Position numbers and translations under genes: made by a program. Shown piece by piece: positions 1 to 64,000 of a stretch of DNA of 64,000 nucleotides (within the stretch, counting starts at the first letter, position 1; each line of letters starts with the position of its first letter). Source of the stretch: an uncultured delta proteobacterium. GTDB lineage: Bacteria; Desulfobacterota; Binatia; Binatales; Binataceae. The notes beneath the pieces are model-generated. The model was not told the origin of the DNA and searched no databases. It worked only from the letters and a program-made list of their open reading frames with translations. The DNA is taken from the NCBI GenBank assembly GCA_963724765.1, contig CAVRVY010000003.1, forward strand, positions 608,001 to 672,000, read 5' to 3'.

Positions 1-1
1 G

Positions 2-694
2 GCGCGACTGTTTCGCCCCTTCACCCGCATCTACTCGTTCTTCGCCGCCGACGACGAGCGCTTTCGCCGCGCACTCGAAGCGGCCGCCGCGCCCGCCGCC
101 GTCAGCTTCCACGCCTTTCGTCCCGCGAGCACGGGCCACGTCGCCTCCGGTTACCTAGAAGAGATAGGCGAGCGCACCGCGCCGCTCGACGCACATGTCG
201 ACGTGCTTGCGGACGATATCGCCGAGGCGAAGCAAGCTCTCGCCCGTCTCGGCCTCGTCGATAGGCGCGTCGTGCTGGTCTTCCCCGGCAGCGGAAGCCC
301 GCATAAGAACTGGCCCGCGGAAAGCTTCGCTGCCCTGGCCAGCGCGCTCCCGCAGCCGATGCGAGCGCTGGTCGTGCTAGGCCCGGCGGAAGGTGCGATC
401 GAGGCGGTCCTGATACCACTCCTGGCCGCACGCGGGATTGCGTGGCTTCGCGATCAACCGCTCAGCACTCTCTCCGGGTTGGCGCGCCTCGCAGCCGACT
501 TCGTCGGCAATGATTCGGGCGTGTCGCATCTCGCGGCCGCCGCCGGCGCGCCTGGAGTCGCGATTTTCGGGCCGACGGATCCTGACCGATGGCGTCCGCT
601 CGGACGGGTCAGAATTCTGCGGGCTCAGAAGCTCGCCGACCTGACGATCGCCGAGGTGGCGTCGGCGCTGAACGAAATGATCGATGGGCCGTGA
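2..694 (+). CDS. Glycosyltransferase family 9 (heptosyltransferase-like), 5'-partial
   Basis: Frame open from position 2; GT9 motifs PGSGSPHKNWP, FVGNDSGVSHLAAAAGAPGVAIFGPT. Confidence 0.85.
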   Translation, partial: ARLFRPFTRIYSFFAADDERFRRALEAAAAPAAVSFHAFRPASTGHVASGYLEEIGERTAPLDAHVDVLADDIAEAKQALARLGLVDRRVVLVFPGSGSPHKNWPAESFAALASALPQPMRALVVLGPAEGAIEAVLIPLLAARGIAWLRDQPLSTLSGLARLAADFVGNDSGVSHLAAAAGAPGVAIFGPTDPDRWRPLGRVRILRAQKLADLTIAEVASALNEMIDGP

Positions 695-746
695 AGAAAG
701 CGTTGGCGCTCGAATTTTGCCCACTGCCAGCTCGTCGCGCCAGGGC

Positions 747-778
747 ACAGGACCAGCGTACAGGACCAGAGTACAGGA
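747..778. repeat. 13-bp tandem repeat, about 2.5 copies (ACAGGACCAGMGT)
   Basis: acaggaccagcgt-acaggaccagagt-acagga in the intergenic region upstream of htpX. Confidence 0.6.
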
Positions 779-947
779 AATGACGGATGCTACCCGGGCT
801 ATAAATGGTTACATTCGACCTTGAGCAATGGGCGCGTTGACTGCAAAAATTGCCCGGCGTAGCCTCTAACAGGTCGAGCATTTTCGGCCCATGACATGCT
901 GAAATGCCTTTGATTTTCTGGAGTTTTTTACCTCCCGCAAGGAATCT

Positions 948-1808
948 ATGCGCAGCGCCATCAAGACCACCATACTGCTCGGCGCCCTGACCGGGCTCCT
1001 GATACTTATAGGAGGCGTGTTCGGCGGACGAAGCGGCGCCGAAATCGCCTTCGTCATCGCGCTGGCGATGAATTTCTTCAGCTACTGGTTCTCGGACAAG
1101 ATGGTGCTGAAGGCTTACAACGCGCAGGAGCTCGACGCCGCCGCCGCGCCTGAGCTTTACTCGATCGTCCAGGAGCTGGCGCAGGAGGCGCATATCCCGG
1201 TGCCCCGGATGTATCTCATCGACACCGACACGCCTAACGCCTTCGCCACCGGCCGCAATCCCCATCACGCCGCCGTCGCCGTGACGCGCGGGATTCTGCG
1301 AATTTGCAGCCGCGACGAGCTCAAGGGCGTGCTCGGACACGAGCTTTCCCACGTGATCAATCGCGACATCCTGACCAGCTCGATTGCGGCGACGCTGGCC
1401 GGCGCGATCATGATCCTGGCTTCGATGGCGCGATGGGGCGCGATTTTCGGCGGCTTCGGCGGCGACGACGACCGGCGCGGCGGCATGGTCGAGCTGCTGC
1501 TGATGGCGTTTCTGGCGCCGCTTGCGGCGACGATGATCCAGCTCGCGGTGTCGCGCACGCGCGAGTACCAGGCCGACGCCAGCGGTGCTCGTCTCACTCA
1601 TCATCCGCTCTTCCTCGCCGGCGCGCTGCGCAAGCTGGAGGCCGCCAACGAGCGCATGCCGATGGACGCCGGGCCTGCCACGGCCCATCTGTTTATCGTC
1701 AATCCGCTGAACGCAAAGGGCCTGATGAGCAAGCTCTTTTCAACCCATCCGCCGCTCGAGGAGCGCGTCCGGCGCCTTGAGCACATGGCGAGCACAGAGG
1801 TGGTCTAG
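948..1808 (+). CDS. htpX: Zinc metalloprotease HtpX (M48)
   Basis: [15 protein letters not shown] (HExxH), [16 protein letters not shown] motifs. Confidence 0.95.
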
Positions 1809-1812
1809 TCAG

Positions 1813-2376
1813 ATGGCATCCGAGGACGAGAGCTCCAAGGGCTTCAAAATTCAGGACCGGCGGCGGTTTTCGGCCGAGGGCGATCTGAAGCCCGAGTTCA
1901 GCGGCGCCGAAGAGCCGGTGGCGGCGAAGCCCGAAACGCCGCGTGCCGGCGGCCCACCTCACGGCGCCGGGGCACACCCGTCGGCCCAACAACAACCATC
2001 AGCGCCCGTCCAGCAGCAAGCGGCGGCCTCTCAGCCGCAGCAGGCGGCGGCGGCGAAGGGCTACGCCGCCGCGCGATCGGCGGTCGCCGCCGAGGGGAAT
2101 CCGTCTGAAGCCGGCGAGGAGACGGGCGAGATTAGCTTCGGCGCCTTCCTGATGAGCCTCTCGACCGAAGCCCTGGTGCATCTGGGCGAGATGGCCGACC
2201 CCTCCAGCGGTCAGGAACAGCGCGACCTCGCGATGGCGCAGCAGCTCATCGATATCCTCGGGATGTTGCGGGACAAAACGCGGGGCAACCTCGATCATGA
2301 CGAGCAAGCCTTGCTCGACGCGATTCTCTTTGACCTCAGAATGAAATACGTTGAGATCGCTCGCCGGAACGGCTGA
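1813..2376 (+). CDS. DUF1844 domain protein
   Basis: GFKIQDRRRF N-terminus; C-terminal AQQLIDILGMLRDKTRGNL...LFDLRMKYV pattern. Confidence 0.8.
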   Translation: MASEDESSKGFKIQDRRRFSAEGDLKPEFSGAEEPVAAKPETPRAGGPPHGAGAHPSAQQQPSAPVQQQAAASQPQQAAAAKGYAAARSAVAAEGNPSEAGEETGEISFGAFLMSLSTEALVHLGEMADPSSGQEQRDLAMAQQLIDILGMLRDKTRGNLDHDEQALLDAILFDLRMKYVEIARRNG

Positions 2377-2403
2377 TTCGCCTGGGTCCGGGTCAGCGCG
2401 CGA

Positions 2404-3876
2404 ATGCCTTCGAAGTTCGGGAACGTCGCTATCCTTTGTTTCGCGGCGCTGATGCTGCTGTGGTGCGGCCCGGCGGCGCCGCGCGCCTTCGGCGATCAAT
2501 TCTGGCACGAGCTTACGTCGTCGCACGCGGCCAAGGCCGAGACGTTGCCTGATTTCGTCGCGCTGGCCGATAAACTGGGGCCCTCCGTGGTCAATATCTC
2601 CACCGAGCAGGCCGGGCCGGCCGCCTCCGAGGGCGAGGGCGGCAGCGAAGGCGGAGGGGGTGAAGGCGGCGGCAGCGAAGGGGGCGGCAACGAGCCGTTC
2701 AACGAGTTCGGTGAGCCGTTTGGCGAGCCGCACGGCCGCAGCCTCGGCTCCGGCTTCATCATCAATGCCGCCGGCTACATCCTGACCAACGATCACGTGA
2801 TCGAAAACGGCCGCGAGATCATCGTCACCACGATGGACGGTAATCAGTACAAGGCTTCGGTGACCGGGCGCGACGCCAAGACCGACATCGCGCTGCTGAA
2901 AATAAATGTGAGGCACGATTTGCCGGTGGCGCCACTCGGCGACTCCGACGAGGTGAAAGTAGGTCAGTGGGTGATGACCATCGGTGACCCGTTCGGCTTC
3001 GATCATACCGTCACCGCCGGCATCGTCAGCGCCAAGGGCCGCTTCATCCCTGGCAACTACGACGAGTTCATCCAGACCGACGCCGCGATCAACCCGGGCA
3101 ACTCGGGTGGTCCGCTGATCAACGTCCGCGGCGAGGTGGTGGGCGTGAACTCGGCGATTTTCACCCGCACCGGCTCCAACACCGGCATCGGTTTCGCCAT
3201 CCCCGTCAACCTGGTCAAGGAAGAGCTGCCGCAACTGCGCGAGCACGGCAAGGTGGTGCGCGGATGGCTCGGAATCTACGTGCAGCGGGTGACACCGGCG
3301 ATCGCCGACTCGATGGGGCTGGAGGAGCCGCGCGGCGCGCTGGTCGCCGAGGTGCTGAACGAGGGGCCGGCTAAGAGCGCCGGGGTCAAGCGGGGCGACG
3401 TGATCGCGGCCTACAACGGCACGCCGATCGAGGACTCACGCGAATTGCCGCTGATGGTCGCGCGCACGCCGCTCGGCCATAGCGCCACGCTCAGAATCGT
3501 ACGCGACAGAAAGTACCTGGAAATTCCGGTCACGATTACCGCCTCGCGCGAGACCCACGTCGCCGCGGCCGCCAGGCAGCTAATTAAAGGCTCCTCGCCG
3601 TTCGGCCTCACCGTCAAGGACCTCGACTCCGGGCTCGCGCATGAAATGGGGCTGGGCCAGAGCAAGGGCGTAGTGGTGTATTCGGTGCAGCCCGGCAGCT
3701 CGGCCGACGCGGCCGGTATGCGCTCGCGCGACATCATCGTGGAGGTCAACCGCCAGGGTGTCGGCAACGTTGACGCCTACGAGCGCGCGATCAAGTCGGG
3801 CGGTGGCAAGGCGGTGCTGCTCCTGATCAAGCGTCACAACAACACCGTCTTCGTGCCGCTCGAACCGGAGGGCTAG
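2404..3876 (+). CDS. Do/DegP-DegQ family serine endopeptidase with two PDZ domains
   Basis: Signal peptide; LTNDHVI, DIALL, TDAAINPGNSGGPL catalytic triad; PDZ RGWLGI. Confidence 0.95.
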   Translation: MPSKFGNVAILCFAALMLLWCGPAAPRAFGDQFWHELTSSHAAKAETLPDFVALADKLGPSVVNISTEQAGPAASEGEGGSEGGGGEGGGSEGGGNEPFNEFGEPFGEPHGRSLGSGFIINAAGYILTNDHVIENGREIIVTTMDGNQYKASVTGRDAKTDIALLKINVRHDLPVAPLGDSDEVKVGQWVMTIGDPFGFDHTVTAGIVSAKGRFIPGNYDEFIQTDAAINPGNSGGPLINVRGEVVGVNSAIFTRTGSNTGIGFAIPVNLVKEELPQLREHGKVVRGWLGIYVQRVTPAIADSMGLEEPRGALVAEVLNEGPAKSAGVKRGDVIAAYNGTPIEDSRELPLMVARTPLGHSATLRIVRDRKYLEIPVTITASRETHVAAAARQLIKGSSPFGLTVKDLDSGLAHEMGLGQSKGVVVYSVQPGSSADAAGMRSRDIIVEVNRQGVGNVDAYERAIKSGGGKAVLLLIKRHNNTVFVPLEPEG

Positions 3877-3941
3877 ACGATGCGCGGCTGCGAGTATGCG
3901 CCGGGCGGAGACGCACGGACGGCTGAGCGCCTTTGGCCGCG

Positions 3942-6329
3942 ATGAAACTCGCGCTCAAAATAATCCTGCTCAGCGTGTGCGCGATCCTGCTGTTCGCCCT
4001 GCCTCCGGCGATCTACGAGTTCCTGAGCTACTACCACGCGCTGGAGAATGAAGTCGTAACGCGCTTCTCCGGCAAACGTTGGGATATTCCCTCGCGCATC
4101 TACTCGGATTCCTGCTTCGTCTATCCGGGGCAGAGCCTCGATGACCTGGGCTTCTTCCAGCGCCTGGCGCGCCTGAACTACCATCGCGTCGCCCCGGGCC
4201 AGATTGCTTCGCGCGGCGAGTACTCGCTCGATGAAAGGAAGCATCGGCTGGCCGTTTTCCTGCACAGCTTCGCCTATCCTTATTCCGAGTTCCCGGGCGA
4301 GGCGGTCGAAATGACCCTGGGGCCGCATAACACGGTGCTCGCGATGCGCGATCCGCTCGGCGGCAAGGCGCTCTTCTCCGCGGAGCTCGAGCCGGAGCTG
4401 ATCAGCGGCATTTTCCAGGGTAGCTGGCAGCAACGGCGCCTGGTGCCGCTCGCGCAGATTCCGCCCGCCTTCATCGACGCGATTCTCGCCGCCGAGGACC
4501 ATCGCTTCTACGAGCATCACGGCATCGACCTGATCCGTATCGTCAAGGCCGCCTGGATCGACTTCACCGCGCATCGCGTCCGTCAGGGCGGCTCGACTCT
4601 GACCCAGCAGTTGATGAAGAACTTCTTTCTGACCAGCAAGCGTGACTGGCGGCGCAAGGCCAAAGAGGCGCTGATGGCGTATATCGCCGAGCGCCAGTAT
4701 TCCAAGGACCAGATCCTGGAAAACTACATCAACGACATCTACCTCGGGCAGCGTGGTCAGGAGGGAATCTACGGGGTGTGGGAGGCCTCTGAGTTTTACT
4801 TCTCCAAAGAGCCACGCGATCTGACGATCGGTGAGATGGCGACGATCGCGGGGATGATAAGCTCGCCCAACCGTCTCAACCCGCTGCATCATCCACAACT
4901 CGCCGAGCAGCGGCGCAATGAAGTGCTGGGCCTGATGCTCGCCGACGGCTATATCAGCAAGGCCGCCTATGACAGCGCCGCCACCGAACCGCTACATCCA
5001 CGCGAGGTCTTCGTCGAAAACAACGACGCACCCTACTTCGTCGACTACGTCAAGCGCGAGCTGGCCGAGCGCTATCCGCCCAACGTGCTGACCGGCGAGG
5101 GCTTGAGAGTTTTCACCTCGCTCGACGTGCATGCGCAGAAGCTCGCCGAGAAGGCGGTGCGCGACAACCTCGACTACCTCGAGCGGCGCTACCCCTCGCT
5201 GCGGCGCAAGGAAAAGAAGGATCAGCTCGAAGAGGCGCTGATCGCGGTCGAGCCGCAAAGCGGCAAAATTCGCGTGATGGTGGGCGGGCGCGACTACCGC
5301 GAAAGCCAGTTCGACCGTATCACCCAGGCCGAGCGCCAGCCGGGCTCGGCCTTCAAGCCCATCACCTACCTGGCCGCGCTGCAGGAAACGCTCGAGGGCG
5401 GCCCCGAACATTTTCTGCCGACCTCTTATATTGAAGACACGCCGTTCACGTGGACCTACGGCGACATGAGCTGGAGCCCCAAGAACTACAAGGACCGCTA
5501 CTTCGGCCGGGTCACCCTGGAGTTCGCGCTGGAGGAGTCGCTCAACTCGGCGACCTCCCGCCTGGCCAACCAGATCGGATTGGACCGGGTGCGTGCGATG
5601 GCCGAAAAAATGGGCTTTGGCGACCTGCCCGCCTACCCCTCGATCGTGCTGGGCGGAATCGAGGTCACGCCGATGCAGATCGCGCAGGCCTATTCGATCA
5701 TGGCCGACTATGGGCTCGACGTGCAGTCCTACGCGGTCACGGCGGTGGTCGATCAGAGCGGCAAGGTGATCGAGGGCCACGAACTGCAGGCGAGCCAGGT
5801 GCTCTCGCCGCAACTCGCCTACATGATCGACTTCATGCTCGAACAGGTCATCAACCATGGCACCGGCGAGGGCGCGCGCAAGCGCGGCTTCAGCCGCCCC
5901 GCGGCGGGCAAAACCGGCACCACCAACGACTCCAAGGACGCCTGGTTCACCGGCTTCACGCCCAACCTGCTCGCGGTCGTGTGGACTGGCTTCGATCAGA
6001 GGGAAGTGCTGGGACTCACCGGCGCCGAGGCCTCGCTGCCGGCCTGGACCGATTTCATGAAGGCCGCAACGGCTTCGCGTCCGCCGCTGGACTTCGCCCC
6101 GCCGCCCGGTATCTTGGTGGAGAAGGTTGACCCGCTGACCGGCTACCTGGCGGGGCCGAATTGTCCGGTGGTATTGGAGGGAGCGTTCCCGGCGGACCTC
6201 GCGCCGACGCAAATCTGCCCGTTTCATGCCCGGGGCGGCACCACCACCGCCGCCGTCAATTCCGCAACGCCTGGCGCGCCGTCAACAGGGGCCAACTGGG
6301 AACGCTTGCCGAGCGACCCTAACGACTGA
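3942..6329 (+). CDS. mrcB: Bifunctional penicillin-binding protein, PBP1B type
   Basis: UB2H-like region after the TM; EDHRFYEHHG, QGGSTLTQQL, PGSAFK, SLN, KTGT motifs. Confidence 0.88.
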   Translation: MKLALKIILLSVCAILLFALPPAIYEFLSYYHALENEVVTRFSGKRWDIPSRIYSDSCFVYPGQSLDDLGFFQRLARLNYHRVAPGQIASRGEYSLDERKHRLAVFLHSFAYPYSEFPGEAVEMTLGPHNTVLAMRDPLGGKALFSAELEPELISGIFQGSWQQRRLVPLAQIPPAFIDAILAAEDHRFYEHHGIDLIRIVKAAWIDFTAHRVRQGGSTLTQQLMKNFFLTSKRDWRRKAKEALMAYIAERQYSKDQILENYINDIYLGQRGQEGIYGVWEASEFYFSKEPRDLTIGEMATIAGMISSPNRLNPLHHPQLAEQRRNEVLGLMLADGYISKAAYDSAATEPLHPREVFVENNDAPYFVDYVKRELAERYPPNVLTGEGLRVFTSLDVHAQKLAEKAVRDNLDYLERRYPSLRRKEKKDQLEEALIAVEPQSGKIRVMVGGRDYRESQFDRITQAERQPGSAFKPITYLAALQETLEGGPEHFLPTSYIEDTPFTWTYGDMSWSPKNYKDRYFGRVTLEFALEESLNSATSRLANQIGLDRVRAMAEKMGFGDLPAYPSIVLGGIEVTPMQIAQAYSIMADYGLDVQSYAVTAVVDQSGKVIEGHELQASQVLSPQLAYMIDFMLEQVINHGTGEGARKRGFSRPAAGKTGTTNDSKDAWFTGFTPNLLAVVWTGFDQREVLGLTGAEASLPAWTDFMKAATASRPPLDFAPPPGILVEKVDPLTGYLAGPNCPVVLEGAFPADLAPTQICPFHARGGTTTAAVNSATPGAPSTGANWERLPSDPND

Positions 6330-7666
6330 TGAGAATTGATCCAGAACTCGCGCGGCTGGCCGTATCGAGGCGCGCCGCGCCAATCGCGCTGACGTGCCTG
6401 CTGGCGCTGGCGGGCTTCGCGTGCCCTGTGGAGGCTGCCGGCACGGCCGCCTCCCCAGGGCACGCGGTCGTGGCGACCGCGTCGCTTACGAGCGCGCCAC
6501 GCTACGGTGGCGCCGGAACCTTCGGCTCCGGCGCCACCGTAGCGCTCGAAGAGCAGAGCCTGCCGCCGGAGGACCTGCCGTCTCCGACGGCATCTCCGGC
6601 GGCCTCCCCGGCGCCATCGTTCGCACAGCCTTCGGGCTCGCAGAGCCCGAGCGGCGCGCAGGGTGACGGTAGTGGAAACGGCGCGCAAGCGCCGGCGCCA
6701 CCCGCAACGACGTCTGCGCCGGCGGCGCAAGCGTCGCCGGCGAGCGACGACGAGGGCGCCCGTGAATGGACGCGTATGCCGGCCACGGCCGGCAGTTCGT
6801 CCGGCTCGTCCGGCGTTCCTGATGCGGGCGGCGCGGGCGCGGCGACGGGAACTCCCGATGCGGCAGGCGCGGCGACGGGCGCGCCCGATGCGGCGGCGGG
6901 CGCGCCCGTCGCCGACGAGCCAGCACCCGAGGCCACGCCCACCGACGCGCCGCCGCCATACGACGTCGGTTCCGTACAACCAACCGCGCCGGTGAGCGAC
7001 CAGCCGCTCACCGGGCTCATCGCCGGCACCAAGGATCAGCCGGCGCTCAACGCCTCGTTGCGTTTCGCCGAGGATGGGCGCAAGGCGCTCGAAGCTTCCA
7101 AGCCCGACGACGCGATCCGCGATCTCGGCCGCGCGATTTCGATCGATCCGACCGATCCCTACGCCTACTTCTATCTCGGCCGCGCCTACATGCTAAAAAA
7201 AGACTATCCTCAAGCGCTCGCGTTTTTTGGCCGCTCCGAGGTCGGAGTACGCACGGTGCCCGCATGGCTTGGCGAGGTCAAAAGCTTCGAGGGCGCGTGT
7301 CTTGAGGAGCAAGGCAAATTTCCCCAGGCGGCCGCGGCCTACAGGCAGGCGCTCGACGTCGCGCCGGGTAACCTGATGGCGCGCACCGGATACGGCCGGC
7401 TGAGCGAGAGCCTCTCCGATGCGAATGCCGGCAGCGCGGAGCCGCCGCCACCACCGCTCGACGGTGCCGCACTTCCAGCGCCCCAAGTCGACTTGGCCGC
7501 GCCCGCCCCGGCCGAAGCGGCGCCGCCCCCGGCCCAATCAGATCAGACCGATCAGTCTGATACGGGTGCTGATTCGGGAGCCGATACGGGTGACGACTCA
7601 GGCACTGATTCGACCGGCTCTGCCGCCAGCCGGAGCAACGGCGCGGGTGCGCAAGGCAACCAGTGA
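6329..7666 (+). CDS. Exported TPR protein with long Pro/Ala-rich disordered linker
   Basis: Hydrophobic N-terminal signal; TPR-like helices (AISIDPTDPYAYFYLGRAY); start overlaps the PBP stop. Confidence 0.75.
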   Translation: MRIDPELARLAVSRRAAPIALTCLLALAGFACPVEAAGTAASPGHAVVATASLTSAPRYGGAGTFGSGATVALEEQSLPPEDLPSPTASPAASPAPSFAQPSGSQSPSGAQGDGSGNGAQAPAPPATTSAPAAQASPASDDEGAREWTRMPATAGSSSGSSGVPDAGGAGAATGTPDAAGAATGAPDAAAGAPVADEPAPEATPTDAPPPYDVGSVQPTAPVSDQPLTGLIAGTKDQPALNASLRFAEDGRKALEASKPDDAIRDLGRAISIDPTDPYAYFYLGRAYMLKKDYPQALAFFGRSEVGVRTVPAWLGEVKSFEGACLEEQGKFPQAAAAYRQALDVAPGNLMARTGYGRLSESLSDANAGSAEPPPPPLDGAALPAPQVDLAAPAPAEAAPPPAQSDQTDQSDTGADSGADTGDDSGTDSTGSAASRSNGAGAQGNQ

Positions 7667-7678
7667 AGCAGTGAAGCA

Positions 7679-8683
7679 ATGCTGATTCTGGGAATCGAGT
7701 CCTCGTGCGACGACGCGGCCGCGGCGGTTATCGAGACAGCGCGCCCCGGCGTCGCTGCCATCCGCTCAAGCGTCATCGCCAATCAGGACGAGATCCATCG
7801 CCGCTACGGCGGCGTCGTTCCGGAACTGGCCTCGCGCAATCACGTCGTCACCATCCTGCCCGTGATCGAGCAGGCGCTGGAGGCGGCTGGATGCGCGCTC
7901 GGCGACATCGGCGCAATAGCGGTGACCCGCGGTCCGGGACTGGTCGGCTCGCTGCTGGTCGGCCTGATGTGCGCCAAAGGGCTCGCGCAGAGCCTCGGCA
8001 TCGCGTTTGTCGGGGTGAACCACATTGAAGGACACCTGCTCGCGCCGATGCTGGAGCATCGCCTTGCGATGCCGTTTCTCGCGCTGGTCGTATCGGGCGG
8101 GCATACCGAGCTCTTTGTGGTCGAAGACTTCGGCCGCTATCGCCGATTAGGCCGCACGCGCGACGACGCCGCCGGCGAGGCGTTCGACAAGGTGGCGAAG
8201 CTGATGGGCCTCGGCTATCCGGGCGGCCGGATAATCGACGAGCTTGCGCGGCAGGGGAACCGCAAGCGCGTGCGCTTTCCGCGCGCCCACGTACGCGGCG
8301 CGCCGCTCGACTTCAGTTTCAGCGGAGTGAAGACCGCCGTCGCAACGCTGTTGCGCACCGAGGCCGGCGCCGCGGCCTCGCGCGAAGATCTCGCGGCGAG
8401 CTTCCAGGAGGCGGTGGTCGACATGCTGGTTGTGCCGGCGCTGCACGCAGCGCGCGAGACCGGCATCGAGGTGATCGCGCTCACCGGCGGCGTCGCCGCC
8501 AACTCGCGCTTGCGCGAGCGCCTCACCGAGGCGGCGGCGGCGCAAGGCCGCGAGGTCATCGCGCCGTCGCTCAAGTTCTGCACCGACAATGCAGCGATGA
8601 TCGCGATGGCCGGAAGTTATCGGCTGTTGCGCGGCGAGCGCGACTCGCTAGGTATCGACGCCGAAGCCGCCCTCATCCTGTAG
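7679..8683 (+). CDS. tsaD: tRNA threonylcarbamoyltransferase TsaD
   Basis: LGIESSCDD, GGVVPELASRNH, NHIEGH, VSGGHT, CTDNAAMIA. Confidence 0.97.
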   Translation: MLILGIESSCDDAAAAVIETARPGVAAIRSSVIANQDEIHRRYGGVVPELASRNHVVTILPVIEQALEAAGCALGDIGAIAVTRGPGLVGSLLVGLMCAKGLAQSLGIAFVGVNHIEGHLLAPMLEHRLAMPFLALVVSGGHTELFVVEDFGRYRRLGRTRDDAAGEAFDKVAKLMGLGYPGGRIIDELARQGNRKRVRFPRAHVRGAPLDFSFSGVKTAVATLLRTEAGAAASREDLAASFQEAVVDMLVVPALHAARETGIEVIALTGGVAANSRLRERLTEAAAAQGREVIAPSLKFCTDNAAMIAMAGSYRLLRGERDSLGIDAEAALIL

Positions 8684-8696
8684 GCGCGGCCAGACG

Positions 8697-9629
8697 ATGG
8701 GGACGCCGCGAGTGATACACCCTGGACGCTCCGGAGCCGCGAGCCGCACGTCGCCGTTCGCGGTCGCCGCCGAGCTCGAGGCCGCCGGCGTGCGGCCGCG
8801 CAAATCGCGCGGCCAGAATTTCCTGGTGCAGCCGGCCATCGCCGACCGGATCGTCGCCGCGGCCACAATCGCGCCCGGCGACGAAGTGGTCGAGATCGGC
8901 CCCGGCCTGGGCATCCTGAGCGACAAGATTCTGCGCGCCGGAGTGCGCCGGCTATGGCTGCTCGAACTCGACGCGCGGCTCGCGGAGCGGCTCGAGCACG
9001 CGTTTGCCGGACATCCCGCCGTGCGCGTGATCTGCCGCGACTTTCTCGAAGTCGAGCTTGCGGAACTGGTCGAGCGGCCGCCGGTCAAGGTGATCGGCAA
9101 TCTGCCGTTCAACGCGGCTGCGGCGATCCTGCGCCGGCTCGACGAGATGCGCGCAGCGATCGGGTCGATGGTCCTGATGTTCCAGCGCGAGGTCGCCGAG
9201 CGTATTCGCGCGCGTGCGGGCGAGCGCGCGTACTCGGCGCTGAGTGTTTTTACCGCGCTCTATTGGGAGACGAGCGACCATTTCCGCGTCGCCGCCGGCA
9301 ACTTCCGTCCCGCGCCGCGCGTCGATGCGGAAGTTATCGTCTTCACGCCGCACGCGCGGGCGCCGTTTGCGCCCGCCGACGAGGCTGCGCTGCTCGGCGC
9401 AATTCGCGCCGCGTTTTCGGCCCCGCGCAAGACCATCCGCAACGCGCTCACCCGCGCGCTCGACGCCGCGCCTGAAGCCATAGCCGACGCACTTGCGCGC
9501 GCCGCCATCGATCACGCCGCGCGGCCCGCCACGCTCTCGCTCGCCGACTTCGTGCGCCTGGCCGACGCGCTCAAACGCGCAGGCGCGATCGCGACTGCGG
9601 CGGCGGCGACGGAGCCCCGCGATGCCTGA
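8697..9629 (+). CDS. rsmA: 16S rRNA adenine dimethyltransferase RsmA/KsgA
   Basis: GQNFL, VEIGPGLG, IGNLPFN, MFQREVAER. Confidence 0.95.
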   Translation: MGTPRVIHPGRSGAASRTSPFAVAAELEAAGVRPRKSRGQNFLVQPAIADRIVAAATIAPGDEVVEIGPGLGILSDKILRAGVRRLWLLELDARLAERLEHAFAGHPAVRVICRDFLEVELAELVERPPVKVIGNLPFNAAAAILRRLDEMRAAIGSMVLMFQREVAERIRARAGERAYSALSVFTALYWETSDHFRVAAGNFRPAPRVDAEVIVFTPHARAPFAPADEAALLGAIRAAFSAPRKTIRNALTRALDAAPEAIADALARAAIDHAARPATLSLADFVRLADALKRAGAIATAAAATEPRDA

Positions 9630-10455
9630 GCTGCCCGAGGTCGAATCGCTCCGGCGAATCCTTGCGCGAACGGCGGTCGGCCGCACCATCGAGCGCGCGC
9701 GCGTCGCGGAGCCGCGTCTGCGGCGTAATGTGGCGAACGATTTTGCGGCCGGCGTCGAAGGCCGGCGCATCGAGCGCCTGGGCCGCCGCGCCAAGTATCT
9801 CATCATCGAGCTTAGCGACGGCGCCGCGATGATCGTGCATCTGGGGATGAGCGGCAGTCTGACTCATCGCGGCAAGGATTTCGACGACGCCGAATTCGCC
9901 GCGCGCCACGACCACGTCGAATTCGCGCTCGACGACCGCACCCGCCTGGTCTACAACGACCCGCGCCGCTTCGGACTGATCCGGCTGGTCGCACGCGGGG
10001 AACTCGCCGCGGCGCCCGAGCTGGCCGGGCTCGGTCCCGAGCCGCTCAGCGCCGCCTTCAATGGGGAGTACCTGGCGCGGACGGCCCGCGGCCGGCGCGC
10101 CGCGATCAAGAACCTCATCATGGATCAGCGGATCGTCGCCGGAATCGGCAATATCTATGCCTCCGAAATCCTGTTCCGCGCGCGAGTGCGGCCGACGCGC
10201 CGCGCCGCGAAGGTCACGCGCAAGGAGATCGAACGCATCGTCGCCGAGACCGCGCCTGTTCTGCGCGCGGCGATCGGCAGCCGCGGCACCACTTTTCGCA
10301 GCTATCGCGACTCGGAGGGACAGCCGGGACGATTCGCTGAGCGCCTGATGGTCTATGGGCGCGAGGGCGAGCCGTGCCGCGTGTGCAAAAGCGCGATTCG
10401 CAACGTGACGGTCGGCCAACGCGCGAGCTTTTTCTGCCCGCACTGCCAGCGCTGA
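9622..10455 (+). CDS. mutM: Formamidopyrimidine-DNA glycosylase
   Basis: MPELPEVE start, HLGMSG, GIGNIYASE, C-terminal zinc finger. Confidence 0.97.
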   Translation: MPELPEVESLRRILARTAVGRTIERARVAEPRLRRNVANDFAAGVEGRRIERLGRRAKYLIIELSDGAAMIVHLGMSGSLTHRGKDFDDAEFAARHDHVEFALDDRTRLVYNDPRRFGLIRLVARGELAAAPELAGLGPEPLSAAFNGEYLARTARGRRAAIKNLIMDQRIVAGIGNIYASEILFRARVRPTRRAAKVTRKEIERIVAETAPVLRAAIGSRGTTFRSYRDSEGQPGRFAERLMVYGREGEPCRVCKSAIRNVTVGQRASFFCPHCQR

Positions 10456-10466
10456 GCCGCAACCCG

Positions 10467-11084
10467 TTACTCGGCGTCGGCCTGTCCCGAGCGCAGGTGA
10501 AACGCGATCGCGTCTTCGAGGCGGTCGTTACCCCAGAACAGTTCCTTGCCGGCCATCATCGTCGGAGCGCCGAAGATACCGTGCACCACGGCCCATTGAT
10601 TCTGCTCGCGCAGGCGCTGCTTGTTCTCCGGCGCCTCGGCGCGCTGGAGCACTTCGCGCGGCGGCTGACCGACCGTGGCTAGGATCTCCGCGATGGTTGC
10701 GGTCTGCGAAATCTCGCGGTCCTCGGCAAAGTTGGCGCGAAAGACTGCGCGCACGAAGTGCGGACACCATGGTTCCTCGGCTGCCATACAGGCGATGCGC
10801 GCCGCCAGCAGGCCGCTTCGCGGGAACTTGCTCGGGCGGCGAAACGGAATTTCGTATTTCTCGCACAGCCGCTCCATGTCGCGCCACATGTAACGGCCCT
10901 TCAGCGGATAGAGGTTGAACGGCGAGTCGCCCCATCCCTGCGACGCGAAGATCGGGCCGAGCAGAAACGGACGCCATCGCAGGCGCACGCCAGCGGCCGC
11001 CGCGACCTCGTCGATCCGCGAAGCCGCCAGATATGAGTAGGTACTCGCGAACTCGAACCAGAATTCCAGCGCTTCCTGTTCCAT
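10467..11084 (-). CDS. 2-hydroxychromene-2-carboxylate isomerase / DsbA-like protein
   Basis: FWFEFASTYSY, RWRPFLLGPIF, GIFGAPT...LFWGNDRL. Confidence 0.85.
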   Translation of the reverse strand: MEQEALEFWFEFASTYSYLAASRIDEVAAAAGVRLRWRPFLLGPIFASQGWGDSPFNLYPLKGRYMWRDMERLCEKYEIPFRRPSKFPRSGLLAARIACMAAEEPWCPHFVRAVFRANFAEDREISQTATIAEILATVGQPPREVLQRAEAPENKQRLREQNQWAVVHGIFGAPTMMAGKELFWGNDRLEDAIAFHLRSGQADAE

Positions 11085-11202
11085 GCTATTCTTGCCCGCG
11101 CAGTCTGGCCGAACGATAGCGAATCGGTGCTGCGATGGAAACGCTCGCAGCACGGGCGTGATTGGCGGCGGTAGCTGGCGAGACACCGTCGCGGACCATA
11201 GA

Positions 11203-11616
11203 ATGGTCCGTGTGATGACGGATATCCGGATTCGTACGAGCGAGCGCGTGCAGCTGGTCGATATCACCGGCGACGTTACACGCGCAGTTGAACAAAGCGG
11301 CGTCAGTATCGGGCTCTGCAATCTCTTCATTACGCATACCACCGCCGCCGTAATCGTGTCGGAAAACTGGGATCCCGACGTTACCTCCGACCTGCTGCGC
11401 CATCTCGAGCGCCTGGTACCGCTCAAGGGCGACTTCCGCCACGCCGAGGGCAATTCGCAGGCGCACATTCTTTCGGTGATGCTGAGTACGTCGATCAATA
11501 TTCCGGTGCGCGAAAACAAGCTCGCGCTCGGCCGATGGCAGGGCGTGATGCTGGCTGAGTTCGACGGCCCGCGCGAACGCACGGTGATAGTGAGCCTCGC
11601 CCGGCTCGCCGGATAG
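11203..11616 (+). CDS. yjbQ: YjbQ family (secondary thiamine-phosphate synthase) protein
   Basis: HTTAA, ENWDPDV, HAEGNSQAHI, LGRWQG...EFDGPRER. Confidence 0.9.
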   Translation: MVRVMTDIRIRTSERVQLVDITGDVTRAVEQSGVSIGLCNLFITHTTAAVIVSENWDPDVTSDLLRHLERLVPLKGDFRHAEGNSQAHILSVMLSTSINIPVRENKLALGRWQGVMLAEFDGPRERTVIVSLARLAG

Positions 11617-11654
11617 CGGACGGACGCGAGCGGGAAAACAGGCCGAGGGGGACG

Positions 11655-12617
11655 ATGGAGCAGGTTCCTGCGATTGTCAGCGATGTGGCTGCGTTGGCGC
11701 TGGGAGCGTGCGTCGGCAGTTTTGCGGTGACGGTCGCTTACCGATTGCCGCGCGACATCTCGATCGCGACCCCGCGATCGTTCTGCGAAAGCTGCGAGCG
11801 CCCGATCCCGTGGTGGGCCAATATTCCGATCTTCGCCTACCTGGCCTCGCGCGGGCGTTGCCTGATGTGCGGGGCGCCGATTCGTGCGCGCCATCTAGGC
11901 GGCGAACTCGCGCTCGCGCTGGCCGCGCTTTATCTGTATGCGAATTTTCCACTGGGCGACGCGATCGCGCGTTTCATCTTCATCACCGCGCTGCTCGTCT
12001 CCTCGCTGGTCGACTACGACTGGCGGCTCATCCCCAACCTGATCACGTTTCCCGGCGTCCCGGTGGGTTTTGTGCTGGCCGCGCTGTTTATGCCCGAGGT
12101 CGGATGGAAGAGCTCGCTCATCGGGATAGCCGTCGGCGCGGGAGTCCTGTTGGTGACCGGCTACCTTTACCAGCTCGCGCGCGGACAGGAGGGCATCGGC
12201 CTGGGCGACGTGTTCCTGCTCGCGATGGTGGGCGCGTTCATCGGATGGCAGGGCGTGCTGTTCACGCTGTTTTTTGGCGCGCTGCTCGGATCGTTTGGCG
12301 GGCTCGCGATCGGACTGTTCGGAACTCCCAGACAGGCGCCCGACCTACCGCCGAGCGCGCGTGAAGCGGCCACTGATCCAGCTCCTGCCCCGTCCGGCGC
12401 TGTGGCGGCGCAAGCTGGTACGGGATCGGCAGTCTCGCAAACCGAAGCGGCAGCGGCGATCTCAATCGATCCGCAAGCGCCCGATAGCGCGGCGGCGGAA
12501 AACGAGGAGCACGCGCTGCTCGCGACCGCGGTGCCATTCGGACCTTTCCTGTCGCTGGCGGCGGGCTTTTACACGTTCTTTCAACCGCAGCTCGTAAGCT
12601 GGTATCTATCGCGCTGA
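11655..12617 (+). CDS. pilD: Type IV prepilin peptidase
   Basis: PRSFCESC and GRCLMC Zn motifs, GIGLGDV, VPFGPFLS. Confidence 0.9.
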   Translation: MEQVPAIVSDVAALALGACVGSFAVTVAYRLPRDISIATPRSFCESCERPIPWWANIPIFAYLASRGRCLMCGAPIRARHLGGELALALAALYLYANFPLGDAIARFIFITALLVSSLVDYDWRLIPNLITFPGVPVGFVLAALFMPEVGWKSSLIGIAVGAGVLLVTGYLYQLARGQEGIGLGDVFLLAMVGAFIGWQGVLFTLFFGALLGSFGGLAIGLFGTPRQAPDLPPSAREAATDPAPAPSGAVAAQAGTGSAVSQTEAAAAISIDPQAPDSAAAENEEHALLATAVPFGPFLSLAAGFYTFFQPQLVSWYLSR

Positions 12618-13255
12618 TGGCGGCCGGCATCTTCATCACACTCGAGGGGGTCGAGGGCTCGGGCAAGACCACTCAGGCGGCGATTCTGGCCGACGAATTG
12701 CGCCGGCGCGGGCGGCGCGTGACGCTCACCCACGAGCCCGGCGGCACGCGCGCGGGCGAGGCGATTCGCGCGATCTTCCTCGATCCGGCGGTCTCATTGG
12801 GAGTCGCCTCAGAGCTCTTGCTGGTGCTGGCCGACCGCGCGCAACATGTGCGCGAGAAGCTGCGCCCAGCCCTGGAAGCCGGTGAGATCGTTATCTCCGA
12901 CCGCTATTCCGACTCGACCACCGCCTACCAGGGTCACGGCCGCGGCTTCGACCTCAAGCTGGTTGACGAGCTCAACCGGCTCGCCAGCGACGGTATCCGG
13001 CCCGCGCTCACGATCGTGCTCGATTGTCCGGTCGAGATTGGACTGGTGCGCACGCGCGCGCGCGCCCGCGGCGACGTGCGCGGCTACGACCGCTTCGAGG
13101 GCGAGCAGGTGGATTTCCATCGCCGGGTGCGCGAGGGCTTCATGACCATCGCGCGCGCCGAGCCCGACCGGGTCACGGTCATCGACTCGACGCGCGAGCT
13201 CGCCGCCGTCAGCACCGACATCCTGATCGCGGTCGAGCGGCTGGTGGGCCACTGA
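12617..13255 (+). CDS. tmk: Thymidylate kinase
   Basis: FITLEGVEGSGKTTQ, EPGG, SDRYSDSTTAYQG. Confidence 0.97.
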   Translation: MAAGIFITLEGVEGSGKTTQAAILADELRRRGRRVTLTHEPGGTRAGEAIRAIFLDPAVSLGVASELLLVLADRAQHVREKLRPALEAGEIVISDRYSDSTTAYQGHGRGFDLKLVDELNRLASDGIRPALTIVLDCPVEIGLVRTRARARGDVRGYDRFEGEQVDFHRRVREGFMTIARAEPDRVTVIDSTRELAAVSTDILIAVERLVGH

Positions 13256-14334
13256 TGCCGCTTGACGGGGTGCGCGGTAACCGCGAAACCATCGAGCGGC
13301 TCAACGCGGAACTTCTCTTTCGTCCCTCCCACGCCTACCTGCTGGCCGGTCCGCGCGGGATAGGTAAGGCGTTGGTCGCGCGCGGCTTCGCCCACGCGCT
13401 CTTGTGCGAGCGCACGCCGGGGCCCAGTTTCTGTTGCCGGGTGGAGAATTGCCCGGTGCGCGAGGCCGGAAAATCGACGCCGCGCGGACGCGGCACCGAT
13501 CGCGCGGGCGGCGCGGCGCGATGCGAGTGTTGCGCGTCGTGCGTGCAGGTCGCCGCGGGCGTGCATCCGGACTTCACCGCTATCGCGCGCGCCGAAGGCC
13601 GCAGCGAGGTGCTGATCGAGCAGGTGCGCGATCTTATCGCGCGGCTGGGTACGCGGCCGAGCCGCGGCGCGCGGCGCGTCGCGATCATCGACGACGCCGA
13701 GACGCTCGGCATCCCGGCCCAAAACGCACTCCTCAAGACGCTCGAGGAACCGCCCGGTCATGCGATCGTCTTCATGGTCGCCGAAAGCGAGCGCGCGCTG
13801 CTCGACACGGTGCGATCGCGCCTGCGGCTGGTGCGCTTCGCTCCGCTGGAGCTGGGCGACATCGAGGCGATCGTCGGCGCACGCTCCGGGGTGGACGCCG
13901 AGCGTGCCGCGGCGCTCGCGCGTCTCGCGCGCGGCAGCGCCGGGCGCGCGCTCAAGCTGGCGGGCGGCGCCGAGCCGCCGATCCGCGAGCTGCTGAACGC
14001 GCTTGGCGGCGCGCGGCGGCTGGACTTCGCCCAGGCCCAGGCATTGGCGCAGGAATTCTTCGCCAGCCGCGAGCAGGCGGCCGAGAACTTCGAGTTGATC
14101 GCGCGGGTGCTTGAGGAAATACTGTGTCTCAAGCTGATGCGAACGCAGGCGGCGGCCGCGCCCGAGGTCGCCGAGACGATGACGAAGCTGGCCGAAAGTT
14201 TCGCGCTCGAGGCGGTGCTCGTGAGCCTCAAAGGCGCGGTTGAGGCGAGCGCCGCGATTGACGCGATGGCGAATCCGCGCATGCAGGCCGAACAGTGGTG
14301 GATGACGGTGCGCGACGCACTGGGGAGCCAATAG
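13255..14334 (+). CDS. holB: DNA polymerase III delta-prime subunit
   Basis: HAYLLAGPRGIGK, Zn cysteines, HPD, AQNALLKTLEEPP; tmk-holB synteny. Confidence 0.92.
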   Translation: MPLDGVRGNRETIERLNAELLFRPSHAYLLAGPRGIGKALVARGFAHALLCERTPGPSFCCRVENCPVREAGKSTPRGRGTDRAGGAARCECCASCVQVAAGVHPDFTAIARAEGRSEVLIEQVRDLIARLGTRPSRGARRVAIIDDAETLGIPAQNALLKTLEEPPGHAIVFMVAESERALLDTVRSRLRLVRFAPLELGDIEAIVGARSGVDAERAAALARLARGSAGRALKLAGGAEPPIRELLNALGGARRLDFAQAQALAQEFFASREQAAENFELIARVLEEILCLKLMRTQAAAAPEVAETMTKLAESFALEAVLVSLKGAVEASAAIDAMANPRMQAEQWWMTVRDALGSQ

Positions 14335-14347
14335 TGGGGGGCAAATA

Positions 14348-15199
14348 GTGTCGAACCATATCGACCCGTTCGAAGGCGCTCCGCAACTGCCCCGGATTGT
14401 CGCGGTCAGCTTTCTTGCGGTCGGCCATCTCTACAACTTTCTCGCCGGCGGCCTCACGCTCAGGCGCGGCGACCGCGTGGTGGTCGAGGGCGAGACCGGC
14501 GTGCGCATCGGGACCGTCGAGGTCGAGCCGCACGAGCCCGCACGCACGCTCGACCTTCGCGCGCTCCACCCGGTGCTGCGGCTGGCCGAGGCGGGCGACG
14601 TCGACAGCGAGACGGGAAATATCGACCGCGAGGCGGCGGCGCGGCGGCTGTGCCTGCATCGCATCCGCGAGCGCAACTTGACGATGAAGCTTATCAGCGT
14701 CGATTACATGCTCGACGGGCGCAAGGCGGTCTTCTATTTCACCGCCGAGAACCGAATCGATTTCCGCGACCTCGTGCGCGACCTCGCCAACACGCTGCGT
14801 GTGCGGGTCGAAATGAAACAGATCGGCGCGCGCGACGAGACCAAGGTGACCGGCGCGGTGGGGCCGTGCGGGCGCGAGTTGTGCTGCTCGTCGTGGCTGC
14901 GCGACTTCGAGGCGATCACGGTCAAGATGGCGCGCGAGCAGGGCCTGGCGCTCAATCCGTCGCGGCTGGCCGGGATGTGCGGGCGGCTGAAGTGCTGCCT
15001 GCGCTACGAGTATTCGACTTACCTCGAACTGCGGCGCGGCCTGCCCCACGTCGGCAAGCGCGTGCAATCGGTCAAGGGCGACGGCAAGGTGTTGCGCCAG
15101 AACATCCTCAAGCAGACTGTGCTGATCCAGCGCGACGAGGACGGCGGCGTGGTCGAGGCCGCGCTGCAGGATCTGGTGGACCCGCGCCCGCAGGCTTGA
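14348..15199 (+). CDS. ricT: PSP1/RicT (YaaT) family protein
   Basis: FYFTAENRIDFRDLV, GPCGRELCC, GMCGRLKCCLRYE. Confidence 0.92.
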   Translation: MSNHIDPFEGAPQLPRIVAVSFLAVGHLYNFLAGGLTLRRGDRVVVEGETGVRIGTVEVEPHEPARTLDLRALHPVLRLAEAGDVDSETGNIDREAAARRLCLHRIRERNLTMKLISVDYMLDGRKAVFYFTAENRIDFRDLVRDLANTLRVRVEMKQIGARDETKVTGAVGPCGRELCCSSWLRDFEAITVKMAREQGLALNPSRLAGMCGRLKCCLRYEYSTYLELRRGLPHVGKRVQSVKGDGKVLRQNILKQTVLIQRDEDGGVVEAALQDLVDPRPQA

Positions 15200-15322
15200 G
15201 CCGCCCCGGCCCCGCCAAGTAGCATCGAAACGCCGCTTTTCCGCGCGTGCCGCAAGACGCGCGTGGACCGGCGCAGAAAACTACTCGCGCTGAAACTACT
15301 GCTCAGGAAACCGCATCCCCAG

Positions 15323-16870
15323 ATGGCCGAGCGCATCCACATCACGACCGCGATTTTCTACTGCAACGGCACGCCGCACGTCGGCAGTGCTTACGAGGCG
15401 CTCGCCGCCGACGTCTTCGCGCGCTACCAGCGGCGCAAGCTGGGACGCGAAAACGTGAGCTTCCTGAGCGGCACCGACGAGCACGGCGACAAAATTCGGC
15501 GCGCCGCGCTCGCCCAGGGGCTCAAGCCGCAAGCCTACACCGACAAGATGAGCGCGCTGTTCGACGAGGCCTTCCGCGGCCTCGGCGTCAGCTACGACTA
15601 CTGGGTGCGCACCACCGACGAGGTGCACCAGAAGTGGGTGCAGGAGATGCTGCGGCGCACGCACGCGCGCGGCGACATCTACTTTCGCAACTACGAGGGG
15701 TTGTATTGCGTCGATTGCGAGCGTTTCTATACCGAAAAGGAACTGCTGCCCGGCAACGTCTGTCCCACGCACAACCGCCCGGTGGAGCTCATCAGCGAGG
15801 GCAACTACTTCCTGCGTATCGAGAAATACCGCGAGCAGGTGCTGGAGCATATCCGCCGCAATCCCGATTTCATCCGGCCCGAGCGCTACCGCAAGGAGGC
15901 GCTCAACATGCTGTCCGAGCCGCTGACCGATCTCTGCATCTCGCGGCCCAAGGCGCGGCTGGATTGGGGAATCGAACTGCCTTTCGATTCCAACTACGTC
16001 ACCTACGTCTGGTATGACGCATTCTGGGCGTATGTCAGTCATCCGGCGACCAACGATCCCGATTTCGTCGAGCAGGTGTGGCCCCACACAGAGCATTTCA
16101 TCGGCAAGGATATTCTGAAGACCCACGCGGTGTATTGGCCGCCGATCCTGCTCGCCGCGGGGCTGCCGCTGTTCAAGCATCTCAATGTCCACGGATGGCT
16201 CAATTTCGGCGGCGCGAGGATGTCCAAAAGCTCGGGCAACGTGCGCGATCCGGTCTCCTACGAGCAGGCTTTCGGCGCCGACGTGCTGCGCTACTTCCTG
16301 ATGCGCGAGGTGGTCTACGGACTGGACGGCGATTTTTCCGAGGAGCGGCTGGTCGAACGCTACAACGCGGAGTTGGCCAACGACCTCGGCAATCTGAGCA
16401 GCCGGGTGCTCGCGATGGCGGGGCGGTATTTCAAGGGCGAGGTAACTGCGACGCCGGGCGCGGGCGGCGAGGAAATCGATCGCACACTCAGCGAGGAGTT
16501 TCGTGCGGCGCCCGCGCGCGCGGGCGCGATGGAGGACGAACTCGCGTTCAATCGCGGACTCGACGCGGTATGGCAGGTGCTGGATGCGGCCAACAAGTAT
16601 ATCGCCGCGACCGCGCCGTTTACGCTCGCCAAAGACCCGGACAAGCTGCCGCGCGTCGCACAGATACTAGCCAACCTGCTCGAGGGGTTGCGCGTGATCG
16701 CAGCCACGCTGGAGCCTTTCATGCCGCGGCAGGCGGCGAAGCTACTCGACCTGCTCGGCGTCGACGAGCCGGCAGCGTACGCGCCATTCGGCGCGGGACT
16801 CAAGCCCGGCGATCGCGTCAAGGCGCCGGTCGCGCTCTTCCCGCGAATCGATAAGACCGAACGCACGTAG
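15323..16870 (+). CDS. metG: Methionyl-tRNA synthetase (no C-terminal OB domain)
   Basis: PHVGSAY (HIGH), GTDEHG, RMSKSSGN (KMSKS), LFPRI end. Confidence 0.96.
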   Translation: MAERIHITTAIFYCNGTPHVGSAYEALAADVFARYQRRKLGRENVSFLSGTDEHGDKIRRAALAQGLKPQAYTDKMSALFDEAFRGLGVSYDYWVRTTDEVHQKWVQEMLRRTHARGDIYFRNYEGLYCVDCERFYTEKELLPGNVCPTHNRPVELISEGNYFLRIEKYREQVLEHIRRNPDFIRPERYRKEALNMLSEPLTDLCISRPKARLDWGIELPFDSNYVTYVWYDAFWAYVSHPATNDPDFVEQVWPHTEHFIGKDILKTHAVYWPPILLAAGLPLFKHLNVHGWLNFGGARMSKSSGNVRDPVSYEQAFGADVLRYFLMREVVYGLDGDFSEERLVERYNAELANDLGNLSSRVLAMAGRYFKGEVTATPGAGGEEIDRTLSEEFRAAPARAGAMEDELAFNRGLDAVWQVLDAANKYIAATAPFTLAKDPDKLPRVAQILANLLEGLRVIAATLEPFMPRQAAKLLDLLGVDEPAAYAPFGAGLKPGDRVKAPVALFPRIDKTERT

Positions 16871-16944
16871 CTTTCGACGCTGGTCTCAGAATCCGAAAAC
16901 GGGATCGACACCGTGCCGGCAGGTCAGCCCACCTGCGCGCTGGA

Positions 16945-17136
16945 TTACTGAAATCTGTGTCTTAGCTGCTCGATTGGTTCATCGACCACGAGGCTCAGGT
17001 CGCTGTCGAAGCAGACCTTCGTTTCCAATCGCTTTGATCCGTCATGCGCGAGCGACTCCACGCCCTCGAAGTACGCGATACGGTCGCTGTTTATCCAGAC
17101 TGACTGCCCACCTTTATTAAGCCTCACAAACGCCAT
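16945..17136 (-). CDS. Small hypothetical protein, FlbD-like pattern
   Basis: 63-aa ORF with globular composition (VWINSDRIAYFE...LVVDEPIEQL) in an A/T-richer patch. Confidence 0.55.
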   Translation of the reverse strand: MAFVRLNKGGQSVWINSDRIAYFEGVESLAHDGSKRLETKVCFDSDLSLVVDEPIEQLRHRFQ

Positions 17137-17386
17137 CTGCCGCTTCCGCCTTCTGTTCCTGGATTGGCCACCTCACGCAGGTGGCTCTTCACCCTTAAAG
17201 ATTGGCCGCGCACAATCAACACCTGCCAGTGTGTCGGTGTCCTGCGACGACCTTTACACAGCCCAAGCAGTCATTTTGGCCTCAGCGTGAATTTATTCTA
17301 AGGATGACCGAAGAAAAGAGCCTTATCGAAGAAGCGGACTCTCCTCGCTACGATGACCGGCTTCTTTTACGTGAACAATTGGCGCA

Positions 17387-18271
17387 TTACAGCTTCGCGG
17401 CCGCGTCAACCCACTTGCGCGCCGCTTCCTCGATACCCTTGGCGGCCTCTTCGGGCGTGCGCGGGGCTCGCATGTTGACGATCACGACCTCGTCGACGCC
17501 GGCATCGCGGTAGCGCGCAAGATCGTCGGGCGTGATCGGCTTGGTGTAGGGCGAAACCGCGAGCTCAACATCGGAACGCTTGCGGCCATTGGACTTGAGC
17601 AGCGACTCGATATGGCGAATTTTGTCCGCCGCCTCGCCGGGGTCGAGATTGAAACCGCACCATCCATTGCCATACTCGGCGACGCGGCGCAGCGCCGGGC
17701 CGCTCTCGCCGCCGAAGTAGACCGGCAGATTGGCGCCGCGCACCGGCTTGGGAAAGCTGCGGACGTTTTCGAAATTCACGAACTCGCCCTTATAAGAGCT
17801 GAGCGAGTCGCCCCACAACCGGCGCATCGCTTCGATATACTCGCGGGTGCGATGCGCGCGCCGCTCCCACGGGATTCCCAGCGCGCGGAACTCCTCCTCA
17901 AGCCACCCCACGCCAACGCCAAGCAGGAAGCGGCCTTCGCTCAGCGCATCGAGCGTCGCGACCACCTTGGCCAGCACCAGCGGATTGTGCTCGGGGACCA
18001 GGCAGATACCGGTGGCAAGGCGAATCTTCTCCGTTACCGACGCCATCGTGCACAGGGTCAGGAATGGATCGGCGATCGGCGCGTCGGCCGGCGCGGGCAA
18101 GGTGCCGTCGTCGCGGTAGGGATAGCGCGAGGCGTATGAATCGAGCAGCACCACGTGCTCGGGCGCCCACAGCGTCGAAAAGCCGGCCCGCTCGGCGCTC
18201 TGCGCGAACGCCTTCATCACCGCCATTCCACCCACCCGTCCCGAGACGACCGCGAAAAGTCCGACCTTCAT
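17387..18271 (-). CDS. LLM-class (probably F420-dependent) oxidoreductase
   Basis: TLWAPEHVV, LAKVVATLDALSEGRFLLGVGVGWLEEEF; AAGGAG RBS before the ATG. Confidence 0.9.
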   Translation of the reverse strand: MKVGLFAVVSGRVGGMAVMKAFAQSAERAGFSTLWAPEHVVLLDSYASRYPYRDDGTLPAPADAPIADPFLTLCTMASVTEKIRLATGICLVPEHNPLVLAKVVATLDALSEGRFLLGVGVGWLEEEFRALGIPWERRAHRTREYIEAMRRLWGDSLSSYKGEFVNFENVRSFPKPVRGANLPVYFGGESGPALRRVAEYGNGWCGFNLDPGEAADKIRHIESLLKSNGRKRSDVELAVSPYTKPITPDDLARYRDAGVDEVVIVNMRAPRTPEEAAKGIEEAARKWVDAAAKL

Positions 18272-18424
18272 GATGCGATACTCCTTGCGCGCGCCCGTAG
18301 CGGCTTGTTCATTCAAAGCCTCACTTGAAATAATCCTCCAGATAAAAGCAAGCTCAGCAAGAAACAGTTGCCAGCCGCGCGCCCAAAGCCGTCCTCAGCC
18401 GAGTGTCGACGCGACTATTTTTGA

Positions 18425-18988
18425 TTATCCTTTGTTTCGCTCTGCAAAAGCTGCGAACTCCAGGCGCGCCATCTGTTCCTTGGTCCAATGCAGGTGCTCA
18501 TCTTCCTCAGGTTCGACTTCTGAAACAGCAGGTTTGAGCACATCTCGGAGTCGCGAATCGTCGCTCTGGCGAGCAATCTTGCCGAGCATCTCCCAATCGG
18601 CATGGTCTTTGGTTTCCGCCAGAACTATGTTTTCGATGGCATTGAGTTCCGCGGCTTTAGACGGAAGGCCGTCCGGACTGGACATCGTACTCAACAGACC
18701 GTTCGCCTTTTGTTGCGCTACTTTGGCGCCAGGGCTTAGATAGTCGGGATCCAAGCCGAGCTGATCCATCACCCGAACTAAAATGCTCTCGTGCTTGCGC
18801 GTCTGTTCCCGGAAGACCTCGAACTTTTGCGAGACCTGTGAATCGGCTACGATTCTTAGCGCCTCGTCGTACAGCTTCAGTCCGCCTCGTTCCACCGCGA
18901 GGAACTCACTGAGTTTGTCGCCCAGGACTTCCATCGAGATCGTCGCGCTGCTCGCGTAGTCTTCTGCCTTCTCAATAATGTTAGCCAT
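18425..18988 (-). CDS. Ferritin-like (DUF892/YciF-like) stress protein
   Basis: Helical protein with EQTRKH, ETKDH and EEDEH metal-ligand motifs. Confidence 0.75.
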   Translation of the reverse strand: MANIIEKAEDYASSATISMEVLGDKLSEFLAVERGGLKLYDEALRIVADSQVSQKFEVFREQTRKHESILVRVMDQLGLDPDYLSPGAKVAQQKANGLLSTMSSPDGLPSKAAELNAIENIVLAETKDHADWEMLGKIARQSDDSRLRDVLKPAVSEVEPEEDEHLHWTKEQMARLEFAAFAERNKG

Positions 18989-19041
18989 TGATCAGCTCCA
19001 TATCTGCGTTAAAGATCTGGGTTAAATTGAAAGTTTGACGG

Positions 19042-20181
19042 TCAAGCGGCAGGTTTGAGAATAACCTTGGTCCAACCTTCGTCGCGGCTATCGAAATGCC
19101 GATATGCCTGGGCGGCTTCGCTCAGCGAAAGTTGGTGAGACACGATGAAGGAGGGCTTGGCTTTTCCCGCCGCAATGAGATCGCGCAACGCGCGATTGTA
19201 CGCTTTTACATTAGCCTGTCCGGTGCCAACGGTTTGTCCTTTCTTCCAAAGGAGCCCCCATTCGAAAGCGATGCGGCCGTGTTTGCTCAGTTCGTCCGCG
19301 GCGCCAGGATCCTGCGGCACAAACACGCCGACGACTCCGATTTTTCCGGTCGGCCGTACGGATCGGATAACTTTGTTCATCGTCGCATTCGAATCTTCAT
19401 GACCTTGCGGATCGTGCGCCTGGTAGCCGACGCATTCACAACCTTTGTCTGCTCCCTGGCCTTTGGTCATCGATAGAACTCGCTCCACCGCATCCTCCCG
19501 CGAGTCGTCGATTGCGAACGCGCCGATGCTTTCGGCGAGACGCAGACGATCGGGGTGCCTATCGACCACCATGACCATGCTCGCTCCCCTGAGCGTTGCG
19601 GAGTAGGCAGCCAGAAGGCCGACTGGGCCCGCGCCATACACAACCACGGATTCCCCCGGCCGAATGTCCGCCAACTCAGTAGCGTGGTAGCCAGTAGGAA
19701 AAATATCCGAGAGCATTACGTAGTCCGCTTCTTTTTCTTCAGCATCGGGAGGGAGTCGCAGACAATTGAAGTCAGCGTAGGGTACGCGGAGGTATTCGGC
19801 CTGACCTCCCTGGTAAGGACCCATGCCGGCGTAACCATACGCGGCGCCCGCGGCTCCCGGATTGGTGGTCAGGCAGAATCCGGTGAAGCCACGTTCGCAG
19901 TTTCTGCAAAATCCGCAACTTATATTGAACGGAAGACACACCCGGTCACCAACCTTTATCCGATCCACCGCCTCGCCGACTTCGATGACTCGTCCAAGGT
20001 TTTCGTGACCTAACACTTTTCCCTTTTCGACATCTGTGCGGCCTTCATACATATGCAAATCAGAGCCGCAGATGTTCGTGCTGGTAATCTTCACCAACGC
20101 ATCAGTCGGCCTTTCAAGCCGCGCGTCGGAAACTTCTTTTACCTCGACTTTTCGAGGACCGTCGTACACAACAGCCTTCAT
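19042..20181 (-). CDS. Glutathione-independent formaldehyde dehydrogenase-like Zn-dependent MDR
   Basis: TNICGSDLHMY, GHE, CGFCRNC, GGQAEYLRVPYADFN, GAGPVG. Confidence 0.9.
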   Translation of the reverse strand: MKAVVYDGPRKVEVKEVSDARLERPTDALVKITSTNICGSDLHMYEGRTDVEKGKVLGHENLGRVIEVGEAVDRIKVGDRVCLPFNISCGFCRNCERGFTGFCLTTNPGAAGAAYGYAGMGPYQGGQAEYLRVPYADFNCLRLPPDAEEKEADYVMLSDIFPTGYHATELADIRPGESVVVYGAGPVGLLAAYSATLRGASMVMVVDRHPDRLRLAESIGAFAIDDSREDAVERVLSMTKGQGADKGCECVGYQAHDPQGHEDSNATMNKVIRSVRPTGKIGVVGVFVPQDPGAADELSKHGRIAFEWGLLWKKGQTVGTGQANVKAYNRALRDLIAAGKAKPSFIVSHQLSLSEAAQAYRHFDSRDEGWTKVILKPAA

Positions 20182-20253
20182 GATCGGGTACCTCTACGAT
20201 CCATTTGGTAAAGGAGAGCGAGCGTTCAGCCGGGCTGATACGCTCGCTTACGG

Positions 20254-20739
20254 TTAGCGATTCTTGTGACTTTGGCGGCTCGCTTCCGCGTGCTGCTCTG
20301 ATGAACCACCTCGCGTTTTGTCGTCGCTCTCGCGATCTTTCGCACCGGCGTTCCCGGAATCGCTACGGTCGCGTTCATCCGATTGGCCGGCATTTTTATG
20401 GCTTTGCCGGCCCGCTTCTGCATGCTGTTCGGAAGTGCCGCCTCGCGTGCTCTCGGCATGCGAACCACCCTGTTTGGAACCGCGATCATTTTCCTGGTCC
20501 GCCGCCGACTGTCCGCCGTGAGAGTGCTCTCCACCTTTGCGGCCAATCTCGGACATGTGTCCGCGGTCGGAGCTTACCGCCTCACCGCCTTTTCGTCCTG
20601 CTTCACGTGCATCGTCGGGGCTAAATTCGTGCGCTGTTCCTTGCTCGTGCGCGGCGCGCCCGCCTTGACGAGCGATCTCTCGTTGCTTGTCGTCATCCAT
20701 AGATCCAAATCCACGATTGGAGGTGTCCTTTTCGGCCAT
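20254..20739 (-). CDS. KGG-repeat general stress protein (YciG/GsiB-like)
   Basis: RGFGSMDDDKQREIARQGG, EAGRKGG, EIGRKGG; duplicated SEQHAEAxRQSHKN. Confidence 0.88.
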   Translation of the reverse strand: MAEKDTSNRGFGSMDDDKQREIARQGGRAAHEQGTAHEFSPDDAREAGRKGGEAVSSDRGHMSEIGRKGGEHSHGGQSAADQENDRGSKQGGSHAESTRGGTSEQHAEAGRQSHKNAGQSDERDRSDSGNAGAKDRESDDKTRGGSSEQHAEASRQSHKNR

Positions 20740-20829
20740 CGTCCCAGTCTCCTTGAAATTAGAGTTTTTGTTCGGGATGGAACGATTTGTGAAGTTGGTG
20801 TTCTCACAAAGCGTTCATCTGAAATAGCC

Positions 20830-20845
20830 TTCAAGTCCTGTGCCT
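20830..20845 (-). promoter_or_regulatory. Putative sigma54-type -24/-12 promoter of the stress cassette
   Basis: Minus strand AGGCAC-AGGAC-TTGAA versus consensus TGGCAC-N5-TTGC, about 90 nt upstream of the KGG gene; GA instead of GC at -12. Confidence 0.4.
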
Positions 20846-21081
20846 ACCGTCCAACGACGGCTCGCGGCCAAGCCGGCTTCACATTTCAGGAAAGAATGGG
20901 TTTGAAATTGAGCTGGCTGAAAAAGCTGCTCGGGAGTTTCTTACTCTCCGGGAGTTTTCTACCAAATGGCGCCGTGATTTTTTGACCCGTGGAAAATCTT
21001 CTCGCCATGCACATCGACCGTCGAATTGCTTGAAATTGCCTCGATTGCCGCTGACCAGCCGCCGCGGCGGGCGCGCGGCGC

Positions 21082-22056
21082 TCAGACGTGGTTGCGCAGC
21101 ATCAGCTCGCGGGGATGCGGCTCGAGATAGGTTTGGCCCTTTAGATAGGCGATATCGAAGCGCCGCACCCAATGACGAATCAAGGTCAACGGCACCACCA
21201 GCGGCACCGTTGCGCGCCGATATTCCTCGATCACTTCGCCAAGCTCGCGGCGCGAATCGACGTCGCAACGATCGCGCAGATAGCCGGCGATATGCTGCAT
21301 CACGTTGACGTGGCGCGCCGGCGTAGCCAGCTTCTTCAGCGCCGTCATGAACTCCGCCGAGTAGCGCTCGCGCAGCTCGGCGCGCTCGATGCGCTTGGAC
21401 TGCGCCACCAGTCGTCCCAGTTCGGCATAAGCGCGCGGCGAGTGCGCCATCAGGGTCAGCTTGTGCGCGGTGTGAAAAGCCACCAGCGCGCCGACGGTCC
21501 ATCGGATGTTGCGGGTCGCGAACAGCGCGCGCATCCGATGGTACGCGAAGACCCGCTCGATGAAATTCTCGCGCAGATTCGGATCGTTCAGCCGCCCCTC
21601 CTCCTCGACCGGCAGATTGGGCAGGCGGCGTATCAGCGCCTCGGCGAACAGACCGCGCCCGTCGCGCACCGGCATCCCCGAGCGCCCATAGATACGTACC
21701 CGTTCCATCCCGCAGCTCGGCGAATCCTTCTTCAGCACGTAGCCCGAAAGATCTTCGCGCTCCAAGGCGGCGGCGCGGCGCTCTGCATAGGCGCTCATGA
21801 TTTCGGTCAGGTCGGCGCCGCTCTTGTTGGCGACCATCCGCACCGCGCCGTCGTCGCCGCGGACGAGCCTTAGACTCTCGCGCGGGATGCCGAGGCCGAT
21901 ATCGACCTCGGGGCAGACGGCGACGAATTCGACAAAATCGCCGAGCGTGCCGGTCAGGAAATCGTTGCGCTTATGGCCGCCGTCGAAGCGCACCTCCTGC
22001 CCCAGCAGACAGGAGGAGACGCCGATGCGGATTGCGTCCGAACCGCGGACATCCAT
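21082..22056 (-). CDS. YbgA family protein (DUF523 thiouracil desulfurase-like + DUF1722)
   Basis: IGVSSCLLG...RFDGGHK, CPEV, KKDSPSCG, YLEPHPRELMLRNHV. Confidence 0.92.
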   Translation of the reverse strand: MDVRGSDAIRIGVSSCLLGQEVRFDGGHKRNDFLTGTLGDFVEFVAVCPEVDIGLGIPRESLRLVRGDDGAVRMVANKSGADLTEIMSAYAERRAAALEREDLSGYVLKKDSPSCGMERVRIYGRSGMPVRDGRGLFAEALIRRLPNLPVEEEGRLNDPNLRENFIERVFAYHRMRALFATRNIRWTVGALVAFHTAHKLTLMAHSPRAYAELGRLVAQSKRIERAELRERYSAEFMTALKKLATPARHVNVMQHIAGYLRDRCDVDSRRELGEVIEEYRRATVPLVVPLTLIRHWVRRFDIAYLKGQTYLEPHPRELMLRNHV

Positions 22057-22090
22057 AGCTCAATGGTAGCGCGAAAGGGCGCGGGTGATA

Positions 22091-22849
22091 TTACGCCAGC
22101 GCGTGCGGATAGCCCGGCGTCAGCCGCGGCATCGCGAGGCCCACGTTGGCGAGCCGCCGCTCGAGCATCGAGAGATACAGCTCCGTCAATTCGCCATTGT
22201 CGCGCGCCTTGAGCCCGAAACGTATGCAATCGTAGCCAAAGCCGCTGCCAGGCGGACCGAAAAAGTTGGCTGCCGCCGGCAGCCATTGCTTAAGCGCCGC
22301 CGCCACCGCCTCGGGACCGAAGCGATCGACCGCGCTTACGAGTTCGCCCAGCGCGAACATCTCGTGCTCAGCCTCTTCGTCGAGGATGCGCTCGGCGGCG
22401 CGCGCATGCGGCGCGTAGCTGGAATCCCTGTAGTTGATGCCGATCATCAGGAGCCCGGTCATATCGAGGCTGAGCGAAGCCATCAGCAGGTCAAGCTCGC
22501 CGGCCACGCTTTTGGCAAAACGCAGCGGCGCCTCGAACGACGGCGCCTTGAGCGCCGGGATCATCGCGCGATCGGCTTCCTCCTGTGTGATGCCGATGTC
22601 GCGCAGCGCCCGGTAAACGAGTGCTGCGTGGTGGCGTTCCTCGGCCAGATTTTTTTCGATAACCCGGCGAAGCGATTCATTGGTCAGCGTCTCCAGCGCG
22701 CGCTGATAGCCGAGCGCGGTCAGCTTCTCCGCAAGCGCGTGCGCGGCGAGCAGCCGGATGAGGCTCTTGGTGTAGTGCGGATCGACGCGGCGGAGCCTTA
22801 CGTCTTCGGCCTCGATCGTGCGCGCGGGAAATTGACGCCCGGGCGGCAT
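22091..22849 (-). CDS. Ferritin-like diiron protein, PaaA/PaaC-like
   Basis: EERHH and EEAEH diiron motifs; SSYAPHARAAERILDEE resembles PaaA. Confidence 0.7.
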   Translation of the reverse strand: MPPGRQFPARTIEAEDVRLRRVDPHYTKSLIRLLAAHALAEKLTALGYQRALETLTNESLRRVIEKNLAEERHHAALVYRALRDIGITQEEADRAMIPALKAPSFEAPLRFAKSVAGELDLLMASLSLDMTGLLMIGINYRDSSYAPHARAAERILDEEAEHEMFALGELVSAVDRFGPEAVAAALKQWLPAAANFFGPPGSGFGYDCIRFGLKARDNGELTELYLSMLERRLANVGLAMPRLTPGYPHALA

Positions 22850-22884
22850 CGTGGTCGTCTCCGTGTTCCTGGCGTGCGCCGCCG

Positions 22885-23331
22885 CTATGCGGCTCGCGCT
22901 CCTTCGCGCGACGGCAGACTCACGGTGGCACTGCCGATGGTGGTCTTCTCGCCCTTGGCATTTTCCAGCCAGATTTCGCAATCGACCAGGTGATCGCTTC
23001 CGGCGGTGTATTTCTTGAGGACCGTGCCCCTGCACACGACCTTGGAGCCCGGCTGATCCATGCCGCGGTATTGCACCGCGAGCTTGCGCAGCCATCCCTT
23101 GGGGCCGGCGAAATCGGTCATCAGCTGGCCCAGAAAGCCGTTTTTGAGCGCGCCATGCAGGATTACACCGGGCAGATTGTTGTTGAGCGCAAAGTCCTTG
23201 TCGTAGTGGATCTGGTAAAAGTCGCCCGAGGCGCCGGCATACTTGACCAACTGTTGGGTGGTGGGATTTTTCTCCAACGCGGGCACTTCGGATCCGGTTT
23301 CGACGTCTTCCCAGTAGGTCTGTTTCGCCAT
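22885..23331 (-). CDS. MaoC family dehydratase (catalytic subunit)
   Basis: YAGASGDFYQIHYD...VILHG hydratase-2 motif. Confidence 0.88.
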   Translation of the reverse strand: MAKQTYWEDVETGSEVPALEKNPTTQQLVKYAGASGDFYQIHYDKDFALNNNLPGVILHGALKNGFLGQLMTDFAGPKGWLRKLAVQYRGMDQPGSKVVCRGTVLKKYTAGSDHLVDCEIWLENAKGEKTTIGSATVSLPSREGARAA

Positions 23332-23366
23332 CGTGGATTCCTCTTTCGACAGTTCTCGCGCGCGGC

Positions 23367-23816
23367 TCAGTACCGGATCACGGTCGAACGCTGCAAGGCG
23401 CAGGGCCGATTGTACTGGTTGGTGTAGCTGGTCTCGACCGTTATGAAGACCATCGCGCCGAGCCGGCCCGTACTCTCGCGGATGTCGGCGATCTTCGAGA
23501 CTACGCTGATTCGGTCACCGGGACGGATCGGCTCGAAATACTCCCACTCCGAGCCGCCGTCGAGGACGCGAAACTCACCCATGCCGATCTTGACTTCCGG
23601 AATCGCGGCGCCGAGCGAGCGGCAGAAGGTTGGCGGCGCAATCATCCCGCCAAAGCGGGTGTTGCGCGCGGCGGCTTCGTCGTTGAAGAGCGGGTTGGGA
23701 TCGCCGATCGCCTCGGCGAAACGGCGAATCGCGCCGCGCTCGACTTCGACCACGCGCGCCTCGCTCTGCATCCCAATCTGCTTGCGCACCTCGTCGGTCA
23801 CATACTTGTTCGCCAT
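23367..23816 (-). CDS. MaoC N-terminal / FAS1-like dehydratase domain protein
   Basis: VERGAIRRFAEAIGDPNPLF, IAPPTF, PIRPGD. Confidence 0.88.
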   Translation of the reverse strand: MANKYVTDEVRKQIGMQSEARVVEVERGAIRRFAEAIGDPNPLFNDEAAARNTRFGGMIAPPTFCRSLGAAIPEVKIGMGEFRVLDGGSEWEYFEPIRPGDRISVVSKIADIRESTGRLGAMVFITVETSYTNQYNRPCALQRSTVIRY

Positions 23817-23910
23817 CGCAAAAGTCCTTGTCGAAATGGTCCCCGGGTTAGAGGCTGTGATATCGCGGTACGCGAGCGCCGCCTTGTTACTCAGTTCACC
23901 CCCCGGTCTG

Positions 23911-24348
23911 TCAATAATCACCGACGATCCGGGAGTGATCCCAGCTCGCCCAGCGCTCCGGATGAAACCGCATCACGACGCGCTTTTGCACCTGGCGCAC
24001 CGCGGCCGGATTGTTCGGGTCCGCGCCGGTCAGGCGCAGCACCTCGGCAAGCGCCGCCGGGCCCTCGATCAGCTCGACTCGTCCGCGGACCATCACTCCG
24101 GCGAGTTCCTTGTAAGTGGCGCCGCTCTCGACCAGCACGGTGGCGCGCGGGTCGCGCCTTAAGTTCACGATCTTCTGCGCGCGGGCGTAACTGGTCATCA
24201 TGATCGCGCCGTCCTTGACCGTATACCACATGGCCACGACGTGCGGATAACCGTCATGGCCGTTGGTCGCCAAAGCGCAACTGTGACGCGCGGTGAGGTA
24301 GGCGAGCGCCTGCTCGGGTGTCATCTTGATCGAATTGCGCTGGTTCAT
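23911..24348 (-). CDS. Pyridoxamine 5'-phosphate oxidase-like (F420-binding split barrel) protein
   Basis: LATNGHDGYPHVVAMWY, QKIVNLRRDPRATVLVE, SWDH. Confidence 0.88.
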   Translation of the reverse strand: MNQRNSIKMTPEQALAYLTARHSCALATNGHDGYPHVVAMWYTVKDGAIMMTSYARAQKIVNLRRDPRATVLVESGATYKELAGVMVRGRVELIEGPAALAEVLRLTGADPNNPAAVRQVQKRVVMRFHPERWASWDHSRIVGDY

Positions 24349-24465
24349 CGGATCTCCCTGCGGCAGGCGGGCGTTTGGCGCGTCCGCGCCCGGTGTTGTC
24401 TAATATGGGGCAGACCAGCGTGCAAGGCGAGTATCCCGTGACCGCAATAGACGGAGGATGTCCCG

Positions 24466-24759
24466 ATGGCGAAACTCGAGAAGGCGGAAATAGAGCGGCG
24501 GCTAAGCGCACTGCCCGGATGGGAATTCAAGGACAATGCGATAAGCAAGCTCTACCGCTTCAAGGAATTTATGGACGGAATCAGGCTCCTCAACCGGGTG
24601 GCCGAGATGGCCGAGGCAGCCGACCATCATCCGGACGTGAAGATAAATTACACTCGTATCACCTTCACCTGCTCCACCCATGACCAGGGCGGTGTAACCG
24701 AGAAGGATTTCAAGCTGGCCTCCCAGATCGAGGATGCGTTCAAGGCCTACGCGAACTAA
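24466..24759 (+). CDS. Pterin-4-alpha-carbinolamine dehydratase
   Basis: AEAADHHPD, STHDQGGVTEKD. Confidence 0.92.
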   Translation: MAKLEKAEIERRLSALPGWEFKDNAISKLYRFKEFMDGIRLLNRVAEMAEAADHHPDVKINYTRITFTCSTHDQGGVTEKDFKLASQIEDAFKAYAN

Positions 24760-24805
24760 TTGTTCTCCGCGGAACAGTTATCCCGTGGGAGGTTTTCGCA
24801 GGGCG

Positions 24806-25447
24806 CTAACCTTTGCGCGGAACGTAGTAGTGCGAACCCGTGCTGGTGCGGTCGATTTCGCGCAGCAGGTCTTCGAGATCGCCCGGGTCGGCGACGAAGT
24901 CTATCTCCGAGCTGTCGACCACCAGCAGCGGCGTCTCGTCGTAATAGAAAAAGAAGTCGCGGTACGCGGCCGAGACCCGCTCGAGGTACTCCAGGCTGAT
25001 ATGCCGCTCGAAGGTGCGGTTGCGCTTGCGCAGCCGCTCGGCGAGAACCTCGACCCGCGCTCGGAGGTAAACCACCAGGTCGGGCCTGGCGAGCTGTCCG
25101 TCGAGCAGGCGGTAGACGCCCTCGTACAGCACCAGTTCGTCGGGGTCGAGGTTGAGCCGGGCGAAGATGCGGTCCTTGGCGAGCAGGTAGTCGGTGACGG
25201 TCGCCTGGGCAAAGAGATCCTGCTGGGCGAGCTGGCGCTGCTGGTTATAGCGGGTCAGCAGGAAGTAGAGCTGAACCGGGAAAGCGTACTTTTCCGGGTC
25301 CTGGTAGAAGCGCGAGATGAATGGGTTGCTGTCGGTATCTTCGAGCACGATGCGCGCGCCGATTCTCAGCCCCAACGCCTGCGCGAGACTGGTCTTACCG
25401 ACGCCTATCGGCCCTTCAATCGCGATATAGCCGCCGCCCCGCCTCAT
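24806..25447 (-). CDS. Deoxynucleoside kinase
   Basis: IAIEGPIGVGKTSL, NPFISRFY, PDLVVYL. Confidence 0.92.
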   Translation of the reverse strand: MRRGGGYIAIEGPIGVGKTSLAQALGLRIGARIVLEDTDSNPFISRFYQDPEKYAFPVQLYFLLTRYNQQRQLAQQDLFAQATVTDYLLAKDRIFARLNLDPDELVLYEGVYRLLDGQLARPDLVVYLRARVEVLAERLRKRNRTFERHISLEYLERVSAAYRDFFFYYDETPLLVVDSSEIDFVADPGDLEDLLREIDRTSTGSHYYVPRKG

Positions 25448-25549
25448 CCGGCCGTCGTGCTGCCAACCGCCTCCTCATCGCGCGGCCGCCAGGGCGCGAC
25501 CCGCAATCCGCCGTCGGGCTCACCAATCCGGTTTCTCCCATCTGGCGCG

Positions 25550-26491
25550 CTAATCGGCCGGCATCGGGAGCGGGAAATGCACCCGCTCCTTGGCCACACT
25601 CAGCAACTTCACTGAGGCTCCGTTATTCGCAAACGCGCCGATTATCTGCTCGACCAGCCATTCGGGCGACGACGCGCTGGCCGTGACACCGAGCGCGTAC
25701 ACGCCCTCGAGCATGTCGGCGCGCACGTCGGCCAGTGAGTCGACCAGGAAAGCGCGCGCGCCACGCATGCGAGCGACCTCGACCAGGCGGTTGGCGTTGG
25801 AGCTCTGCTTGGAGCCGACTACCAGGATAGCGTCGCTCTGCTCGACCAGTTCCTTGACCGCGTTCTGGCGATTCTGGGTCGCGTAGCAGATGTCGTCGGT
25901 CTTGGGCGCGACCATTGCCGGGAAACGCCGCTTGAGCGTTTCCATGATTTCGCGCGTGTCGTCCACGCTGAGCGTGGTCTGGGTCACGGCCGCCACCCGC
26001 TCCGGGTCGGGGACCTCGGCCACCTCGGCTTCCTGCACGCTGCCGACTAGCAGCACGCGGCCGGGTGCGACGCCGAGCGTGCCCTTGACCTCCTCGTGGC
26101 CGGCGTGGCCGACGAGAATCACGCTGCGGTTCTCGCGCGCATAGCGCTCGACCTCGAGATGCACCTTGGTGACCAGCGGGCAGGTGGCGTCGATCACGCG
26201 GAGCCCGCGGTCGCGCGCGCGATCCCATTCGCTGGGCGCCACGCCATGCGCGCTGAAGATCACGCGCTGGCCTTCGGGCACTTCGCCGAGGTCTTCGACG
26301 AAAATCGCGCCCTCCTCCACCAGGGCCTCGAGCACGAAGCGGTTGTGCACGATCTGATGGCGGACGTAGAGCGGACGGCCGTAGGTGCGCAACGCGCCGC
26401 GCACGGCCTCGACCGCACGGTCGACGCCGGCGCAAAAGCCGCGCGGCTCGGCCAGGATTATTTTTTCGACGTGATGTTCACTCAGAGACAT
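25550..26491 (-). CDS. ispH: 4-hydroxy-3-methylbut-2-enyl diphosphate reductase
   Basis: PRGFCAGV, DATCPLVTKVH, DICYATQNRQ, SSNANRL. Confidence 0.97.
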   Translation of the reverse strand: MSLSEHHVEKIILAEPRGFCAGVDRAVEAVRGALRTYGRPLYVRHQIVHNRFVLEALVEEGAIFVEDLGEVPEGQRVIFSAHGVAPSEWDRARDRGLRVIDATCPLVTKVHLEVERYARENRSVILVGHAGHEEVKGTLGVAPGRVLLVGSVQEAEVAEVPDPERVAAVTQTTLSVDDTREIMETLKRRFPAMVAPKTDDICYATQNRQNAVKELVEQSDAILVVGSKQSSNANRLVEVARMRGARAFLVDSLADVRADMLEGVYALGVTASASSPEWLVEQIIGAFANNGASVKLLSVAKERVHFPLPMPAD

Positions 26492-26609
26492 CAGGGCTCC
26501 TGATTAACGCATGCTGGCTGATTCGGTCAACACACCGCTTGGCGAGCATCGCGCTTCCGGTATCAATGTACATCATTACCGAGCTCCCGGCCGACTTGCC
26601 GACTCGCTC

Positions 26610-27329
26610 TCAATGGGCGTGGCCGGGGACCGGCGGATGCGAGGTCTGGCACCCGATCCACACCTCGCCGCCCTCGAAGTATTCCTTCTTCCAGATCGGC
26701 ACGACTTCCTTCAGCCGGTCGATCGCAAAGCGGCAGGCCTCGAATGCCTCTCCTCGATGCGCCGCGGAGACCGCGATCGCAACCGAGGTCTCGCCGATAT
26801 CGACCAGGCCGACGCGATGGCTTATCGCGATACGCACGATTTGCCATCGCTCGCCCGCTTCGCGCGCAAGCCGGTGCATCTCGCCGAGCGCCATCGTCTC
26901 GTAAGCCTCGTACTCCAGGCGGATCACATTGCGGCCGGCGTTGTCGGCGCGCGTCGTCCCGGCGAAGGTGACGATCGCGCCGGCGTGCGGGTCGGCCACG
27001 GCGCGCTCCAGCAGCGCAACATCGATCGGGGTGCGGCCGATCGCAATTGGGCCGATCCATTTCGGATCGCGCGATGGCTCGGCTCCGCCGCTTACGGGCG
27101 GGATGAACGCGACCTCGTCGCCGGGGCGCGGACGATAATCGTCCTGCACATATTCCTGATTGACGGCGAAGCCGACGGAGTCGCGATGGCCCTTGAGCGC
27201 GGGAAATTCCTCCGCCAGGCGCCGCCACATCTGCGCGACGGTCGCGCCTTCGGGGAATTCGCGGCTTAGCTCGGAGGCGCCTGCGCGCTCACGCAGCGTC
27301 GCGAAAAGTTTTATCGTTATCCGATTCAT
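26610..27329 (-). CDS. Fused molybdopterin synthase MoaD-MoaE (MoaX-like)
   Basis: MoaD (KLFATLRE...AFIPPVSGG) in frame with MoaE (GAIVTFAGTTR, LEYEAY, VPIWKKE). Confidence 0.92.
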   Translation of the reverse strand: MNRITIKLFATLRERAGASELSREFPEGATVAQMWRRLAEEFPALKGHRDSVGFAVNQEYVQDDYRPRPGDEVAFIPPVSGGAEPSRDPKWIGPIAIGRTPIDVALLERAVADPHAGAIVTFAGTTRADNAGRNVIRLEYEAYETMALGEMHRLAREAGERWQIVRIAISHRVGLVDIGETSVAIAVSAAHRGEAFEACRFAIDRLKEVVPIWKKEYFEGGEVWIGCQTSHPPVPGHAH

Positions 27330-27359
27330 TGGTGGTTCATTTGCGGTTCGTTGGCGGCG

Positions 27360-27857
27360 TCACAGCTTGAGCAGATGCGCCATGTGGCCAAGTTCGGGGA
27401 TGAGCAGTTTCTCCATCGCCAGCCGGCAGGCGTCGGGCGAGCCCGGCAGCGCGGCCACGATTTTGCCGGCCGCAATTCCCGCCAGCGCCCGGCTTAAAAA
27501 GGCTGCCGATCCGATCTGCTGATAGGAAAGATAGCGGAACAATTCGCCGAAGCCCTCCAGCTCCTTGTCGAGCAGCACGCGCACGGCCTCGATGGTCGAG
27601 TCGCGCGCCGCGATTCCGGTGCCGCCATTGACGACGATCGCGTCGAGGTTTTGCAGGTGGTCGAGCACGGTCTTGCGGATGCGCGCGGGATCGTCGGGCA
27701 GGACCTCGTAGTGCTCCACGCGATGGCCGGCGGCGGTCAGGAGGTCGCGGATGAGACGGCCGCTCTCGTCGGTTTCGGCGCTGCGCGAATCGCTCGCGGT
27801 CAGCACACCCACCTTTAGACTCTTATGGCCGTGGCGATGATGCTCTTGTACGGACAC
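27360..27857 (-). CDS. moaB: Molybdenum cofactor biosynthesis protein MoaB/Mog
   Basis: LTASDSR, DESG, GGTGIAARD, LPGS. Confidence 0.88.
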   Translation of the reverse strand: MSVQEHHRHGHKSLKVGVLTASDSRSAETDESGRLIRDLLTAAGHRVEHYEVLPDDPARIRKTVLDHLQNLDAIVVNGGTGIAARDSTIEAVRVLLDKELEGFGELFRYLSYQQIGSAAFLSRALAGIAAGKIVAALPGSPDACRLAMEKLLIPELGHMAHLLKL

Positions 27858-27923
27858 GGGAAAATTATATCACCACCGCATGTCAGCACGAGCCATTAGA
27901 TACGACCCGTCAGCGACGAGCCA

Positions 27924-28127
27924 TTAGCGCAGCCGCAGGTTGAACGCCTGCGGCCCCTTGTCGCCGGGGCGGACGTCGAACTGCACCTGGTCGCCCTCGC
28001 GCAGGTCCTCGAAGTAGACCTTGGGCGACAGCCGCGAGCGATGGAAGAAAACTTCATCGGTGCCGTCATCGGGCGTGATGAAGCCGAAGCCTTTGTCCTT
28101 GATCACTTTTTTGATCGTGCCGAACAC
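27924..28127 (-). CDS. Cold-shock domain protein
   Basis: KGFGFITP (RNP1), VFFH (RNP2), KGPQA. Confidence 0.92.
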   Translation of the reverse strand: MFGTIKKVIKDKGFGFITPDDGTDEVFFHRSRLSPKVYFEDLREGDQVQFDVRPGDKGPQAFNLRLR

Positions 28128-28234
28128 AGCGTCCTCCCGCGAGGCGGGCCAATGCCCCCCTCTGGAGTTGAGCTTAGGCGAGCCGCGCCGTATGTAAAGA
28201 GGGTCTCGGGGGGGGGGAGGGCGGAGGTCGCATC

Positions 28235-28471
28235 TTGCTCAAGGCGATTGGACTGGCGGAAATTGAGCGCATCTTCGCGATAACCGACGCGCTCGGAATT
28301 TCGCGCGAGGCGCTGGTGATCCCGCTGCGCACCGAGCATCCGGGCCGTGTGCGCAAGCTCGGCGCCGGCAAACTCGAAATCGTGGTCGATCGCGACGCCG
28401 ACTTCGCGCAATGGCTCAGTCGTCTTGAGCCGGAGATTCGGGCGGTCTGGCCGGTATCGCCGCCGGACTGA
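28235..28471 (+). CDS. Small hypothetical protein
   Basis: 78 aa, TTG start with GGAGG upstream, natural composition; 3' end overlaps the convergent biotin-carrier gene by 56 nt. Confidence 0.55.
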   Translation: MLKAIGLAEIERIFAITDALGISREALVIPLRTEHPGRVRKLGAGKLEIVVDRDADFAQWLSRLEPEIRAVWPVSPPD

Positions 28472-28994
28472 GTTCGATAAGGAGCGCGCCGTGATCGACC
28501 ATCTGCCCGGCCACTACGCAAATCTTCGCCACGATCGCCGGGCTCTCGGCGTATAGGGTCGTCTCCATCTTCATCGCTTCGAGCACGATCAGAGGATCAC
28601 CCGGCTCGACCGGCTGGCCCTCGGCGACCAGCACCTTGAGCACTTTGCCTGGCATCGGCGCGTCGATCTCCGGCGCGGCGAGTCCGCCTGCGCGATGTGC
28701 CGTGCGCCCTTCGACGATTACGAACTCGGCCGCGAACGGACCTGCGGCCACCACTATCGAGGAGCGCCGCCGCGCACCCGCGACCCGGACGCGCCGCCCG
28801 CCCAACTCCACTATCGCGCTGCCGTCGGGCATCGGCGCGGCCGTCGCTGCGACCTCGCGCCCATCTATACTAATGCGAATCGCACGCGGAGCGCCCGCAC
28901 CCGCATTGTCCTGCTCGTCTTGCTTGTCTCGGTTGTTTTGCGCGAGCAGTTCGATCTCGAACTCGCGCGCGTCGCCCTGGCGCTTGAGCTTCAT
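28416..28994 (-). CDS. Biotin carboxyl carrier protein
   Basis: APMPGKV and EAMKME biotinylation motif. Confidence 0.92.
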   Translation of the reverse strand: MKLKRQGDAREFEIELLAQNNRDKQDEQDNAGAGAPRAIRISIDGREVAATAAPMPDGSAIVELGGRRVRVAGARRRSSIVVAAGPFAAEFVIVEGRTAHRAGGLAAPEIDAPMPGKVLKVLVAEGQPVEPGDPLIVLEAMKMETTLYAESPAIVAKICVVAGQMVDHGALLIELSPAAIPARPPESPAQDD

Positions 28995-30523
28995 CGTTCG
29001 CCCCGCCTCCACGGCTCGAAGCCCGAGAGCTCCACCCACGGCGAGTGTCCGCCTCGGGCCGTGCGCGCATCGCCGGTGACCGACGATGATAAGCCCGGTG
29101 ACACTGATCGTGCCGAACCGAGCGCCCCGCCGGCAACCATTGCGACCGCGGCCAGCAGGCTCTCGAGCGGCTCGTCAGTCGGACTCCATCGCGCAAAGAA
29201 CTCTTCCACGAATCGCGTCGAGAGCCGCGCGTCGCGAAACGCCTCGCTTGCGATGACGTCGCGCAGGAACGCCGCCGTATTGGTGACGCCGAGCAGTGAG
29301 AATTCGCCCAGCGCCGCCACCATCCGGCCGCGCGCCTGCTCGCGGTCGGCGCCCCAACAGATAAGCTTGCCGAGCAGGCCATCGTAAAATGCGGTGACCC
29401 GAGCGCCGGTCATGAGATGCGTGTCGATACGCACGCCAGGGCCCGCCGGAAGATTCAGGTAGAGCGCCTCGCCGGTGGCCGGCCGGAAGTTATGCTCGGC
29501 ATCCTCCGCATAGATGCGGCACTCGATCGCCACGCCGCGCGGCGCCGCCGGATCGCGGACGCGTTCACCCATCGCGACCCGAAGCTGCTCGGCGACCAGG
29601 TCGCATCCAAAGCGCATCTCGGTCACCGGATGCTCGACCTGCAGACGCGTGTTGGCCTCGAGGAAATAGAACTCGCCGCCGTCGACCAGGAACTCCATCG
29701 TGCCCGCGTTGCGATAGCCGGCCACTCGCGCAACCTTCAACGCCGCCTCGACCATCCGGGCACGCAAACCGTTGTCGAGCCCGGGAGCGGGCGACTCCTC
29801 GATTATTTTCTGATGACGCCGCTGAATCGAGCAGTCGCGCTCGCCGAGCGCAACCACGCCGCCGTGCTGGTCGGCGAGCACCTGTACTTCGATGTGTCGC
29901 GGATGCGCCAGGTACTTCTCCAGGAACACGCGCCCGTCGCCGAAGGCAGCCTTAGCCTCGCGCGCCGCCGCCGCAAGCGCCTCGGCCAGGTCGGCCTGCG
30001 CCTCGACCAAGCGCATTCCGCGGCCACCGCCGCCCGCCGCCGCCTTGACCATCAGCGGAAACCCGATGCGAGCGGCGAACTGCTCGGCCGCGCGATCGTC
30101 TAACGTTTCGAGCCCCGGCACCACTGGAACGCCCGCATCCACGGCCAGGCGCCGCGCCGCGACCTTGTCGCCCAGGGCCGCCATCACGTCCGCTGGCGGC
30201 CCGACGAAAATCATCCCGGCCTCGCCGACCGCGCGAGCAAACTCGGGCCGCTCGGAAAGAAATCCATAGCCGGGATGAATCGCGTCGGCGCCGGTGGCTC
30301 GCGCGGCCTCTATGATAGAGGCGATGTTGAGGTAGCTCTGGCTCGCCTCAGACGGACCGATCAGGCGCGCCTGGTCGGCCGCGGCAACGTGCGCGGAGTC
30401 GGCGTCGGCCTCCGAGTAGACCGCGACGGTGGTGAGTCCGAACAGGCGCGCGCTGCGAATGATCCGGAGCGCTATTTCGCCACGATTGGCGACCAGCAGC
30501 TTGCTTATAGAGGCGCGTTTCAT
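28991..30523 (-). CDS. Biotin carboxylase subunit (acyl-CoA carboxylase)
   Basis: LLVANRGEIA, HPGYGFLSE, GGGGRGM, RLQVEHPVTE. Confidence 0.95.
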   Translation of the reverse strand: MKRASISKLLVANRGEIALRIIRSARLFGLTTVAVYSEADADSAHVAAADQARLIGPSEASQSYLNIASIIEAARATGADAIHPGYGFLSERPEFARAVGEAGMIFVGPPADVMAALGDKVAARRLAVDAGVPVVPGLETLDDRAAEQFAARIGFPLMVKAAAGGGGRGMRLVEAQADLAEALAAAAREAKAAFGDGRVFLEKYLAHPRHIEVQVLADQHGGVVALGERDCSIQRRHQKIIEESPAPGLDNGLRARMVEAALKVARVAGYRNAGTMEFLVDGGEFYFLEANTRLQVEHPVTEMRFGCDLVAEQLRVAMGERVRDPAAPRGVAIECRIYAEDAEHNFRPATGEALYLNLPAGPGVRIDTHLMTGARVTAFYDGLLGKLICWGADREQARGRMVAALGEFSLLGVTNTAAFLRDVIASEAFRDARLSTRFVEEFFARWSPTDEPLESLLAAVAMVAGGALGSARSVSPGLSSSVTGDARTARGGHSPWVELSGFEPWRRGER

Positions 30524-30771
30524 TGCCCGCGAGCGTAGCACATGAGAGCGCGACGCCGCGCTTCAGGGAGCGGTGCCTGGGCAGACGTGAGACCGCGTCC
30601 CGGACCTGGGCGGCGGCGGCGCGGAGAAAAATTTTCGAAGAAAATTTCATCGCGGACCGTCAAATGGATTGATCGTCAGGAAGATTTAACTATCTTGGAA
30701 GGTCCGACGCGCGTGGGGCCGTCCGCCTGGCCATCGCGTCGAAGGAGAAAATCCTGAATGAGGGAGCGCTA

Positions 30772-30993
30772 GTGCACGAAATGGAAGCAACCGATATTCG
30801 TACTGTATATGACTTTCCCGTCGCCGGCCATCTCTGCAGTGATGGAGTGGTGCACTACGTCAAGTTGACGCGCCGTTCCGGCAATCCCAAACCTCAGGGC
30901 GTCTGCTCACAATGCCAGACGACTTTTCAGTACGAAAAGCCGCAACGCTCGCGCGTGCGGCACTACGGTAGCGAAGGCGCCAGTCATTTCTAG
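30772..30993 (+). CDS. Small hypothetical protein with possible Zn ligands
   Basis: HLC...H and CSQC residues; GGGAG RBS before the GTG. Confidence 0.4.
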   Translation: MHEMEATDIRTVYDFPVAGHLCSDGVVHYVKLTRRSGNPKPQGVCSQCQTTFQYEKPQRSRVRHYGSEGASHF

Positions 30994-31017
30994 GCCACAA
31001 ACGGTCTAGGCCACAAA
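30989..31017. repeat. 13-bp direct repeat TCTAGGCCACAAA, two copies
   Basis: Copies at 30989-31001 and 31005-31017; the first includes the stop of the small ORF. Confidence 0.7.
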
Positions 31018-31070
31018 GGGCCTCCTCGATTCATTCTCACAATGCCGCGTGCGGGCCGCGCGCGCGGCCA

Positions 31071-31973
31071 CTAGCGAGCCATCGGAGCGGATGTCGCCGC
31101 GGCGGATGATTGCGCAGGCGTCGCGGAGTCATGCGGCGCTACAAGCGCCGGCGGCTCGGGCCGCTCGAAGACCGGCGGCGTTTTGACCGCCGGCCTCATG
31201 CTCACCAGCAGGACCTCGGGGCCACGGTAGTACCGCGACAACATCCCGCCGACGAAAGCGTAGTCCCGCAGAGGGTCAAACCACATCCGGATAGTCGGGA
31301 CGAACGGCTTCAGGAATATGTTGAACCATCCGAACACCGGACGCGCGTCGGCCTTGGCCAACTCGCCGTCGTGCGGACGAAAACTCCATGGCGCCCGTGC
31401 GAGATCGGCGTGCAAGGTCAGGATGCGCGGGCCGAGGGCGCAATCGAAGACATGGATGTCGAGGTCGGTGGCGCCGCGGCGTAACTGATCCGCTACCGGC
31501 ACCAGCACGCCTGCACCGGCGTAAGTGTCGGGAGGAAATTGCAGGTCATCGGTCTCGATCGTGCTCTTGCCGTTATCATATTTTGCGCAACTGCCTTTTC
31601 CGGTGACCGCGTCGGCGCTCGCGGTTATTAGCGGGGCGCCGTGCGAATCGAAAAAGTCATGTTCATAAGTAAGCATCCGCGGAAGTTCGCCATCGGTGGC
31701 CTTGAGCGTGTCGTGCTCGATATCGCGCTGCCCATCGATAAAGTCGCTGCGTCCTTCGATCGTCACGACGTGGTCATGCTGCGTGACGGCGTAGTGCGCG
31801 CGCCCCAGGAGACTGGTGCCAGTGGAGTCGTAGATGTACAGGTCACTGTTTTGCGTAATCGTCCTGTCACTGGAATAGGCGGCCGCGGCGGCAAGGTCCG
31901 TCCCTGCGCCAGAGCCCGATAGCAGCATCACGGCGACTATCGCCGGGGCAACTAATCCTCTCTTCTTCAGCAC
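31071..31973 (-). CDS. Secreted hypothetical protein
   Basis: Signal peptide, beta-rich body, host-like codon usage. Confidence 0.7.
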   Translation of the reverse strand: MLKKRGLVAPAIVAVMLLSGSGAGTDLAAAAAYSSDRTITQNSDLYIYDSTGTSLLGRAHYAVTQHDHVVTIEGRSDFIDGQRDIEHDTLKATDGELPRMLTYEHDFFDSHGAPLITASADAVTGKGSCAKYDNGKSTIETDDLQFPPDTYAGAGVLVPVADQLRRGATDLDIHVFDCALGPRILTLHADLARAPWSFRPHDGELAKADARPVFGWFNIFLKPFVPTIRMWFDPLRDYAFVGGMLSRYYRGPEVLLVSMRPAVKTPPVFERPEPPALVAPHDSATPAQSSAAATSAPMAR

Positions 31974-32229
31974 GTCATCTCCAATTCGCCGCCTCTACAT
32001 CTACGATCCGCGCTACGATTGGTTGCTCCTGATCTCTCTATAACATCCGTCAGCTTTCGCCGAAGCAAGCAGGTTCAGTCCGGGGCCGACGCCAGCCCGA
32101 CAATGTCCGCACTCCTGCTGGTCGGTGACGATCGTCGAGGCCAGGACAGGCGGTGTAAGCCGCCAAGCGTTTAGCACGCGGGCTGCCAGGCGAATCAGAC
32201 CGCACCGGGCGCGGGTTTGCAGGTCAGAG

Positions 32230-33345
32230 TTACGCGCTCTTATTGGGCGTGAACAACTTGGAGAAGGCCTCGATCGAGGCCGGCGGATGCTGCAAGGTCT
32301 GCAAGATCTCGCTCACATGCGCCTGCGATTTCGTCCCGACCAGCGCCACGTTGATCCCGGGCGCCGATCGCACGAATTGCAACGCGCGCTGCGCGTCCGT
32401 GGTCAGCCCCTCGAAGGCCTGCGCCATGATCGGCGGCAATCCGCGCGCGAGCCGCCCCTGCAACAGCGAAGCGCTGGCGCATACTGCGATGCCGAAGCCG
32501 ACCGCGGCGCGCAGCGCCGTGCCGCGGTGGTCGGGAAGCTGCTGGTTGGCGAGCGTCAGCGCCTCGGGCATCGCCAGGTTAAACGGGAGCTGGATCGCGC
32601 GGAAGTGATGCTGACGGCCGGCGATCTCGAACGCGATCTTCACCAGCTCTTCCATCTGGAGGTACTGTGGCTCCTCGGGGCCCAGACGAAAACCGCTCCA
32701 GGTCGCGGTGCCATAGAAGCCGATCTTGCCGTCGGCGACCTGCTGCTCCAGGAACTCGAACGCGCGACGCATCCGCTCGAGAAACTCGGGACGTTCGATG
32801 CTGGCGAGCTGGGTTTCGGGGTTGTGAATGTAATAGATGTCGATGGTGTCGAGGCCCAGGTTGGTGCGGCTCATCTCGAGCATCGCGCCGAGGTAGCGCG
32901 GCGTCATGCAATGCGAGCCTTCGACCAGCTCGCCCGGTCCGACCAGTCCGCTGCTGACGAACTTCTCCTCGAACCACGCCCGCGGATTGGGCGGCATCGT
33001 GCCGTCGAACGTGACGTAACCGCCCTTGGTCGCCACCAGCACTTCTTCGCGGCGCAGTTCGCCGCCGGCGACCAGTTCGCCCAGCACCTTGCCGATCGTG
33101 CGTTCGCCGCGCTGGAAGCGGTAGTTCACGGCGGTGTCGATCAGGTTGATTCCGCCGAGCAGCGCGCTCCGGATGGATTGCGCGTAGGCCTGGTCGGTCT
33201 CCTCGTCCGGCTCGCCCAGGTAAGTGCCGATCCCGACCGAGGAAACGCTCAGCCCGCCAAGCATCGAGCGGAAATTTCCCGGCAGCTCTGCGTGGCGGCG
33301 GGCGTAGGCAAGCGTGCCCTCGGCCGTGGCGCGGTTCTTCAGCAT
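32230..33345 (-). CDS. Aldo/keto reductase
   Basis: SSVGIGTYLG, INLIDTAVNY, ATKGG, DIYYIHNPE. Confidence 0.92.
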   Translation of the reverse strand: MLKNRATAEGTLAYARRHAELPGNFRSMLGGLSVSSVGIGTYLGEPDEETDQAYAQSIRSALLGGINLIDTAVNYRFQRGERTIGKVLGELVAGGELRREEVLVATKGGYVTFDGTMPPNPRAWFEEKFVSSGLVGPGELVEGSHCMTPRYLGAMLEMSRTNLGLDTIDIYYIHNPETQLASIERPEFLERMRRAFEFLEQQVADGKIGFYGTATWSGFRLGPEEPQYLQMEELVKIAFEIAGRQHHFRAIQLPFNLAMPEALTLANQQLPDHRGTALRAAVGFGIAVCASASLLQGRLARGLPPIMAQAFEGLTTDAQRALQFVRSAPGINVALVGTKSQAHVSEILQTLQHPPASIEAFSKLFTPNKSA

Positions 33346-33372
33346 GGCGGATCTCCTTGGCGCGCCGCGGGC

Positions 33373-33777
33373 TCAGGCCTTGGGCGAACTGATTTCGAGC
33401 GGGCTGATATTCGGTTCAAACAGCAGCTGGATAACGTTCCCGTCCGGGTCGCGAATGTAAAATGACGCCGAACCGTCGCGATGGTGGCGCAACGGATGAA
33501 CTATATCCAATCGCTCGGTCTCGGCCCATCGCCATCCCGCTTCCAGTTCGGCGACGCTCGCCACGATGAAGCCGAGATGGTCGAGCGCACCGGCGCTGGA
33601 ATCCCCCGGCGCGCCGCGATGGAGCGCCAGATTGTCGCATCCCGAACTCAGGTAGGCGTTGTCCGGATCGGGTTGCCATACCAGGCGCATCCCGAACACC
33701 CGCGCATAAAACTCGGCCGCGCGAGCGACGTCGTTCACCCGCAGCGCGAGATGGCGCATGCCGCGATTGGTAATCAC
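33373..33777 (-). CDS. VOC (glyoxalase) family protein
   Basis: MRHLALRV, LDHLGF, FYIRDPDGN; GTGA overlap with the upstream gene. Confidence 0.88.
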   Translation of the reverse strand: MITNRGMRHLALRVNDVARAAEFYARVFGMRLVWQPDPDNAYLSSGCDNLALHRGAPGDSSAGALDHLGFIVASVAELEAGWRWAETERLDIVHPLRHHRDGSASFYIRDPDGNVIQLLFEPNISPLEISSPKA

Positions 33778-34400
33778 TTCAGTTCCTTGCGATAGCCGAG
33801 CACGGCCCACAGCGGATCGGTCTCGCCGGAGCTGCGATCGATCGTCTCTATCTTCTCGAAGGCCGCGCTGCGGGTAAAGTAGTAGCCCACCAGGTCCACC
33901 CGCTGCTGCTCGCTCGCGTTCGCCCAGATCGCCACCGCCTTGGTCGGAAACATCCGGTTGGAAAACGTCACGATGAACGGTGCGCCGGGTTTCAGCACGC
34001 GCCCGACCTCGGCGAAGACCTCCAGCGGATGGATGAGATACTGGACCGAAACGGTCAGCACTGCGCCGTCGAATGATGCGTCGTCAAACGGCAGTTGCGC
34101 GATGCGATTGAGGTTGTGCGTCACGATTTCCGTGAGCGCGGGATTGTCCTCCATTTCGGGCCGGTTCAGGCCGAGCCCGACCATGCGCGCCGGCTTCAAC
34201 TCGAGCGGCAGATGCGATCGCCAGCTACTCATGAGGTCGAGGATCGCGCCGCCGCGCGGGAGACGGCTTAAGTAAATCTCGCCGGCGCTCCTGACGGCGG
34301 CGTCATCGATATGCACGACGAAGCGCGGCGTGAGATAGAACAACTCGTCGTCGGAGTCATCGAGACGGCGGAAAAACTCAGGCTGAAGACGGGTCGGCAT
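33774..34400 (-). CDS. SAM-dependent methyltransferase (type 11)
   Basis: DDELFYLTPRFVVHID, LDLMSSWRSHLP, FSNRMFPTKA. Confidence 0.88.
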   Translation of the reverse strand: MPTRLQPEFFRRLDDSDDELFYLTPRFVVHIDDAAVRSAGEIYLSRLPRGGAILDLMSSWRSHLPLELKPARMVGLGLNRPEMEDNPALTEIVTHNLNRIAQLPFDDASFDGAVLTVSVQYLIHPLEVFAEVGRVLKPGAPFIVTFSNRMFPTKAVAIWANASEQQRVDLVGYYFTRSAAFEKIETIDRSSGETDPLWAVLGYRKELK

Positions 34401-34500
34401 CGCAAAATTATCCCGTATCGGCCGAATTTAGCGCAATGGTACGATTTATCAGCGAAAACAACAACTTATGATCAATTGGTGGCAAGAAAGAACAATCGCG

Positions 34501-34540
34501 TTGACAGAAACGGACCCTGGCGCCTAGAGTAAAACGTTTT
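34501..34540 (+). promoter_or_regulatory. Putative sigma70 promoter and palindromic operator upstream of the IclR gene
   Basis: TTGACA (34501-34506), 18-nt spacer, TAGAGT (34525-34530), then palindrome AAAACGTTTT (34531-34540). Confidence 0.5.
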
Positions 34541-34595
34541 TCCAAATCGGCTCGATCCGTTGCTCTATCACGGCGGCGTTCGAGGAGAGTTCGCC

Positions 34596-35378
34596 ATGGT
34601 CAGGCGCAACAAAACCAACTACGTCATCCAGTCAGTTGCCCACGCTCTGGACGTGCTCGAACAGTTCTTTGGCGAGGTCGATGAACTCGGCGTCACTGAA
34701 CTTTCCAAGCGCCTGAAGCTGCACAAGAACAACGTCTTCCGTCTGCTCGCCACCCTGGAGGCGCGCGCCTATATCGAGCAGAACCGGGCGACCGAGAACT
34801 ACCGCCTGGGAATCAAGTGTCTGCACCTGGGACGCCGCTATATCGACCACATGGGACTGGTGCGGCAAGCGCGCCCGATTCTCTCCGACGTCGCGCATCG
34901 CTGCCGCGAGAGCACTTTCGTCGCGATCATGCGCCGCGAGGGCGTGGTGCCGCTGGAATCGGCCGAGCCGGGCGACCGCATGGTGCGGATTACGTCGCCG
35001 CTCGGCCAGGCGCTGCCGCTGCATTGCACGGCGGTCGGCAAGGTCCATCTCGCCTTCGACCTCGAGCAGCAGTTGCGCGCCGATCTGCCCGAGCAGCTCC
35101 CGCGTTTCACCGACCGCACAATCGTGGACCGCGCGATGCTTTTCGAGCAGCTCGATTCGGTGGCGCGCGACGGCTTCGGAATGGAAACGTGCGAGTTCTT
35201 CGAGGACGTGTCGTCGGTTGCGGTGCCGATTCGCGACTATACGCGCAGCGTCGTCGGATCACTCGCGGTTGCCGGGCCGGCCTACCGCATCGGAATCGAG
35301 CGCATCAACACGGAGATTGCGCCGCTAATCATGGAAGCCGGCCGCGAACTTTCGCATCGCCTCGGCTACAACGAGTAA
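34596..35378 (+). CDS. IclR family transcriptional regulator
   Basis: QSVAHALDVLE HTH, PLHCTAVGK, VAVPIRD. Confidence 0.93.
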   Translation: MVRRNKTNYVIQSVAHALDVLEQFFGEVDELGVTELSKRLKLHKNNVFRLLATLEARAYIEQNRATENYRLGIKCLHLGRRYIDHMGLVRQARPILSDVAHRCRESTFVAIMRREGVVPLESAEPGDRMVRITSPLGQALPLHCTAVGKVHLAFDLEQQLRADLPEQLPRFTDRTIVDRAMLFEQLDSVARDGFGMETCEFFEDVSSVAVPIRDYTRSVVGSLAVAGPAYRIGIERINTEIAPLIMEAGRELSHRLGYNE

Positions 35379-35519
35379 CGCTACCTCGACCCTGTTTGAC
35401 CTGCCCCGTGGGCCATTGTTAGTTTCGTTGCCGCCCCAGCGATTCCGTGCGAGCGCTGGCGGCGCCTGTCAGCCACCATCTTGGAATGTTCGGCTGAATA
35501 CACTCGGAGTGAAACTGCC

Positions 35520-36269
35520 GTGAAAATTCTGGCTTCCGTAAAACGCGTCCCGGACCCCGCCACGACCATCCGTATCCTTGCTGACGGCTCCGGAATCGCC
35601 ACCGACAACGTGAAATGGGTGATTAACCCCTTCGACGAAATCGCTATCGAGGAAGCACTGCGGATCAAGGAAAAGCAGGGAGGCGGCGATGTCGCGCTGA
35701 TATCGATCGGCCAGCAGAGCTGGCAGGAGCAGTTGCGCACCGGCCTTGCAATGGGCGCCGACCGGGCGATCCTGGTGCGCACCGACCAGCCGCTCGACAG
35801 CCTCGCGATCGCCCGCGTGATGGCGAAAATCGTTAGCGACGAAAAGCCCGACCTTGTGATCATCGGCAAGCAGGCGATCGACGACGACGCCAATCAGGTC
35901 GGCCAGATGCTGGCCGAGATGCTCGGATGGCCGCAGGCGACCTTTGCCTCCAAGGTCGAAATCGCCGGGACCAAATGCACCGTGGTGCGCGAGGTCGATG
36001 GCGGCCTGGAAACTGTCGCCTTCGACCTGCCGGCCGTTATCACTACCGACCTGCGACTCAATGAACCGCGCTACGCCTCGCTGCCGGGGATCATGAAGGC
36101 GCGCAAAAAAGAACTGAAGGAAATCCCGGTCGACAGCCTCGGGATCGACCTCGCCCCCAAGCTCAAGATAAAGACGCTCGCCGCGCCGCCCAAGCGGCAG
36201 GCCGGGCGCAAGGTCGGCTCGGTCGAAGAGCTGGTCGGTGTACTGCACAGCGAGGCCAAGGTGATTTGA
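35520..36269 (+). CDS. etfB: Electron transfer flavoprotein beta subunit
   Basis: VKRVPD, INPFDEIAIEEA, GKQAIDDD, NEPRYASLPGIMKA. Confidence 0.96.
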   Translation: MKILASVKRVPDPATTIRILADGSGIATDNVKWVINPFDEIAIEEALRIKEKQGGGDVALISIGQQSWQEQLRTGLAMGADRAILVRTDQPLDSLAIARVMAKIVSDEKPDLVIIGKQAIDDDANQVGQMLAEMLGWPQATFASKVEIAGTKCTVVREVDGGLETVAFDLPAVITTDLRLNEPRYASLPGIMKARKKELKEIPVDSLGIDLAPKLKIKTLAAPPKRQAGRKVGSVEELVGVLHSEAKVI

Positions 36270-36350
36270 CGCGCGCGACGAGCGCGGCGCATACAGGCTG
36301 CATCATATCCGCGTCCGCCGGATTGACGGGCGCGCCGGAGTGAATTCGAG

Positions 36351-37328
36351 ATGGCTGACGTACTGGTCTTTGCCGAACACATGGCGGGACATTTCCCCAA
36401 GACGACGCTGGTCGCGGTCAACGCCGGAATCGAGCTGGCGAAAAAACGCGGCGGCGGCAAATGCATCGCGGTAATCGCCGGTGAGAACCTCGACGCCCCG
36501 GCCGCCGAGCTGGCGAAATATGGGATGAGCAAGGTCGTCGTGCTCGACGACCCCAAGCTCGCGCACTACCTGGCCGACCTTTACGCGCAGGCGCTGACCG
36601 CGCTCGCCAAAAGTCTCGGCGCCGAATACGTGCTCGCGACCGCCACCGCCATGGGCAAGGACCTGATGCCGCGGGTGGCGGCGCGGCTCAACGCCCCGAT
36701 GGCTTCCGAGATCGTCTCGATCGGCGACGACGGCACGCTGGTGCGCCCGCTCTACGCCGGCAATGCGCTGGCGACGGTCGAGATGGACGGTCCAATGAAG
36801 GTCGTCAGCGTCCGCGCGACCGCGTTCGATTCGGCCAAGTCTGGCGATTCCGCCGCTCCGGTCGAAAAGGCCAAGCCCGAGCTCGATCCAGCGGGGCTCA
36901 AGATGCAGTTCGTCAGCTTCAACGAGACCAAGAGCGACCGGCCGCAGCTCACCGAGGCGCGAATCGTGGTCTCGGGCGGGCGTGGCCTCAAATCGGGCGA
37001 GAACTTCAAGACCGTGCTCGAGCCGCTGGTCGACGAGATGGGGGCCGCGATGGGCGCGAGCCGCGCGGCGGTCGACGCCGGTTTCGTGCCCAACGATCTG
37101 CAGGTCGGGCAGACCGGCAAGGTGGTCGCGCCCGAGCTATACGTCGCGGTCGGAATCTCCGGCGCGATTCAGCATCTGGCCGGGATGAAGGACTCCAAGA
37201 CTATCGTCGCGATCAACAAAGACGAGGAGGCGCCGATCTTCAACGTCGCCGACTACGGTTTGGTGGCGGACCTGTTCAAGGCGGTGCCGGAGATGGTCGA
37301 GGCGCTGAAGAAGGTCAAGCACTCGTAG
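36351..37328 (+). CDS. etfA: Electron transfer flavoprotein alpha subunit
   Basis: VVSGGRG, GASRAAVDAG, QVGQTGK, GISGAIQHLAGM. Confidence 0.97.
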   Translation: MADVLVFAEHMAGHFPKTTLVAVNAGIELAKKRGGGKCIAVIAGENLDAPAAELAKYGMSKVVVLDDPKLAHYLADLYAQALTALAKSLGAEYVLATATAMGKDLMPRVAARLNAPMASEIVSIGDDGTLVRPLYAGNALATVEMDGPMKVVSVRATAFDSAKSGDSAAPVEKAKPELDPAGLKMQFVSFNETKSDRPQLTEARIVVSGGRGLKSGENFKTVLEPLVDEMGAAMGASRAAVDAGFVPNDLQVGQTGKVVAPELYVAVGISGAIQHLAGMKDSKTIVAINKDEEAPIFNVADYGLVADLFKAVPEMVEALKKVKHS

Positions 37329-37329
37329 C
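37300..37329 (+). repeat. 30-bp direct repeat, copy 1 (etfA 3' end)
   Basis: AGGCGCTGAAGAAGGTCAAGCACTCGTAGC, identical to 39322-39351. Confidence 0.95.
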
Positions 37330-37553
37330 CCGTCGCGCGGGCGCCACGAAGCCGTGGGATCGCCTCCCGCCATTTAAAAATGGCCTCTTAAGCCTCGTAT
37401 GAAGCCCCAAGCCAACGCGACCACTAGCCATGCAAGTAGCAAGGCGCGTACGATCGTCCATCATTTGCGAGGGCGGCTCATTGTCCTCCTTTTTCCTCCG
37501 GCCAAAGGCGCAGCCAGCTATTCGCAAATCCAGGGGAGTGATACCTTCAGACA

Positions 37554-37748
37554 GTGGCTGACTTACCTATCATTCTGACGCTGGGAGAAAGCGGCTATAT
37601 CGTAGCCGAATGCCCCATGATTCTGGGTTGCCTCAGTAAGGATCGGACTCGCGACAAAGCGCTGGAGAATATCCGCGAGGCCATCGAACTCTGCCTGGAG
37701 AATCGCGCCGACGAGGAATTGGAGCTGCCCGCCGAGCCTTCACTCTAG
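37554..37748 (+). CDS. HicB-like antitoxin (orphan)
   Basis: GYIVAECPMILGCLSKDRTRDKALENIREAIELCLE resembles the HicB N-terminal fold; no hicA adjacent. Confidence 0.7.
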   Translation: MADLPIILTLGESGYIVAECPMILGCLSKDRTRDKALENIREAIELCLENRADEELELPAEPSL

Positions 37749-37750
37749 CT

Positions 37751-37831
37751 CTACAGCTCAAACTCAGCCAGCAGGGGTCGCCATTTGTCGCACCACGGCG
37801 ATGCCGCCTCGAACGCCGCCGATGCGCTCAG
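37751..37831 (-). pseudogene. Diverged duplicate of the amidase 3' end
   Basis: Translates LSASAAFEAASPWCDKWRPLLAEFEL* versus amidase LRASAAFEAASPWRDKWPPLLAEMGL*. Confidence 0.85.
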
Positions 37832-37850
37832 GCAACCGACGAACTGCGTC

Positions 37851-38808
37851 TCAACCTTCCGCTTTCTTGAATTGTTCAAACCACTTCCATAGATCAGGAA
37901 AATCTAGGTCTTTCGGTATCGGATTATTTTCGATGAATTTTGCCTCCATATATTGGTTCCAATATGCCTCCCCCGATCGACGAGGATGATTCGCTATCCA
38001 GGAATCGTAAAAGTCCTTCTGTATCTCGTAGTGATGGGTATGTATGAATTTGTCCCAGTTCTCCCGCGCCTCATCTTCGTCTTGGGTCGGCGCCATGATG
38101 ACAGCGGTCTGCTCCATTTCCCTCTTGTTCTTGTCGCCCCATGCTTCCTGCATGGCTTCAATCGCCTCTTGATCTGTCTTCGGCCCGCTGTATCCGAAAA
38201 TAGTTATCATAAAGGCGTTGGCTAATCCCCATTTCAATTGCTTCCATTCGTTGGCGATCAATAGATCGGTGCTATAGTTCTTTTTCTTGATCGGGTATAG
38301 GAGAGGGACCTTTGTAAACTGGTCACCACAGTGTCTGCATCCAGCGTCTAACGATCCTACCACCCTATCTTTCGGACAATAGCCAACTCGTGTATTGCCA
38401 TGGAGGAAGGCTAATCTTGGCATATTCAATCCAGCGCGACCGTTTCGCAAGTAAGCTTGCAGAAGCAATGGATCCCAGTTGAAGGTCGCGATCAGGTCTT
38501 GCTGCCGCAGAGACAGGACGAGATGATCATAGATCGTCGGGCGGTCGGGAAGCTCGAGTTTATCCAGGTATTCCTCAATTGCATTTTGGATTCGCGCAAC
38601 CTTATCGATTTCATTGTTCTCCCAAAGGTCGCTGAAAATGTCTTCAAAATTGGCTTCCGCGCTTATCCTCAGGTCCTGAAGTAGCGGCCTCAGTTCGACG
38701 ACATCTACGAAATCCTTCATCAATGGAAGAATTCGCCCCGCCTTATCTCCATTTGGTACTTACCTGACTTGCTTCTTCCTCAACGGAGATTTCGAAATCT
38801 GAACTCAT
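37851..38808 (-). pseudogene. SIR2-like protein, frameshifted near the N-terminus
   Basis: Body has IATFNWD, LHG and IFGYS motifs; upstream ATG at 38808 (MSSDFEISVEEEASQVS) is out of frame with VPNGDKAGRILPLMKDF and no GAGxS motif is present. Confidence 0.7.
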
Positions 38809-39321
38809 GGCGTTGATCAGTTCCCAGAATGAATCCCCAATGAGGGGGGCACTACACCAGCAAGCCCGGCGCGTCGTCATGGACCGGCCCGCTGACGCTG
38901 CGTAACACGCAACAGTTATTGCGGGTCCAACACGCTCCCGCCGCTCGGCTCACTTAGCCGCCTGCTCGGGTGATGCCGGCTCACGGCGCGATCAGCCGTA
39001 AAGAGCACTCCCTACAGGTCCCAGCTCGGAAGCTCTCGGCTGATTGTTAGCTTCGTCTTGCTCATCGCGGCTACCGAGCCGCGAGACGGCGCTCCAGCAG
39101 GGCGCGAGCCCCGGAGGTTCCTCCAGCAGGCGGTCTATCAGGTCGTCCTTCTCGTCAAGGAGAAAAGCTGAAAAGACGGCTTGCCGGTAACGTTATCACC
39201 GCTGACTCATCACGGCATAACCCGGCCGTATAGCTCAGCTTGGCGTTGGCCTCAGTTAGTGGGCGACTTTCATAACTGGGAACCTCGACCAAAGATATCA
39301 CTGTTTGGTCGCTGACGCGGT

Positions 39322-39351
39322 AGGCGCTGAAGAAGGTCAAGCACTCGTAGC
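39322..39351 (+). repeat. 30-bp direct repeat, copy 2 (etfA 3' end)
   Basis: Identical to 37300-37329; ends 9 nt before the amidase stop codon. Confidence 0.95.
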
Positions 39352-39360
39352 TTTAGGCCC

Positions 39361-40809
39361 TCACAATCCCATCTCAGCCAGCAGCGGGGGCCATTTATCG
39401 CGCCATGGCGATGCGGCCTCGAACGCCGCCGAGGCCCGCAACACCATCGGGTCGTCCAGATGGCGTCCGACGATTTGCAGACCCACTGGCAAGCCGTCCG
39501 CCGTCCATCCCGCCGGCACCGTTGCCGCCGGCTGCCCGGTCAGATTCATCGGATAAGTGAACGCGAGGAACTCCGCCGGACGCACGTAGCGCCCGGCGAT
39601 TTTCTCCGGCCCCTGCATGTGAATCGCAAACGGCGGGACCGCGAGCGTCGGCGTCAGCAGGATTTCGTAGTGCGACATGAACTGCGCCATCTTGCGCACC
39701 ATCGACTTACGCATCATGTTGGCGTTGGTGAAGTCTTCCGCCGTCCACGGCATCATCAGCGCGTCCACCAGATGACCCGACATCGGGAAGTTGCGCGCCA
39801 TCTCGCGCATCCCCTTGAGGTCGCTTTCGGCCATCATGAGCGCGAAGAACGCGGCGGATGGATCTTGCCAGTCCGGATTCGCCTCCTCGACAATACATCC
39901 AAGGTCGCGCTCGAAAACATTTATCGCCTGGCCGACGATTCGCCGCACCTCGGGATCGACCGCCGCGTAACCCCAATCGGCGCTGTAGGCGACGCGTAGT
40001 CCGCGCAGATCGCCGCGCAGACATTCCGTCCAGTCGAAATCCGCTTTCGGCAGGCTGTGACGATCGCGCATGTCGGGGCCCGCCGCGACCGACATCAGCA
40101 TCGCCGCGTCGGCGACGGTGCGCGTTAGCGGCCCGATATGCTCGAGCGATTCCCATCCCGAAACGCCGGGGTAGCGTTCGTCTCGCGCTCCCGGGTAGAG
40201 CGGAATCCGGCCCATCGACGCCTTCAGTCCATACAGTCCGCAAAACGATGCCGGAATCCGCACCGAGCCGCCGCCGTCGCTGCCGGTCGCGATCGGACCG
40301 ACGCCCGTCGCCACCGCGGCACCCGCACCGGCACTCGAGCCGCCCGGCGTTAGAGCGGTGTTCCACGGATTACGCGTGGTTTCGAAGACCGGGTTATGGC
40401 CGGTCGGGCTGTAGCCAAACTCCGGAACGTTGGTCTTGCCGATCATGACTGAGCCCGCCGCGCGGATTCGCTCGACCACGACGTCGTCCTCGTCGGGAAT
40501 AAAGTCTTTGTAGGCGAGCGAGCCGGACGTGGTGCGCACGCCCTTGGTCAGAATCAGGTCCTTGTGGCTGACCGGCACACCGGCGAGTGGGCCTACTGGC
40601 CGTCCGGCCATGATATCGGCCTCGATACGTTTGGCTTCGGCGCGCGCAAGTTCGGGAGTCGGCGTGCAAAAGGCATGCAGGCGCGGCTCCAGCCGTTCCA
40701 TGCGGGCGAGCACCGCCTCTATCACCTCGACCGGCGACAGGCGCCTGGCCCTGATATGCGCCGCCAGCGTGACGGCATCCATGCGACAGATTTCGTTGTG
40801 CGTGGACAT
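39361..40809 (-). CDS. Amidase (amidase signature family)
   Basis: GVPVSHKD, PGGSSAG, GSDGGGSVRIPASFCG. Confidence 0.95.
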   Translation of the reverse strand: MSTHNEICRMDAVTLAAHIRARRLSPVEVIEAVLARMERLEPRLHAFCTPTPELARAEAKRIEADIMAGRPVGPLAGVPVSHKDLILTKGVRTTSGSLAYKDFIPDEDDVVVERIRAAGSVMIGKTNVPEFGYSPTGHNPVFETTRNPWNTALTPGGSSAGAGAAVATGVGPIATGSDGGGSVRIPASFCGLYGLKASMGRIPLYPGARDERYPGVSGWESLEHIGPLTRTVADAAMLMSVAAGPDMRDRHSLPKADFDWTECLRGDLRGLRVAYSADWGYAAVDPEVRRIVGQAINVFERDLGCIVEEANPDWQDPSAAFFALMMAESDLKGMREMARNFPMSGHLVDALMMPWTAEDFTNANMMRKSMVRKMAQFMSHYEILLTPTLAVPPFAIHMQGPEKIAGRYVRPAEFLAFTYPMNLTGQPAATVPAGWTADGLPVGLQIVGRHLDDPMVLRASAAFEAASPWRDKWPPLLAEMGL

Positions 40810-40967
40810 AGCGGGCGCGATCCTAGGCGTTGCGCTCGCAAATGGTCAAACTGTGCGTGATGGCGCGGCGGATTGAATTCGGCGCGCCGGGGATGATTTA
40901 AAGTTCTAACGGATGCGCCGGCGCGCCGATCAGTTGCGATGTCCGGCGCCCGTAACCGGAGCCTCAC

Positions 40968-41324
40968 ATGAACCTGCAAGTCACCCGCGAAATTCTCTGG
41001 AACATCCCCGTCGCGTTCAGAATCTTTCTTTATGGGATGCTTCTCCCGTTGGCCGCCGCCTTCGTTTACGAAGGGATGCGATGGTACCGGATCGTCAGCC
41101 TCGGCCAACCGGTGGACCGCCTCGATCAACCAGGCCGACTCTTCTGGCTCTTGGTGCACACCGCCGGGCAGGACAAAATGATCCGCGAGACCTGGGGCTG
41201 GATGCATTACGCCTTCTACGTCGGCTTCCTAGGCCTGTTCATCGGCACGACGATCATTTTCTTCAACGACGGGATCGCCGAGGCGGGCCGGATTTTTCGG
41301 TTTTCCCTATTACCTGGGGCATGA
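40968..41324 (+). pseudogene. N-terminal remnant of a membrane (Fe-S) oxidoreductase
   Basis: TREILWNI start and GWMHYAFYVGF TM motif, parallel to GWMHFFIFWGF of the next gene; ends at 118 aa. Confidence 0.75.
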
Positions 41325-41334
41325 TGGAGGTTCT

Positions 41335-43413
41335 ATGATGACGGGGATTCTCTTCAGTCTTTGCATTTTGGCTGCCGTGGGCGTTTTTTTCTACCAGCTC
41401 TGGCGCCGCTTTCAGCTACTGCGGAGCGCTGTCGCCGTGTCCCGCTTCGATCGCATTCCCGAACGCGTTCGCGCCGTGCTTGTCTACGCCTTTGGCCAGA
41501 GGAAATTCGTGCGCAGGAATCCGGGAGCCGAGCGGTCCGCCGGGTGGATGCACTTTTTCATCTTTTGGGGGTTTCTCATCCTCGGGATCCAGATCCTCAC
41601 GATGTTCGGTCGTGCCTACTCCGACTCGTTCGTCGTTCCTGGCTTTAGCCTGCATCTCCTGGGCGGCCCCTATTTGTTGCTCCGCGACTTCATGGAGGTG
41701 GCCGTCCTGATTGCGGTTGGGGTGGCGTTGGTGCGATGGGGGATCACGCACGCGCCTCGGCTTTACGGCTATCTTCCGCCCGAGAGTCGCCTGCGCGATG
41801 AATCCCACTGGGAGGCCTATTTGATCCTGCTTTTCATCGCGATGATCATGCTGACAGGCCTGGTGTACGATGGTGGGCGAATCGTTTCTCACCCGAACAA
41901 CATGCGGATCGTTCGGGCGGCGGGATGGGAGCCTATCTCAACCTTGGTGGGTGTCAGCCTGGCGAAAGTTCTGGGCACGAGCTTCGCCTTCCACGCGAGT
42001 AACGTAGCCTGGTGGGTGCACAACCTCGTCATTCTCGTCTTTTTGAACTTACTGCCGCCCTCGAAACACTTCCACATTATCACTGCAATCCCGAACATCT
42101 TTTTCTCGAAACTCGAGCCCAAGGGGCAGCTCTCGAAGCAGGACCTCGAAAATGATTCCCGCTTCGGCACCTCGCACATCGATCATTTCACGTGGAAGCA
42201 GGTGCTCGACATGTTCAGTTGCACAGAATGTGGCCGCTGCTCCTCGAATTGCCCCGCCACGTTAACCAAGAAGCCCTTGGCCCCACGTCAATTGCTACTC
42301 GATCTGCGGGACTACCTCTACCGGCATCAGGACGAGATCATTGAAAAGAGGAGCCGCCCAGGCAAAGGAGATGGCACGGAACCCTTAGAGGTCGGAGAAA
42401 ACATTGTCGGTCCCGTCATCCACGACGACACACTGTGGGCTTGTACCACCTGCCGAGCCTGTGAGGAGGCCTGTCCCCCGATGATCGAGTACGTCGACAA
42501 GATCGTCGACATGCGCCGTCATCTGGTGCAAGAGGAGACCCGTTTCCCCAAGGAGCTTACCCGCACCTTCAAGAACATGGAGACGCAATCCAATCCGTGG
42601 GGGCTCGATTCCGAGCTGCGGTTCGAGTGGGCCGAACGGATGAACGTCCCGACCCTCGCTGACAAGCCCGATGCCGAGTTCCTCTACTACGTCGGCTGCG
42701 CCGGCTCCTACGACGATCGCAACAAGAAGACGACGCAGGCCTTCGTCCGCGTTTTGCAGAAAGCAGGCGTAGACTTTGCCTGCCTCGCGCGCGAGGAACT
42801 TTGCAACGGCGAAACGGCCCGTCGGCTCGGAAACGAGTACCTCTACCAGTCGATGGCCCAAATGCTGATCGAATCCCTCAACAAATACAAAGTTCGTAAG
42901 ATCATCGTGAACTGTCCCCACTGTTTCAACACGATCAAGAACGAGTTTCCCCAATTCGGTGGTTCGTACGAGGTCATTCATGCCTCCGACCTCGTGCAGC
43001 AATTGATCGCTTCGGGGCGTCTCAAGATCTCTGCGGAATTCCCGAAGCGGACCGTATACCACGACTCTTGTTACTACGGGCGTTACAACGACGTATTTGA
43101 CGAGCCACGGATGGTGCTCAGCCGCGCGGGGGCCCAAGTTCACGAGATGGAACGCCACCATAAATTCGGCATGTGCTGCGGTGCTGGCGGAGGGCGGATG
43201 TGGTTAGAGGAAGAGCCGGATAAACGGGTGAATCTGCTCCGCACCGAGCAGGCGCTTCAGACTGACCCTGAGGTCATCGCGGTCTCCTGCCCTTACTGTA
43301 TGACGATGCTCGGCGATGGCATCAAGGCCAAACAGCTAGAAGAGAAGGTCCAGACTCTCGACGTGATGGAAATCGTCGACGAGGTCACCCGGAGCCGTGA
43401 TGCAGAGTCCTGA
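41335..43413 (+). CDS. FadF-like / heterodisulfide-reductase-like membrane Fe-S oxidoreductase
   Basis: TM cytochrome b-like region, CTECGRCSSNCP, CTTCRACEEACP, CCG domains (CCGAGGG); GGAGG RBS. Confidence 0.9.
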   Translation: MMTGILFSLCILAAVGVFFYQLWRRFQLLRSAVAVSRFDRIPERVRAVLVYAFGQRKFVRRNPGAERSAGWMHFFIFWGFLILGIQILTMFGRAYSDSFVVPGFSLHLLGGPYLLLRDFMEVAVLIAVGVALVRWGITHAPRLYGYLPPESRLRDESHWEAYLILLFIAMIMLTGLVYDGGRIVSHPNNMRIVRAAGWEPISTLVGVSLAKVLGTSFAFHASNVAWWVHNLVILVFLNLLPPSKHFHIITAIPNIFFSKLEPKGQLSKQDLENDSRFGTSHIDHFTWKQVLDMFSCTECGRCSSNCPATLTKKPLAPRQLLLDLRDYLYRHQDEIIEKRSRPGKGDGTEPLEVGENIVGPVIHDDTLWACTTCRACEEACPPMIEYVDKIVDMRRHLVQEETRFPKELTRTFKNMETQSNPWGLDSELRFEWAERMNVPTLADKPDAEFLYYVGCAGSYDDRNKKTTQAFVRVLQKAGVDFACLAREELCNGETARRLGNEYLYQSMAQMLIESLNKYKVRKIIVNCPHCFNTIKNEFPQFGGSYEVIHASDLVQQLIASGRLKISAEFPKRTVYHDSCYYGRYNDVFDEPRMVLSRAGAQVHEMERHHKFGMCCGAGGGRMWLEEEPDKRVNLLRTEQALQTDPEVIAVSCPYCMTMLGDGIKAKQLEEKVQTLDVMEIVDEVTRSRDAES

Positions 43414-43424
43414 AGAGACCTTCT

Positions 43425-43688
43425 TCGTGCAAGAACCGCAACGTTCTGTGCTGCGGTGCGGGCGGCGGATGCTTCTGGAAGGAAGAGCGCGAGGGCTCGC
43501 GCATCAACCACATGCGCTTCGATCAACTGAACGAGGCCAATCCCGAGACGCTGGCAGTAGGATGCCCGTTCTGCATGACGCGGATGGAAGATGCGATAAA
43601 GGCGCGCTCGATGGAGGAAAAGATGCGCGTGCGCGACATCTCCGAGCTGATCGCGGACTCAACCGGCGCGGTCGAGAGCAAAGGGTAA
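43425..43688 (+). pseudogene. C-terminal remnant of a second FadF-like Fe-S oxidoreductase
   Basis: Frame without a start reads NVLCCGAGGGCFWKEERE...LAVGCPFCMTRMEDAIK...VRDISELIA...KG*. Confidence 0.85.
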
Positions 43689-43704
43689 TTGTTAGGTCGT
43701 TAAG

Positions 43705-44868
43705 GTGAGCAGAGGAGAAACGCTCGAGGTCCGAGGCGACCTCCTACGATGGGCTCGTGAAACAGCCGGTTTCACGATCCCTGGAGCCGCAAAGAAGGCT
43801 CGTCTCAGCGCTGACAGGCTCGCCGAATGGGAGTCTGAGTATGGTCTGCCAACGCCTGGACAACTGGAGCATCTGGCCGATCTATACAAGCGCCCGACCG
43901 CTACGTTCTTCCTAGAGAGCCCGCCTACTGAACCGTCACTGCCTCCTGATTTTCGCACCCTTCCATCGGACGAGGGCATGGAATTCACCCCAGTCACGTT
44001 GTTCGCCATCCGACGTGCTAGGCGTCTCCAGACTGTATTCCTACAGGTCTCCGAGCTTGTGGTCGGACCGCGCCAAGAGACGCTAGAGATAGCACTCTCC
44101 GAAGGGGCCGGTCCGTCCGCGCAAAAAGCGCGCGACCGCCTGGCTATTCCCGTAGATCAACAGTTCTCGTGGAAAGATCCGCGCGTCGCGCTGAAGACTT
44201 GGAGAGCCGCGGTAGAAAGTACGGGTGTGCTCGTTTTTCAGTTCAGCTTTCCGCTCAGCGAGGCCCGCGGATTCTCACTGCCCGGCCGCGTATCCACGAT
44301 TGTCCTAAACTCCAAAGGCGCACCAGCAGCGCGTAGCTTCACGTTGTTTCACGAGTGGGCTCATTTGCTTTTGCGAGAGCCCGGAATCTGCATTCCAGAC
44401 GAGCGCCACGCCGCTACCCCTGGGGCAAATAAAGTGGAGTCTTTTTGCAATGCGTTTGCCGGCAATCTTCTGGTTCCACAAGCGATCCTCGAGGAGCGTT
44501 TCGCTTCTGGGCGCCAACTAGAGACAGCAGAATTTGTCAGCCAGCTTGCCGAGGAATTTGCAGTAAGTAAATTTGTCATTCTTCGAAGACTTCTTGATGT
44601 TAGGTTTCTCACGAACAGCGACTACCAACAGTTTTCTGGACAACTCAGTAAAGGCACCAGGTCCGACAATACAAAGAAGCGAAGCGGCGGGCCAAGCCCA
44701 GCAGTCAGGGTCGTCTCGGAACTTGGGCCGACGTTCACTTCGAGAGTGCTTGATGCGTACAACGCAGGAATGATTGACCCATCGCAAGTCTGTGATTACC
44801 TGTCCGTTAGGATTAAGCATGTGTCGAAGATCAACACTCTGCTTCCCCACGAGCAGCAACTGGGCTGA
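43705..44868 (+). CDS. XRE-HTH + ImmA/IrrE metallopeptidase
   Basis: LLRWARE HTH, PDFRT, FTLFHEWAHL (HExxH), ESFCNAFAGNLLVP. Confidence 0.88.
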   Translation: MSRGETLEVRGDLLRWARETAGFTIPGAAKKARLSADRLAEWESEYGLPTPGQLEHLADLYKRPTATFFLESPPTEPSLPPDFRTLPSDEGMEFTPVTLFAIRRARRLQTVFLQVSELVVGPRQETLEIALSEGAGPSAQKARDRLAIPVDQQFSWKDPRVALKTWRAAVESTGVLVFQFSFPLSEARGFSLPGRVSTIVLNSKGAPAARSFTLFHEWAHLLLREPGICIPDERHAATPGANKVESFCNAFAGNLLVPQAILEERFASGRQLETAEFVSQLAEEFAVSKFVILRRLLDVRFLTNSDYQQFSGQLSKGTRSDNTKKRSGGPSPAVRVVSELGPTFTSRVLDAYNAGMIDPSQVCDYLSVRIKHVSKINTLLPHEQQLG

Positions 44869-44874
44869 AGCAGC

Positions 44875-45342
44875 GTGTATGTCATCGACACAAGCTCTTT
44901 GATTGACCTCGGCCTGCACTATCCGCGCGATACCTTTCCGTCAGTATGGAATGAAACAGAAGTTTTGATAAAGCGAGGAACCCTCCTATCTCCTCGCGAG
45001 GTCTTGCGAGAGTTGGAAAGGGGCGACGATCAATTGGTTCGCTGGGCTAAGCGTCAGAAGGGATTCTTTGTGCCGGTAAATCGGCCGCAAACAGTCAGGA
45101 TAAGAGAGATTCAGCAGAGATTCCCGCAAATCACCGACAACATGGCACTCGGACCATGCGCGGATCCATGGCTCGTGGCACTGGCTACCGTTCTGTCCGG
45201 GCCTCACTCCGCTTGGTTCGTAGTCACTCAGGAGCGCATGGCCGGCCCCGGCTCACACAAGGTTCCGAACGTTTGCGCGGCTTTTGGAATAACGAGCTTA
45301 AATCTTCTCGATTTTTTCAGAGCCGAAGGGTTTAAGTTTTAA
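44875..45342 (+). CDS. DUF4411 family PIN-domain protein
   Basis: YVIDTSSLI, YPRDTFPSVW, EVLREL, ADPWLVA, VVTQE, KVPNVC. Confidence 0.85.
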   Translation: MYVIDTSSLIDLGLHYPRDTFPSVWNETEVLIKRGTLLSPREVLRELERGDDQLVRWAKRQKGFFVPVNRPQTVRIREIQQRFPQITDNMALGPCADPWLVALATVLSGPHSAWFVVTQERMAGPGSHKVPNVCAAFGITSLNLLDFFRAEGFKF

Positions 45343-45356
45343 GCGCGTTATGGTCC

Positions 45357-46772
45357 CTAGCCGCCCCAGCCGTACCATCGCACCTGCCAGGTGAAGAACA
45401 CGACGAATATGACCGACACCACGATCAGAATCTTGGTCAACTGATCAAGCTTGCGCGGCGCGCCGAGCGCGATCAGCGTTAGCAGAAAGGGATAAACCTC
45501 CACGTAGTAGCGCGTGCCGAGTTGCGCGAAGCCGTTGGCGTACCACAGCATGCTGGGCCCCGCGCATAGCGCCGCCGCCAGCGCCACCAGTATTGTCGTG
45601 GGCCGCAGGAAACTCGGACGCAGCGCCAGTATGAAGGCCGGGCTCGTGAGTATCAGCGCCTGGCCCAGGAACTCCGGATGGACGTACGGAAACTTTTCGC
45701 TGTAGCCGGGCGCCATGAAAAGCAGCGTGTAGAGATTGAACGGAAAATGGCTCAGCGCCAGTGGGCCGCCGGGACGCGCGAACCGGTATTTGTCCTGGCT
45801 ATACCAGAGCCACATACCGATATCGTACGGCTCGCCGAAGCGTGCCTCGTTGAACGCCACGAACACCATCAGCGCCGCGCCCATCCACGGCAGCATCGAC
45901 AGCAACTCGCGCGCGCTTCTCCCGCGCACCCATAGCAGCGCCGCGTAAAACGGCCACGCGAAAACCATGTCGTAGCGCGCCAGCGCGGCCATCGCGGCCA
46001 GCAGGCCCACCATCCACGGACGCGCCTCACCGAAGACCTCGGCGAGCGCGCCCAGCGTGAACGGTATCGAGGCCAGCACGACGAAGTCCCACGAGCTGCC
46101 GAGCGTCGTCTCGTACCAGAACGTCGTGCCGACGCCGAAGAATAACGTCAGCCATACGCGCGCCGCGACGCCGAGGCCAATCTTGCCCAGTAGCCGCCAC
46201 AGCAAACCGAGTGAAATCGCCCCGACGACCACCGACACCGCGGTCTGGTTCGCCGCCAGTCCCCAGATAGCCACTGCGGGAAGGGTGAGTAGCGCCGCAA
46301 GCGGCGGATGCAGCAGGTAGCTCTTGCCGTGCCACACTACGTGCTCCATGTAGCTTGGAGCATCGACCCAGGTGTGCCCATGCAGGAACGCATACGCCTG
46401 CCGGACGGGCTCCGTATATGGCGTGGGCGGCGAGATAGTCGCGGCGTAAAAGGCAAGGAACAGAACTCCGACGGCGACGGCGCACCATCCGTCGGAAGCG
46501 AGATCACGCTCGAGCCAGGGCCATCGCGCCGACGGGGCGTGCCTCGGAACAATAAGTAGGTCGGCGGCTATTCCGCCGAGCGCAAGCGCGAGCGCCGCAA
46601 CAATCAGCGCGTTGGGCAAGTCGTGCTTGAACCATCGGACGATCAGGATGTCGGCCAGCGCGATCAGCGCAGCCGCGATGAAAAACCATCGCGCTGCATC
46701 CCGCGTGCCCGCACTTTCTGCGGCGGCCGTGGTTTGCGATTCTTCGACAGCGCTGAGCGAGAGAGCGTCCAT
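45357..46772 (-). CDS. Polytopic membrane protein, possible GT-C glycosyltransferase
   Basis: Many TM segments; GKSYLLHPP, FNEARFG and GFAQLGTRY loops. Confidence 0.7.
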   Translation of the reverse strand: MDALSLSAVEESQTTAAAESAGTRDAARWFFIAAALIALADILIVRWFKHDLPNALIVAALALALGGIAADLLIVPRHAPSARWPWLERDLASDGWCAVAVGVLFLAFYAATISPPTPYTEPVRQAYAFLHGHTWVDAPSYMEHVVWHGKSYLLHPPLAALLTLPAVAIWGLAANQTAVSVVVGAISLGLLWRLLGKIGLGVAARVWLTLFFGVGTTFWYETTLGSSWDFVVLASIPFTLGALAEVFGEARPWMVGLLAAMAALARYDMVFAWPFYAALLWVRGRSARELLSMLPWMGAALMVFVAFNEARFGEPYDIGMWLWYSQDKYRFARPGGPLALSHFPFNLYTLLFMAPGYSEKFPYVHPEFLGQALILTSPAFILALRPSFLRPTTILVALAAALCAGPSMLWYANGFAQLGTRYYVEVYPFLLTLIALGAPRKLDQLTKILIVVSVIFVVFFTWQVRWYGWGG

Positions 46773-46850
46773 GCGATGCGCGTCAGTCCGGCTGGCCAAT
46801 CAGGCGTGCCAGCGACAGCGCCGTTCTCGCGGAGCCGCGTGCGCCTTGGT

Positions 46851-47822
46851 TCATTTCCGCAGATCGGCGAGGAATTCCAGAATCGCGCGATTGACCTCTT
46901 CGGGCTTCTCCTGCTGCGTCCAATGGCCCGAGCCCTCTATCAAAACGGTCTTGCGCAGGTTCGGCACCCACATCTGCATCCCGTTCGCCATCTCCGGGCG
47001 CAGCACGATATCCAGTTCCGCCGTGATCATCAGCGCGGGCTGGCTCACCTGCATGGGCAAGCCGGCGCTTTCTTCCCAGTTGCGATCGATGTTGCGGTAC
47101 CAGTTGAGCGGCTTGCGAAACCCGCTCTTCTCGAAGGCCTGCACGAAAACCTCGAAGTCCTCATCGCTGAGAAAGCCGCCATGCGGGAGATCTGGCAGAT
47201 GGTCGAGCAGGCCACCGCCGGCCGGTCCCAGCACGCCCGAGGGCATTTTACGCAATTCGGCGAAATCGGCGCCCTTGAACAATTCGCCGCCCTGGTAAAG
47301 TGAGCGCAGGCTGCGGCCCACGTCGCGGCCGAGCTCCTCCTCGGCCACGCCCGGCTCCTGGAAATAGACGACGTAGTTGAAATTGCCAGCCGCGATCGCG
47401 CGAATGAAATCCATCGGTTTCATCGGCGTGCGCGGAAAGAACGGGGTGTTGAGCGCGATCACGCGCTCGATTCGTGCGGGCGCCATCAGCGCTGCGTTCC
47501 ACGCCACGAAGCCGCCCCAGTCATGGCCGACGACCGCGCATTTTTCGATCCCCATCGCGTCGAGCATCCCGATCAGGTCGGCGACGATCTCGCGCTGGGT
47601 GTAAGCCTCGATCGGTTCGGGACCGCCGGTGTCGCCGTAGCCACGCTGGTCGGGAGCGATCGCCCGCAAGCCGGCGCTCTTAAGCGCGCGCATCTGATGG
47701 CGCCACGAGTACCACAGTTCCGGAAAACCGTGGCACATCACGACCGGGTAACCCTCGCCGGCCTCGGCGACGTGCATCCTGATTCCGTTGGTGTTGACGA
47801 AGCGATGGCTGAACTCGCTCAT
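46851..47822 (-). CDS. Alpha/beta hydrolase, epoxide hydrolase type
   Basis: HGFPELWYSWRHQ, APDQRGYG, GHDWGG, GHWTQQEKP. Confidence 0.93.
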   Translation of the reverse strand: MSEFSHRFVNTNGIRMHVAEAGEGYPVVMCHGFPELWYSWRHQMRALKSAGLRAIAPDQRGYGDTGGPEPIEAYTQREIVADLIGMLDAMGIEKCAVVGHDWGGFVAWNAALMAPARIERVIALNTPFFPRTPMKPMDFIRAIAAGNFNYVVYFQEPGVAEEELGRDVGRSLRSLYQGGELFKGADFAELRKMPSGVLGPAGGGLLDHLPDLPHGGFLSDEDFEVFVQAFEKSGFRKPLNWYRNIDRNWEESAGLPMQVSQPALMITAELDIVLRPEMANGMQMWVPNLRKTVLIEGSGHWTQQEKPEEVNRAILEFLADLRK

Positions 47823-47977
47823 TGGCTCGCTCCTCGGAATTACCTCGGCGGTTTCCAACGTTAGCATGCGGACCGCGCACTGGCATCGCCAGCCTTTGAC
47901 TTAACCGCGCGGTGTGATGGACGATAGTTCGCCTCACCCGCAGCGCGAGGTAATCCAGGACCAGCGAGGAAAAGCCG

Positions 47978-48970
47978 ATGGCCTTTACGGTGCAGCCTGA
48001 CAGCTTCCGCTTCGAGAGCGAGTTTCGTAGCGGCGTCGCGGACAAACGCGTCCTGATAACCGGTGCGGGCAAGGACGGCGGTCTCGGCCAGGCCTTCGCT
48101 ATGGCGGCGGGCCTCAACGGAGCCGCCAGCGTGGGCGTGCATTTCCATAGCAGCTACTCCGACGGCTTCGACCTGGTCAGTGCGCTGCGTGACCTGGGCG
48201 TAAACGCGTTTCCAGTGCAGGCCGACGTCACCAACCTTGGTGACCTGTGGGCGACGCGCAGCTACGTGATCGAACAGATGGGCGGCAAGCCGCCGAACCT
48301 GCTGATTTGCAATTCGGGATTGACCGAGAAGGGATACGCATTCGGCCGCGCACTGAAGGAAATCCCCGACGAACCGCTCGCGATGCGCCGGGCGCGGGTG
48401 CGCCAGCACTTCATTGATAGCCTCCATGAATCGCGCCTGGTGCTGAATACGAAGATCGACGGCTTCCTCGCGATGACTCACCTGTGGGCGGGCGAGGCGG
48501 TCTATCATAAGGAATTTCTGCAGCTCATCTACGTATCCTCGCGGCAGGCTATCGATCCCGGAGCGACAGTGCCGGGCTACGTGATCAGCAACTGGGGCGT
48601 GCTTCAACTGCCCAAGGTGCTCGCGGTCAACCTCGGCCAGAACGCGAAGTTCGTCGGCTCGGCGTGTATCCTGCTGCCATTCATCCGCACCAGCATGACT
48701 GACCAGTACGCGGAGAACCCCAAGGTATTCGGGCGATGGCAGCCGCGGATGCTGGAACCCAACGAGGCGGCCAAGGCGTTCTTGCATTTGCTGGCGCGCC
48801 CGCAGGCTGAGCTTGATAAGGGCCTGTTCGAACTGATGGTCGATGGCACCCCGGATGCGATCGACGTGACCTGGAAGCGGGTCGAACTCGAGGTGCGCGA
48901 AGAGCCGATGGAATGGAGCAGGAGCGGCTCGTTGCAATTCCATGGTCATCGCCAGTCGGCGAAGAAGTAG
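47978..48970 (+). CDS. Atypical SDR family oxidoreductase
   Basis: VLITGAGKDGGLG, VQADVT, NSG; YVISN in place of YxxxK. Confidence 0.75.
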   Translation: MAFTVQPDSFRFESEFRSGVADKRVLITGAGKDGGLGQAFAMAAGLNGAASVGVHFHSSYSDGFDLVSALRDLGVNAFPVQADVTNLGDLWATRSYVIEQMGGKPPNLLICNSGLTEKGYAFGRALKEIPDEPLAMRRARVRQHFIDSLHESRLVLNTKIDGFLAMTHLWAGEAVYHKEFLQLIYVSSRQAIDPGATVPGYVISNWGVLQLPKVLAVNLGQNAKFVGSACILLPFIRTSMTDQYAENPKVFGRWQPRMLEPNEAAKAFLHLLARPQAELDKGLFELMVDGTPDAIDVTWKRVELEVREEPMEWSRSGSLQFHGHRQSAKK

Positions 48971-49143
48971 ATCCTGTTCTCCGCTCCTTGTCCCAGCAAA
49001 GGTCGCCGCGAAGCATCGCGGGCGGCGGGAGAGGTTACTCTGCGTGCGCGGCACCGAGCGTCGCCGCGCACGCCGCCGCGGCTGGCCAGCGCGCTTCGCC
49101 GGCTGCAGCGACGATGCCACAGCGCGCGAAACAAGCCCAAGCG

Positions 49144-49297
49144 GCAGGGCGGGCGGCCAGATGGCCGCCCGGCCCCCTGCCCGCTTAAGCAGATAAGGCA
49201 TACGCGGGAGGCGGCGCCCGCCGGGGCGCCGCCTCCCGCGCGCATCGAAAGCGCACACGGCGGCACGCGCACCTTGGGGTGCGCGTGCCGCCGTGTG
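49144..49297. terminator. Three tandem GC-rich hairpins between convergent genes
   Basis: Stems 49150-49159/49162-49171, perfect 17 bp 49203-49219/49224-49240, perfect 20 bp 49254-49273/49278-49297; no U-tract. Confidence 0.55.
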
Positions 49298-49316
49298 GCG
49301 AACAACTTCGGCGCGG

Positions 49317-50120
49317 CTACTCGGGAGTTTTCGCGCCCGGCGGCGGCGCACCGGCGCTCGCGCCTGCTCCGGCGGGAGGCGGCGCGCCCGGGCCGCCGCC
49401 TACGCTGCGGCGCTCGTAACCGGCGGGAGCAGTGAACGTGTCGGCAGGCAAATCGCGCGTGGCAATTTTCGTTACCACGGTTTTGGTGGTTTGCGGCCCC
49501 TGCTTGGCGATCATTTCCTTCAGTTTGGCGGCCTGGTCGGGTGTCAGCCCAGGCATCGAAAACCCGGAGTTCACGGTGCGCGTGGAATCCATCGTCAGCG
49601 GAATCCCGCTGGGCATCTTGCCCGCCATCGCTCGCGCGCTCTTAAGCTTCATACCCATTGCCTGGGTGAATCCAGTGAACTCCGCGGCGCCCGGCGCGCT
49701 GGTCGAGAAGCATCCGGTGGTCGAGACCGCGGCCATCGCGGTCTTGCCCGCGCCGCTATACTCCTCGCAGCCGTAGTCCAGCACCTTGGCGGACTTGCCG
49801 GTCTTCTGGAAATTGAGGTCGAGCTGTTGGGCAGGACTGCTCGACATCCCATGCGGCGGAAAGGGCATCTCGGCATACGCCTTCTGGTTCGGATCGATCA
49901 GCATCATGGTGCCCTTGTCGAGATCGATCACGAACACGTTGCGGTCGCTGACCATCTTTTCCTTATGCCCTTGCACCATCAGTTCACGAGTATGAGTCGC
50001 AGCGGGCGTCGCGCCTTGGGTGGTGGTCACCTGCTCGTCGATCACGACCCCGGCGCGCGCGATACCGCTTAAACCCGCCGCCGTCAGCAGGCAGGCAAAC
50101 ATTGCAACTATCTGTTTCAT
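49317..50120 (-). CDS. Secreted DUF4412-like protein
   Basis: Signal peptide; IDLDKGTMMLID, KTGKSAKVLDYGCEEY, FTAPAGY. Confidence 0.75.
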   Translation of the reverse strand: MKQIVAMFACLLTAAGLSGIARAGVVIDEQVTTTQGATPAATHTRELMVQGHKEKMVSDRNVFVIDLDKGTMMLIDPNQKAYAEMPFPPHGMSSSPAQQLDLNFQKTGKSAKVLDYGCEEYSGAGKTAMAAVSTTGCFSTSAPGAAEFTGFTQAMGMKLKSARAMAGKMPSGIPLTMDSTRTVNSGFSMPGLTPDQAAKLKEMIAKQGPQTTKTVVTKIATRDLPADTFTAPAGYERRSVGGGPGAPPPAGAGASAGAPPPGAKTPE

Positions 50121-51157
50121 AGCGACTGTTCCTCTGGCGCGCTGCTGATTTCCAAAACGCGGCGCGACCCGCCCGTCTCGCGGTCGGCGCGCTCGACGAC
50201 CAGCCGATGAAGGGTCAGGCTCGAAAGGCCGAAAAATACCCACACCATCTCTTTGAATCTGCGCAACAATCCGACCGCAAAGCCAACGTCCGCCGGATAG
50301 CCGAGCATCGCCATCACCAGCGCCTTACCACCCTCCTGGCTGACCAGCTTGGCCGGAATCATGAAGGTGGCGCGTTCGATCAGCTGGCCGAACACCTCGA
50401 CCAGCACTGCGATCTGCCAGGTGACGGGCTCGTGCAGGAGCAGCAGCAGGATATAGATCTCAAGCGGGCCAAGGCTCCACGCGACCAGGTAGCACAGGCA
50501 CGAGGCGACGAGACGCCAGCGATGGCGCGCGTAGAAATCCAGCAGCAGCGTGTCGGCCTCGGCAGCGGCGTCGCGCATCTCGTCGTTGGCGATACGGGAG
50601 AGATCGAGATGCGCCGCCGCGCGCCACAGATGCGAGAACGGCCGCTTGATCTGGACGTAGAAGAAGCCCGCGGCCAACGCGATCGCCAGCCCGAGTCCGC
50701 CGAGCGCCGGCCACAGCAAATGGTGAAACCTGGCCTCGAACGGCAGCACGGTCAGCATCCCGCCGGTGATGAATCCCACCTGGCCCAGCATCTCCGCCAG
50801 CGCCGCGACCACCACCGTCACCAATCCGGCTGCCATGGGCAGCTTGTACCGCACCATCATCGCCATCACGAACTGGCCGCCGAGCTGCGCCGACGGGGTC
50901 ACGTAGTCGACCGCTTCGCCGGCGATCCGCGCCGCGAACAATTCGGCGAAACCGAGCCGGCGCGGGCAGTTTTCGATCGTCACTCGCCATCCCAGCGTAT
51001 TGGCCAGGCGCGCTACCGCCTCCAGCGAGACCGTTAGCACCAGGCCCCATCCTGCCACGCGCACGTAGTGCAGGACGTCGGTCCATCCGAAGCGATGCAG
51101 GAACCAGGCGTAAAAGCCTAGCGCGAGCAGTACGATTAAAGTTTCAATGCGTCGCAT
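50117..51157 (-). CDS. Lysylphosphatidylglycerol synthase TM-domain (flippase-like) protein
   Basis: LGWRV, RIAGEAVDYVTPSAQLGG, MIPAKLVSQEGG, LLRRFKE. Confidence 0.8.
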   Translation of the reverse strand: MRRIETLIVLLALGFYAWFLHRFGWTDVLHYVRVAGWGLVLTVSLEAVARLANTLGWRVTIENCPRRLGFAELFAARIAGEAVDYVTPSAQLGGQFVMAMMVRYKLPMAAGLVTVVVAALAEMLGQVGFITGGMLTVLPFEARFHHLLWPALGGLGLAIALAAGFFYVQIKRPFSHLWRAAAHLDLSRIANDEMRDAAAEADTLLLDFYARHRWRLVASCLCYLVAWSLGPLEIYILLLLLHEPVTWQIAVLVEVFGQLIERATFMIPAKLVSQEGGKALVMAMLGYPADVGFAVGLLRRFKEMVWVFFGLSSLTLHRLVVERADRETGGSRRVLEISSAPEEQSL

Positions 51158-51291
51158 CAATGCAGGACTTGCCCGTGATCCAGACAGAACTCTACCGCTG
51201 ACCGGCCGGGGCCACGCGGCGCCGATGCATTCTTTCAACGCCACCCGCCAGAGGCAAGCCACCTCGCAAGCCGCGAAGGCCGTCCCGGCGC

Positions 51292-52341
51292 TCAGACCTT
51301 GAACCTCACGTGGATGATATCGCCGTCGCGAATCACGTATTCCCTGCCCTCGAGCCGGAGCTTGCCCGCTTCGCGCACCTTGGCGTCCGAGCGCAGCGCG
51401 GCGAAATCTTCATAGCTCACGATCTCGGCGCGGATGAAGCCGCGGGCGATGTCGCTGTGGATACGGGCCGCCGCTTCGAGCGCGGAGGCGCCACGCGCGA
51501 GCGGCCAGGCGTGCGCCTCGGGCTCGCCCGCGGTGTAGAAAGTGATAAGGCCAAGCGCGCCATAGAGCGCAGTGACGAGACGATCGCGGGCCGGCGCGCT
51601 GAGCCCCGACGCGCTCAGCAGTTCGCGTTGGCCCTCGGCGTCGAGCTCCCACAATTCGGCCTCGAACGCCGCGGCGAGCCCGAACAATTCCATTCCATGC
51701 GCCGCGGCGGCCTCGACCGAGCTTCGGGCGGGCGCGGCGCCCGCGCGCTCGACGTCACAGTTGACCACCACTAGCGCGGGCTTGCGCGAGAGCAGCCCGA
51801 AGCTCGCAAACACGGTGAGCTCCTGCGCGGTCATTTCGAGCGAGCGCAACGGCTTGCCCTCCTCCAGCCACTCGACGCAGCGCTTTAGCGTGGCGCGCTC
51901 GAACTCGGAGGCCGGGTTGCGCTCCTTGGTCAGGCGCTCCAGGCGCCGCTCGCCCTGGTCGAGGTCGGCAAACACCAACTCGGCCTCGATCGCGGCGAGC
52001 GCGGCGGGCAACGTGGCCTGATTGCCGGGAAATTCTGGTATCACGATCAGCAGCGCGTCGAGGTCGCGGATGAGCGGGAGCAGGCTCGGGTCGAGCGCGG
52101 CGCCCTCTTTCTGCTCCTTGGGGTTGGGCGCGAAATCGAGCACGGTGAGCTCGACCTCGACCCGCTTTTTGGAGCCGTAGGTGCGCTCGAGAAAATCCAG
52201 CCGCTCGTCGGCGACCTTGATCTGGCCGGGGCGCGCGCGGTTACGTCCCTCGCTCTGCCCGGCGAGCGGGGCCAGCCCGGTGAGCGCGTGGAAAACGGTC
52301 GATTTGCCCACGCCGCGTGCGCCAATAATTCCAGTCTTCAA
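51292..52341 (-). CDS. ychF: YchF/Ola1 family ATPase (divergent)
   Basis: GVGKST, LITFYTAG, IHSDIARGFIRAE, LRLEGREYVIRDGD TGS domain. Confidence 0.85.
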   Translation of the reverse strand: MKTGIIGARGVGKSTVFHALTGLAPLAGQSEGRNRARPGQIKVADERLDFLERTYGSKKRVEVELTVLDFAPNPKEQKEGAALDPSLLPLIRDLDALLIVIPEFPGNQATLPAALAAIEAELVFADLDQGERRLERLTKERNPASEFERATLKRCVEWLEEGKPLRSLEMTAQELTVFASFGLLSRKPALVVVNCDVERAGAAPARSSVEAAAAHGMELFGLAAAFEAELWELDAEGQRELLSASGLSAPARDRLVTALYGALGLITFYTAGEPEAHAWPLARGASALEAAARIHSDIARGFIRAEIVSYEDFAALRSDAKVREAGKLRLEGREYVIRDGDIIHVRFKV

Positions 52342-52498
52342 AAAAGAGCACTCCTGATCCTCCAAAGACTTACATATACGCACGCGCGGCGAAAGCGAGT
52401 TTTACCCGCCATCCGGGCGGACAATCCGCGGCAGGGAGCGGTCGCGCCCGTTGACAAAACTCCGAAATGATTTTGGAAGACTGCGAAAGAACAACGAT

Positions 52499-52693
52499 TT
52501 CAGGGAAGTCGAGCGCCAGCACGGAGCAAGCCGGAAGAATTTCGCGAACCCACCACTACTTGAACGACCTGCGCGGTCGCGCGAATTCGGGCCGCCGCTT
52601 CGTCACGCGGTCTGGGCGCAAGCGGGGCACGTCCACCACCTGAGAATCGCGGCCGAGGCCGAGACAAAGTGCGACTCGACGAGTGAACCCTGG
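52499..52693 (+). ncRNA. Candidate structured RNA of about 190 nt upstream of tRNA-Thr
   Basis: Closing pairs CAGGG/CCCTG and GTCGAG/CTCGAC plus internal stems; TTGACA at 52451; family not identified. Confidence 0.3.
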
Positions 52694-52754
52694 GAAGTCT
52701 TTAACCAGGGCGGGCGGTGGGTTAGTCTCGTAGCCGTCTTTCCGGCTGCATGGC

Positions 52755-52830
52755 GCCACCCTAGCTCAGTTGGTAGAGCAGCTGATTCGTAATCAGCAGG
52801 TCGTCGGTTCGAATCCGACGGGTGGCTCCA
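52755..52830 (+). tRNA. tRNA-Thr (CGT)
   Basis: Cloverleaf: GCCACCC/GGGTGGC acceptor stem, GCTGA-TTCGTAA-TCAGC anticodon arm, TTCGAAT loop, encoded CCA. Confidence 0.98.
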
Positions 52831-53215
52831 AAAAATCCAGCAAACATAAGGCTTTGAAGATTCATTTTAGTGGCCATTCCGTCGATCTGTTGCGGATTGT
52901 CCGAAAAATGTCCGAGTTTGTCAAGTTCCATTCGAAGAGGTTGCGTCGCGCGCTTGCGTTTAACGCGTGCTCTATTGGATCGTTTGCATGGACGTGCGAT
53001 CGTTGCAGGTCGATAACGATATGGAGTTCCCGGGCGTCACCTGCGCGCTGGCTGTTGCGGCATTCGGGCGCCAGCATTCAGGCGCTAAATTTCTTGGCAA
53101 ACTGTCGCCCTTTTCATTCTATAACTCCGAGACTGTCATCAACGAATTACGTCATCCGATTAATGATCTTCCTACCGTGAGTAGAGCCTGTGTAACCCGC
53201 CCGAACTAATCGCGT

Positions 53216-53371
53216 TCAACGGAAATCCAGTGTGAGCGTTTCGTTGACTCTGACGGGCGCGAAATGGCCCTTGGCGCTCTCGTATTTGAGCCCGAATATG
53301 TGCGCGAAAAACTTTGCCGACGCCTCCTTGTCGTGCGCCGGTACGACCGTGTGGTTCAACGCAATGGTGAT
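53216..53371 (-). pseudogene. VOC-family remnant
   Basis: GGAGG RBS then ATC instead of ATG; ITIALNHTVVPAHDKEASAKFFAHIFGL...VNETLTLDFR*. Confidence 0.7.
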
Positions 53372-53919
53372 GACTCACCTCCATCGACGAGTTGAAAGTC
53401 ATTCCTCTGCTTCAGCAGGTGATCGTCACTAAGCCGCAAGTTCCCGTCGTGGGTGTGGCTACGGAACATAAGATCGGTTGATCTTCGTCAGACACAAGCT
53501 ATCCGTCTCCGATTTGGCGGCGGCATGATCTCCGCCGATCGCGGGGCGCGGGATAGACCCGCGTCGGACCCACCTTCATCTCGACGTCGGGCGGCATCTT
53601 CCAGAGTACCTGCCTTCGAACAGCGCGATCAAACCGCAGGACATGAGTTGGAGCGGAGCCGGGAATGCCTGGCGATCTAGGTGGACGCATCACTGACCGA
53701 CGCGTCGGTAACCAGAGTCTGGACGGCGATGCTTGCGTTTCGCCGCGTCGCCAACACCGAACGTTGCGTTCGCCAACAACAGGAATCGGCACCGAATTCC
53801 TCGCGCACAGAGAGAAAATCGAAGTGACGCGGCATAGTTCGACATGTGGAGGTCAACCCAGCCGTCTCGCGCGGATAGAACGGGCGGGCGATCTTGGCGC
53901 GCGGATACGTTGACAACGC

Positions 53920-54462
53920 CTATCCACGCTCGACACTGGCTAATGATGGACCATTGTAGTGATAGTCTTGGCGACACGCCTGCATCAGCGCGCGCATATC
54001 TTGCCGGAGTTCCTCGAGCGTCGGCCGCCCAACAAACCACCAACCCTCATAGATCGCGTGGATCGTCAGGTCAGGAGCCAGGGAAAAGGTATAGGGAAGG
54101 GCGACCAGGCCGTATCTGAAATCCGGTGGGGTCACTTCCACGATATCGAGTTGCCGGATGGCCCGACGCTCGTGGTCACTGAGAAACGTATACGTCGCAG
54201 CCAGTCCGGCGCGGAAGGCCGCGCTCACTTCTGGCGGGTCGGTGCTGACGACGGCCAGCTTACAGTAGTTGACCTGCAAGTCCTCTTGTAATTCGACGAA
54301 GCGCCGCAACTGCAGCGCGCATTTCGGTCACCAATAGCCACGGTAGAAGCTCAGGATCAGCGGAAAGCCACTCGCCAGTTCAGACAGCGTGATCAGTTGC
54401 TGCCGATGATCGGGTACCGTCAAGTCCGGGAATCGTTTGCCCACAGCGAGATCGGAATGCAT
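53920..54462 (-). CDS. AhpC/TSA-like redoxin, probable selenoprotein (UxxC)
   Basis: AAGGAG RBS; MHSDLAVGKRFPDLTVPD...LILSFYRGYW-TGA-PKC continues in frame into the 53920 ORF; TGA at 54328-54330; SECIS-like hairpin follows. Confidence 0.85.
54301..54327 (-). promoter_or_regulatory. Putative bacterial SECIS element
   Basis: UGA-CCGAAAUGC-GCGCUGC-AGUU-GCGGCGC: 7-bp stem, apical loop with G at position 2, 16 nt between UGA and loop. Confidence 0.7.
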
Positions 54463-54514
54463 AGGCATCTCCTTTCATGTCATAGCAACCGTCAATGGCG
54501 GCTGAGCGGTTTTC

Positions 54515-55510
54515 CTAATGTGACCGAAACAACGCCACCAGAAAATAGCGCCGAGCGTCAAACCAGGTACGACGCAGAACGAGATTGGCCCGGTATCCTA
54601 AGTCACGGACTTCGTTCGGAGAATACTTATACGAACTTTCCGTATGAATCGTTTCATCTTTGCGAAACGATATGGCTTGCTCGATCTTGGCGATGGGCAC
54701 GTGCTGAGGCAGCCGGCTGCGGAGGTGCATCTCAATACGGCCCCTCTCAGCGTTGTAGAGGGCCACGTGCTCAAAGGTTTGCGGGTCAAACCGCCCGCCA
54801 AGTTCATAATTAATACGGTGGAGTACATTCTTGTTGAACGCAGCCGTGACGCCTTGGGCGTCGTCATAGGCCGGGACGAGGATCGCGGGCGATTTTTTCA
54901 GGTCGATACCCAGCAGAAAGACGTCCTCAGGTCCCAGAATGGCCGCCATACGCCGGAGGAACTCGACACTTTCTTCAGGCGTGAAGTTCCCCAGACTGGA
55001 CCCGAAAAAGGCCACGGCTTTCTTCTCCAGTTGAAACGCCTGAATGACCTCCGATTCTCCCGCGAAATCGGTATGCATGGCACGAATCTCAATATGGGTA
55101 AATTCCTGCAGGAGTCGGTTGGCCGTGTCCAAGAGGATTTCTCGAGAAATGTCTACCGGACAATAGCGAAACGGTTGCTCCGCCCGTTCATACGCCGTGA
55201 GGAGGTAACGGGTCTTTCTGGCATACCCGGAGCCGAACTCCACCAGCGCCAGGTGACCAATCTCGGCATGTATCTCGGCGGCATAGGTGCTGAGAATCTC
55301 CAATTCTGCCCGGTAGAGATAGTACTCGGGTAAGGCGCAAATCTGCTCGTAGAGTTGAGAGCCGCGCTCGTCATAAAAATACTTCGGCGGCAGCCATTTT
55401 TGTGGGGCGGTTAGGCCAAACGCCACGTCCCGCGCAAAGGCGTGCCGGTGCACCGCTACATCCATGTCATGAAACTGAAATCGCTTGTTGGGAATGGCCT
55501 CGGTCTCCAT
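54515..55510 (-). CDS. egtD: Histidine N-alpha-methyltransferase EgtD-like
   Basis: LPPKYFYDERGSQL, LPEYY, VEFGSG, AYDDAQGVTAAFNKNVL, IHTESSYKY. Confidence 0.9.
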   Translation of the reverse strand: METEAIPNKRFQFHDMDVAVHRHAFARDVAFGLTAPQKWLPPKYFYDERGSQLYEQICALPEYYLYRAELEILSTYAAEIHAEIGHLALVEFGSGYARKTRYLLTAYERAEQPFRYCPVDISREILLDTANRLLQEFTHIEIRAMHTDFAGESEVIQAFQLEKKAVAFFGSSLGNFTPEESVEFLRRMAAILGPEDVFLLGIDLKKSPAILVPAYDDAQGVTAAFNKNVLHRINYELGGRFDPQTFEHVALYNAERGRIEMHLRSRLPQHVPIAKIEQAISFRKDETIHTESSYKYSPNEVRDLGYRANLVLRRTWFDARRYFLVALFRSH

Positions 55511-55601
55511 GGCTATCCCTTACCACGATCTCAAACCCATCGTCGTGGTTGACTCGCTTGGACAAATCGTAGGCGCGCTGGCCCACTTTGGGGCGTAGAG
55601 C

Positions 55602-56942
55602 TTACTCTCGGATCGTTCTGGCGAGCCGGATCCCCATGAACTGCCATCGGACATCGGCAGGGAAAAAGTTCCGATAAGTGGGCCGGATATGCGAAATCGA
55701 GGTCGCACACGACCCGCCGCGCAACACAAACTGGTTGGCCATAAATTTGCCGTTATACTCCCCCAACGCGCCTGGGGATGCGGTGTACCCGGGATAGGGG
55801 GAATAGTGACTTTGGGTCCACTCCCAAACGTCTCCAAAAATTTGGACCAGCGGGACAGCGCTGTCGATCTGACTGATGGGGACGGGATGGAAAGCTTGCT
55901 GCTCAACGAAATTACCCCTAATCAGCAGAGGCATCGCCGCAACTTCCCATTCGGCCTCGGTGGGCAAGCGCGCATCGGCCCAACGTGCGTAGGCGTCCGC
56001 TTCGTAATAACTGACATGACACACGGGTTCGGCTTCCCGCACGGATCGCATCCCGGCAAGGGTCATCATCCACCAGGTGCCATCGCGTTGTTCCCAATAC
56101 AGCGGAGCCTGCCACCCTTCGCGCCGGACCGTATCCCAACCCATGGACAGCCATAGCTCCGGCCGTTCATACCCCCCATCGGCCATGAAGGCCAAGTACT
56201 CCCCGTTGGTGACCAGCCGCGACGCCAACTCGAACCGCTCGACAAAGCTCCGATGTCGAGGGAACTCATTATCGAAGGCGAAACTCTGACCCTCGTGGCC
56301 AATCCAGTAGACGCCTTCGAGAAAGCTCACCCATCGGAGTGGGCCCACCGTCGGTACACTTGTGGGGATGTCGGCGGTTACATACGTAGGTCGCAGTGGG
56401 TTGCAGGCGAAGTTGTATTTCACGTCGGTCAAGAGAAGTTCTTGATGCTGTTGTTCATGGTGCAAGCCGAGCTCGACGACCGGAGACCAGCGCTCGAGCG
56501 TCTCGCCATGTAAACCTTCCAAAAAGGCGGTCATATGCTGGTCGACATGGGCTCGATAGCGATAGACCTCCTCAACGGCTGGACGTGAGAGTAGCCCCCG
56601 TTTGGGGCGGCAATGCCGCTCACCAGCCGCCACGTAATAGGAATTGAAGAGATACGCATAGGAGGGATGCGGCGATCTATAGCCCGGAGAAGCCAGGGCC
56701 AGAATAAAGGTTTCGAAAAACCAACTCGTGTGTGCCAGATGCCACTTAGGGGGGCTCACATCCGGCATGCCCTGAATGACGTAATCTTCCGTCATCAAAG
56801 GCTGGCAGAGTCGGTCGGTAAACTGTCGCACCTGATGGTAACGCCTGACAAGGGCCTCGTGGTGGGCAGTCTCAGCGAGACCATAGAGGACAGTTGCGCG
56901 ATGAATATTGTGATTGATGGGCACATTGCTCTCCTCTTCCAC
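55602..56942 (-). CDS. egtB: Ergothioneine sulfoxide synthase EgtB (type II-like)
   Basis: SPPKWHLAHT, LFNSYY, GLHHEQQHQELL Fe ligands, FGE domain, GALGEYNGKFM. Confidence 0.92.
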   Translation of the reverse strand: MEEESNVPINHNIHRATVLYGLAETAHHEALVRRYHQVRQFTDRLCQPLMTEDYVIQGMPDVSPPKWHLAHTSWFFETFILALASPGYRSPHPSYAYLFNSYYVAAGERHCRPKRGLLSRPAVEEVYRYRAHVDQHMTAFLEGLHGETLERWSPVVELGLHHEQQHQELLLTDVKYNFACNPLRPTYVTADIPTSVPTVGPLRWVSFLEGVYWIGHEGQSFAFDNEFPRHRSFVERFELASRLVTNGEYLAFMADGGYERPELWLSMGWDTVRREGWQAPLYWEQRDGTWWMMTLAGMRSVREAEPVCHVSYYEADAYARWADARLPTEAEWEVAAMPLLIRGNFVEQQAFHPVPISQIDSAVPLVQIFGDVWEWTQSHYSPYPGYTASPGALGEYNGKFMANQFVLRGGSCATSISHIRPTYRNFFPADVRWQFMGIRLARTIRE

Positions 56943-56976
56943 TTGTCTTCACCTCGACACCCAGATAGCCGCCTCC

Positions 56977-57633
56977 TCAGCCTCGCGATTCTCGCACGAG
57001 ATCCACCAACTCGCCAAAGCTTTCGATGACGTGGTCCGGTGCGCACTGCAACAGCGCTTCCCGCGTGCCAAAGCCGTAGGTGACGGCACAGGTCTTGGTG
57101 CCGGCTGCCTTCCCTGCCAGGACATCGGCAGGGGTATCGCCGACCATCAGCGCGTGTGGCGGCGCACAGTGCAACACGGCGAGGGCCGCAAGTATGGTGT
57201 CGGGGGCGGGCTTGAGGCGCAGACCAGGGCTACCACCTTGAATGTGCTGGAAGAAGGGAATCAGGGCCAGCCGCCGCAAGACGATCTCCGCTTGCCCTGA
57301 CTCTTTGGTGGTGACGACGCCGAGCGTAAAGGTGGACAAGGCCTGTAAGGTGAGGATAACCCCAGGGTAGGGTCGGGTCAGGCAGGCGTCCTGCCGGGTA
57401 TATGTGCGGCGGTATGCGGTCAGGAAGGCGCTGAGCAGCGGGGGTGACAACATACCCCCGAGCTCGCTGAGCATCTTGGCGAGTGGCTTGCCGATGTGCT
57501 GGGCAATCGCGGTGGCGCTGGGCGGAATCCCACCAACCACAGTCCGCCAGGCGTTCTGAAACGCCACAGCGATGTCGCGCCGGGAATCGACCAGCGTGCC
57601 ATCGAGGTCACACAAGATGGTGGTGATTGTCAT
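56977..57633 (-). CDS. HAD family phosphatase (phosphoglycolate phosphatase-like)
   Basis: DLDGTLVDS, VVTTK, KPAP, MVGDTPADV. Confidence 0.9.
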   Translation of the reverse strand: MTITTILCDLDGTLVDSRRDIAVAFQNAWRTVVGGIPPSATAIAQHIGKPLAKMLSELGGMLSPPLLSAFLTAYRRTYTRQDACLTRPYPGVILTLQALSTFTLGVVTTKESGQAEIVLRRLALIPFFQHIQGGSPGLRLKPAPDTILAALAVLHCAPPHALMVGDTPADVLAGKAAGTKTCAVTYGFGTREALLQCAPDHVIESFGELVDLVRESRG

Positions 57634-57956
57634 GATCTTTCCTCGCGCCCAAGCCTCCTCTTTCATGCCCCTATCAAGCCATTACCTCAGGCCATCGCAT
57701 CTCCCGCTGCAGGCTGCGGTAACACCCAAGGCACGACATACGTAGGTAGCTACAAACTCAGCAGAGTCGAGCAATACCAACAATGGCTGCGCACGTCGGT
57801 GGAACATATCTATTCGTTACCATCGCGGCTGATTGGCGAACGGGTTACCGTACGCGATCGGGCGTATAATCCGCTCGCTGGTGCGCAGCCGGCAAGAATA
57901 ATTGTCGCTGATCGGCAAAAAACAATTCATCGCTGTACATTCTAAAATCGGTGCCC

Positions 57957-59273
57957 ATGCGCAACGCCATATTCTATCTCACGTACAATGGGCTCTATAA
58001 CTTCACCAATGGCATCGGCACGCAAACCCAGCTCCTGATCAGCGGCCTCGAAGTACTGCGGGAGATGCTGGTCAGACGGTATGGCCCCATCGACGTGCAT
58101 GTGGTCTGCCCCTCGCCCGATGTGCATACCTGGGGCTATGATCACGCCTTCTTTCTGCGGCAGCAAGAACGTCTGGCGCCACTCGGTGGGCAGGTGCACC
58201 TCATTCCGTACAAGCGGGAACCCACCCAAGATCTCTGGGAAATCCCTTCCTGGAGGGCCCTCTGTCAGAACGTCGCACCGCTGTTGCATACCCAAGCGGC
58301 GGCCTATGAGCGGTCGTTGATCATTTGTGTGGACCAGCCTTGGTTGCAGACGCCTTATGCGCTTGGAATGGCCCAAAGCCTTCCGCGTCAGGTCGATACG
58401 CTCTTGGTGCTCTATAGCACCGCGTTTATCCGGGACTGGGAGACGCCTGATGCGGCAGAGGTTGCCTGGGAACAAGAAGGGCTTGAGGCGTCACAGCCCG
58501 GTTCGCGGGTAGCGCTTGCCGACATTTGCCCGTCGTTTACCTCGCACCTCAAGACGCACTTCCGGCTGTCGGCGGGAAAGTTCGCGCCTTACACTTCGAG
58601 CATCCTCGTGGACGACCCCGACTTTGTCTTGCAGGACGAGACGGTCGTGCGCACAACGCTGCAGGCCTATGGCATCCCCCTCGATGCGGACCTGGTGTTG
58701 GCATTTGGCAGGGCTGCACCCATCAAAGGATTTGAGCGGCTCATTCCCGCCCTTGCGCCGCTGCGTGACCGGGTGCATTTCGTTCTCATCTCGGTACCCT
58801 ACATCAATGACGACTCGCAACAACGGGTGTATGACCAACTGCTGCAACAACACGCCATACGGGCAACCCACATCAAGGTGTTTACGCGTGATTTACCCCG
58901 TTCCCTATGCCAATGGGCTCGGACGAAAATAGTGATGGTCCCGTCCAGACACGAGACCTTCTCCAATATCCCGCTCGAAGTCGCGTTGTGGGCGCGCGAA
59001 AAGGGGCCCGTCATTGTGGCCTCGACAGCCGGTGGGTTCGCTGATCAAATCCAGCCAGGTATCACGGGATTTCTTGTCGATATCTTGTCTTGTCAGCACG
59101 TCACCCAGACGCTGCACCAAGTGCTCGATCTCTCCCCACAGGCCCAGGCCATCATTCGGCATCGGGCGCATCAACGGATTGTCCAGACATATGACTTCAT
59201 ACACAATTTTCCGGCGACCCTCCGTTGGTTTTGGCAGAGGGGGCCTCGGAGACCGGGCCAGCACGTGCGCTGA
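57957..59273 (+). CDS. GT-B fold glycosyltransferase (GT4-like), unusual N-terminal domain
   Basis: NGIGTQ loop, AFGRAAPIKG, VPSRHETFSNIPLE, GITGFLV. Confidence 0.85.
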   Translation: MRNAIFYLTYNGLYNFTNGIGTQTQLLISGLEVLREMLVRRYGPIDVHVVCPSPDVHTWGYDHAFFLRQQERLAPLGGQVHLIPYKREPTQDLWEIPSWRALCQNVAPLLHTQAAAYERSLIICVDQPWLQTPYALGMAQSLPRQVDTLLVLYSTAFIRDWETPDAAEVAWEQEGLEASQPGSRVALADICPSFTSHLKTHFRLSAGKFAPYTSSILVDDPDFVLQDETVVRTTLQAYGIPLDADLVLAFGRAAPIKGFERLIPALAPLRDRVHFVLISVPYINDDSQQRVYDQLLQQHAIRATHIKVFTRDLPRSLCQWARTKIVMVPSRHETFSNIPLEVALWAREKGPVIVASTAGGFADQIQPGITGFLVDILSCQHVTQTLHQVLDLSPQAQAIIRHRAHQRIVQTYDFIHNFPATLRWFWQRGPRRPGQHVR

Positions 59274-59353
59274 AGCTGACAGGGAGCACGAGTCAATACG
59301 GTGGAGGATGTTGCGAGGGTTTCGCCATAAGCGTGCCGACTGCCGTGAGCTTC

Positions 59354-60160
59354 TCAGGGGAACTGAGCCGGCCGGCCGTCAGGCTCCAGGATGGCGTTCA
59401 GGCGCTGGCAGGAGGCGATGACTTCATCGGCATAACCGGGAAACCAGGCATGCATCCACATGGGACGCTCGAAAAACGCTTGGGGCGGCTGCTCCGGGTG
59501 TCGAATGCCAACGCGCATCACCAACCCGCTGGCGTTGATGAAACTCACATCGTCCAGCAAGCGGCCGGGCGCCATAAATCCGATCGCAATGGAGCATAAC
59601 CCCGCGATACCCACCAGCGATGCCGCGACACCTCGCAGGCAAAAGGCCTGAGTGTGGGCCCGTACCTCTGCAGGCAGCGCCAGTAAAACCGTGCGCATCG
59701 TCAAGCCGGAAAAGACCGTATCATCAACCACCGCCAGGGAGGATACCGTTTCAAGAGGCGGTAGCTGTTGCGCTAAGGGGATCCCGGTAGTCGTGACGAC
59801 GTTATAGCTACCGTGGCCATCTTCTTCACGGGTGATGTCCACGCGTGAGATCTTGGGGAACCAGCCTGTGTGCGCGTGTAGTTGTTGCGCGACACGTTCA
59901 CCGGCTCGACCGATGCCGATCGCCAGCGCAAAGGGGGCATACTTGTCGTCCGCCAGTAATGGCGCCATTTGAGACTCAAGAGTGAGCAGTACAACCCGCC
60001 TTGGGTCCCGGCACACAAGCGCGAAGAAGTCCCGCGTGAGATGCCAGGCCGGCGTTTCCTGCCCGTGGTGCCGAGAGACATAATCGCTGAGATCGTCGTG
60101 AATATATAATACCTTCGGGGTCGGCGCGGCGTAGGGCTCTGCACCCTTCATGGTCCTCAT
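59354..60160 (-). CDS. Phosphoribosyltransferase-fold protein (PyrR/UPRT-like motifs)
   Basis: GIGRAG loop, VDITREED, AVVDDTVFSGLT PRPP-binding motif; start uncertain (60151-60193). Confidence 0.7.
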   Translation of the reverse strand: MRTMKGAEPYAAPTPKVLYIHDDLSDYVSRHHGQETPAWHLTRDFFALVCRDPRRVVLLTLESQMAPLLADDKYAPFALAIGIGRAGERVAQQLHAHTGWFPKISRVDITREEDGHGSYNVVTTTGIPLAQQLPPLETVSSLAVVDDTVFSGLTMRTVLLALPAEVRAHTQAFCLRGVAASLVGIAGLCSIAIGFMAPGRLLDDVSFINASGLVMRVGIRHPEQPPQAFFERPMWMHAWFPGYADEVIASCQRLNAILEPDGRPAQFP

Positions 60161-60620
60161 CTTCCTTCGCGACGGCAGATGGCGCCGCCCCATGGCTACT
60201 CGGAATACACCCGAGAGGTGTTACTATAGTGCATGCCATCGCATGGCGGAGTGGTTCGCCTGTGCCCGAAGATGGATCAATCTCCAGCGGCATCGCAATC
60301 CGCAGTTGCAGCACCCCACTAGAGTGTATCGTTTAAAAAGTACAGGGCCTATCATGCCAAGCAGCGACACGCCCCTTTCCCGAACTGTAAAGGGGTACAA
60401 TTCATGAAAAAGATCACCGTAATAATACCAAGCTATAACAATCGCCAATGGTATGAGCGTAACCTCTCTTCTGTCGCTCACTCTCGACGGTGTTCGCGCC
60501 GGACGTCATGGTCGATCGGCCGCGTGGGTGCTTAGTTCGATCATCTCTGGCCGAATTGCAAATGGAGAAGGACTCGTTGGGGGATGCGGCAGTCCGATGC
60601 GAACCGCTCTCTCCGGGTTC

Positions 60621-60683
60621 GTCAACCGGTTGACACTATGGGGCGGTTGACACGCGGTGGTTGACAGCTACACGAAGTTGACA
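60621..60683. repeat. Array of four GTTGACA boxes plus a 14-bp palindrome
   Basis: GTTGACA at 60629, 60646, 60660 and 60677; GTCAACCGGTTGAC at 60621-60634. Confidence 0.75.
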
Positions 60684-61030
60684 ATGCAGGGAACGTACAT
60701 CATATCAAACGTTGTTTTATACAAGACTGCGGGCCCAAGGACAAGCGTCCACTCGGAGGTTCTGCCGGGATCACGATTGGGTCGAGGTTGGGAAAGCGTA
60801 CGGCTCGCGGCCTCGAGCGGTTGTAACCCATCGCGAAGCTGTCGTGTGGCAACATCCTGTCGCCTCATATGCGACCGACGATCAATCGATACTGAAGGAG
60901 CCTTTCTCTATTGCGCGGCAATCGGGACTGGTTGCGTTTATAGTTCTCGCGTGGCCACCTCGACTTCTAATCCATAGCCTTAAAGTTGCAAGAGTGATAA
61001 ACCGCGAATGGTTCCGCAGAGAGGTGCGCC

Positions 61031-62602
61031 GTGCATTGCTTCAGCTGTGGCTCTGGGAATGCAGAGACTGCGAAATTCTGCGATGAGTGCTCAGCACTGC
61101 TCTCTCTGCTGTGTCCTGCCTGCGGTAGAGCGAATCGGACGAACGCGAAATTCTGCAGCGGGTGCGCCACTTCGCTCGGAGCCGCCGCGCCGCGTCCAGC
61201 GGAGAGGTCGCACCCTCCATCTTTATCAATCACGACCGCCGCGGATCCCAATTCTTGCAGCGCCGAGGGTGAGCGGCGTCACTTATCCGTGCTGTTCTGT
61301 GACTTGGTAGGTTCGACCGGAATAGCAGCCAACCTTGATCCTGAAGACTGGCGCGAAACCCTAACCAGCTATTACCGCACCGCAACAGAAGCAATCGTGC
61401 GGTTCGGCGGATATGTCGCCCAATTTCTCGGAGACGGCCTATTGGTCTTCTTTGGTTACCCCGAGGCGCATGAGGACGATCCGCAGAGAGCGGTGCTTGC
61501 AGGGCTTGCGATCCTTAATGGGATGCGTGCGCTGAACAGCCGCATTGCGAACGACCGGTTACCTAAGCTCGCGGCGCGGATCGGGATACACAGCGGATCT
61601 GTGGTCGCAGGCGAGAGCAACGGCAAGGGAGCTAATGTGTTCGGCGACGTTCCCAACCTCGCTTCTCGGGTGCAGACCGCGGCAGCCCCCGACACGGTCC
61701 TGATAACCGCGGCTGTACATCACCTCGTGTCCGGACTTTTTGTGGTCGAAGATCGAGGTGAGCAACAGCTCAAGGGCGTCGAGCAACCGATTCGGTTGTT
61801 CCGCGTTATCCAGCCTAGCAGAGCGCGGGGCCGACTCGCTGCCGCGGCTGTTCAAAGACTAACATCTTTTGTCGGCCGCGAGGACGAATTGCGTTTCCTC
61901 CTGAACCGCTGGGATCAGGTGCGAGAGGGAGAGGGTCAGGTAGTGCTGGTACTAGGCGAAGCGGGAATTGGAAAGTCCCGCCTCGTCGAGCGTTTTCGTG
62001 AACAGATCGCGGATGATCCACATACCTGGGTTGAATCCGCGGCCGCCTTGTTACACCAGAACACACCCTTCTACACAGTGGAGGACATGCTGCAGCAGGG
62101 ATTGCGCTGGCGCGGTGAGCAGAGCGCGGACGAGCGCATTGCCGGACTCGAAGCATCCCTCAAGCTGGCGGGCGTCAAGCTCAGCGAAGCGGTTCCGCTA
62201 ATAGCGCCACTTATGAAACTGACGATTCCTGAAAGATACCTGCCGTCGCAAATGCCACCGGATCAACAGCGTAAGCGGCTTTTGGCGATAATCGGCGCGT
62301 GGGCATTCGGAACAGCACGAATCCAGCCACTCGTAATCGTGATTGAGGACCTGCATTGGGCCGATCCGTCAACCCTAGACAGAGCTGATGAACCATGGAG
62401 CCAAAGTTCAAAGCCGCTGCCAGACTGTACGGGTGGGACAGTTAAGCAAGGCAAACCTGAAAACATCAGGGCGACGCTCCCCCACATCTATGGCTGGTTT
62501 AGGGAGGGCTTTGACACTGCTGATTTAAGAGAAGCCAAAGCGCTGCTCGAGGAAAATCTGCCAGCGGCGGAGGAACTGAAGATTTCGCGACCAGAGACTT
62601 GA
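61031..62602 (+). CDS. Double zinc ribbon + class III nucleotide cyclase + partial AAA ATPase (internally deleted)
   Basis: CxxC pairs, ERRHLSVLFCDLVGST, GDG, GEAGIGKS, EDLHWAD; jumps to the family C-terminus IYGWFREGFDTADLREAKALL. Confidence 0.8.
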   Translation: MHCFSCGSGNAETAKFCDECSALLSLLCPACGRANRTNAKFCSGCATSLGAAAPRPAERSHPPSLSITTAADPNSCSAEGERRHLSVLFCDLVGSTGIAANLDPEDWRETLTSYYRTATEAIVRFGGYVAQFLGDGLLVFFGYPEAHEDDPQRAVLAGLAILNGMRALNSRIANDRLPKLAARIGIHSGSVVAGESNGKGANVFGDVPNLASRVQTAAAPDTVLITAAVHHLVSGLFVVEDRGEQQLKGVEQPIRLFRVIQPSRARGRLAAAAVQRLTSFVGREDELRFLLNRWDQVREGEGQVVLVLGEAGIGKSRLVERFREQIADDPHTWVESAAALLHQNTPFYTVEDMLQQGLRWRGEQSADERIAGLEASLKLAGVKLSEAVPLIAPLMKLTIPERYLPSQMPPDQQRKRLLAIIGAWAFGTARIQPLVIVIEDLHWADPSTLDRADEPWSQSSKPLPDCTGGTVKQGKPENIRATLPHIYGWFREGFDTADLREAKALLEENLPAAEELKISRPET

Positions 62603-62761
62603 ATACAGGTGCTGTCGAGCCACACATTCGTGCCCCCCCCCGAACATCACCGGAACTGAAGGGCCGATCGCGAGATTCTCTTCTTACGGAGCCGAACGGT
62701 CGTAGAATGAAACGACTAAACAATCATGGTTCATAAGGTGCACACGTAGGGAGGACAATCA

Positions 62762-63214
62762 TTGAAGGACACGGCAAGAAGAGAGAAAGAAAAAAACTCG
62801 CAGGCAGATGAGGAAACCCGCACAAGAGGAGGCAATCTGAGTACCTTCCCGGATACAAAGGCTGGCTTGGAAGGTTTTTTCCTCGCAGCCTGTGACGTAT
62901 TTAACAAAAATTCGGATGATACAATCGATGGTGCTTTAGATGAAAATGTGACCGTCTTCTCCATCTCGCAGCATACAGATTATAATGGCATAAGCGCTGT
63001 TGAGCGCTACTTTAAGGATCAATTTTTGGACAGCCCACAATTTAACCCGCTCGCATATAATGTCGACATCAGTAGCGACAACCTTTCCGGCAGTATCGTT
63101 GGCACGGCGAAGTGGCTAGATGAAAACGGGAAAGATTCGCTTCACTTTGTTTTTAAATGTATCTGGAATTCAAACAAAAACCGATGGCTGTTTCTGAACT
63201 TATATGCTTGGTGA
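62762..63214 (+). CDS. NTF2/SnoaL-like small protein (start uncertain, possibly CTG at 62837)
   Basis: Helix-helix-strand pattern (ALDENVTV...GISAVERYF) and C-terminal W-strand; AGGAGG before 62837. Confidence 0.5.
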   Translation: MKDTARREKEKNSQADEETRTRGGNLSTFPDTKAGLEGFFLAACDVFNKNSDDTIDGALDENVTVFSISQHTDYNGISAVERYFKDQFLDSPQFNPLAYNVDISSDNLSGSIVGTAKWLDENGKDSLHFVFKCIWNSNKNRWLFLNLYAW

Positions 63215-63477
63215 GACGAGCCCCCTCTCAATCTGGTGCAGAATGCAGAACCCTGATGATGTGCAATCTAACGAGCGAGTTGACGGCTTTTTGCCCGAGA
63301 TTGCTTTAAGTATTTTGCATAACCTGAGGCCGCCTCGGCTGTGCGTCGCGTCGAGCGTGCGACAGAGCCTGAGCGCGGCCAGTACTATACGTAATCGTGT
63401 TAGATGTTCCGATGGGGAGAGAGGATAACTTCGTAAAGATCAACAGTGAGCCATATCAGTCCAATTTCCTAACTCGT

Positions 63478-64000
63478 ATGAGTCAGGAGTCTCTTCTCGA
63501 TCCTGAATTGGTCAACTATTACGAAAATAAAACCGCCTCGATAATTCAGCGATACGGTCCGGGGCCGCGCGTGCACTATCATACCGGCTTGGTGGATGAG
63601 CTACCGTCGGCCGGCCTATCGACTCCGGATCTGAGGCAATGGCTGGTGAATGCACAGGAACGGCTACTCTACCACGCTGCTAACGTCTGGGACGCGGGGT
63701 CTACTCTTTGTGGAGATATACTTGATGTGGGCTGTGGCCTTGGCGGTGGTGCCATTTTCTGGGCGCAGGAGTTTGGTGCGCTGGTCACGGCTGTCACCTG
63801 CATTCCTTCGCATGTGGATCTGGTAAAACGGTTTGCCGCGCAGGCCGGAGTCCAGTCTCAGGTACAGCCGCTCCTTTGTGAGGCTCTCGCAGTTCCGGGA
63901 AAAAGCCGTTTTGACGCCGCCGTGGCAGTCGACAGTTCCTGCCACCTCGCACGCAGGGAATGGTTCAGGCGTCTCGCTTCGGTGTTGCGCCCCGGAGGGC
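63478..64000 (+). CDS. SAM-dependent methyltransferase, 3'-partial (sterol/tocopherol/prenyl-diphosphate MT-like)
   Basis: Open frame from ATG 63478 to the window end: RYGPGPRVHYHTG, ILDVGCGLGG, LRPGG. Confidence 0.85.
   Translation, partial: MSQESLLDPELVNYYENKTASIIQRYGPGPRVHYHTGLVDELPSAGLSTPDLRQWLVNAQERLLYHAANVWDAGSTLCGDILDVGCGLGGGAIFWAQEFGALVTAVTCIPSHVDLVKRFAAQAGVQSQVQPLLCEALAVPGKSRFDAAVAVDSSCHLARREWFRRLASVLRPGG

Follow-up and report, generated by a model that had tools for sequence, protein, structure and literature searches.

Six genes occupy positions 53,920-60,193 of the window, the stretch of 64,000 nt that was analysed here (Table 1). Four of them form a run on the minus strand, which begins with the gene for a HAD phosphatase and continues with egtB, egtD and a redoxin gene. 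The GT-B glycosyltransferase (GT) gene is divergent from the HAD gene, with a spacer of 284 nt between them, and is convergent with the gene for a PRT-fold protein. All six genes were recovered at the coordinates and in the orientations given by a sequence-only reading of this DNA. That reading had also attributed a non-host composition to the six genes. The G+C content is indeed low across them (0.565-0.598 at 54-60 kb vs 0.62-0.68 at 46-52 kb), but the low-G+C stretch continues as far as about 79 kb (window-equivalent coordinates) and the composition anomaly is thus broader than the gene cluster. Soil metatranscriptome contigs from four studies, with at least 88% identity, cover parts of all six genes, which is no proof of transcription. 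Of the 222 placed contigs, 72 show at least 95% identity to the locus, and some span the egtD-redoxin junction and the TGA codon of the redoxin gene.

Table 1. Features of the ergothioneine cassette and its surroundings (positions refer to the window).
Feature	Position	Strand	Evidence or remark
tRNA-Thr(CGT)	52755..52830	+	inner edge of region non-syntenic with close relatives
AhpC/TSA-fold redoxin selenoprotein (predicted), 180 aa, U45 in W-U-P-K-C	53920..54462	-	Pfam AhpC-TSA 75.8 bits
SECIS-like hairpin	54301..54318	-	7-bp stem, loop AGUU, begins 12 nt past UGA
egtD, histidine N-alpha-trimethyltransferase	54515..55510	-	TIGR03438 362.2 bits; Pfam Methyltransf_33 366.6 bits
egtB, non-haem-iron sulfoxide synthase	55602..56942	-	TIGR03440 577.8 bits
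HAD-IA phosphatase	56977..57666	-	HAD_2 109.2 bits
LmbT-like GT-B, candidate ergothioneine S-glycosyltransferase	57951..59273	+	profile and fold; Glycos_transf_1 36.9 bits
PRT-fold protein, unannotated family, 265 aa	59354..60151	-	VIA-align, Foldseek
GT2 glycosyltransferase, 5' remnant, 78 codons	60243..60475	+	tblastn with intact GT2 of locus L019

The genes between 53.9 and 60.5 kb form an ergothioneine cassette that is horizontally mobile. At the edges of this block the nucleotide homology to relatives breaks off, the distribution of the block within the genus is patchy, and in distant hosts its conservation far exceeds that of housekeeping genes, with its 6-7 genes moving together as a unit. 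Among three genomes of the same genus, one (G201) matches 227 nt around the tRNA-Thr(CGT) gene and nothing else, and the two others have no match of at least 200 nt in this region.

The seventh gene codes for a GT2 glycosyltransferase which is intact in relatives and truncated here. When the intact 299-aa protein of locus L019 (9012-9911) was used as tblastn query, the remnant showed 94% identity for residues 46-78 and 53% for residues 1-51, and similarity to the relatives stops at position 60476. GT2 occurs in 11 other genome loci (eight with 66-96% identity and three, from Entotheonella, with 27-33%) and in 24 loci from metagenomes (19 matching over most of the length, 5 partial). Its truncation indicates that this copy of the cassette may be decaying.

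EgtD and EgtB score above the cut-offs of their family models (290.9 and 360 bits, respectively), their genes are adjacent and co-oriented, and egtB is a single-copy gene in the genome. As initially reported, selD, egtA, egtC and egtE are all absent from the window. In the whole genome (96.98% complete) no match reaches the cut-offs for EgtA, EgtC or EgtE, while selD is present next to selB, about 0.8 Mb from the cluster. Judged by family membership, EgtD would trimethylate histidine to hercynine and EgtB would couple hercynine with a thiol and O2. This thiol is probably cysteine because neither EgtA nor EgtC was found in the genome. A C-S lyase encoded elsewhere would then free ergothioneine (EGT).

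The redoxin is well above the Pfam cut-off of 26 bits and has an in-frame TGA at 54328-54330. Reading of this TGA as selenocysteine (Sec), as predicted before, is strongly supported by comparative sequence data: the codon is kept in all 54 readable relatives (all 22 loci from genomes and all 32 evaluable ones from metagenomes), the N-terminus preceding it is conserved in frame, and the genome encodes the complete Sec machinery (selA, selB, selD, tRNA-Sec). The best 120 database homologues have only 109-136 aa, being called only downstream of the TGA, and databases label these relatives as shortened "peroxiredoxin". Evidence for a SECIS element is modest. Among 21 distinct relatives, all but one fold a hairpin at the corresponding position. 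Its z-scores are weak (-3.3 to 0), and one of its pairs switches from CG to UA in five distinct sequences; RNAalifold did not recover the hairpin.

The HAD protein has the DxDGT and GDxxxD motifs. Its best NCBIfam matches, to PpaX (132.6 bits) and phosphoglycolate phosphatase (129.8 bits), are both below cut-off.

It had been asked whether GT, PRT and HAD homologs are linked to egtBD in other genomes. Such linkage was found from both sides of the cassette. The PRT-side sample consists of 81 loci, of which 57 have at least 2.5 kb on each side; among these, EgtD and EgtB are each encoded in 50, the redoxin in 20, GT in 17 and HAD in 15. The PRT family is found beside egtD/egtB in Binataceae-like, Entotheonella, Rokubacteria and Dehalococcoidia genomes. 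In the GT-side sample (80 metagenome loci), 37 loci extend for 3 kb or more upstream, and every one of them contains egtD or egtB. In 20 loci the sequence reaches at least 5 kb upstream and at least 1.5 kb downstream, and these contain egtD (20), redoxin (20), egtB (18), PRT (18) and HAD (18). PRT and HAD are both present in 18 of the 20 and both missing from 2, a co-occurrence that is seen among kin and is not independent. The redoxin is linked to egtD in 54 loci.

The widest conserved core is EgtB-EgtD-PRT, often together with an EgtU-like ABC transporter, which suggests that the PRT step is older and more general. GT and HAD are additions within one clade (Binataceae-like, with GT also in Entotheonella). 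As HAD is absent from most PRT-bearing lineages, PRT and HAD need not form a pair. EgtB, EgtD and a host lyase suffice for EGT in other bacteria, and the cassette is located in a variable, low-G+C region, so that GT, PRT and HAD might be unrelated passengers of an island which makes plain EGT. However, the linkage persists across phyla, through rearrangements and between differing flanks, and GT shares ancestry with an enzyme that binds EGT (see below). We therefore consider the passenger explanation to be very unlikely.

The GT had been compared with LmbT merely as an analogy, but it turned out to be a true homologue, with LmbT being the closest solved protein by profile as well as by fold. 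LmbT, the EGT S-glycosyltransferase of lincomycin synthesis, is the only enzyme family known to transfer a sugar to EGT. Profile A4 matches the LmbT entries (8ixp/8ixq, 8il0/8ila) over positions 6-420 with E of about 1e-15, while the next PDB matches involve the C-terminal half alone (E about 1e-7). In Foldseek, the top six rows are LmbT chains from four entries (E 4e-25 to 6e-23, TM 0.72-0.82) and the first other matches follow at E 8e-15. The lead of LmbT over other GT4 enzymes amounts to about ten orders of magnitude. GT is a full-length LmbT homologue, including the N-terminal acceptor domain.

Sequence identity to LmbT is only about 20%. In the alignment, LmbT R260, which contacts the diphosphate and the EGT carboxylate according to a review (PMC12945683), pairs with the invariant R254 of GT. 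LmbT W258, S222 and G27 correspond to F252, S217 and G21, and W101, whose contact with the EGT trimethylammonium is of the cation-pi type, is one residue off the invariant W96. The guanine-pocket residues T289, R290 and Q313 are not conserved in GT, and neither are those of the octose pocket. Because the guanine pocket is not kept, the donor is probably not GDP-linked and, given also the low identity, the acceptor could differ from EGT.

In known sen clusters an EgtB homologue is accompanied by a GT-B enzyme, Table 1 of PMC13674229 files GT1-type genes near these synthases under SenB, and selD is present in the genome. GT might thus resemble SenB in making a chalcogen sugar, which would serve the EgtB homologue as S or Se donor in a selenoneine-like or thiosugar-donor-like pathway. 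This is extremely improbable in our view. GT has no match to the SenB model at E <=0.01, and the SenB structure 8RZ3 (PMC11237966) is absent among the listed Foldseek matches, which are led by LmbT, down to rank 49. EgtB itself is below the SenA cut-off (336.9 vs 420 bits), and selD, in its position beside selB, serves Sec synthesis.

By its sequence, the PRT-fold protein belongs to an isolated, unannotated family with 172 representatives among 1.84 billion proteins. Its ORF opens at 60193, but relatives begin at its M15. There is no NCBIfam match and no significant sequence-level match to PRTs, and Pfam Pribosyltran reaches 20.2 bits (cut-off 26.3). At the fold level, VIA-align gives Z of 12.7-8.1 against type I PRTs and PRPP synthetases in its top 33 rows, and Foldseek finds UPRT, purine PRT and XPRT at E of about 1e-4. 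In a PRPP-loop-like stretch, an acidic pair and G..T show no variation across 36 sequences that represent several phyla, and T, F and S are kept in at least 90%. The family is further marked by additional N- and C-terminal elements, numerous invariant aromatics and one invariant Cys. In this family the PRT gene adjoins egtD, mostly on the same strand and with gaps down to 13-40 nt.

PRT folds also act as regulators or ligand binders, which counts against a transferase. The fold matches include PyrR, PurR and a ppGpp-binding PRT-like protein, Pfam and NCBIfam profiles detect no transcription factor in the cassette, the Pribosyltran score is below cut-off, and the best, sub-threshold NCBIfam match of HAD is the pyrophosphatase PpaX. 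The PRT-fold protein could therefore be a PyrR- or PurR-like regulator of the egt operon, or a nucleotide or PRPP sensor, in which case GT would be the only tailoring enzyme and HAD a generic phosphatase or pyrophosphatase. We regard this as unlikely, since the acidic pair and G..T are invariant across phyla, as expected of a ribose-5-phosphate-binding site, no nucleic-acid-binding domain was detected in the protein, and its gene is located inside the egtB-egtD operon like that of a pathway enzyme.

We give about an even chance to the proposal that the cassette makes EGT and then S-glycosylates and probably phosphoribosylates and dephosphorylates it. The thione sulfur of EGT would be the nucleophile on an NDP-sugar, with GT forming S-glycosyl-EGT. 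The PRT-fold enzyme would transfer ribose-5-phosphate from PRPP onto N or S of the thioimidazole in EGT or in a close precursor, and HAD would strip the 5'-phosphate. An EGT-type acceptor is suggested by analogy, as the fold neighbours phosphoribosylate the lactam N-H of uracil or 6-oxopurines, which is akin to the thione N-H of EGT. The UxxC selenoprotein may reduce oxidised EGT, either the sulfenic acid from the lyase step or a disulfide, and in relatives with intact GT2 a second sugar would be added. The product would be a previously unknown sugar-decorated ergothioneine. S-glycosylation would block the thiol, which leaves an antioxidant role of the product in doubt. The sequence-only interpretation, a ribosylated and/or glycosylated EGT with the redoxin recycling the thiol or an intermediate, thus gains partial support, from gene linkage, LmbT homology and Sec conservation. 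GT and HAD lie outside the widest core. It had considered the gene combination undescribed, and we found no published description.

LmbT uses EGT as a sugar carrier in lincomycin synthesis, and does so reversibly (PMC12945683). Accordingly, S-glycosyl-EGT might be an intermediate from which the sugar is passed on and EGT is released unmodified, with the PRT-fold protein, HAD and GT2 building or processing the sugar part. Relatives carry extra glycosyltransferases (GT2 in L019; GT1, GT2 and sugar oxidoreductase-like genes in Entotheonella L034), and DinB-like or MDMPI_N genes occur near L061, L184 and L185. However, the cassette has no conserved gene for a final acceptor scaffold or a thiol-exchange enzyme, the block has just 6-7 genes which move as a unit, and DinB-like neighbours occur in only three loci. 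A carrier function is thus possible but rather unlikely, and modification of EGT itself is preferred.

Among known systems, the lincosamide EGT S-glycosyltransferases LmbT and CcbT (PDB 8IL0, 8ILA, 8IXP, 8IXQ) are GT-B homologues of GT over its whole length, acceptor domain included. GT retains the Arg bridging diphosphate and EGT carboxylate as well as an E-x7-E motif, has an aromatic residue aligned with W258 and carries an invariant Trp no more than one residue away from W101. LmbT and CcbT differ by the low identity and the pocket residues described above, and by context: GT is encoded next to egtBD within a cassette of 6-7 genes from uncultured soil bacteria, outside any lincosamide cluster and with no GDP-octose genes nearby. 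The senABC selenoneine cluster resembles the cassette in that an EgtB-family enzyme adjoins a GT-B enzyme in a selenium-using organism. However, NCBIfam models identify neither GT as SenB nor the synthase as SenA, there is no adjoining SenC, and selenium is used here as Sec within a protein. NHISS-ATP-grasp clusters for thiohistidine dipeptides (actinothioneine, thioglutine; PMC13674229) likewise combine a thio-imidazole synthase with tailoring enzymes. Such tailoring is described there as rare, with LmbT as sole earlier example. In our case it would be of glycosyl and phosphoribosyl type rather than ATP-grasp; no PRT family appears in Table 1 of that paper, which has GT1 genes under SenB.

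Type I PRTs (UPRT, HGXPRT, APRT, OPRT) have the same fold (Z up to 12.7) and a similar PRPP-loop motif, but the family described here is small, isolated and set in an egt context. Sec-containing AhpC/Prx-like and SelL-related proteins share the thioredoxin fold and U as first residue of UxxC with the redoxin, which reaches only 34.8 bits on the SelL-related model (cut-off 120) and differs by its linkage to egtD. As in canonical EGT clusters (mycobacterial egtABCDE and two-gene egtBD), EgtD and EgtB meet their cut-offs and are encoded by adjacent, co-oriented genes, but EgtA, EgtC and EgtE were not found in the genome, and the cassette adds a PRT-fold protein, a Sec redoxin, an LmbT-like GT and a HAD phosphatase.

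The six genes that the sequence-only reading had named for this block are borne out by ORFs, translations and Pfam/NCBIfam scores, as listed in the table. The HAD, egtB, egtD and redoxin genes are co-oriented, with intergenic gaps of 34, 91 and 52 nt. The HAD gene and the gene for the LmbT-like GT-B protein (GT) are divergent with 284 nt between them, and the gene for the PRT-fold protein is convergent with the GT gene, the two stop codons being 80 nt apart. The identities of EgtD and EgtB, the homology to LmbT, the PRT fold and the Sec codon were computed here; all substrates and products are inferred.

Features of the cassette and other genes of the window, with the assignments on which they are based
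Feature	Position in window	Strand	Assignment
redoxin	53920-54462	minus	ORF listing and translation
egtD	54515-55510	minus	TIGR03438, 362.2 bits vs cut-off 290.9 (whole protein)
egtB	55602-56942	minus	TIGR03440, 577.8 bits vs cut-off 360 (whole protein)
HAD-IA phosphatase	56977-57666	minus	Pfam HAD_2, 109.2 bits vs cut-off 23.8
GT	57951-59273	plus	C-terminal GT1-type matches only in Pfam/NCBIfam
PRT-fold gene	59354-60151	minus	Pribosyltran match below threshold; no NCBIfam family
GT2 remnant	60243-60475	plus	first 78 codons, at the point where homology ends
zinc-ribbon / adenylate-cyclase / AAA_16 protein	61031-62602	plus	523 aa; positions 278-652 of the 1267-position TOMM kinase/cyclase model, 189 bits vs cut-off 706
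Peptidase_M78 (IrrE-like) and DUF4411 pair	43705-45339	plus	low-G+C patch (0.54-0.59)
2-thiouracil desulfurase domain fused to DUF1722	21085-22056	minus	host-composition part

The catalytic motifs DLDGT and GDTPAD are legible in the HAD translation, but the protein does not reach the equivalog score of PpaX (132.6 bits, cut-off 218) or of phosphoglycolate phosphatase (129.8 bits, cut-off 225). egtB occurs as a single copy in the source genome, and nowhere in this genome did EgtA, EgtC or EgtE have a match at cut-off. A selenoneine-type interpretation, with a SenB-like GT, was rejected. The cassette EgtB scores 336.9 bits on the SenA model NF041186, which is under its cut-off of 420, and the NCBIfam SenB model does not appear in the GT's list of 10 families with E-values up to 0.01.

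To place the GT, a profile of 17 GT sequences (A4) was compared with every sequence in the PDB. Two of these align over positions 6-420 with E-values of about 1e-15, whereas the next matches, to sucrose-phosphate synthase and MshA, do not get beyond 1e-7 and are confined to the C-terminal half. According to the Foldseek titles, the top PDB entries are LmbT of Streptomyces lincolnensis, the ergothioneine S-glycosyltransferase of lincomycin synthesis; PDB 8ILA is cited as an LmbT structure in the available text of a review (PMC12945683). For the AlphaFold model of the GT (pLDDT 72.3), the six best Foldseek rows are LmbT chains from four entries (E-values 4e-25 to 6e-23, TM 0.72-0.82, about 20% identity), followed by GlgM, BshA, MshA and SPS at about 1e-14 (next best 8e-15). 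Profile and predicted model both indicate that the GT is a homologue of LmbT over both Rossmann domains, and that LmbT is closer to it than other glycosyltransferases of solved structure.

Residue pairs were taken from the profile alignment; the numbering of PDB 8IXP matches that of the review at G27, Y31, W101, S222, W258 and R260. As described in the available text of that review (PMC12945683), R260 of LmbT binds the GDP diphosphate and the ergothioneine carboxylate, W101 provides cation-pi stacking on the trimethylammonium group, and the guanine pocket consists of W258, T289, R290 and Q313. R260 corresponds to R254 of the GT, which is invariant in the 17 sequences, W258 to F252, S222 to S217 and G27 to G21, and in the HMM alignment W101 pairs with L95, immediately before the invariant W96. 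T289, R290 and Q313 are replaced by D, D and F, and Y31 by Q; in this alignment, neither these guanine pocket residues nor the octose sub-pocket are conserved. Because these residues differ, a donor other than that of LmbT is to be expected. By these residue pairs, the GT looks LmbT-like on its acceptor side but not on its nucleotide side.

The PRT-fold protein belongs to a family for which neither Pfam nor NCBIfam has a model. A word-index search returned 1456 homologues, and among the best 120 of these (76-97% identity) the only name given by a source is 'hypothetical protein'. The same holds for its clusters in the protein atlas, which are mostly from Methylomirabilota. An exhaustive profile search among 1.84 billion proteins found 172 representatives, and the 150 matches listed do not exceed 329 aa. 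No longer form was found besides an apparent EgtD-PRT fusion (database protein P0122, 514 aa), which was rejected as an artefact: about 95 EgtD-like residues are followed by a low-complexity, out-of-frame stretch and then by the PRT part.

The protein misses the gathering score of Pfam PF00156 (20.2 versus 26.3 bits), and 28 of 36 family members have a weak match to this model (best E-value 4e-6). Searching the family profiles against PDB sequences gave nothing significant, the best E-values being 0.12 and 0.15. The predicted model (pLDDT 74.8) aligns to HGXPRT in VIA-align with a Z-score of 12.7 (rmsd 3.2, 158 residues aligned), and the 33 rows with a Z-score of at least 8 are all PRTs or PRPP synthetases. 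Foldseek returned UPRT, purine PRT and XPRT at about 1e-4. The model matches point to a type I PRT fold for this protein. A PRPP-binding loop consists of a hydrophobic run, two acidic residues and then a small-residue G-x-T stretch, and, judged by sequence, this motif is present in the family. D143, D144, G149 and T151 are invariant in the 36 sequences, which come from several phyla, and T145, F147 and S148 are kept in 90% or more of them. Many aromatic residues and C171 are likewise invariant, as is an A-G pair within a G-I-G-R-A-G-E stretch.

When its TGA codon is read as Sec (U), the redoxin is an AhpC/TSA protein of 180 aa with a W-U-P-K-C motif. The proposal of a Sec-containing redoxin has held up, as the TGA is kept across genome and metagenome loci and the Sec machinery is present. 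All 22 related genome loci have TGA at the Sec position, and the N-terminal peptide ahead of it is conserved in frame. The same codon, with conserved in-frame coding on both sides, is found in all 32 evaluable metagenome loci (three more end at contig edges). The source genome codes for SelD (388 bits), SelB (383 bits), SelA (561 bits) and a tRNA-SeC with anticodon tca. Its selD gene (L001, G000:C3:1462704-1463630), which directly adjoins selB, contains an in-frame TGA, indicating that SelD is itself a selenoprotein.

The RNA evidence for a SECIS element is modest. A hairpin begins 12 nt past the UGA, and a comparable fold exists in 20 of 21 distinct relatives, with weak z-scores. It has a single compensated pair (CG to UA) and holds in two registers. 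RNAalifold, applied to 23 sequences, did not recover this SECIS-like hairpin; the structure that it predicts instead is weak and contains 0 compensated pairs. The best 120 of 1771 redoxin homologues (P0273-P0392), for which the JGI label is 'peroxiredoxin', have 109-136 aa compared to about 180 aa, with a query coverage of 56-72%, and a full-length Cys form is not among them. Public gene calls of this family thus begin after the Sec codon and are systematically truncated. Taken from the reading frames, the conserved codon and the genome's Sec machinery, the redoxin is best described as a selenoprotein.

Gene neighbourhoods were analysed from two sides. The PRT-side sample consists of 80 loci from species-representative genomes and the window, which were clustered with representatives identified by Pfam; 57 of these 81 loci have at least 2.5 kb of flanking sequence on both sides. 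EgtD occurs in 68 of the 81 loci (50 of the 57 well-flanked ones), EgtB in 62 (50), an EgtU-like OpuAC-permease fusion in 37 (26), the redoxin in 22 (20), the GT in 18 (17) and the HAD protein in 16 (15), with the reservation that many loci are kin and the counts are not independent. The commonest order in Binataceae-like loci is PRT, GT on the opposite strand, HAD, EgtB, EgtD, redoxin. It is EgtB, EgtD, PRT and then a convergent transporter in Rokubacteria/Methylomirabilota, and EgtB-EgtD-PRT in Dehalococcoidia (lineage names are from record titles). In some loci the PRT gene is accompanied by a DinB_2 gene or by nothing recognisable. The clustering placed no EgtD in thirteen loci; in seven of these, one flank or both fall short of 2.5 kb (six are short contigs). 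In one of the thirteen (L037), clustering had missed an egtD that tblastn detects as a 39% match. By both clustering and tblastn, EgtD is absent from five loci with full 10-kb flanks (L032, L061, L062, L083, L090).

For the GT-side sample, the GT alignment was used to collect 80 metagenome loci. Of these, 59 contain either egtD or a closely related egtB, the remainder being short contigs, and one or the other is present in every locus whose upstream sequence reaches 3 kb or more (37 of 37). Twenty loci extend 5 kb or more upstream and 1.5 kb or more downstream; all 20 contain egtD and redoxin, and PRT, HAD and egtB each occur in 18 of them. The linkage of GT, PRT and HAD genes to egtBD, which had been proposed from the window alone, therefore recurs in other genomes. 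A third locus type (GT identity 58-61%; e.g. L177, L184 and L185) has redoxin, egtD and GT only; PRT, HAD and EgtB are absent from such contigs of up to 13.6 kb. From the counts of both samples, the GT is tied most closely to egtD and redoxin, and the PRT-fold gene to egtD and egtB.

Several loci contain additional genes. In two of the minimal type (L184:3065-8144 and L185:5406-10451), a MDMPI_N (DinB-like) gene is located two genes downstream. LmbV-type thiol exchange enzymes are DinB-like. A richer cluster from Entotheonella (L034:4474-15089) has an LmbT-like GT, a luciferase-like monooxygenase, a GFO/IDH/MocA oxidoreductase and the PRT gene, together with GT1, an EgtB-like gene, GT2, EgtD and redoxin. 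Directly downstream of EgtB in a Rokubacteria locus (L042:5087-6868, minus strand) and in related loci, there is a fusion of a cNMP-binding domain with a pyridine-nucleotide-disulfide oxidoreductase, and about 20 loci have a molybdopterin oxidoreductase and a FAD (DAO) oxidoreductase upstream. These Rokubacteria neighbours could form a system that reduces the thioimidazole or the redoxin. In the window, the desulfurase/DUF1722 fusion is another thione-handling enzyme.

At the nucleotide level, close relatives are homologous to the window from about 53,899 to 60,476 and no further, and the flanks of the cassette differ among the relatives, too. In three relatives, the housekeeping proteins YchF and MetRS are 92-96% identical and the cassette proteins 89-96%, which fits vertical descent within the genus. 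In contrast, the housekeeping proteins are only 63-77% identical in relative G204 and 37-43% in G205, compared to 83-89% and 74-86% for the cassette proteins, which argues for transfer between distant hosts. Occurrence is patchy. Of 16 other genomes in the genus, 5 have the PRT gene, and several without it are 94-96% complete; none of 8 further genera in the family and none of 16 genomes of the class has it. The protein had no match in 200 other genomes of the same phylum, but only one of these is from the same family and four are from the same class, so that this result carries little weight.

A seventh gene belongs to this block. The GT2 gene, a remnant in the window, is intact in relatives (L019, 9012-9911), where it is divergent from the PRT gene. 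It was found in 11 other genome loci, eight with 66-96% identity and three from Entotheonella with 27-33%. Metagenomes yielded 24 loci, 19 with a match along most of the gene and 5 with a partial one. Directly past the redoxin stop in one relative (L019:16329-17897), long ORFs seem to resemble insertion-sequence remnants. Beyond the GT2 remnant in the window, the zinc-ribbon/cyclase protein appears to be shortened at its C-terminus. The Peptidase_M78/DUF4411 pair on the other side of the cassette looks like a toxin-antitoxin or defence-type pair.

For three relatives, the sequence flanking ychF towards tRNA-Thr was compared with the window-equivalent region 45,000-83,000. The sole match of at least 200 nt is one of 227 nt around tRNA-Thr, found only in relative G201. 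The G+C content is 0.53-0.61 until about 79 kb, except for one 1-kb bin (0.645 at 70 kb), and an integrase and a HTH_17 gene are located near the point where this low-G+C stretch ends. These are a tyrosine integrase and an excisionase-like gene (L104:14751-16781, contig C3 of the source genome, about 78.7-80.8 kb window-equivalent), the nearest such pair, about 26 kb away. This site may be the far end of a variable region whose other end is at tRNA-Thr. Within 30 kb, no direct repeat of 14 nt or more from the 3′ end of this tRNA was found, and Rfam matches in the window are confined to the tRNA. The term 'island-borne' used in the sequence-only reading is thus appropriate for an accessory, moving block, in view of patchy occurrence, differing flanks and high conservation, but a classical tRNA-integrated island finds no support, as no att-like repeat was found and the integrase is distant. 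Sequence comparison supports the view that the cassette is an accessory block which moves horizontally.

Contigs from four soil RNA-seq libraries (four studies) match parts of all six genes with at least 88% identity, and 72 of the 222 placed contigs reach at least 95%. Several bridge the TGA and the egtD-redoxin junction. These contigs belong to relatives and may include DNA; strand, level and membership in a single transcript cannot be read from them, and gaps in coverage are uninformative. We take them as a hint of cassette expression, not as proof of transcription.

Ergothioneine is usually regarded as a finished metabolite. As a rather doubtful possibility, the cassette might code for a new class of ergothioneine glycoconjugates, comprising S-glycosyl-ergothioneine and (phospho)ribosyl-ergothioneine. 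This joint reading would combine the first PRPP-dependent thioimidazole phosphoribosyltransferase, an LmbT-type GT and a dedicated selenoprotein. If it is true, the PRT would be a third widely conserved 'Egt' enzyme family (Rokubacteria, Dehalococcoidia, Entotheonella, Binataceae), the GT would be the first LmbT-type ergothioneine S-glycosyltransferase outside antibiotic synthesis, and the selenoprotein would keep the thioimidazole reduced. In many uncultured soil bacteria, ergothioneine would in that case serve as a building block and not as the end product. Should the predicted products exist, they would form a new branch of thio-imidazole natural products and provide a reason why soil bacteria pass the cassette around.

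In the main text of openly accessible articles, we found no description of this combination, and no paper in which egtBD is accompanied by a PRT, by a Sec redoxin or by an LmbT homologue. According to the available text of a 2026 survey of genes near ergothioneine synthases, enzymatic tailoring of thio-imidazoles is exceedingly rare (PMC13674229). Its table, as far as available, names families by CDD identifiers, lists no PRT family and files GT1 genes as SenB. The PRT family may be missing from that table because families are CDD-named and Pfam and NCBIfam have no model for it. Surveys that work with domain models overlook this family, as none of these models covers it. To the known ergothioneine systems, the cassette adds a homologue of the one known ergothioneine glycosyltransferase which is hard-wired to egtD, an unannotated PRT-fold family which, in several uncultured phyla, accompanies egtD more consistently than any other neighbour does, and a probable selenoprotein that gene callers have truncated throughout the databases.

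Follow-up and report, generated by a model that had tools for sequence, protein, structure and literature searches.

Within the 64,000-nt stretch of DNA analysed here (the window), a minus-strand gene encodes an AhpC/TSA-fold redoxin with an in-frame UGA at its redox centre, and we consider this locus, with a probability of roughly 0.88, to be a genuine selenoprotein gene, apparently transcribed together with egtB and egtD (Table 1). Reading the UGA as selenocysteine (Sec), as the original prediction had proposed, is favored by four lines of sequence evidence: conservation of the codon, cysteine forms among homologues, the Sec machinery of the genome, and a hairpin downstream of the UGA.

Table 1. 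Positions of the redoxin gene, its signals and its same-strand neighbours in the window.
Feature	Position	Strand	Basis
Selenoprotein CDS, 180-aa AhpC/TSA-fold redoxin (proposed)	53920..54462	(-)	Translation with TGA = U
SECIS-like hairpin	54301..54318	(-)	7-bp stem, loop AGUU, fold -12.0 kcal/mol
In-frame UGA, proposed U45	54328..54330	(-)	TGA conserved; aligns with Cys of homologues
Ribosome-binding site AAAGGAG	54469..54475	(-)	Direct reading; 6-nt spacer to ATG 54462-54460
egtD, L-histidine N-alpha-methyltransferase	54515..55510	(-)	TIGR03438, 362.2 bits (cut-off 290.9)
egtB, ergothioneine sulfoxide synthase	55602..56942	(-)	TIGR03440, 577.8 bits (cut-off 360)
HAD-family hydrolase	56977..57666	(-)	Only general HAD-IA subfamily models above cut-offs

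Under translation table 11 the locus yields only a 129-aa ORF opening with TTG (53920..54309) and a 46-aa ORF (54328..54468), which bears out the initial remark that the ORF track holds just the last 129 aa of the protein. When TGA is translated as U, MHSDLAVGKRFPDLTVPDH...LILSFYRGYW fills the 44 codons from the ATG at 54462 and is followed by TGA (54330-54328) and by P-K-C, giving the redox centre W44-U45-P46-K47-C48 in a frame that closes at TAG 53922-53920; ribosome-binding site, start codon, TGA and the continuation to about 180 aa all lie on the minus strand where they had been predicted. An extra ATG at 54468 abuts the ribosome-binding site and is absent from relatives, and the start is therefore placed at 54462; relatives likewise carry AAGGAG with a 6-nt spacer before their start. 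The best 120 database proteins matching the redoxin are all C-terminal pieces of 109-136 aa, so that gene callers evidently stop everywhere at this UGA; hundreds of public gene calls thus give a fragment without the active site, while the correct product would be the 180-aa selenoprotein.

Of 109 related loci, 108 have TGA at the U45 codon, or 101 of 102 after redundancy removal (37-99% identity), and the protein sequence is conserved on both sides of it down to 37% identity. The sole exception, locus L056, has TGC, and 20 distant full-length homologues carry Cys (18), Ser (1) or Asp (1) at the position of U45. A search for homologues with TGA or Cys at this position had been suggested, and both were found, which disposes of the idea of a private nonsense mutation. 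That the UGA is a plain stop, leaving either a pseudogene or two separate products (a peptide of 44 aa and, from TTG 54309, a protein of 129 aa), would agree with the two table 11 ORFs and with the 129-aa form in public gene calls; nevertheless, we regard it as scarcely credible, since a codon retained together with its flanking protein in nearly all non-redundant loci argues against it, TTG 54309 lies within the hairpin and has no ribosome-binding site, and in the 129-aa product strands 1 and 2 of the fold would be missing, as would its redox centre.

The genome also encodes what Sec decoding requires. A tRNA-Sec with anticodon tca was found (70.2 bits; called SeC by ARAGORN), as were selA (560.9 bits), selB (383.3 bits) and selD (388.3 bits), each of the three exceeding its cut-off, and the look-up of selABCD suggested at the outset thus returned the complete set. 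Bacteria can read through UGA codons that precede a C; beyond this general behavior, nothing specific favors a standard amino acid at this codon, whether Trp, Cys, or Gly, through near-cognate reading or an altered code. TGA is an ordinary stop in the redoxin orthologues L026, L028, L053, and L056, the Sec machinery is complete, and the codon sits at the catalytic Cys position with a conserved hairpin downstream; decoding as a standard amino acid is accordingly very improbable. Sec insertion, the reading we prefer, is also in line with the rest of the genome, where 4 of 21 AhpC/TSA matches contain TGA, so that such redoxins are common in it, and where selD and three further AhpC/TSA-type genes each have one in-frame TGA at a redox motif. 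This Binataceae-like soil bacterium holds at least five UGA-bearing redox genes. In the available part of the BSepDB supplement, Binatia genomes appear among Sec users, and no match to 'Prx-like' or 'AhpC' occurs among the entries listed.

The hairpin is formed by GCGCUGC (54318-54312), the AGUU loop (54311-54308) and GCGGCGC (54307-54301), and 16 nt separate the A of UGA from the loop. According to the available text of PMC13188914, the bacterial SECIS model has a loop of 3-9 nt, a stem of 4-16 bp, a spacing of 16-37 nt from the UGA, a G among the first two loop nucleotides, and an energy of -7.5 kcal/mol or lower. The hairpin of the window, with its 4-nt loop, 7 bp, 16 nt, and -12.0 kcal/mol, lies inside all of these published ranges, and the stem, loop, spacing, and fit to the model described by the original prediction are confirmed against that text. 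Taken alone, it is the most stable of 170 in-frame offsets in the redoxin gene, and 7 of 300 synonymous recodings were equally stable. The whole 66-nt fold did not differ significantly from shuffled sequences (z = -1.11, with 26 of 200 shuffles equally good), and an Rfam search of 53800-54600 at E up to 10 gave 0 family matches.

Comparison with relatives points to conservation of this structure. Of 85 unique relatives, 79 share the column at which the 5' arm ends, and at least 13 different arm pairs retain pairing. RNAalifold returned no consensus for all 85 ungapped segments, since the 3' arm is not in one register throughout (the loop has 4, 6, or 7 nt), and pairs were therefore counted on two register sets. 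Hairpin covariation was 0.213 against 0.063 after shuffling in one set and 0.145 against 0.079 in the other, and in each set 0 of 500 shuffles reached the observed score; these values are inflated both by sorting the sets by best register, which is partly circular, and by the relatedness of the sequences. Changes in the stem are compensatory: one pair, for instance, is U-A in 23 sequences and C-G in 11, with 0 mismatches. The median hairpin energy is -7.1 kcal/mol, against -1.6 kcal/mol for synonymous recodings, although the hairpins of many relatives reach only -6.4 to -7.1 kcal/mol, weaker than the -7.5 kcal/mol of the model, and 3 of the 85 have a G.G mismatch in the stem. L056, the sole Cys-form DNA and hence a single sequence, has no comparable hairpin; the Cys homologue P0140, used as a query against 200 additional genomes of the phylum, gave no further Cys-form DNA at E values up to 1e-20.

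As to the protein, Pfam assigns the redoxin to AhpC-TSA (PF00578; 3.8e-21, 75.7 bits against a cut-off of 26), and its AlphaFold2 model (mean pLDDT 91.2) has a helix starting at residue 46 and was matched by Foldseek to BCP/PrxQ, AhpE, and ResA (TM 0.64-0.79). NCBIfam holds no specific model for it, the best being the SelL-related NF040769 (34.8 bits against a cut-off of 120). The subfamily is marked by FPD..LPDH, RG-x-W-U-P-K-C, FLSD, and GRPT.EELR.DLR. In HMMER alignments to ResA chains, U45 aligns with Cys74 and the invariant Pro123 with the cis-Pro, so that the initial placing of the TGA at the first Cys of a CxxC motif holds with respect to ResA, whereas structurally this is not the peroxidatic Cys of peroxiredoxins. 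BCP/PrxQ and AhpE (5epf, 2cx3, 3hjp, 1xxu) share the AhpC/TSA scaffold and are the best matches in both sequence (5epf, 1e-15) and fold (3hjp, TM 0.79), and these matches, together with the Pfam family, would suit a true peroxiredoxin that reduces H2O2 or organic hydroperoxides as a thiol or selenol peroxidase. However, the catalytic pattern of that family (Pro, Thr, peroxidatic Cys, and distal Arg) is not kept. P-x-x-x-T-x-x-C of 5epf aligns with R-G-Y-W-U-P-K-C, which puts Arg in place of the peroxiredoxin Pro and U at the Thr position; the distal Arg of 5epf (V-K-R-T-T-F) aligns with Pro123; and relatives with U-P-K-D or C-P-[KR]-[DE] have no Cys at the peroxidatic position, where D or E is found in most of the family. 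A peroxidase is thus improbable, and by its sequence the signature of the redoxin is ResA-like (CxxC position and cis-Pro), not peroxiredoxin-like.

The redoxin closes a same-strand run in the order HAD hydrolase, egtB, egtD, redoxin, with gaps of 34 nt between the hydrolase and egtB, 91 nt between egtB and egtD, and 52 nt between egtD and the redoxin start. In relatives the hydrolase accompanies egtB, even where egtB is relocated downstream. Of 86 non-redundant loci that could be assessed, 39 have egtD as the immediate upstream neighbour of the redoxin, and in a well-supported redoxin clade (66 rows, SH-aLRT 100%) the two genes adjoin in 41 of the 57 rows open to assessment. Soil metatranscriptome contigs from three studies join the end of egtD with the redoxin start codon and the UGA (54115, 54165, and 54189 to 54579, 54574, and 54539, respectively); these strandless contigs represent relatives with about 95-96% identity, and RNA libraries can contain DNA. 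A promoter and terminator scan gave counts no higher than those expected from shuffling. Co-transcription with egtB and egtD, which the original prediction had also claimed, is thus supported by strand, gaps, conserved adjacency and bridging contigs, and not proven. Some stretches are without RNA-library cover, such as 54582-54764 in three of four runs.

How far this linkage reveals function is a separate matter. We give an even chance to the view that the redoxin is a genuine selenoprotein of general antioxidant or thiol-disulfide function, beside egtD because of a shared oxidative-stress regulon or lineage history. The family is wider than its egt link: adjacency was seen in 27 of 27 close loci and 12 of 28 more distant ones, and in 0 of 28 at 50-64% identity and 0 of 3 below 50%; furthermore, within up to 4-6 kb upstream, egtD is absent from 16 of 57 assessable clade loci and from all 29 outside the clade, and the abundance of AhpC/TSA genes in the genome, some with TGA, points the same way. 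Members of the clades without egtD neighbour an SDR, an NMT1-like binding protein, a monothiol CGFS glutaredoxin, DUF4197, or alcohol dehydrogenases, none of which recurs beside the redoxin of the window, and the more distant U-G-K-C clade has an unrelated neighbourhood. Against a purely general role, the adjacency persists where egtD has diverged to 38-41% identity and egtB has been rearranged, with tight intergenic gaps, mostly of 18-61 nt.

Returning to the selenoprotein itself, the established bacterial mechanism would have SelB, with Sec-tRNA(Sec), recognise the hairpin whose AGUU loop starts 16 nt past the UGA, so that the ribosome would insert Sec at codon 45 instead of stopping. Homology suggests that the product would be a cytoplasmic thioredoxin-fold redoxin of 180 aa on an AhpC/TSA scaffold, with U45 capping the N-terminus of helix 1, where ResA-type CxxC oxidoreductases have their attacking Cys, and C48 one turn further on. 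The selenolate of U45 may attack an oxidised sulfur substrate, C48 would then resolve the adduct to a selenenylsulfide, and the centre would be re-reduced by a donor of the thioredoxin or thiol type. Candidate substrates are ergothioneine sulfenic acid from the C-S lyase step and the ergothioneine disulfide formed under oxidative stress; gene context tentatively suggests oxidised ergothioneine species as the preferred ones. It is rather unlikely that the egtD-linked U-P-K-C clade represents a dedicated selenium-dependent ergothioneine redoxin that reduces the sulfenic acid, recycles the disulfide, or does both. If it did, it would supply the two-electron reduction that ends the EgtB/C-S-lyase route, and the ergothioneine supply of these soil bacteria would depend on selenium. 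In the available text of PMC4493562, the EgtE step requires a reductant whose physiological identity is left open, and the position of the redoxin behind egtD offers a lead on how bacteria reduce or recycle the oxidised forms of ergothioneine.

Compared with known ergothioneine clusters (mycobacterial egtABCDE and those with egtBD only), egtB and egtD stand in tandem here too, whereas no egtE or egtC was found above cut-off in the genome. A selenoneine pathway was considered and rejected: egtB was not accepted as SenA (336.9 against a cut-off of 420, while EgtB exceeds its own), nor was the neighbouring glycosyltransferase, a 440-aa protein with only weak GT4 matches, accepted as SenB. We did not find a redoxin or selenoprotein described in print as a third egt gene, and in the available text of the selenoproteome review PMC13188914 'ergothioneine' occurs 0 times and an egtD linkage of the Prx-like selenoprotein family has no mention; the linkage is possibly unusual and new. 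According to the available text of PMC8868364, mammalian thioredoxin reductase reduces ergothioneine disulfide in a selenium-dependent manner, the sole case of direct enzymatic recycling described in the texts consulted. That Sec-containing enzyme serves as an analogy for the proposed redoxin chemistry only, being a flavoenzyme whose fold and family are unrelated to the redoxin.

W-C-x-x-C of ResA and TlpA (1st9, 3c71, 1jfu) aligns with W-U-P-K-C, their cis-Pro motif L-P-T-T-F aligns with L-P-Y-T-F, and the fold TM is 0.64-0.66 for the redoxin as query and 0.81-0.84 for the target. Whereas ResA and TlpA are extracytoplasmic proteins anchored in the membrane, the redoxin begins its fold at residue 3, without N-terminal extension and apparently with no anchor or export signal, and differs further in having a proposed Sec for Cys and an extra conserved C-terminal helix (G-R-P-T-x-E-E-L-R). 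In the available text of PMC13188914, Prx-like thiol:disulfide oxidoreductase selenoproteins (PF00578, UxxC/UxxU; example WP_010940744.1) are 'predicted with high confidence'. To this catalogued family the redoxin belongs by domain and motif, the comparison with WP_010940744.1 being by description, and redoxin and family share PF00578, the U-x-x-C centre, one Sec (proposed here), and a bacterial SECIS just behind the UGA.

The selenoprotein gene at 53920..54462 is real, and re-reading of the minus strand bore out the original prediction in every detail (positions, ORFs, ribosome-binding site, start, frame and hairpin). Table 11 calls just two ORFs in the region, one of 129 aa starting at TTG 54309 and one of 46 aa that runs into the TGA. 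The ATG lies six bases past the ribosome-binding site and opens 44 codons (MHSDLAVGKRFPDLTVPDH...LILSFYRGYW) up to the TGA, followed by P-K-C and an open frame until the TAG. Since the alternative ATG abuts the ribosome-binding site and relatives (for example loci L024, L025 and L043) lack it, the start is placed at ATG 54462, giving a 180-aa redoxin with Sec45 in the centre W44-U45-P46-K47-C48.

Features of the redoxin locus, RNA-library contigs of relatives, and other AhpC/TSA-type genes of the own genome (G000)
Feature	Position	Strand	Remarks
Ribosome-binding site AAAGGAG	54475-54469	-	direct reading
Start ATG	54462	-	
Alternative ATG	54468	-	
In-frame TGA	54330-54328	-	
Hairpin GCGCUGC / AGUU / GCGGCGC	54318-54301	-	fold; 16 nt from UGA to loop
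Stop TAG	53922-53920	-	
egtD	54515-55510	-	TIGR03438, 362.2 bits vs cut-off 290.9; upstream of redoxin
egtB	55602-56942	-	TIGR03440, 577.8 vs cut-off 360
HAD hydrolase		-	upstream of egtB
tRNA-Thr (anticodon cgt)	52755-52830	+	~1.1 kb downstream of redoxin, opposite strand
GT4-type glycosyltransferase, 440 aa	57951-59273	+	divergent from the HAD-egtB-egtD-redoxin run
X15	54165-54574		soil metatranscriptome contig
X17	54115-54579		soil metatranscriptome contig
X16	54189-54539		soil metatranscriptome contig
L144	G000:C1:842154-842534		T-x-x-U peroxiredoxin, F-T-G-T-U-T-K-E-F-C
L145	G000:C2:98156-98554		redoxin with long C-terminal domain, D-W-U-P-Y-C
L146	G000:C3:1569544-1569954		redoxin, S-W-U-G-C

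Six-frame searching of 41 related genomes, the own genome among them, located the gene at 11 sites (37-99% identity), each with exactly one internal TGA. Among 18 loci from species-representative genomes, 17 carried TGA and one TGC (L056, a Solirubrobacterales MAG, W-W-C-P-K-E), and the metagenome scan gave 560 relatives among 601 candidate stretches, with TGA at the same codon in 80/80 of those kept. Over all scans, TGA was present in 108/109 loci (101/102 without duplicates), with protein sequence conserved both upstream and downstream of it. An exhaustive HMMER search returned 3107 relatives (E ≤ 0.001). In 20 full-length homologues (36-55% identity), the position of U45 held Cys 18 times, and Ser and Asp once each; the homologues P0137 and P0140 are Cys counterparts of the U-P-K-D form in loci L028 and L029. 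Furthermore, the own genome encodes tRNA-Sec (anticodon tca), selA (560.9 bits), selB (383.3) and selD (388.3). Sec machinery and TGA-bearing homologues, whose absence would have counted against the original prediction, were thus both found, and a private nonsense mutation is excluded.

Gene callers split this gene everywhere: the best 120 of 918 matches in the public protein collection were all C-terminal fragments (109-136 aa). A widespread mis-annotation is hereby corrected. In the own genome, selD itself has one in-frame TGA, as have three other AhpC/TSA-type genes, each at a redox motif (L144-L146), so that at least five UGA-bearing genes are present, selD counted. Paralogous redoxins in the relatives' genomes (L030-L038) carry H-W-U-P-F-C, A-W-U-P-Y-C or D-W-U-P-Y-C in 8/9 loci, with L036 as the single Cys form (A-W-C-P-F-C).

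The window's hairpin (7-bp stem, 4-nt loop AGUU, -12.0 kcal/mol) agrees throughout with the published bacterial SECIS model (PMC13188914), which allows a 4-16-bp stem, a 3-9-nt loop with G as its first or second base, a UGA-loop distance of 16-37 nt and energies no higher than -7.5 kcal/mol. Of 300 synonymous recodings, 7 were as stable, and its position was the best of 170 in-frame offsets within the gene; for the window, folding of the full 66 nt gave no significant result, and an Rfam search at the locus gave no match. Across 85 distinct TGA-bearing 66-nt segments, the 5' arm of the best perfect hairpin ended at a common column in 79, three lengthened that stem by 1-2 pairs, and three had one G.G mismatch. 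The loop measured 4, 6 or 7 nt depending on subclade. Arm pairs of 13 or more kinds occurred, with compensated changes (GCGCC/GGCGC vs GUGCC/GGCAC; CAGGUGC/GCGCCUG vs CAGACGC/GCGUCUG) and, in L071, two amino-acid substitutions, one per arm (L to R and R to L), that restore pairing. In sets of related sequences sorted by best register, which qualifies both pair counts and covariation, 83.2% of cells were paired vs 71.2% shuffled for loop 4 (39 sequences; covariation score 0.213 vs 0.063) and 76.8% vs 73.2% for loop 6 (34 sequences; 0.145 vs 0.079), with 0/500 shuffles scoring as high in either set. Slid registers paired far worse than the real one in both sets, and one loop-6 pair alternated without any mismatch between U-A (23 sequences) and C-G (11). 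The median energy of 75 distinct cores was -7.1 kcal/mol vs -1.6 after synonymous recoding; the hairpins of many relatives are weaker than -7.5 kcal/mol.

Three soil metatranscriptome contigs, from three runs of three studies, all bridge the UGA, and X15 and X17 also bridge the egtD stop (59 and 64 nt); they derive from relatives about 95-96% identical, have no strand, and RNA libraries may contain DNA. The TGA is untouched by the 40 listed differences from the window (122 further exist).

The gaps redoxin-egtD, egtD-egtB and egtB-HAD hydrolase measure 52, 91 and 34 nt. The SenA score of egtB was below the SenA cut-off, and no egtE or egtC scored above cut-off anywhere in the own genome. The glycosyltransferase is not SenB-like and has only weak matches (MshA, 39.5 bits). 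Counting loci whose upstream sequence covers 700 nt or more, egtD lay directly upstream on the same strand in 27/27 at 78% or more redoxin identity, 12/28 at 65-77%, 0/28 at 50-64% and 0/3 below 50%. In the 65-77% group, EgtD is just 38-41% identical to the window's, yet a true equivalog (354 bits), and the EgtB-family gene is divergent, on the opposite strand; in L048, L051 and L052, egtB is now downstream, with egtD and redoxin still together. A quick maximum-likelihood tree built from 99 proteins placed every one of the 41 egtD-linked rows in a single 66-row clade (100% SH-aLRT), in which 16 rows were unlinked and 9 not assessable, the linkage state changing at least 5 times.

In the second clade (L053, L081, L085, L092, L094), the EgtB-family gene lying divergent to egtD falls below cut-offs (EgtB 265.6 vs 360, OvoA N-terminal domain 266.8 vs 400, SenA 241.9 vs 420) and is a sulfoxide-synthase relative assignable to none of these three types. 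In one relative (L022, L042), the egtD match breaks into residues 1-304 and 303-329, read in different frames, which may reflect a frameshift or an assembly error. In 25 loci of the U-G-K-C clade (54-61% identity; L026, L027, L054, L113-L136), the Sec redoxin is followed, a few hundred bases on, by a monothiol glutaredoxin (P-Q-C-G-F-S), and many of these loci have a short conserved ORF ending in ...P-A-Q-W-E-K-L-G between the two.

Regarding substrate, there is about an even chance that this is a general antioxidant redoxin merely sharing regulation with the egt genes. Because EgtE-type C-S lyase releases ergothioneine sulfenic acid, which without reductant disproportionates to sulfinic acid and for whose reduction in vivo "natural thiols might serve" (PMC4493562), and because ergothioneine disulfide reduction by mammalian thioredoxin reductase is Sec-dependent (PMC8868364), the Sec redoxin behind egtD is, from gene context, a plausible candidate for the reduction of oxidised ergothioneine species (probability roughly 0.35). 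Whatever the substrate, established knowledge suggests that Sec would be inserted at U45 by a SelB-dependent route, the selenolate would attack an oxidised sulfur substrate, C48 would resolve the adduct to a selenenylsulfide, and a thioredoxin-like donor would re-reduce the centre. A literature search short of full texts turned up neither a redoxin nor a selenoprotein tied to egtBD, and the word "ergothioneine" occurs 0 times in a selenoproteome review (PMC13188914).

The protein matches Pfam AhpC/TSA (3.8e-21) and Redoxin, and no NCBIfam model at its cut-off. The AlphaFold2 model (pLDDT 91.2) predicts a thioredoxin-type fold with U45 immediately N-terminal to helix 46-64, and Foldseek matched BCP/PrxQ, AhpE, Prx6 and ResA (TM 0.64-0.79, 16-21% identity). 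The fold begins at residue 3, therefore leaving no room for a signal peptide, and the protein should be cytoplasmic. In the family alignment (A5; L028, L029, P0122-P0157), the +3 Cys is confined to the Sec clade around the window's redoxin (U-[PGA]-K-C), where selenocysteine thus comes paired with a resolving Cys; L028 and L029 have U-P-K-D, all 18 Cys forms C-P-[KR]-[DE], and the wider family is mostly one-Cys. Three distant Cys homologues (P0122, P0126, P0141) carry a cold-shock domain (Pfam CSD, 47.5-52.3 bits) as a C-terminal fusion, an unusual pairing of redoxin with a nucleic-acid-binding domain.

For the chemistry, profile alignments to two known proteins are decisive. Compared with peroxiredoxin 5epf (Y-P-A-A-M-T-P-G-C), U45 takes the Thr position, C48 that of the peroxidatic Cys and Pro123 that of the Prx Arg, whereas against ResA (W-C-E-P-C) U45 aligns with the first, attacking Cys and Pro123 with the cis-Pro (L-P-T-T-F vs L-P-Y-T-F). 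By these alignments and the +3 Cys distribution, the protein is a CxxC-type redoxin built on a Prx scaffold, not a peroxiredoxin proper. The selenium-ergothioneine link is offered as a testable candidate; the element itself is of a known kind, Sec use in Binatia (BSepDB) and the Prx-like UxxC family (PMC13188914) being already catalogued, and the redoxin belongs to what the literature calls "Prx-like thiol:disulfide oxidoreductase" selenoproteins (PF00578, UxxC), a family given there as a high-confidence prediction (PMC13188914).
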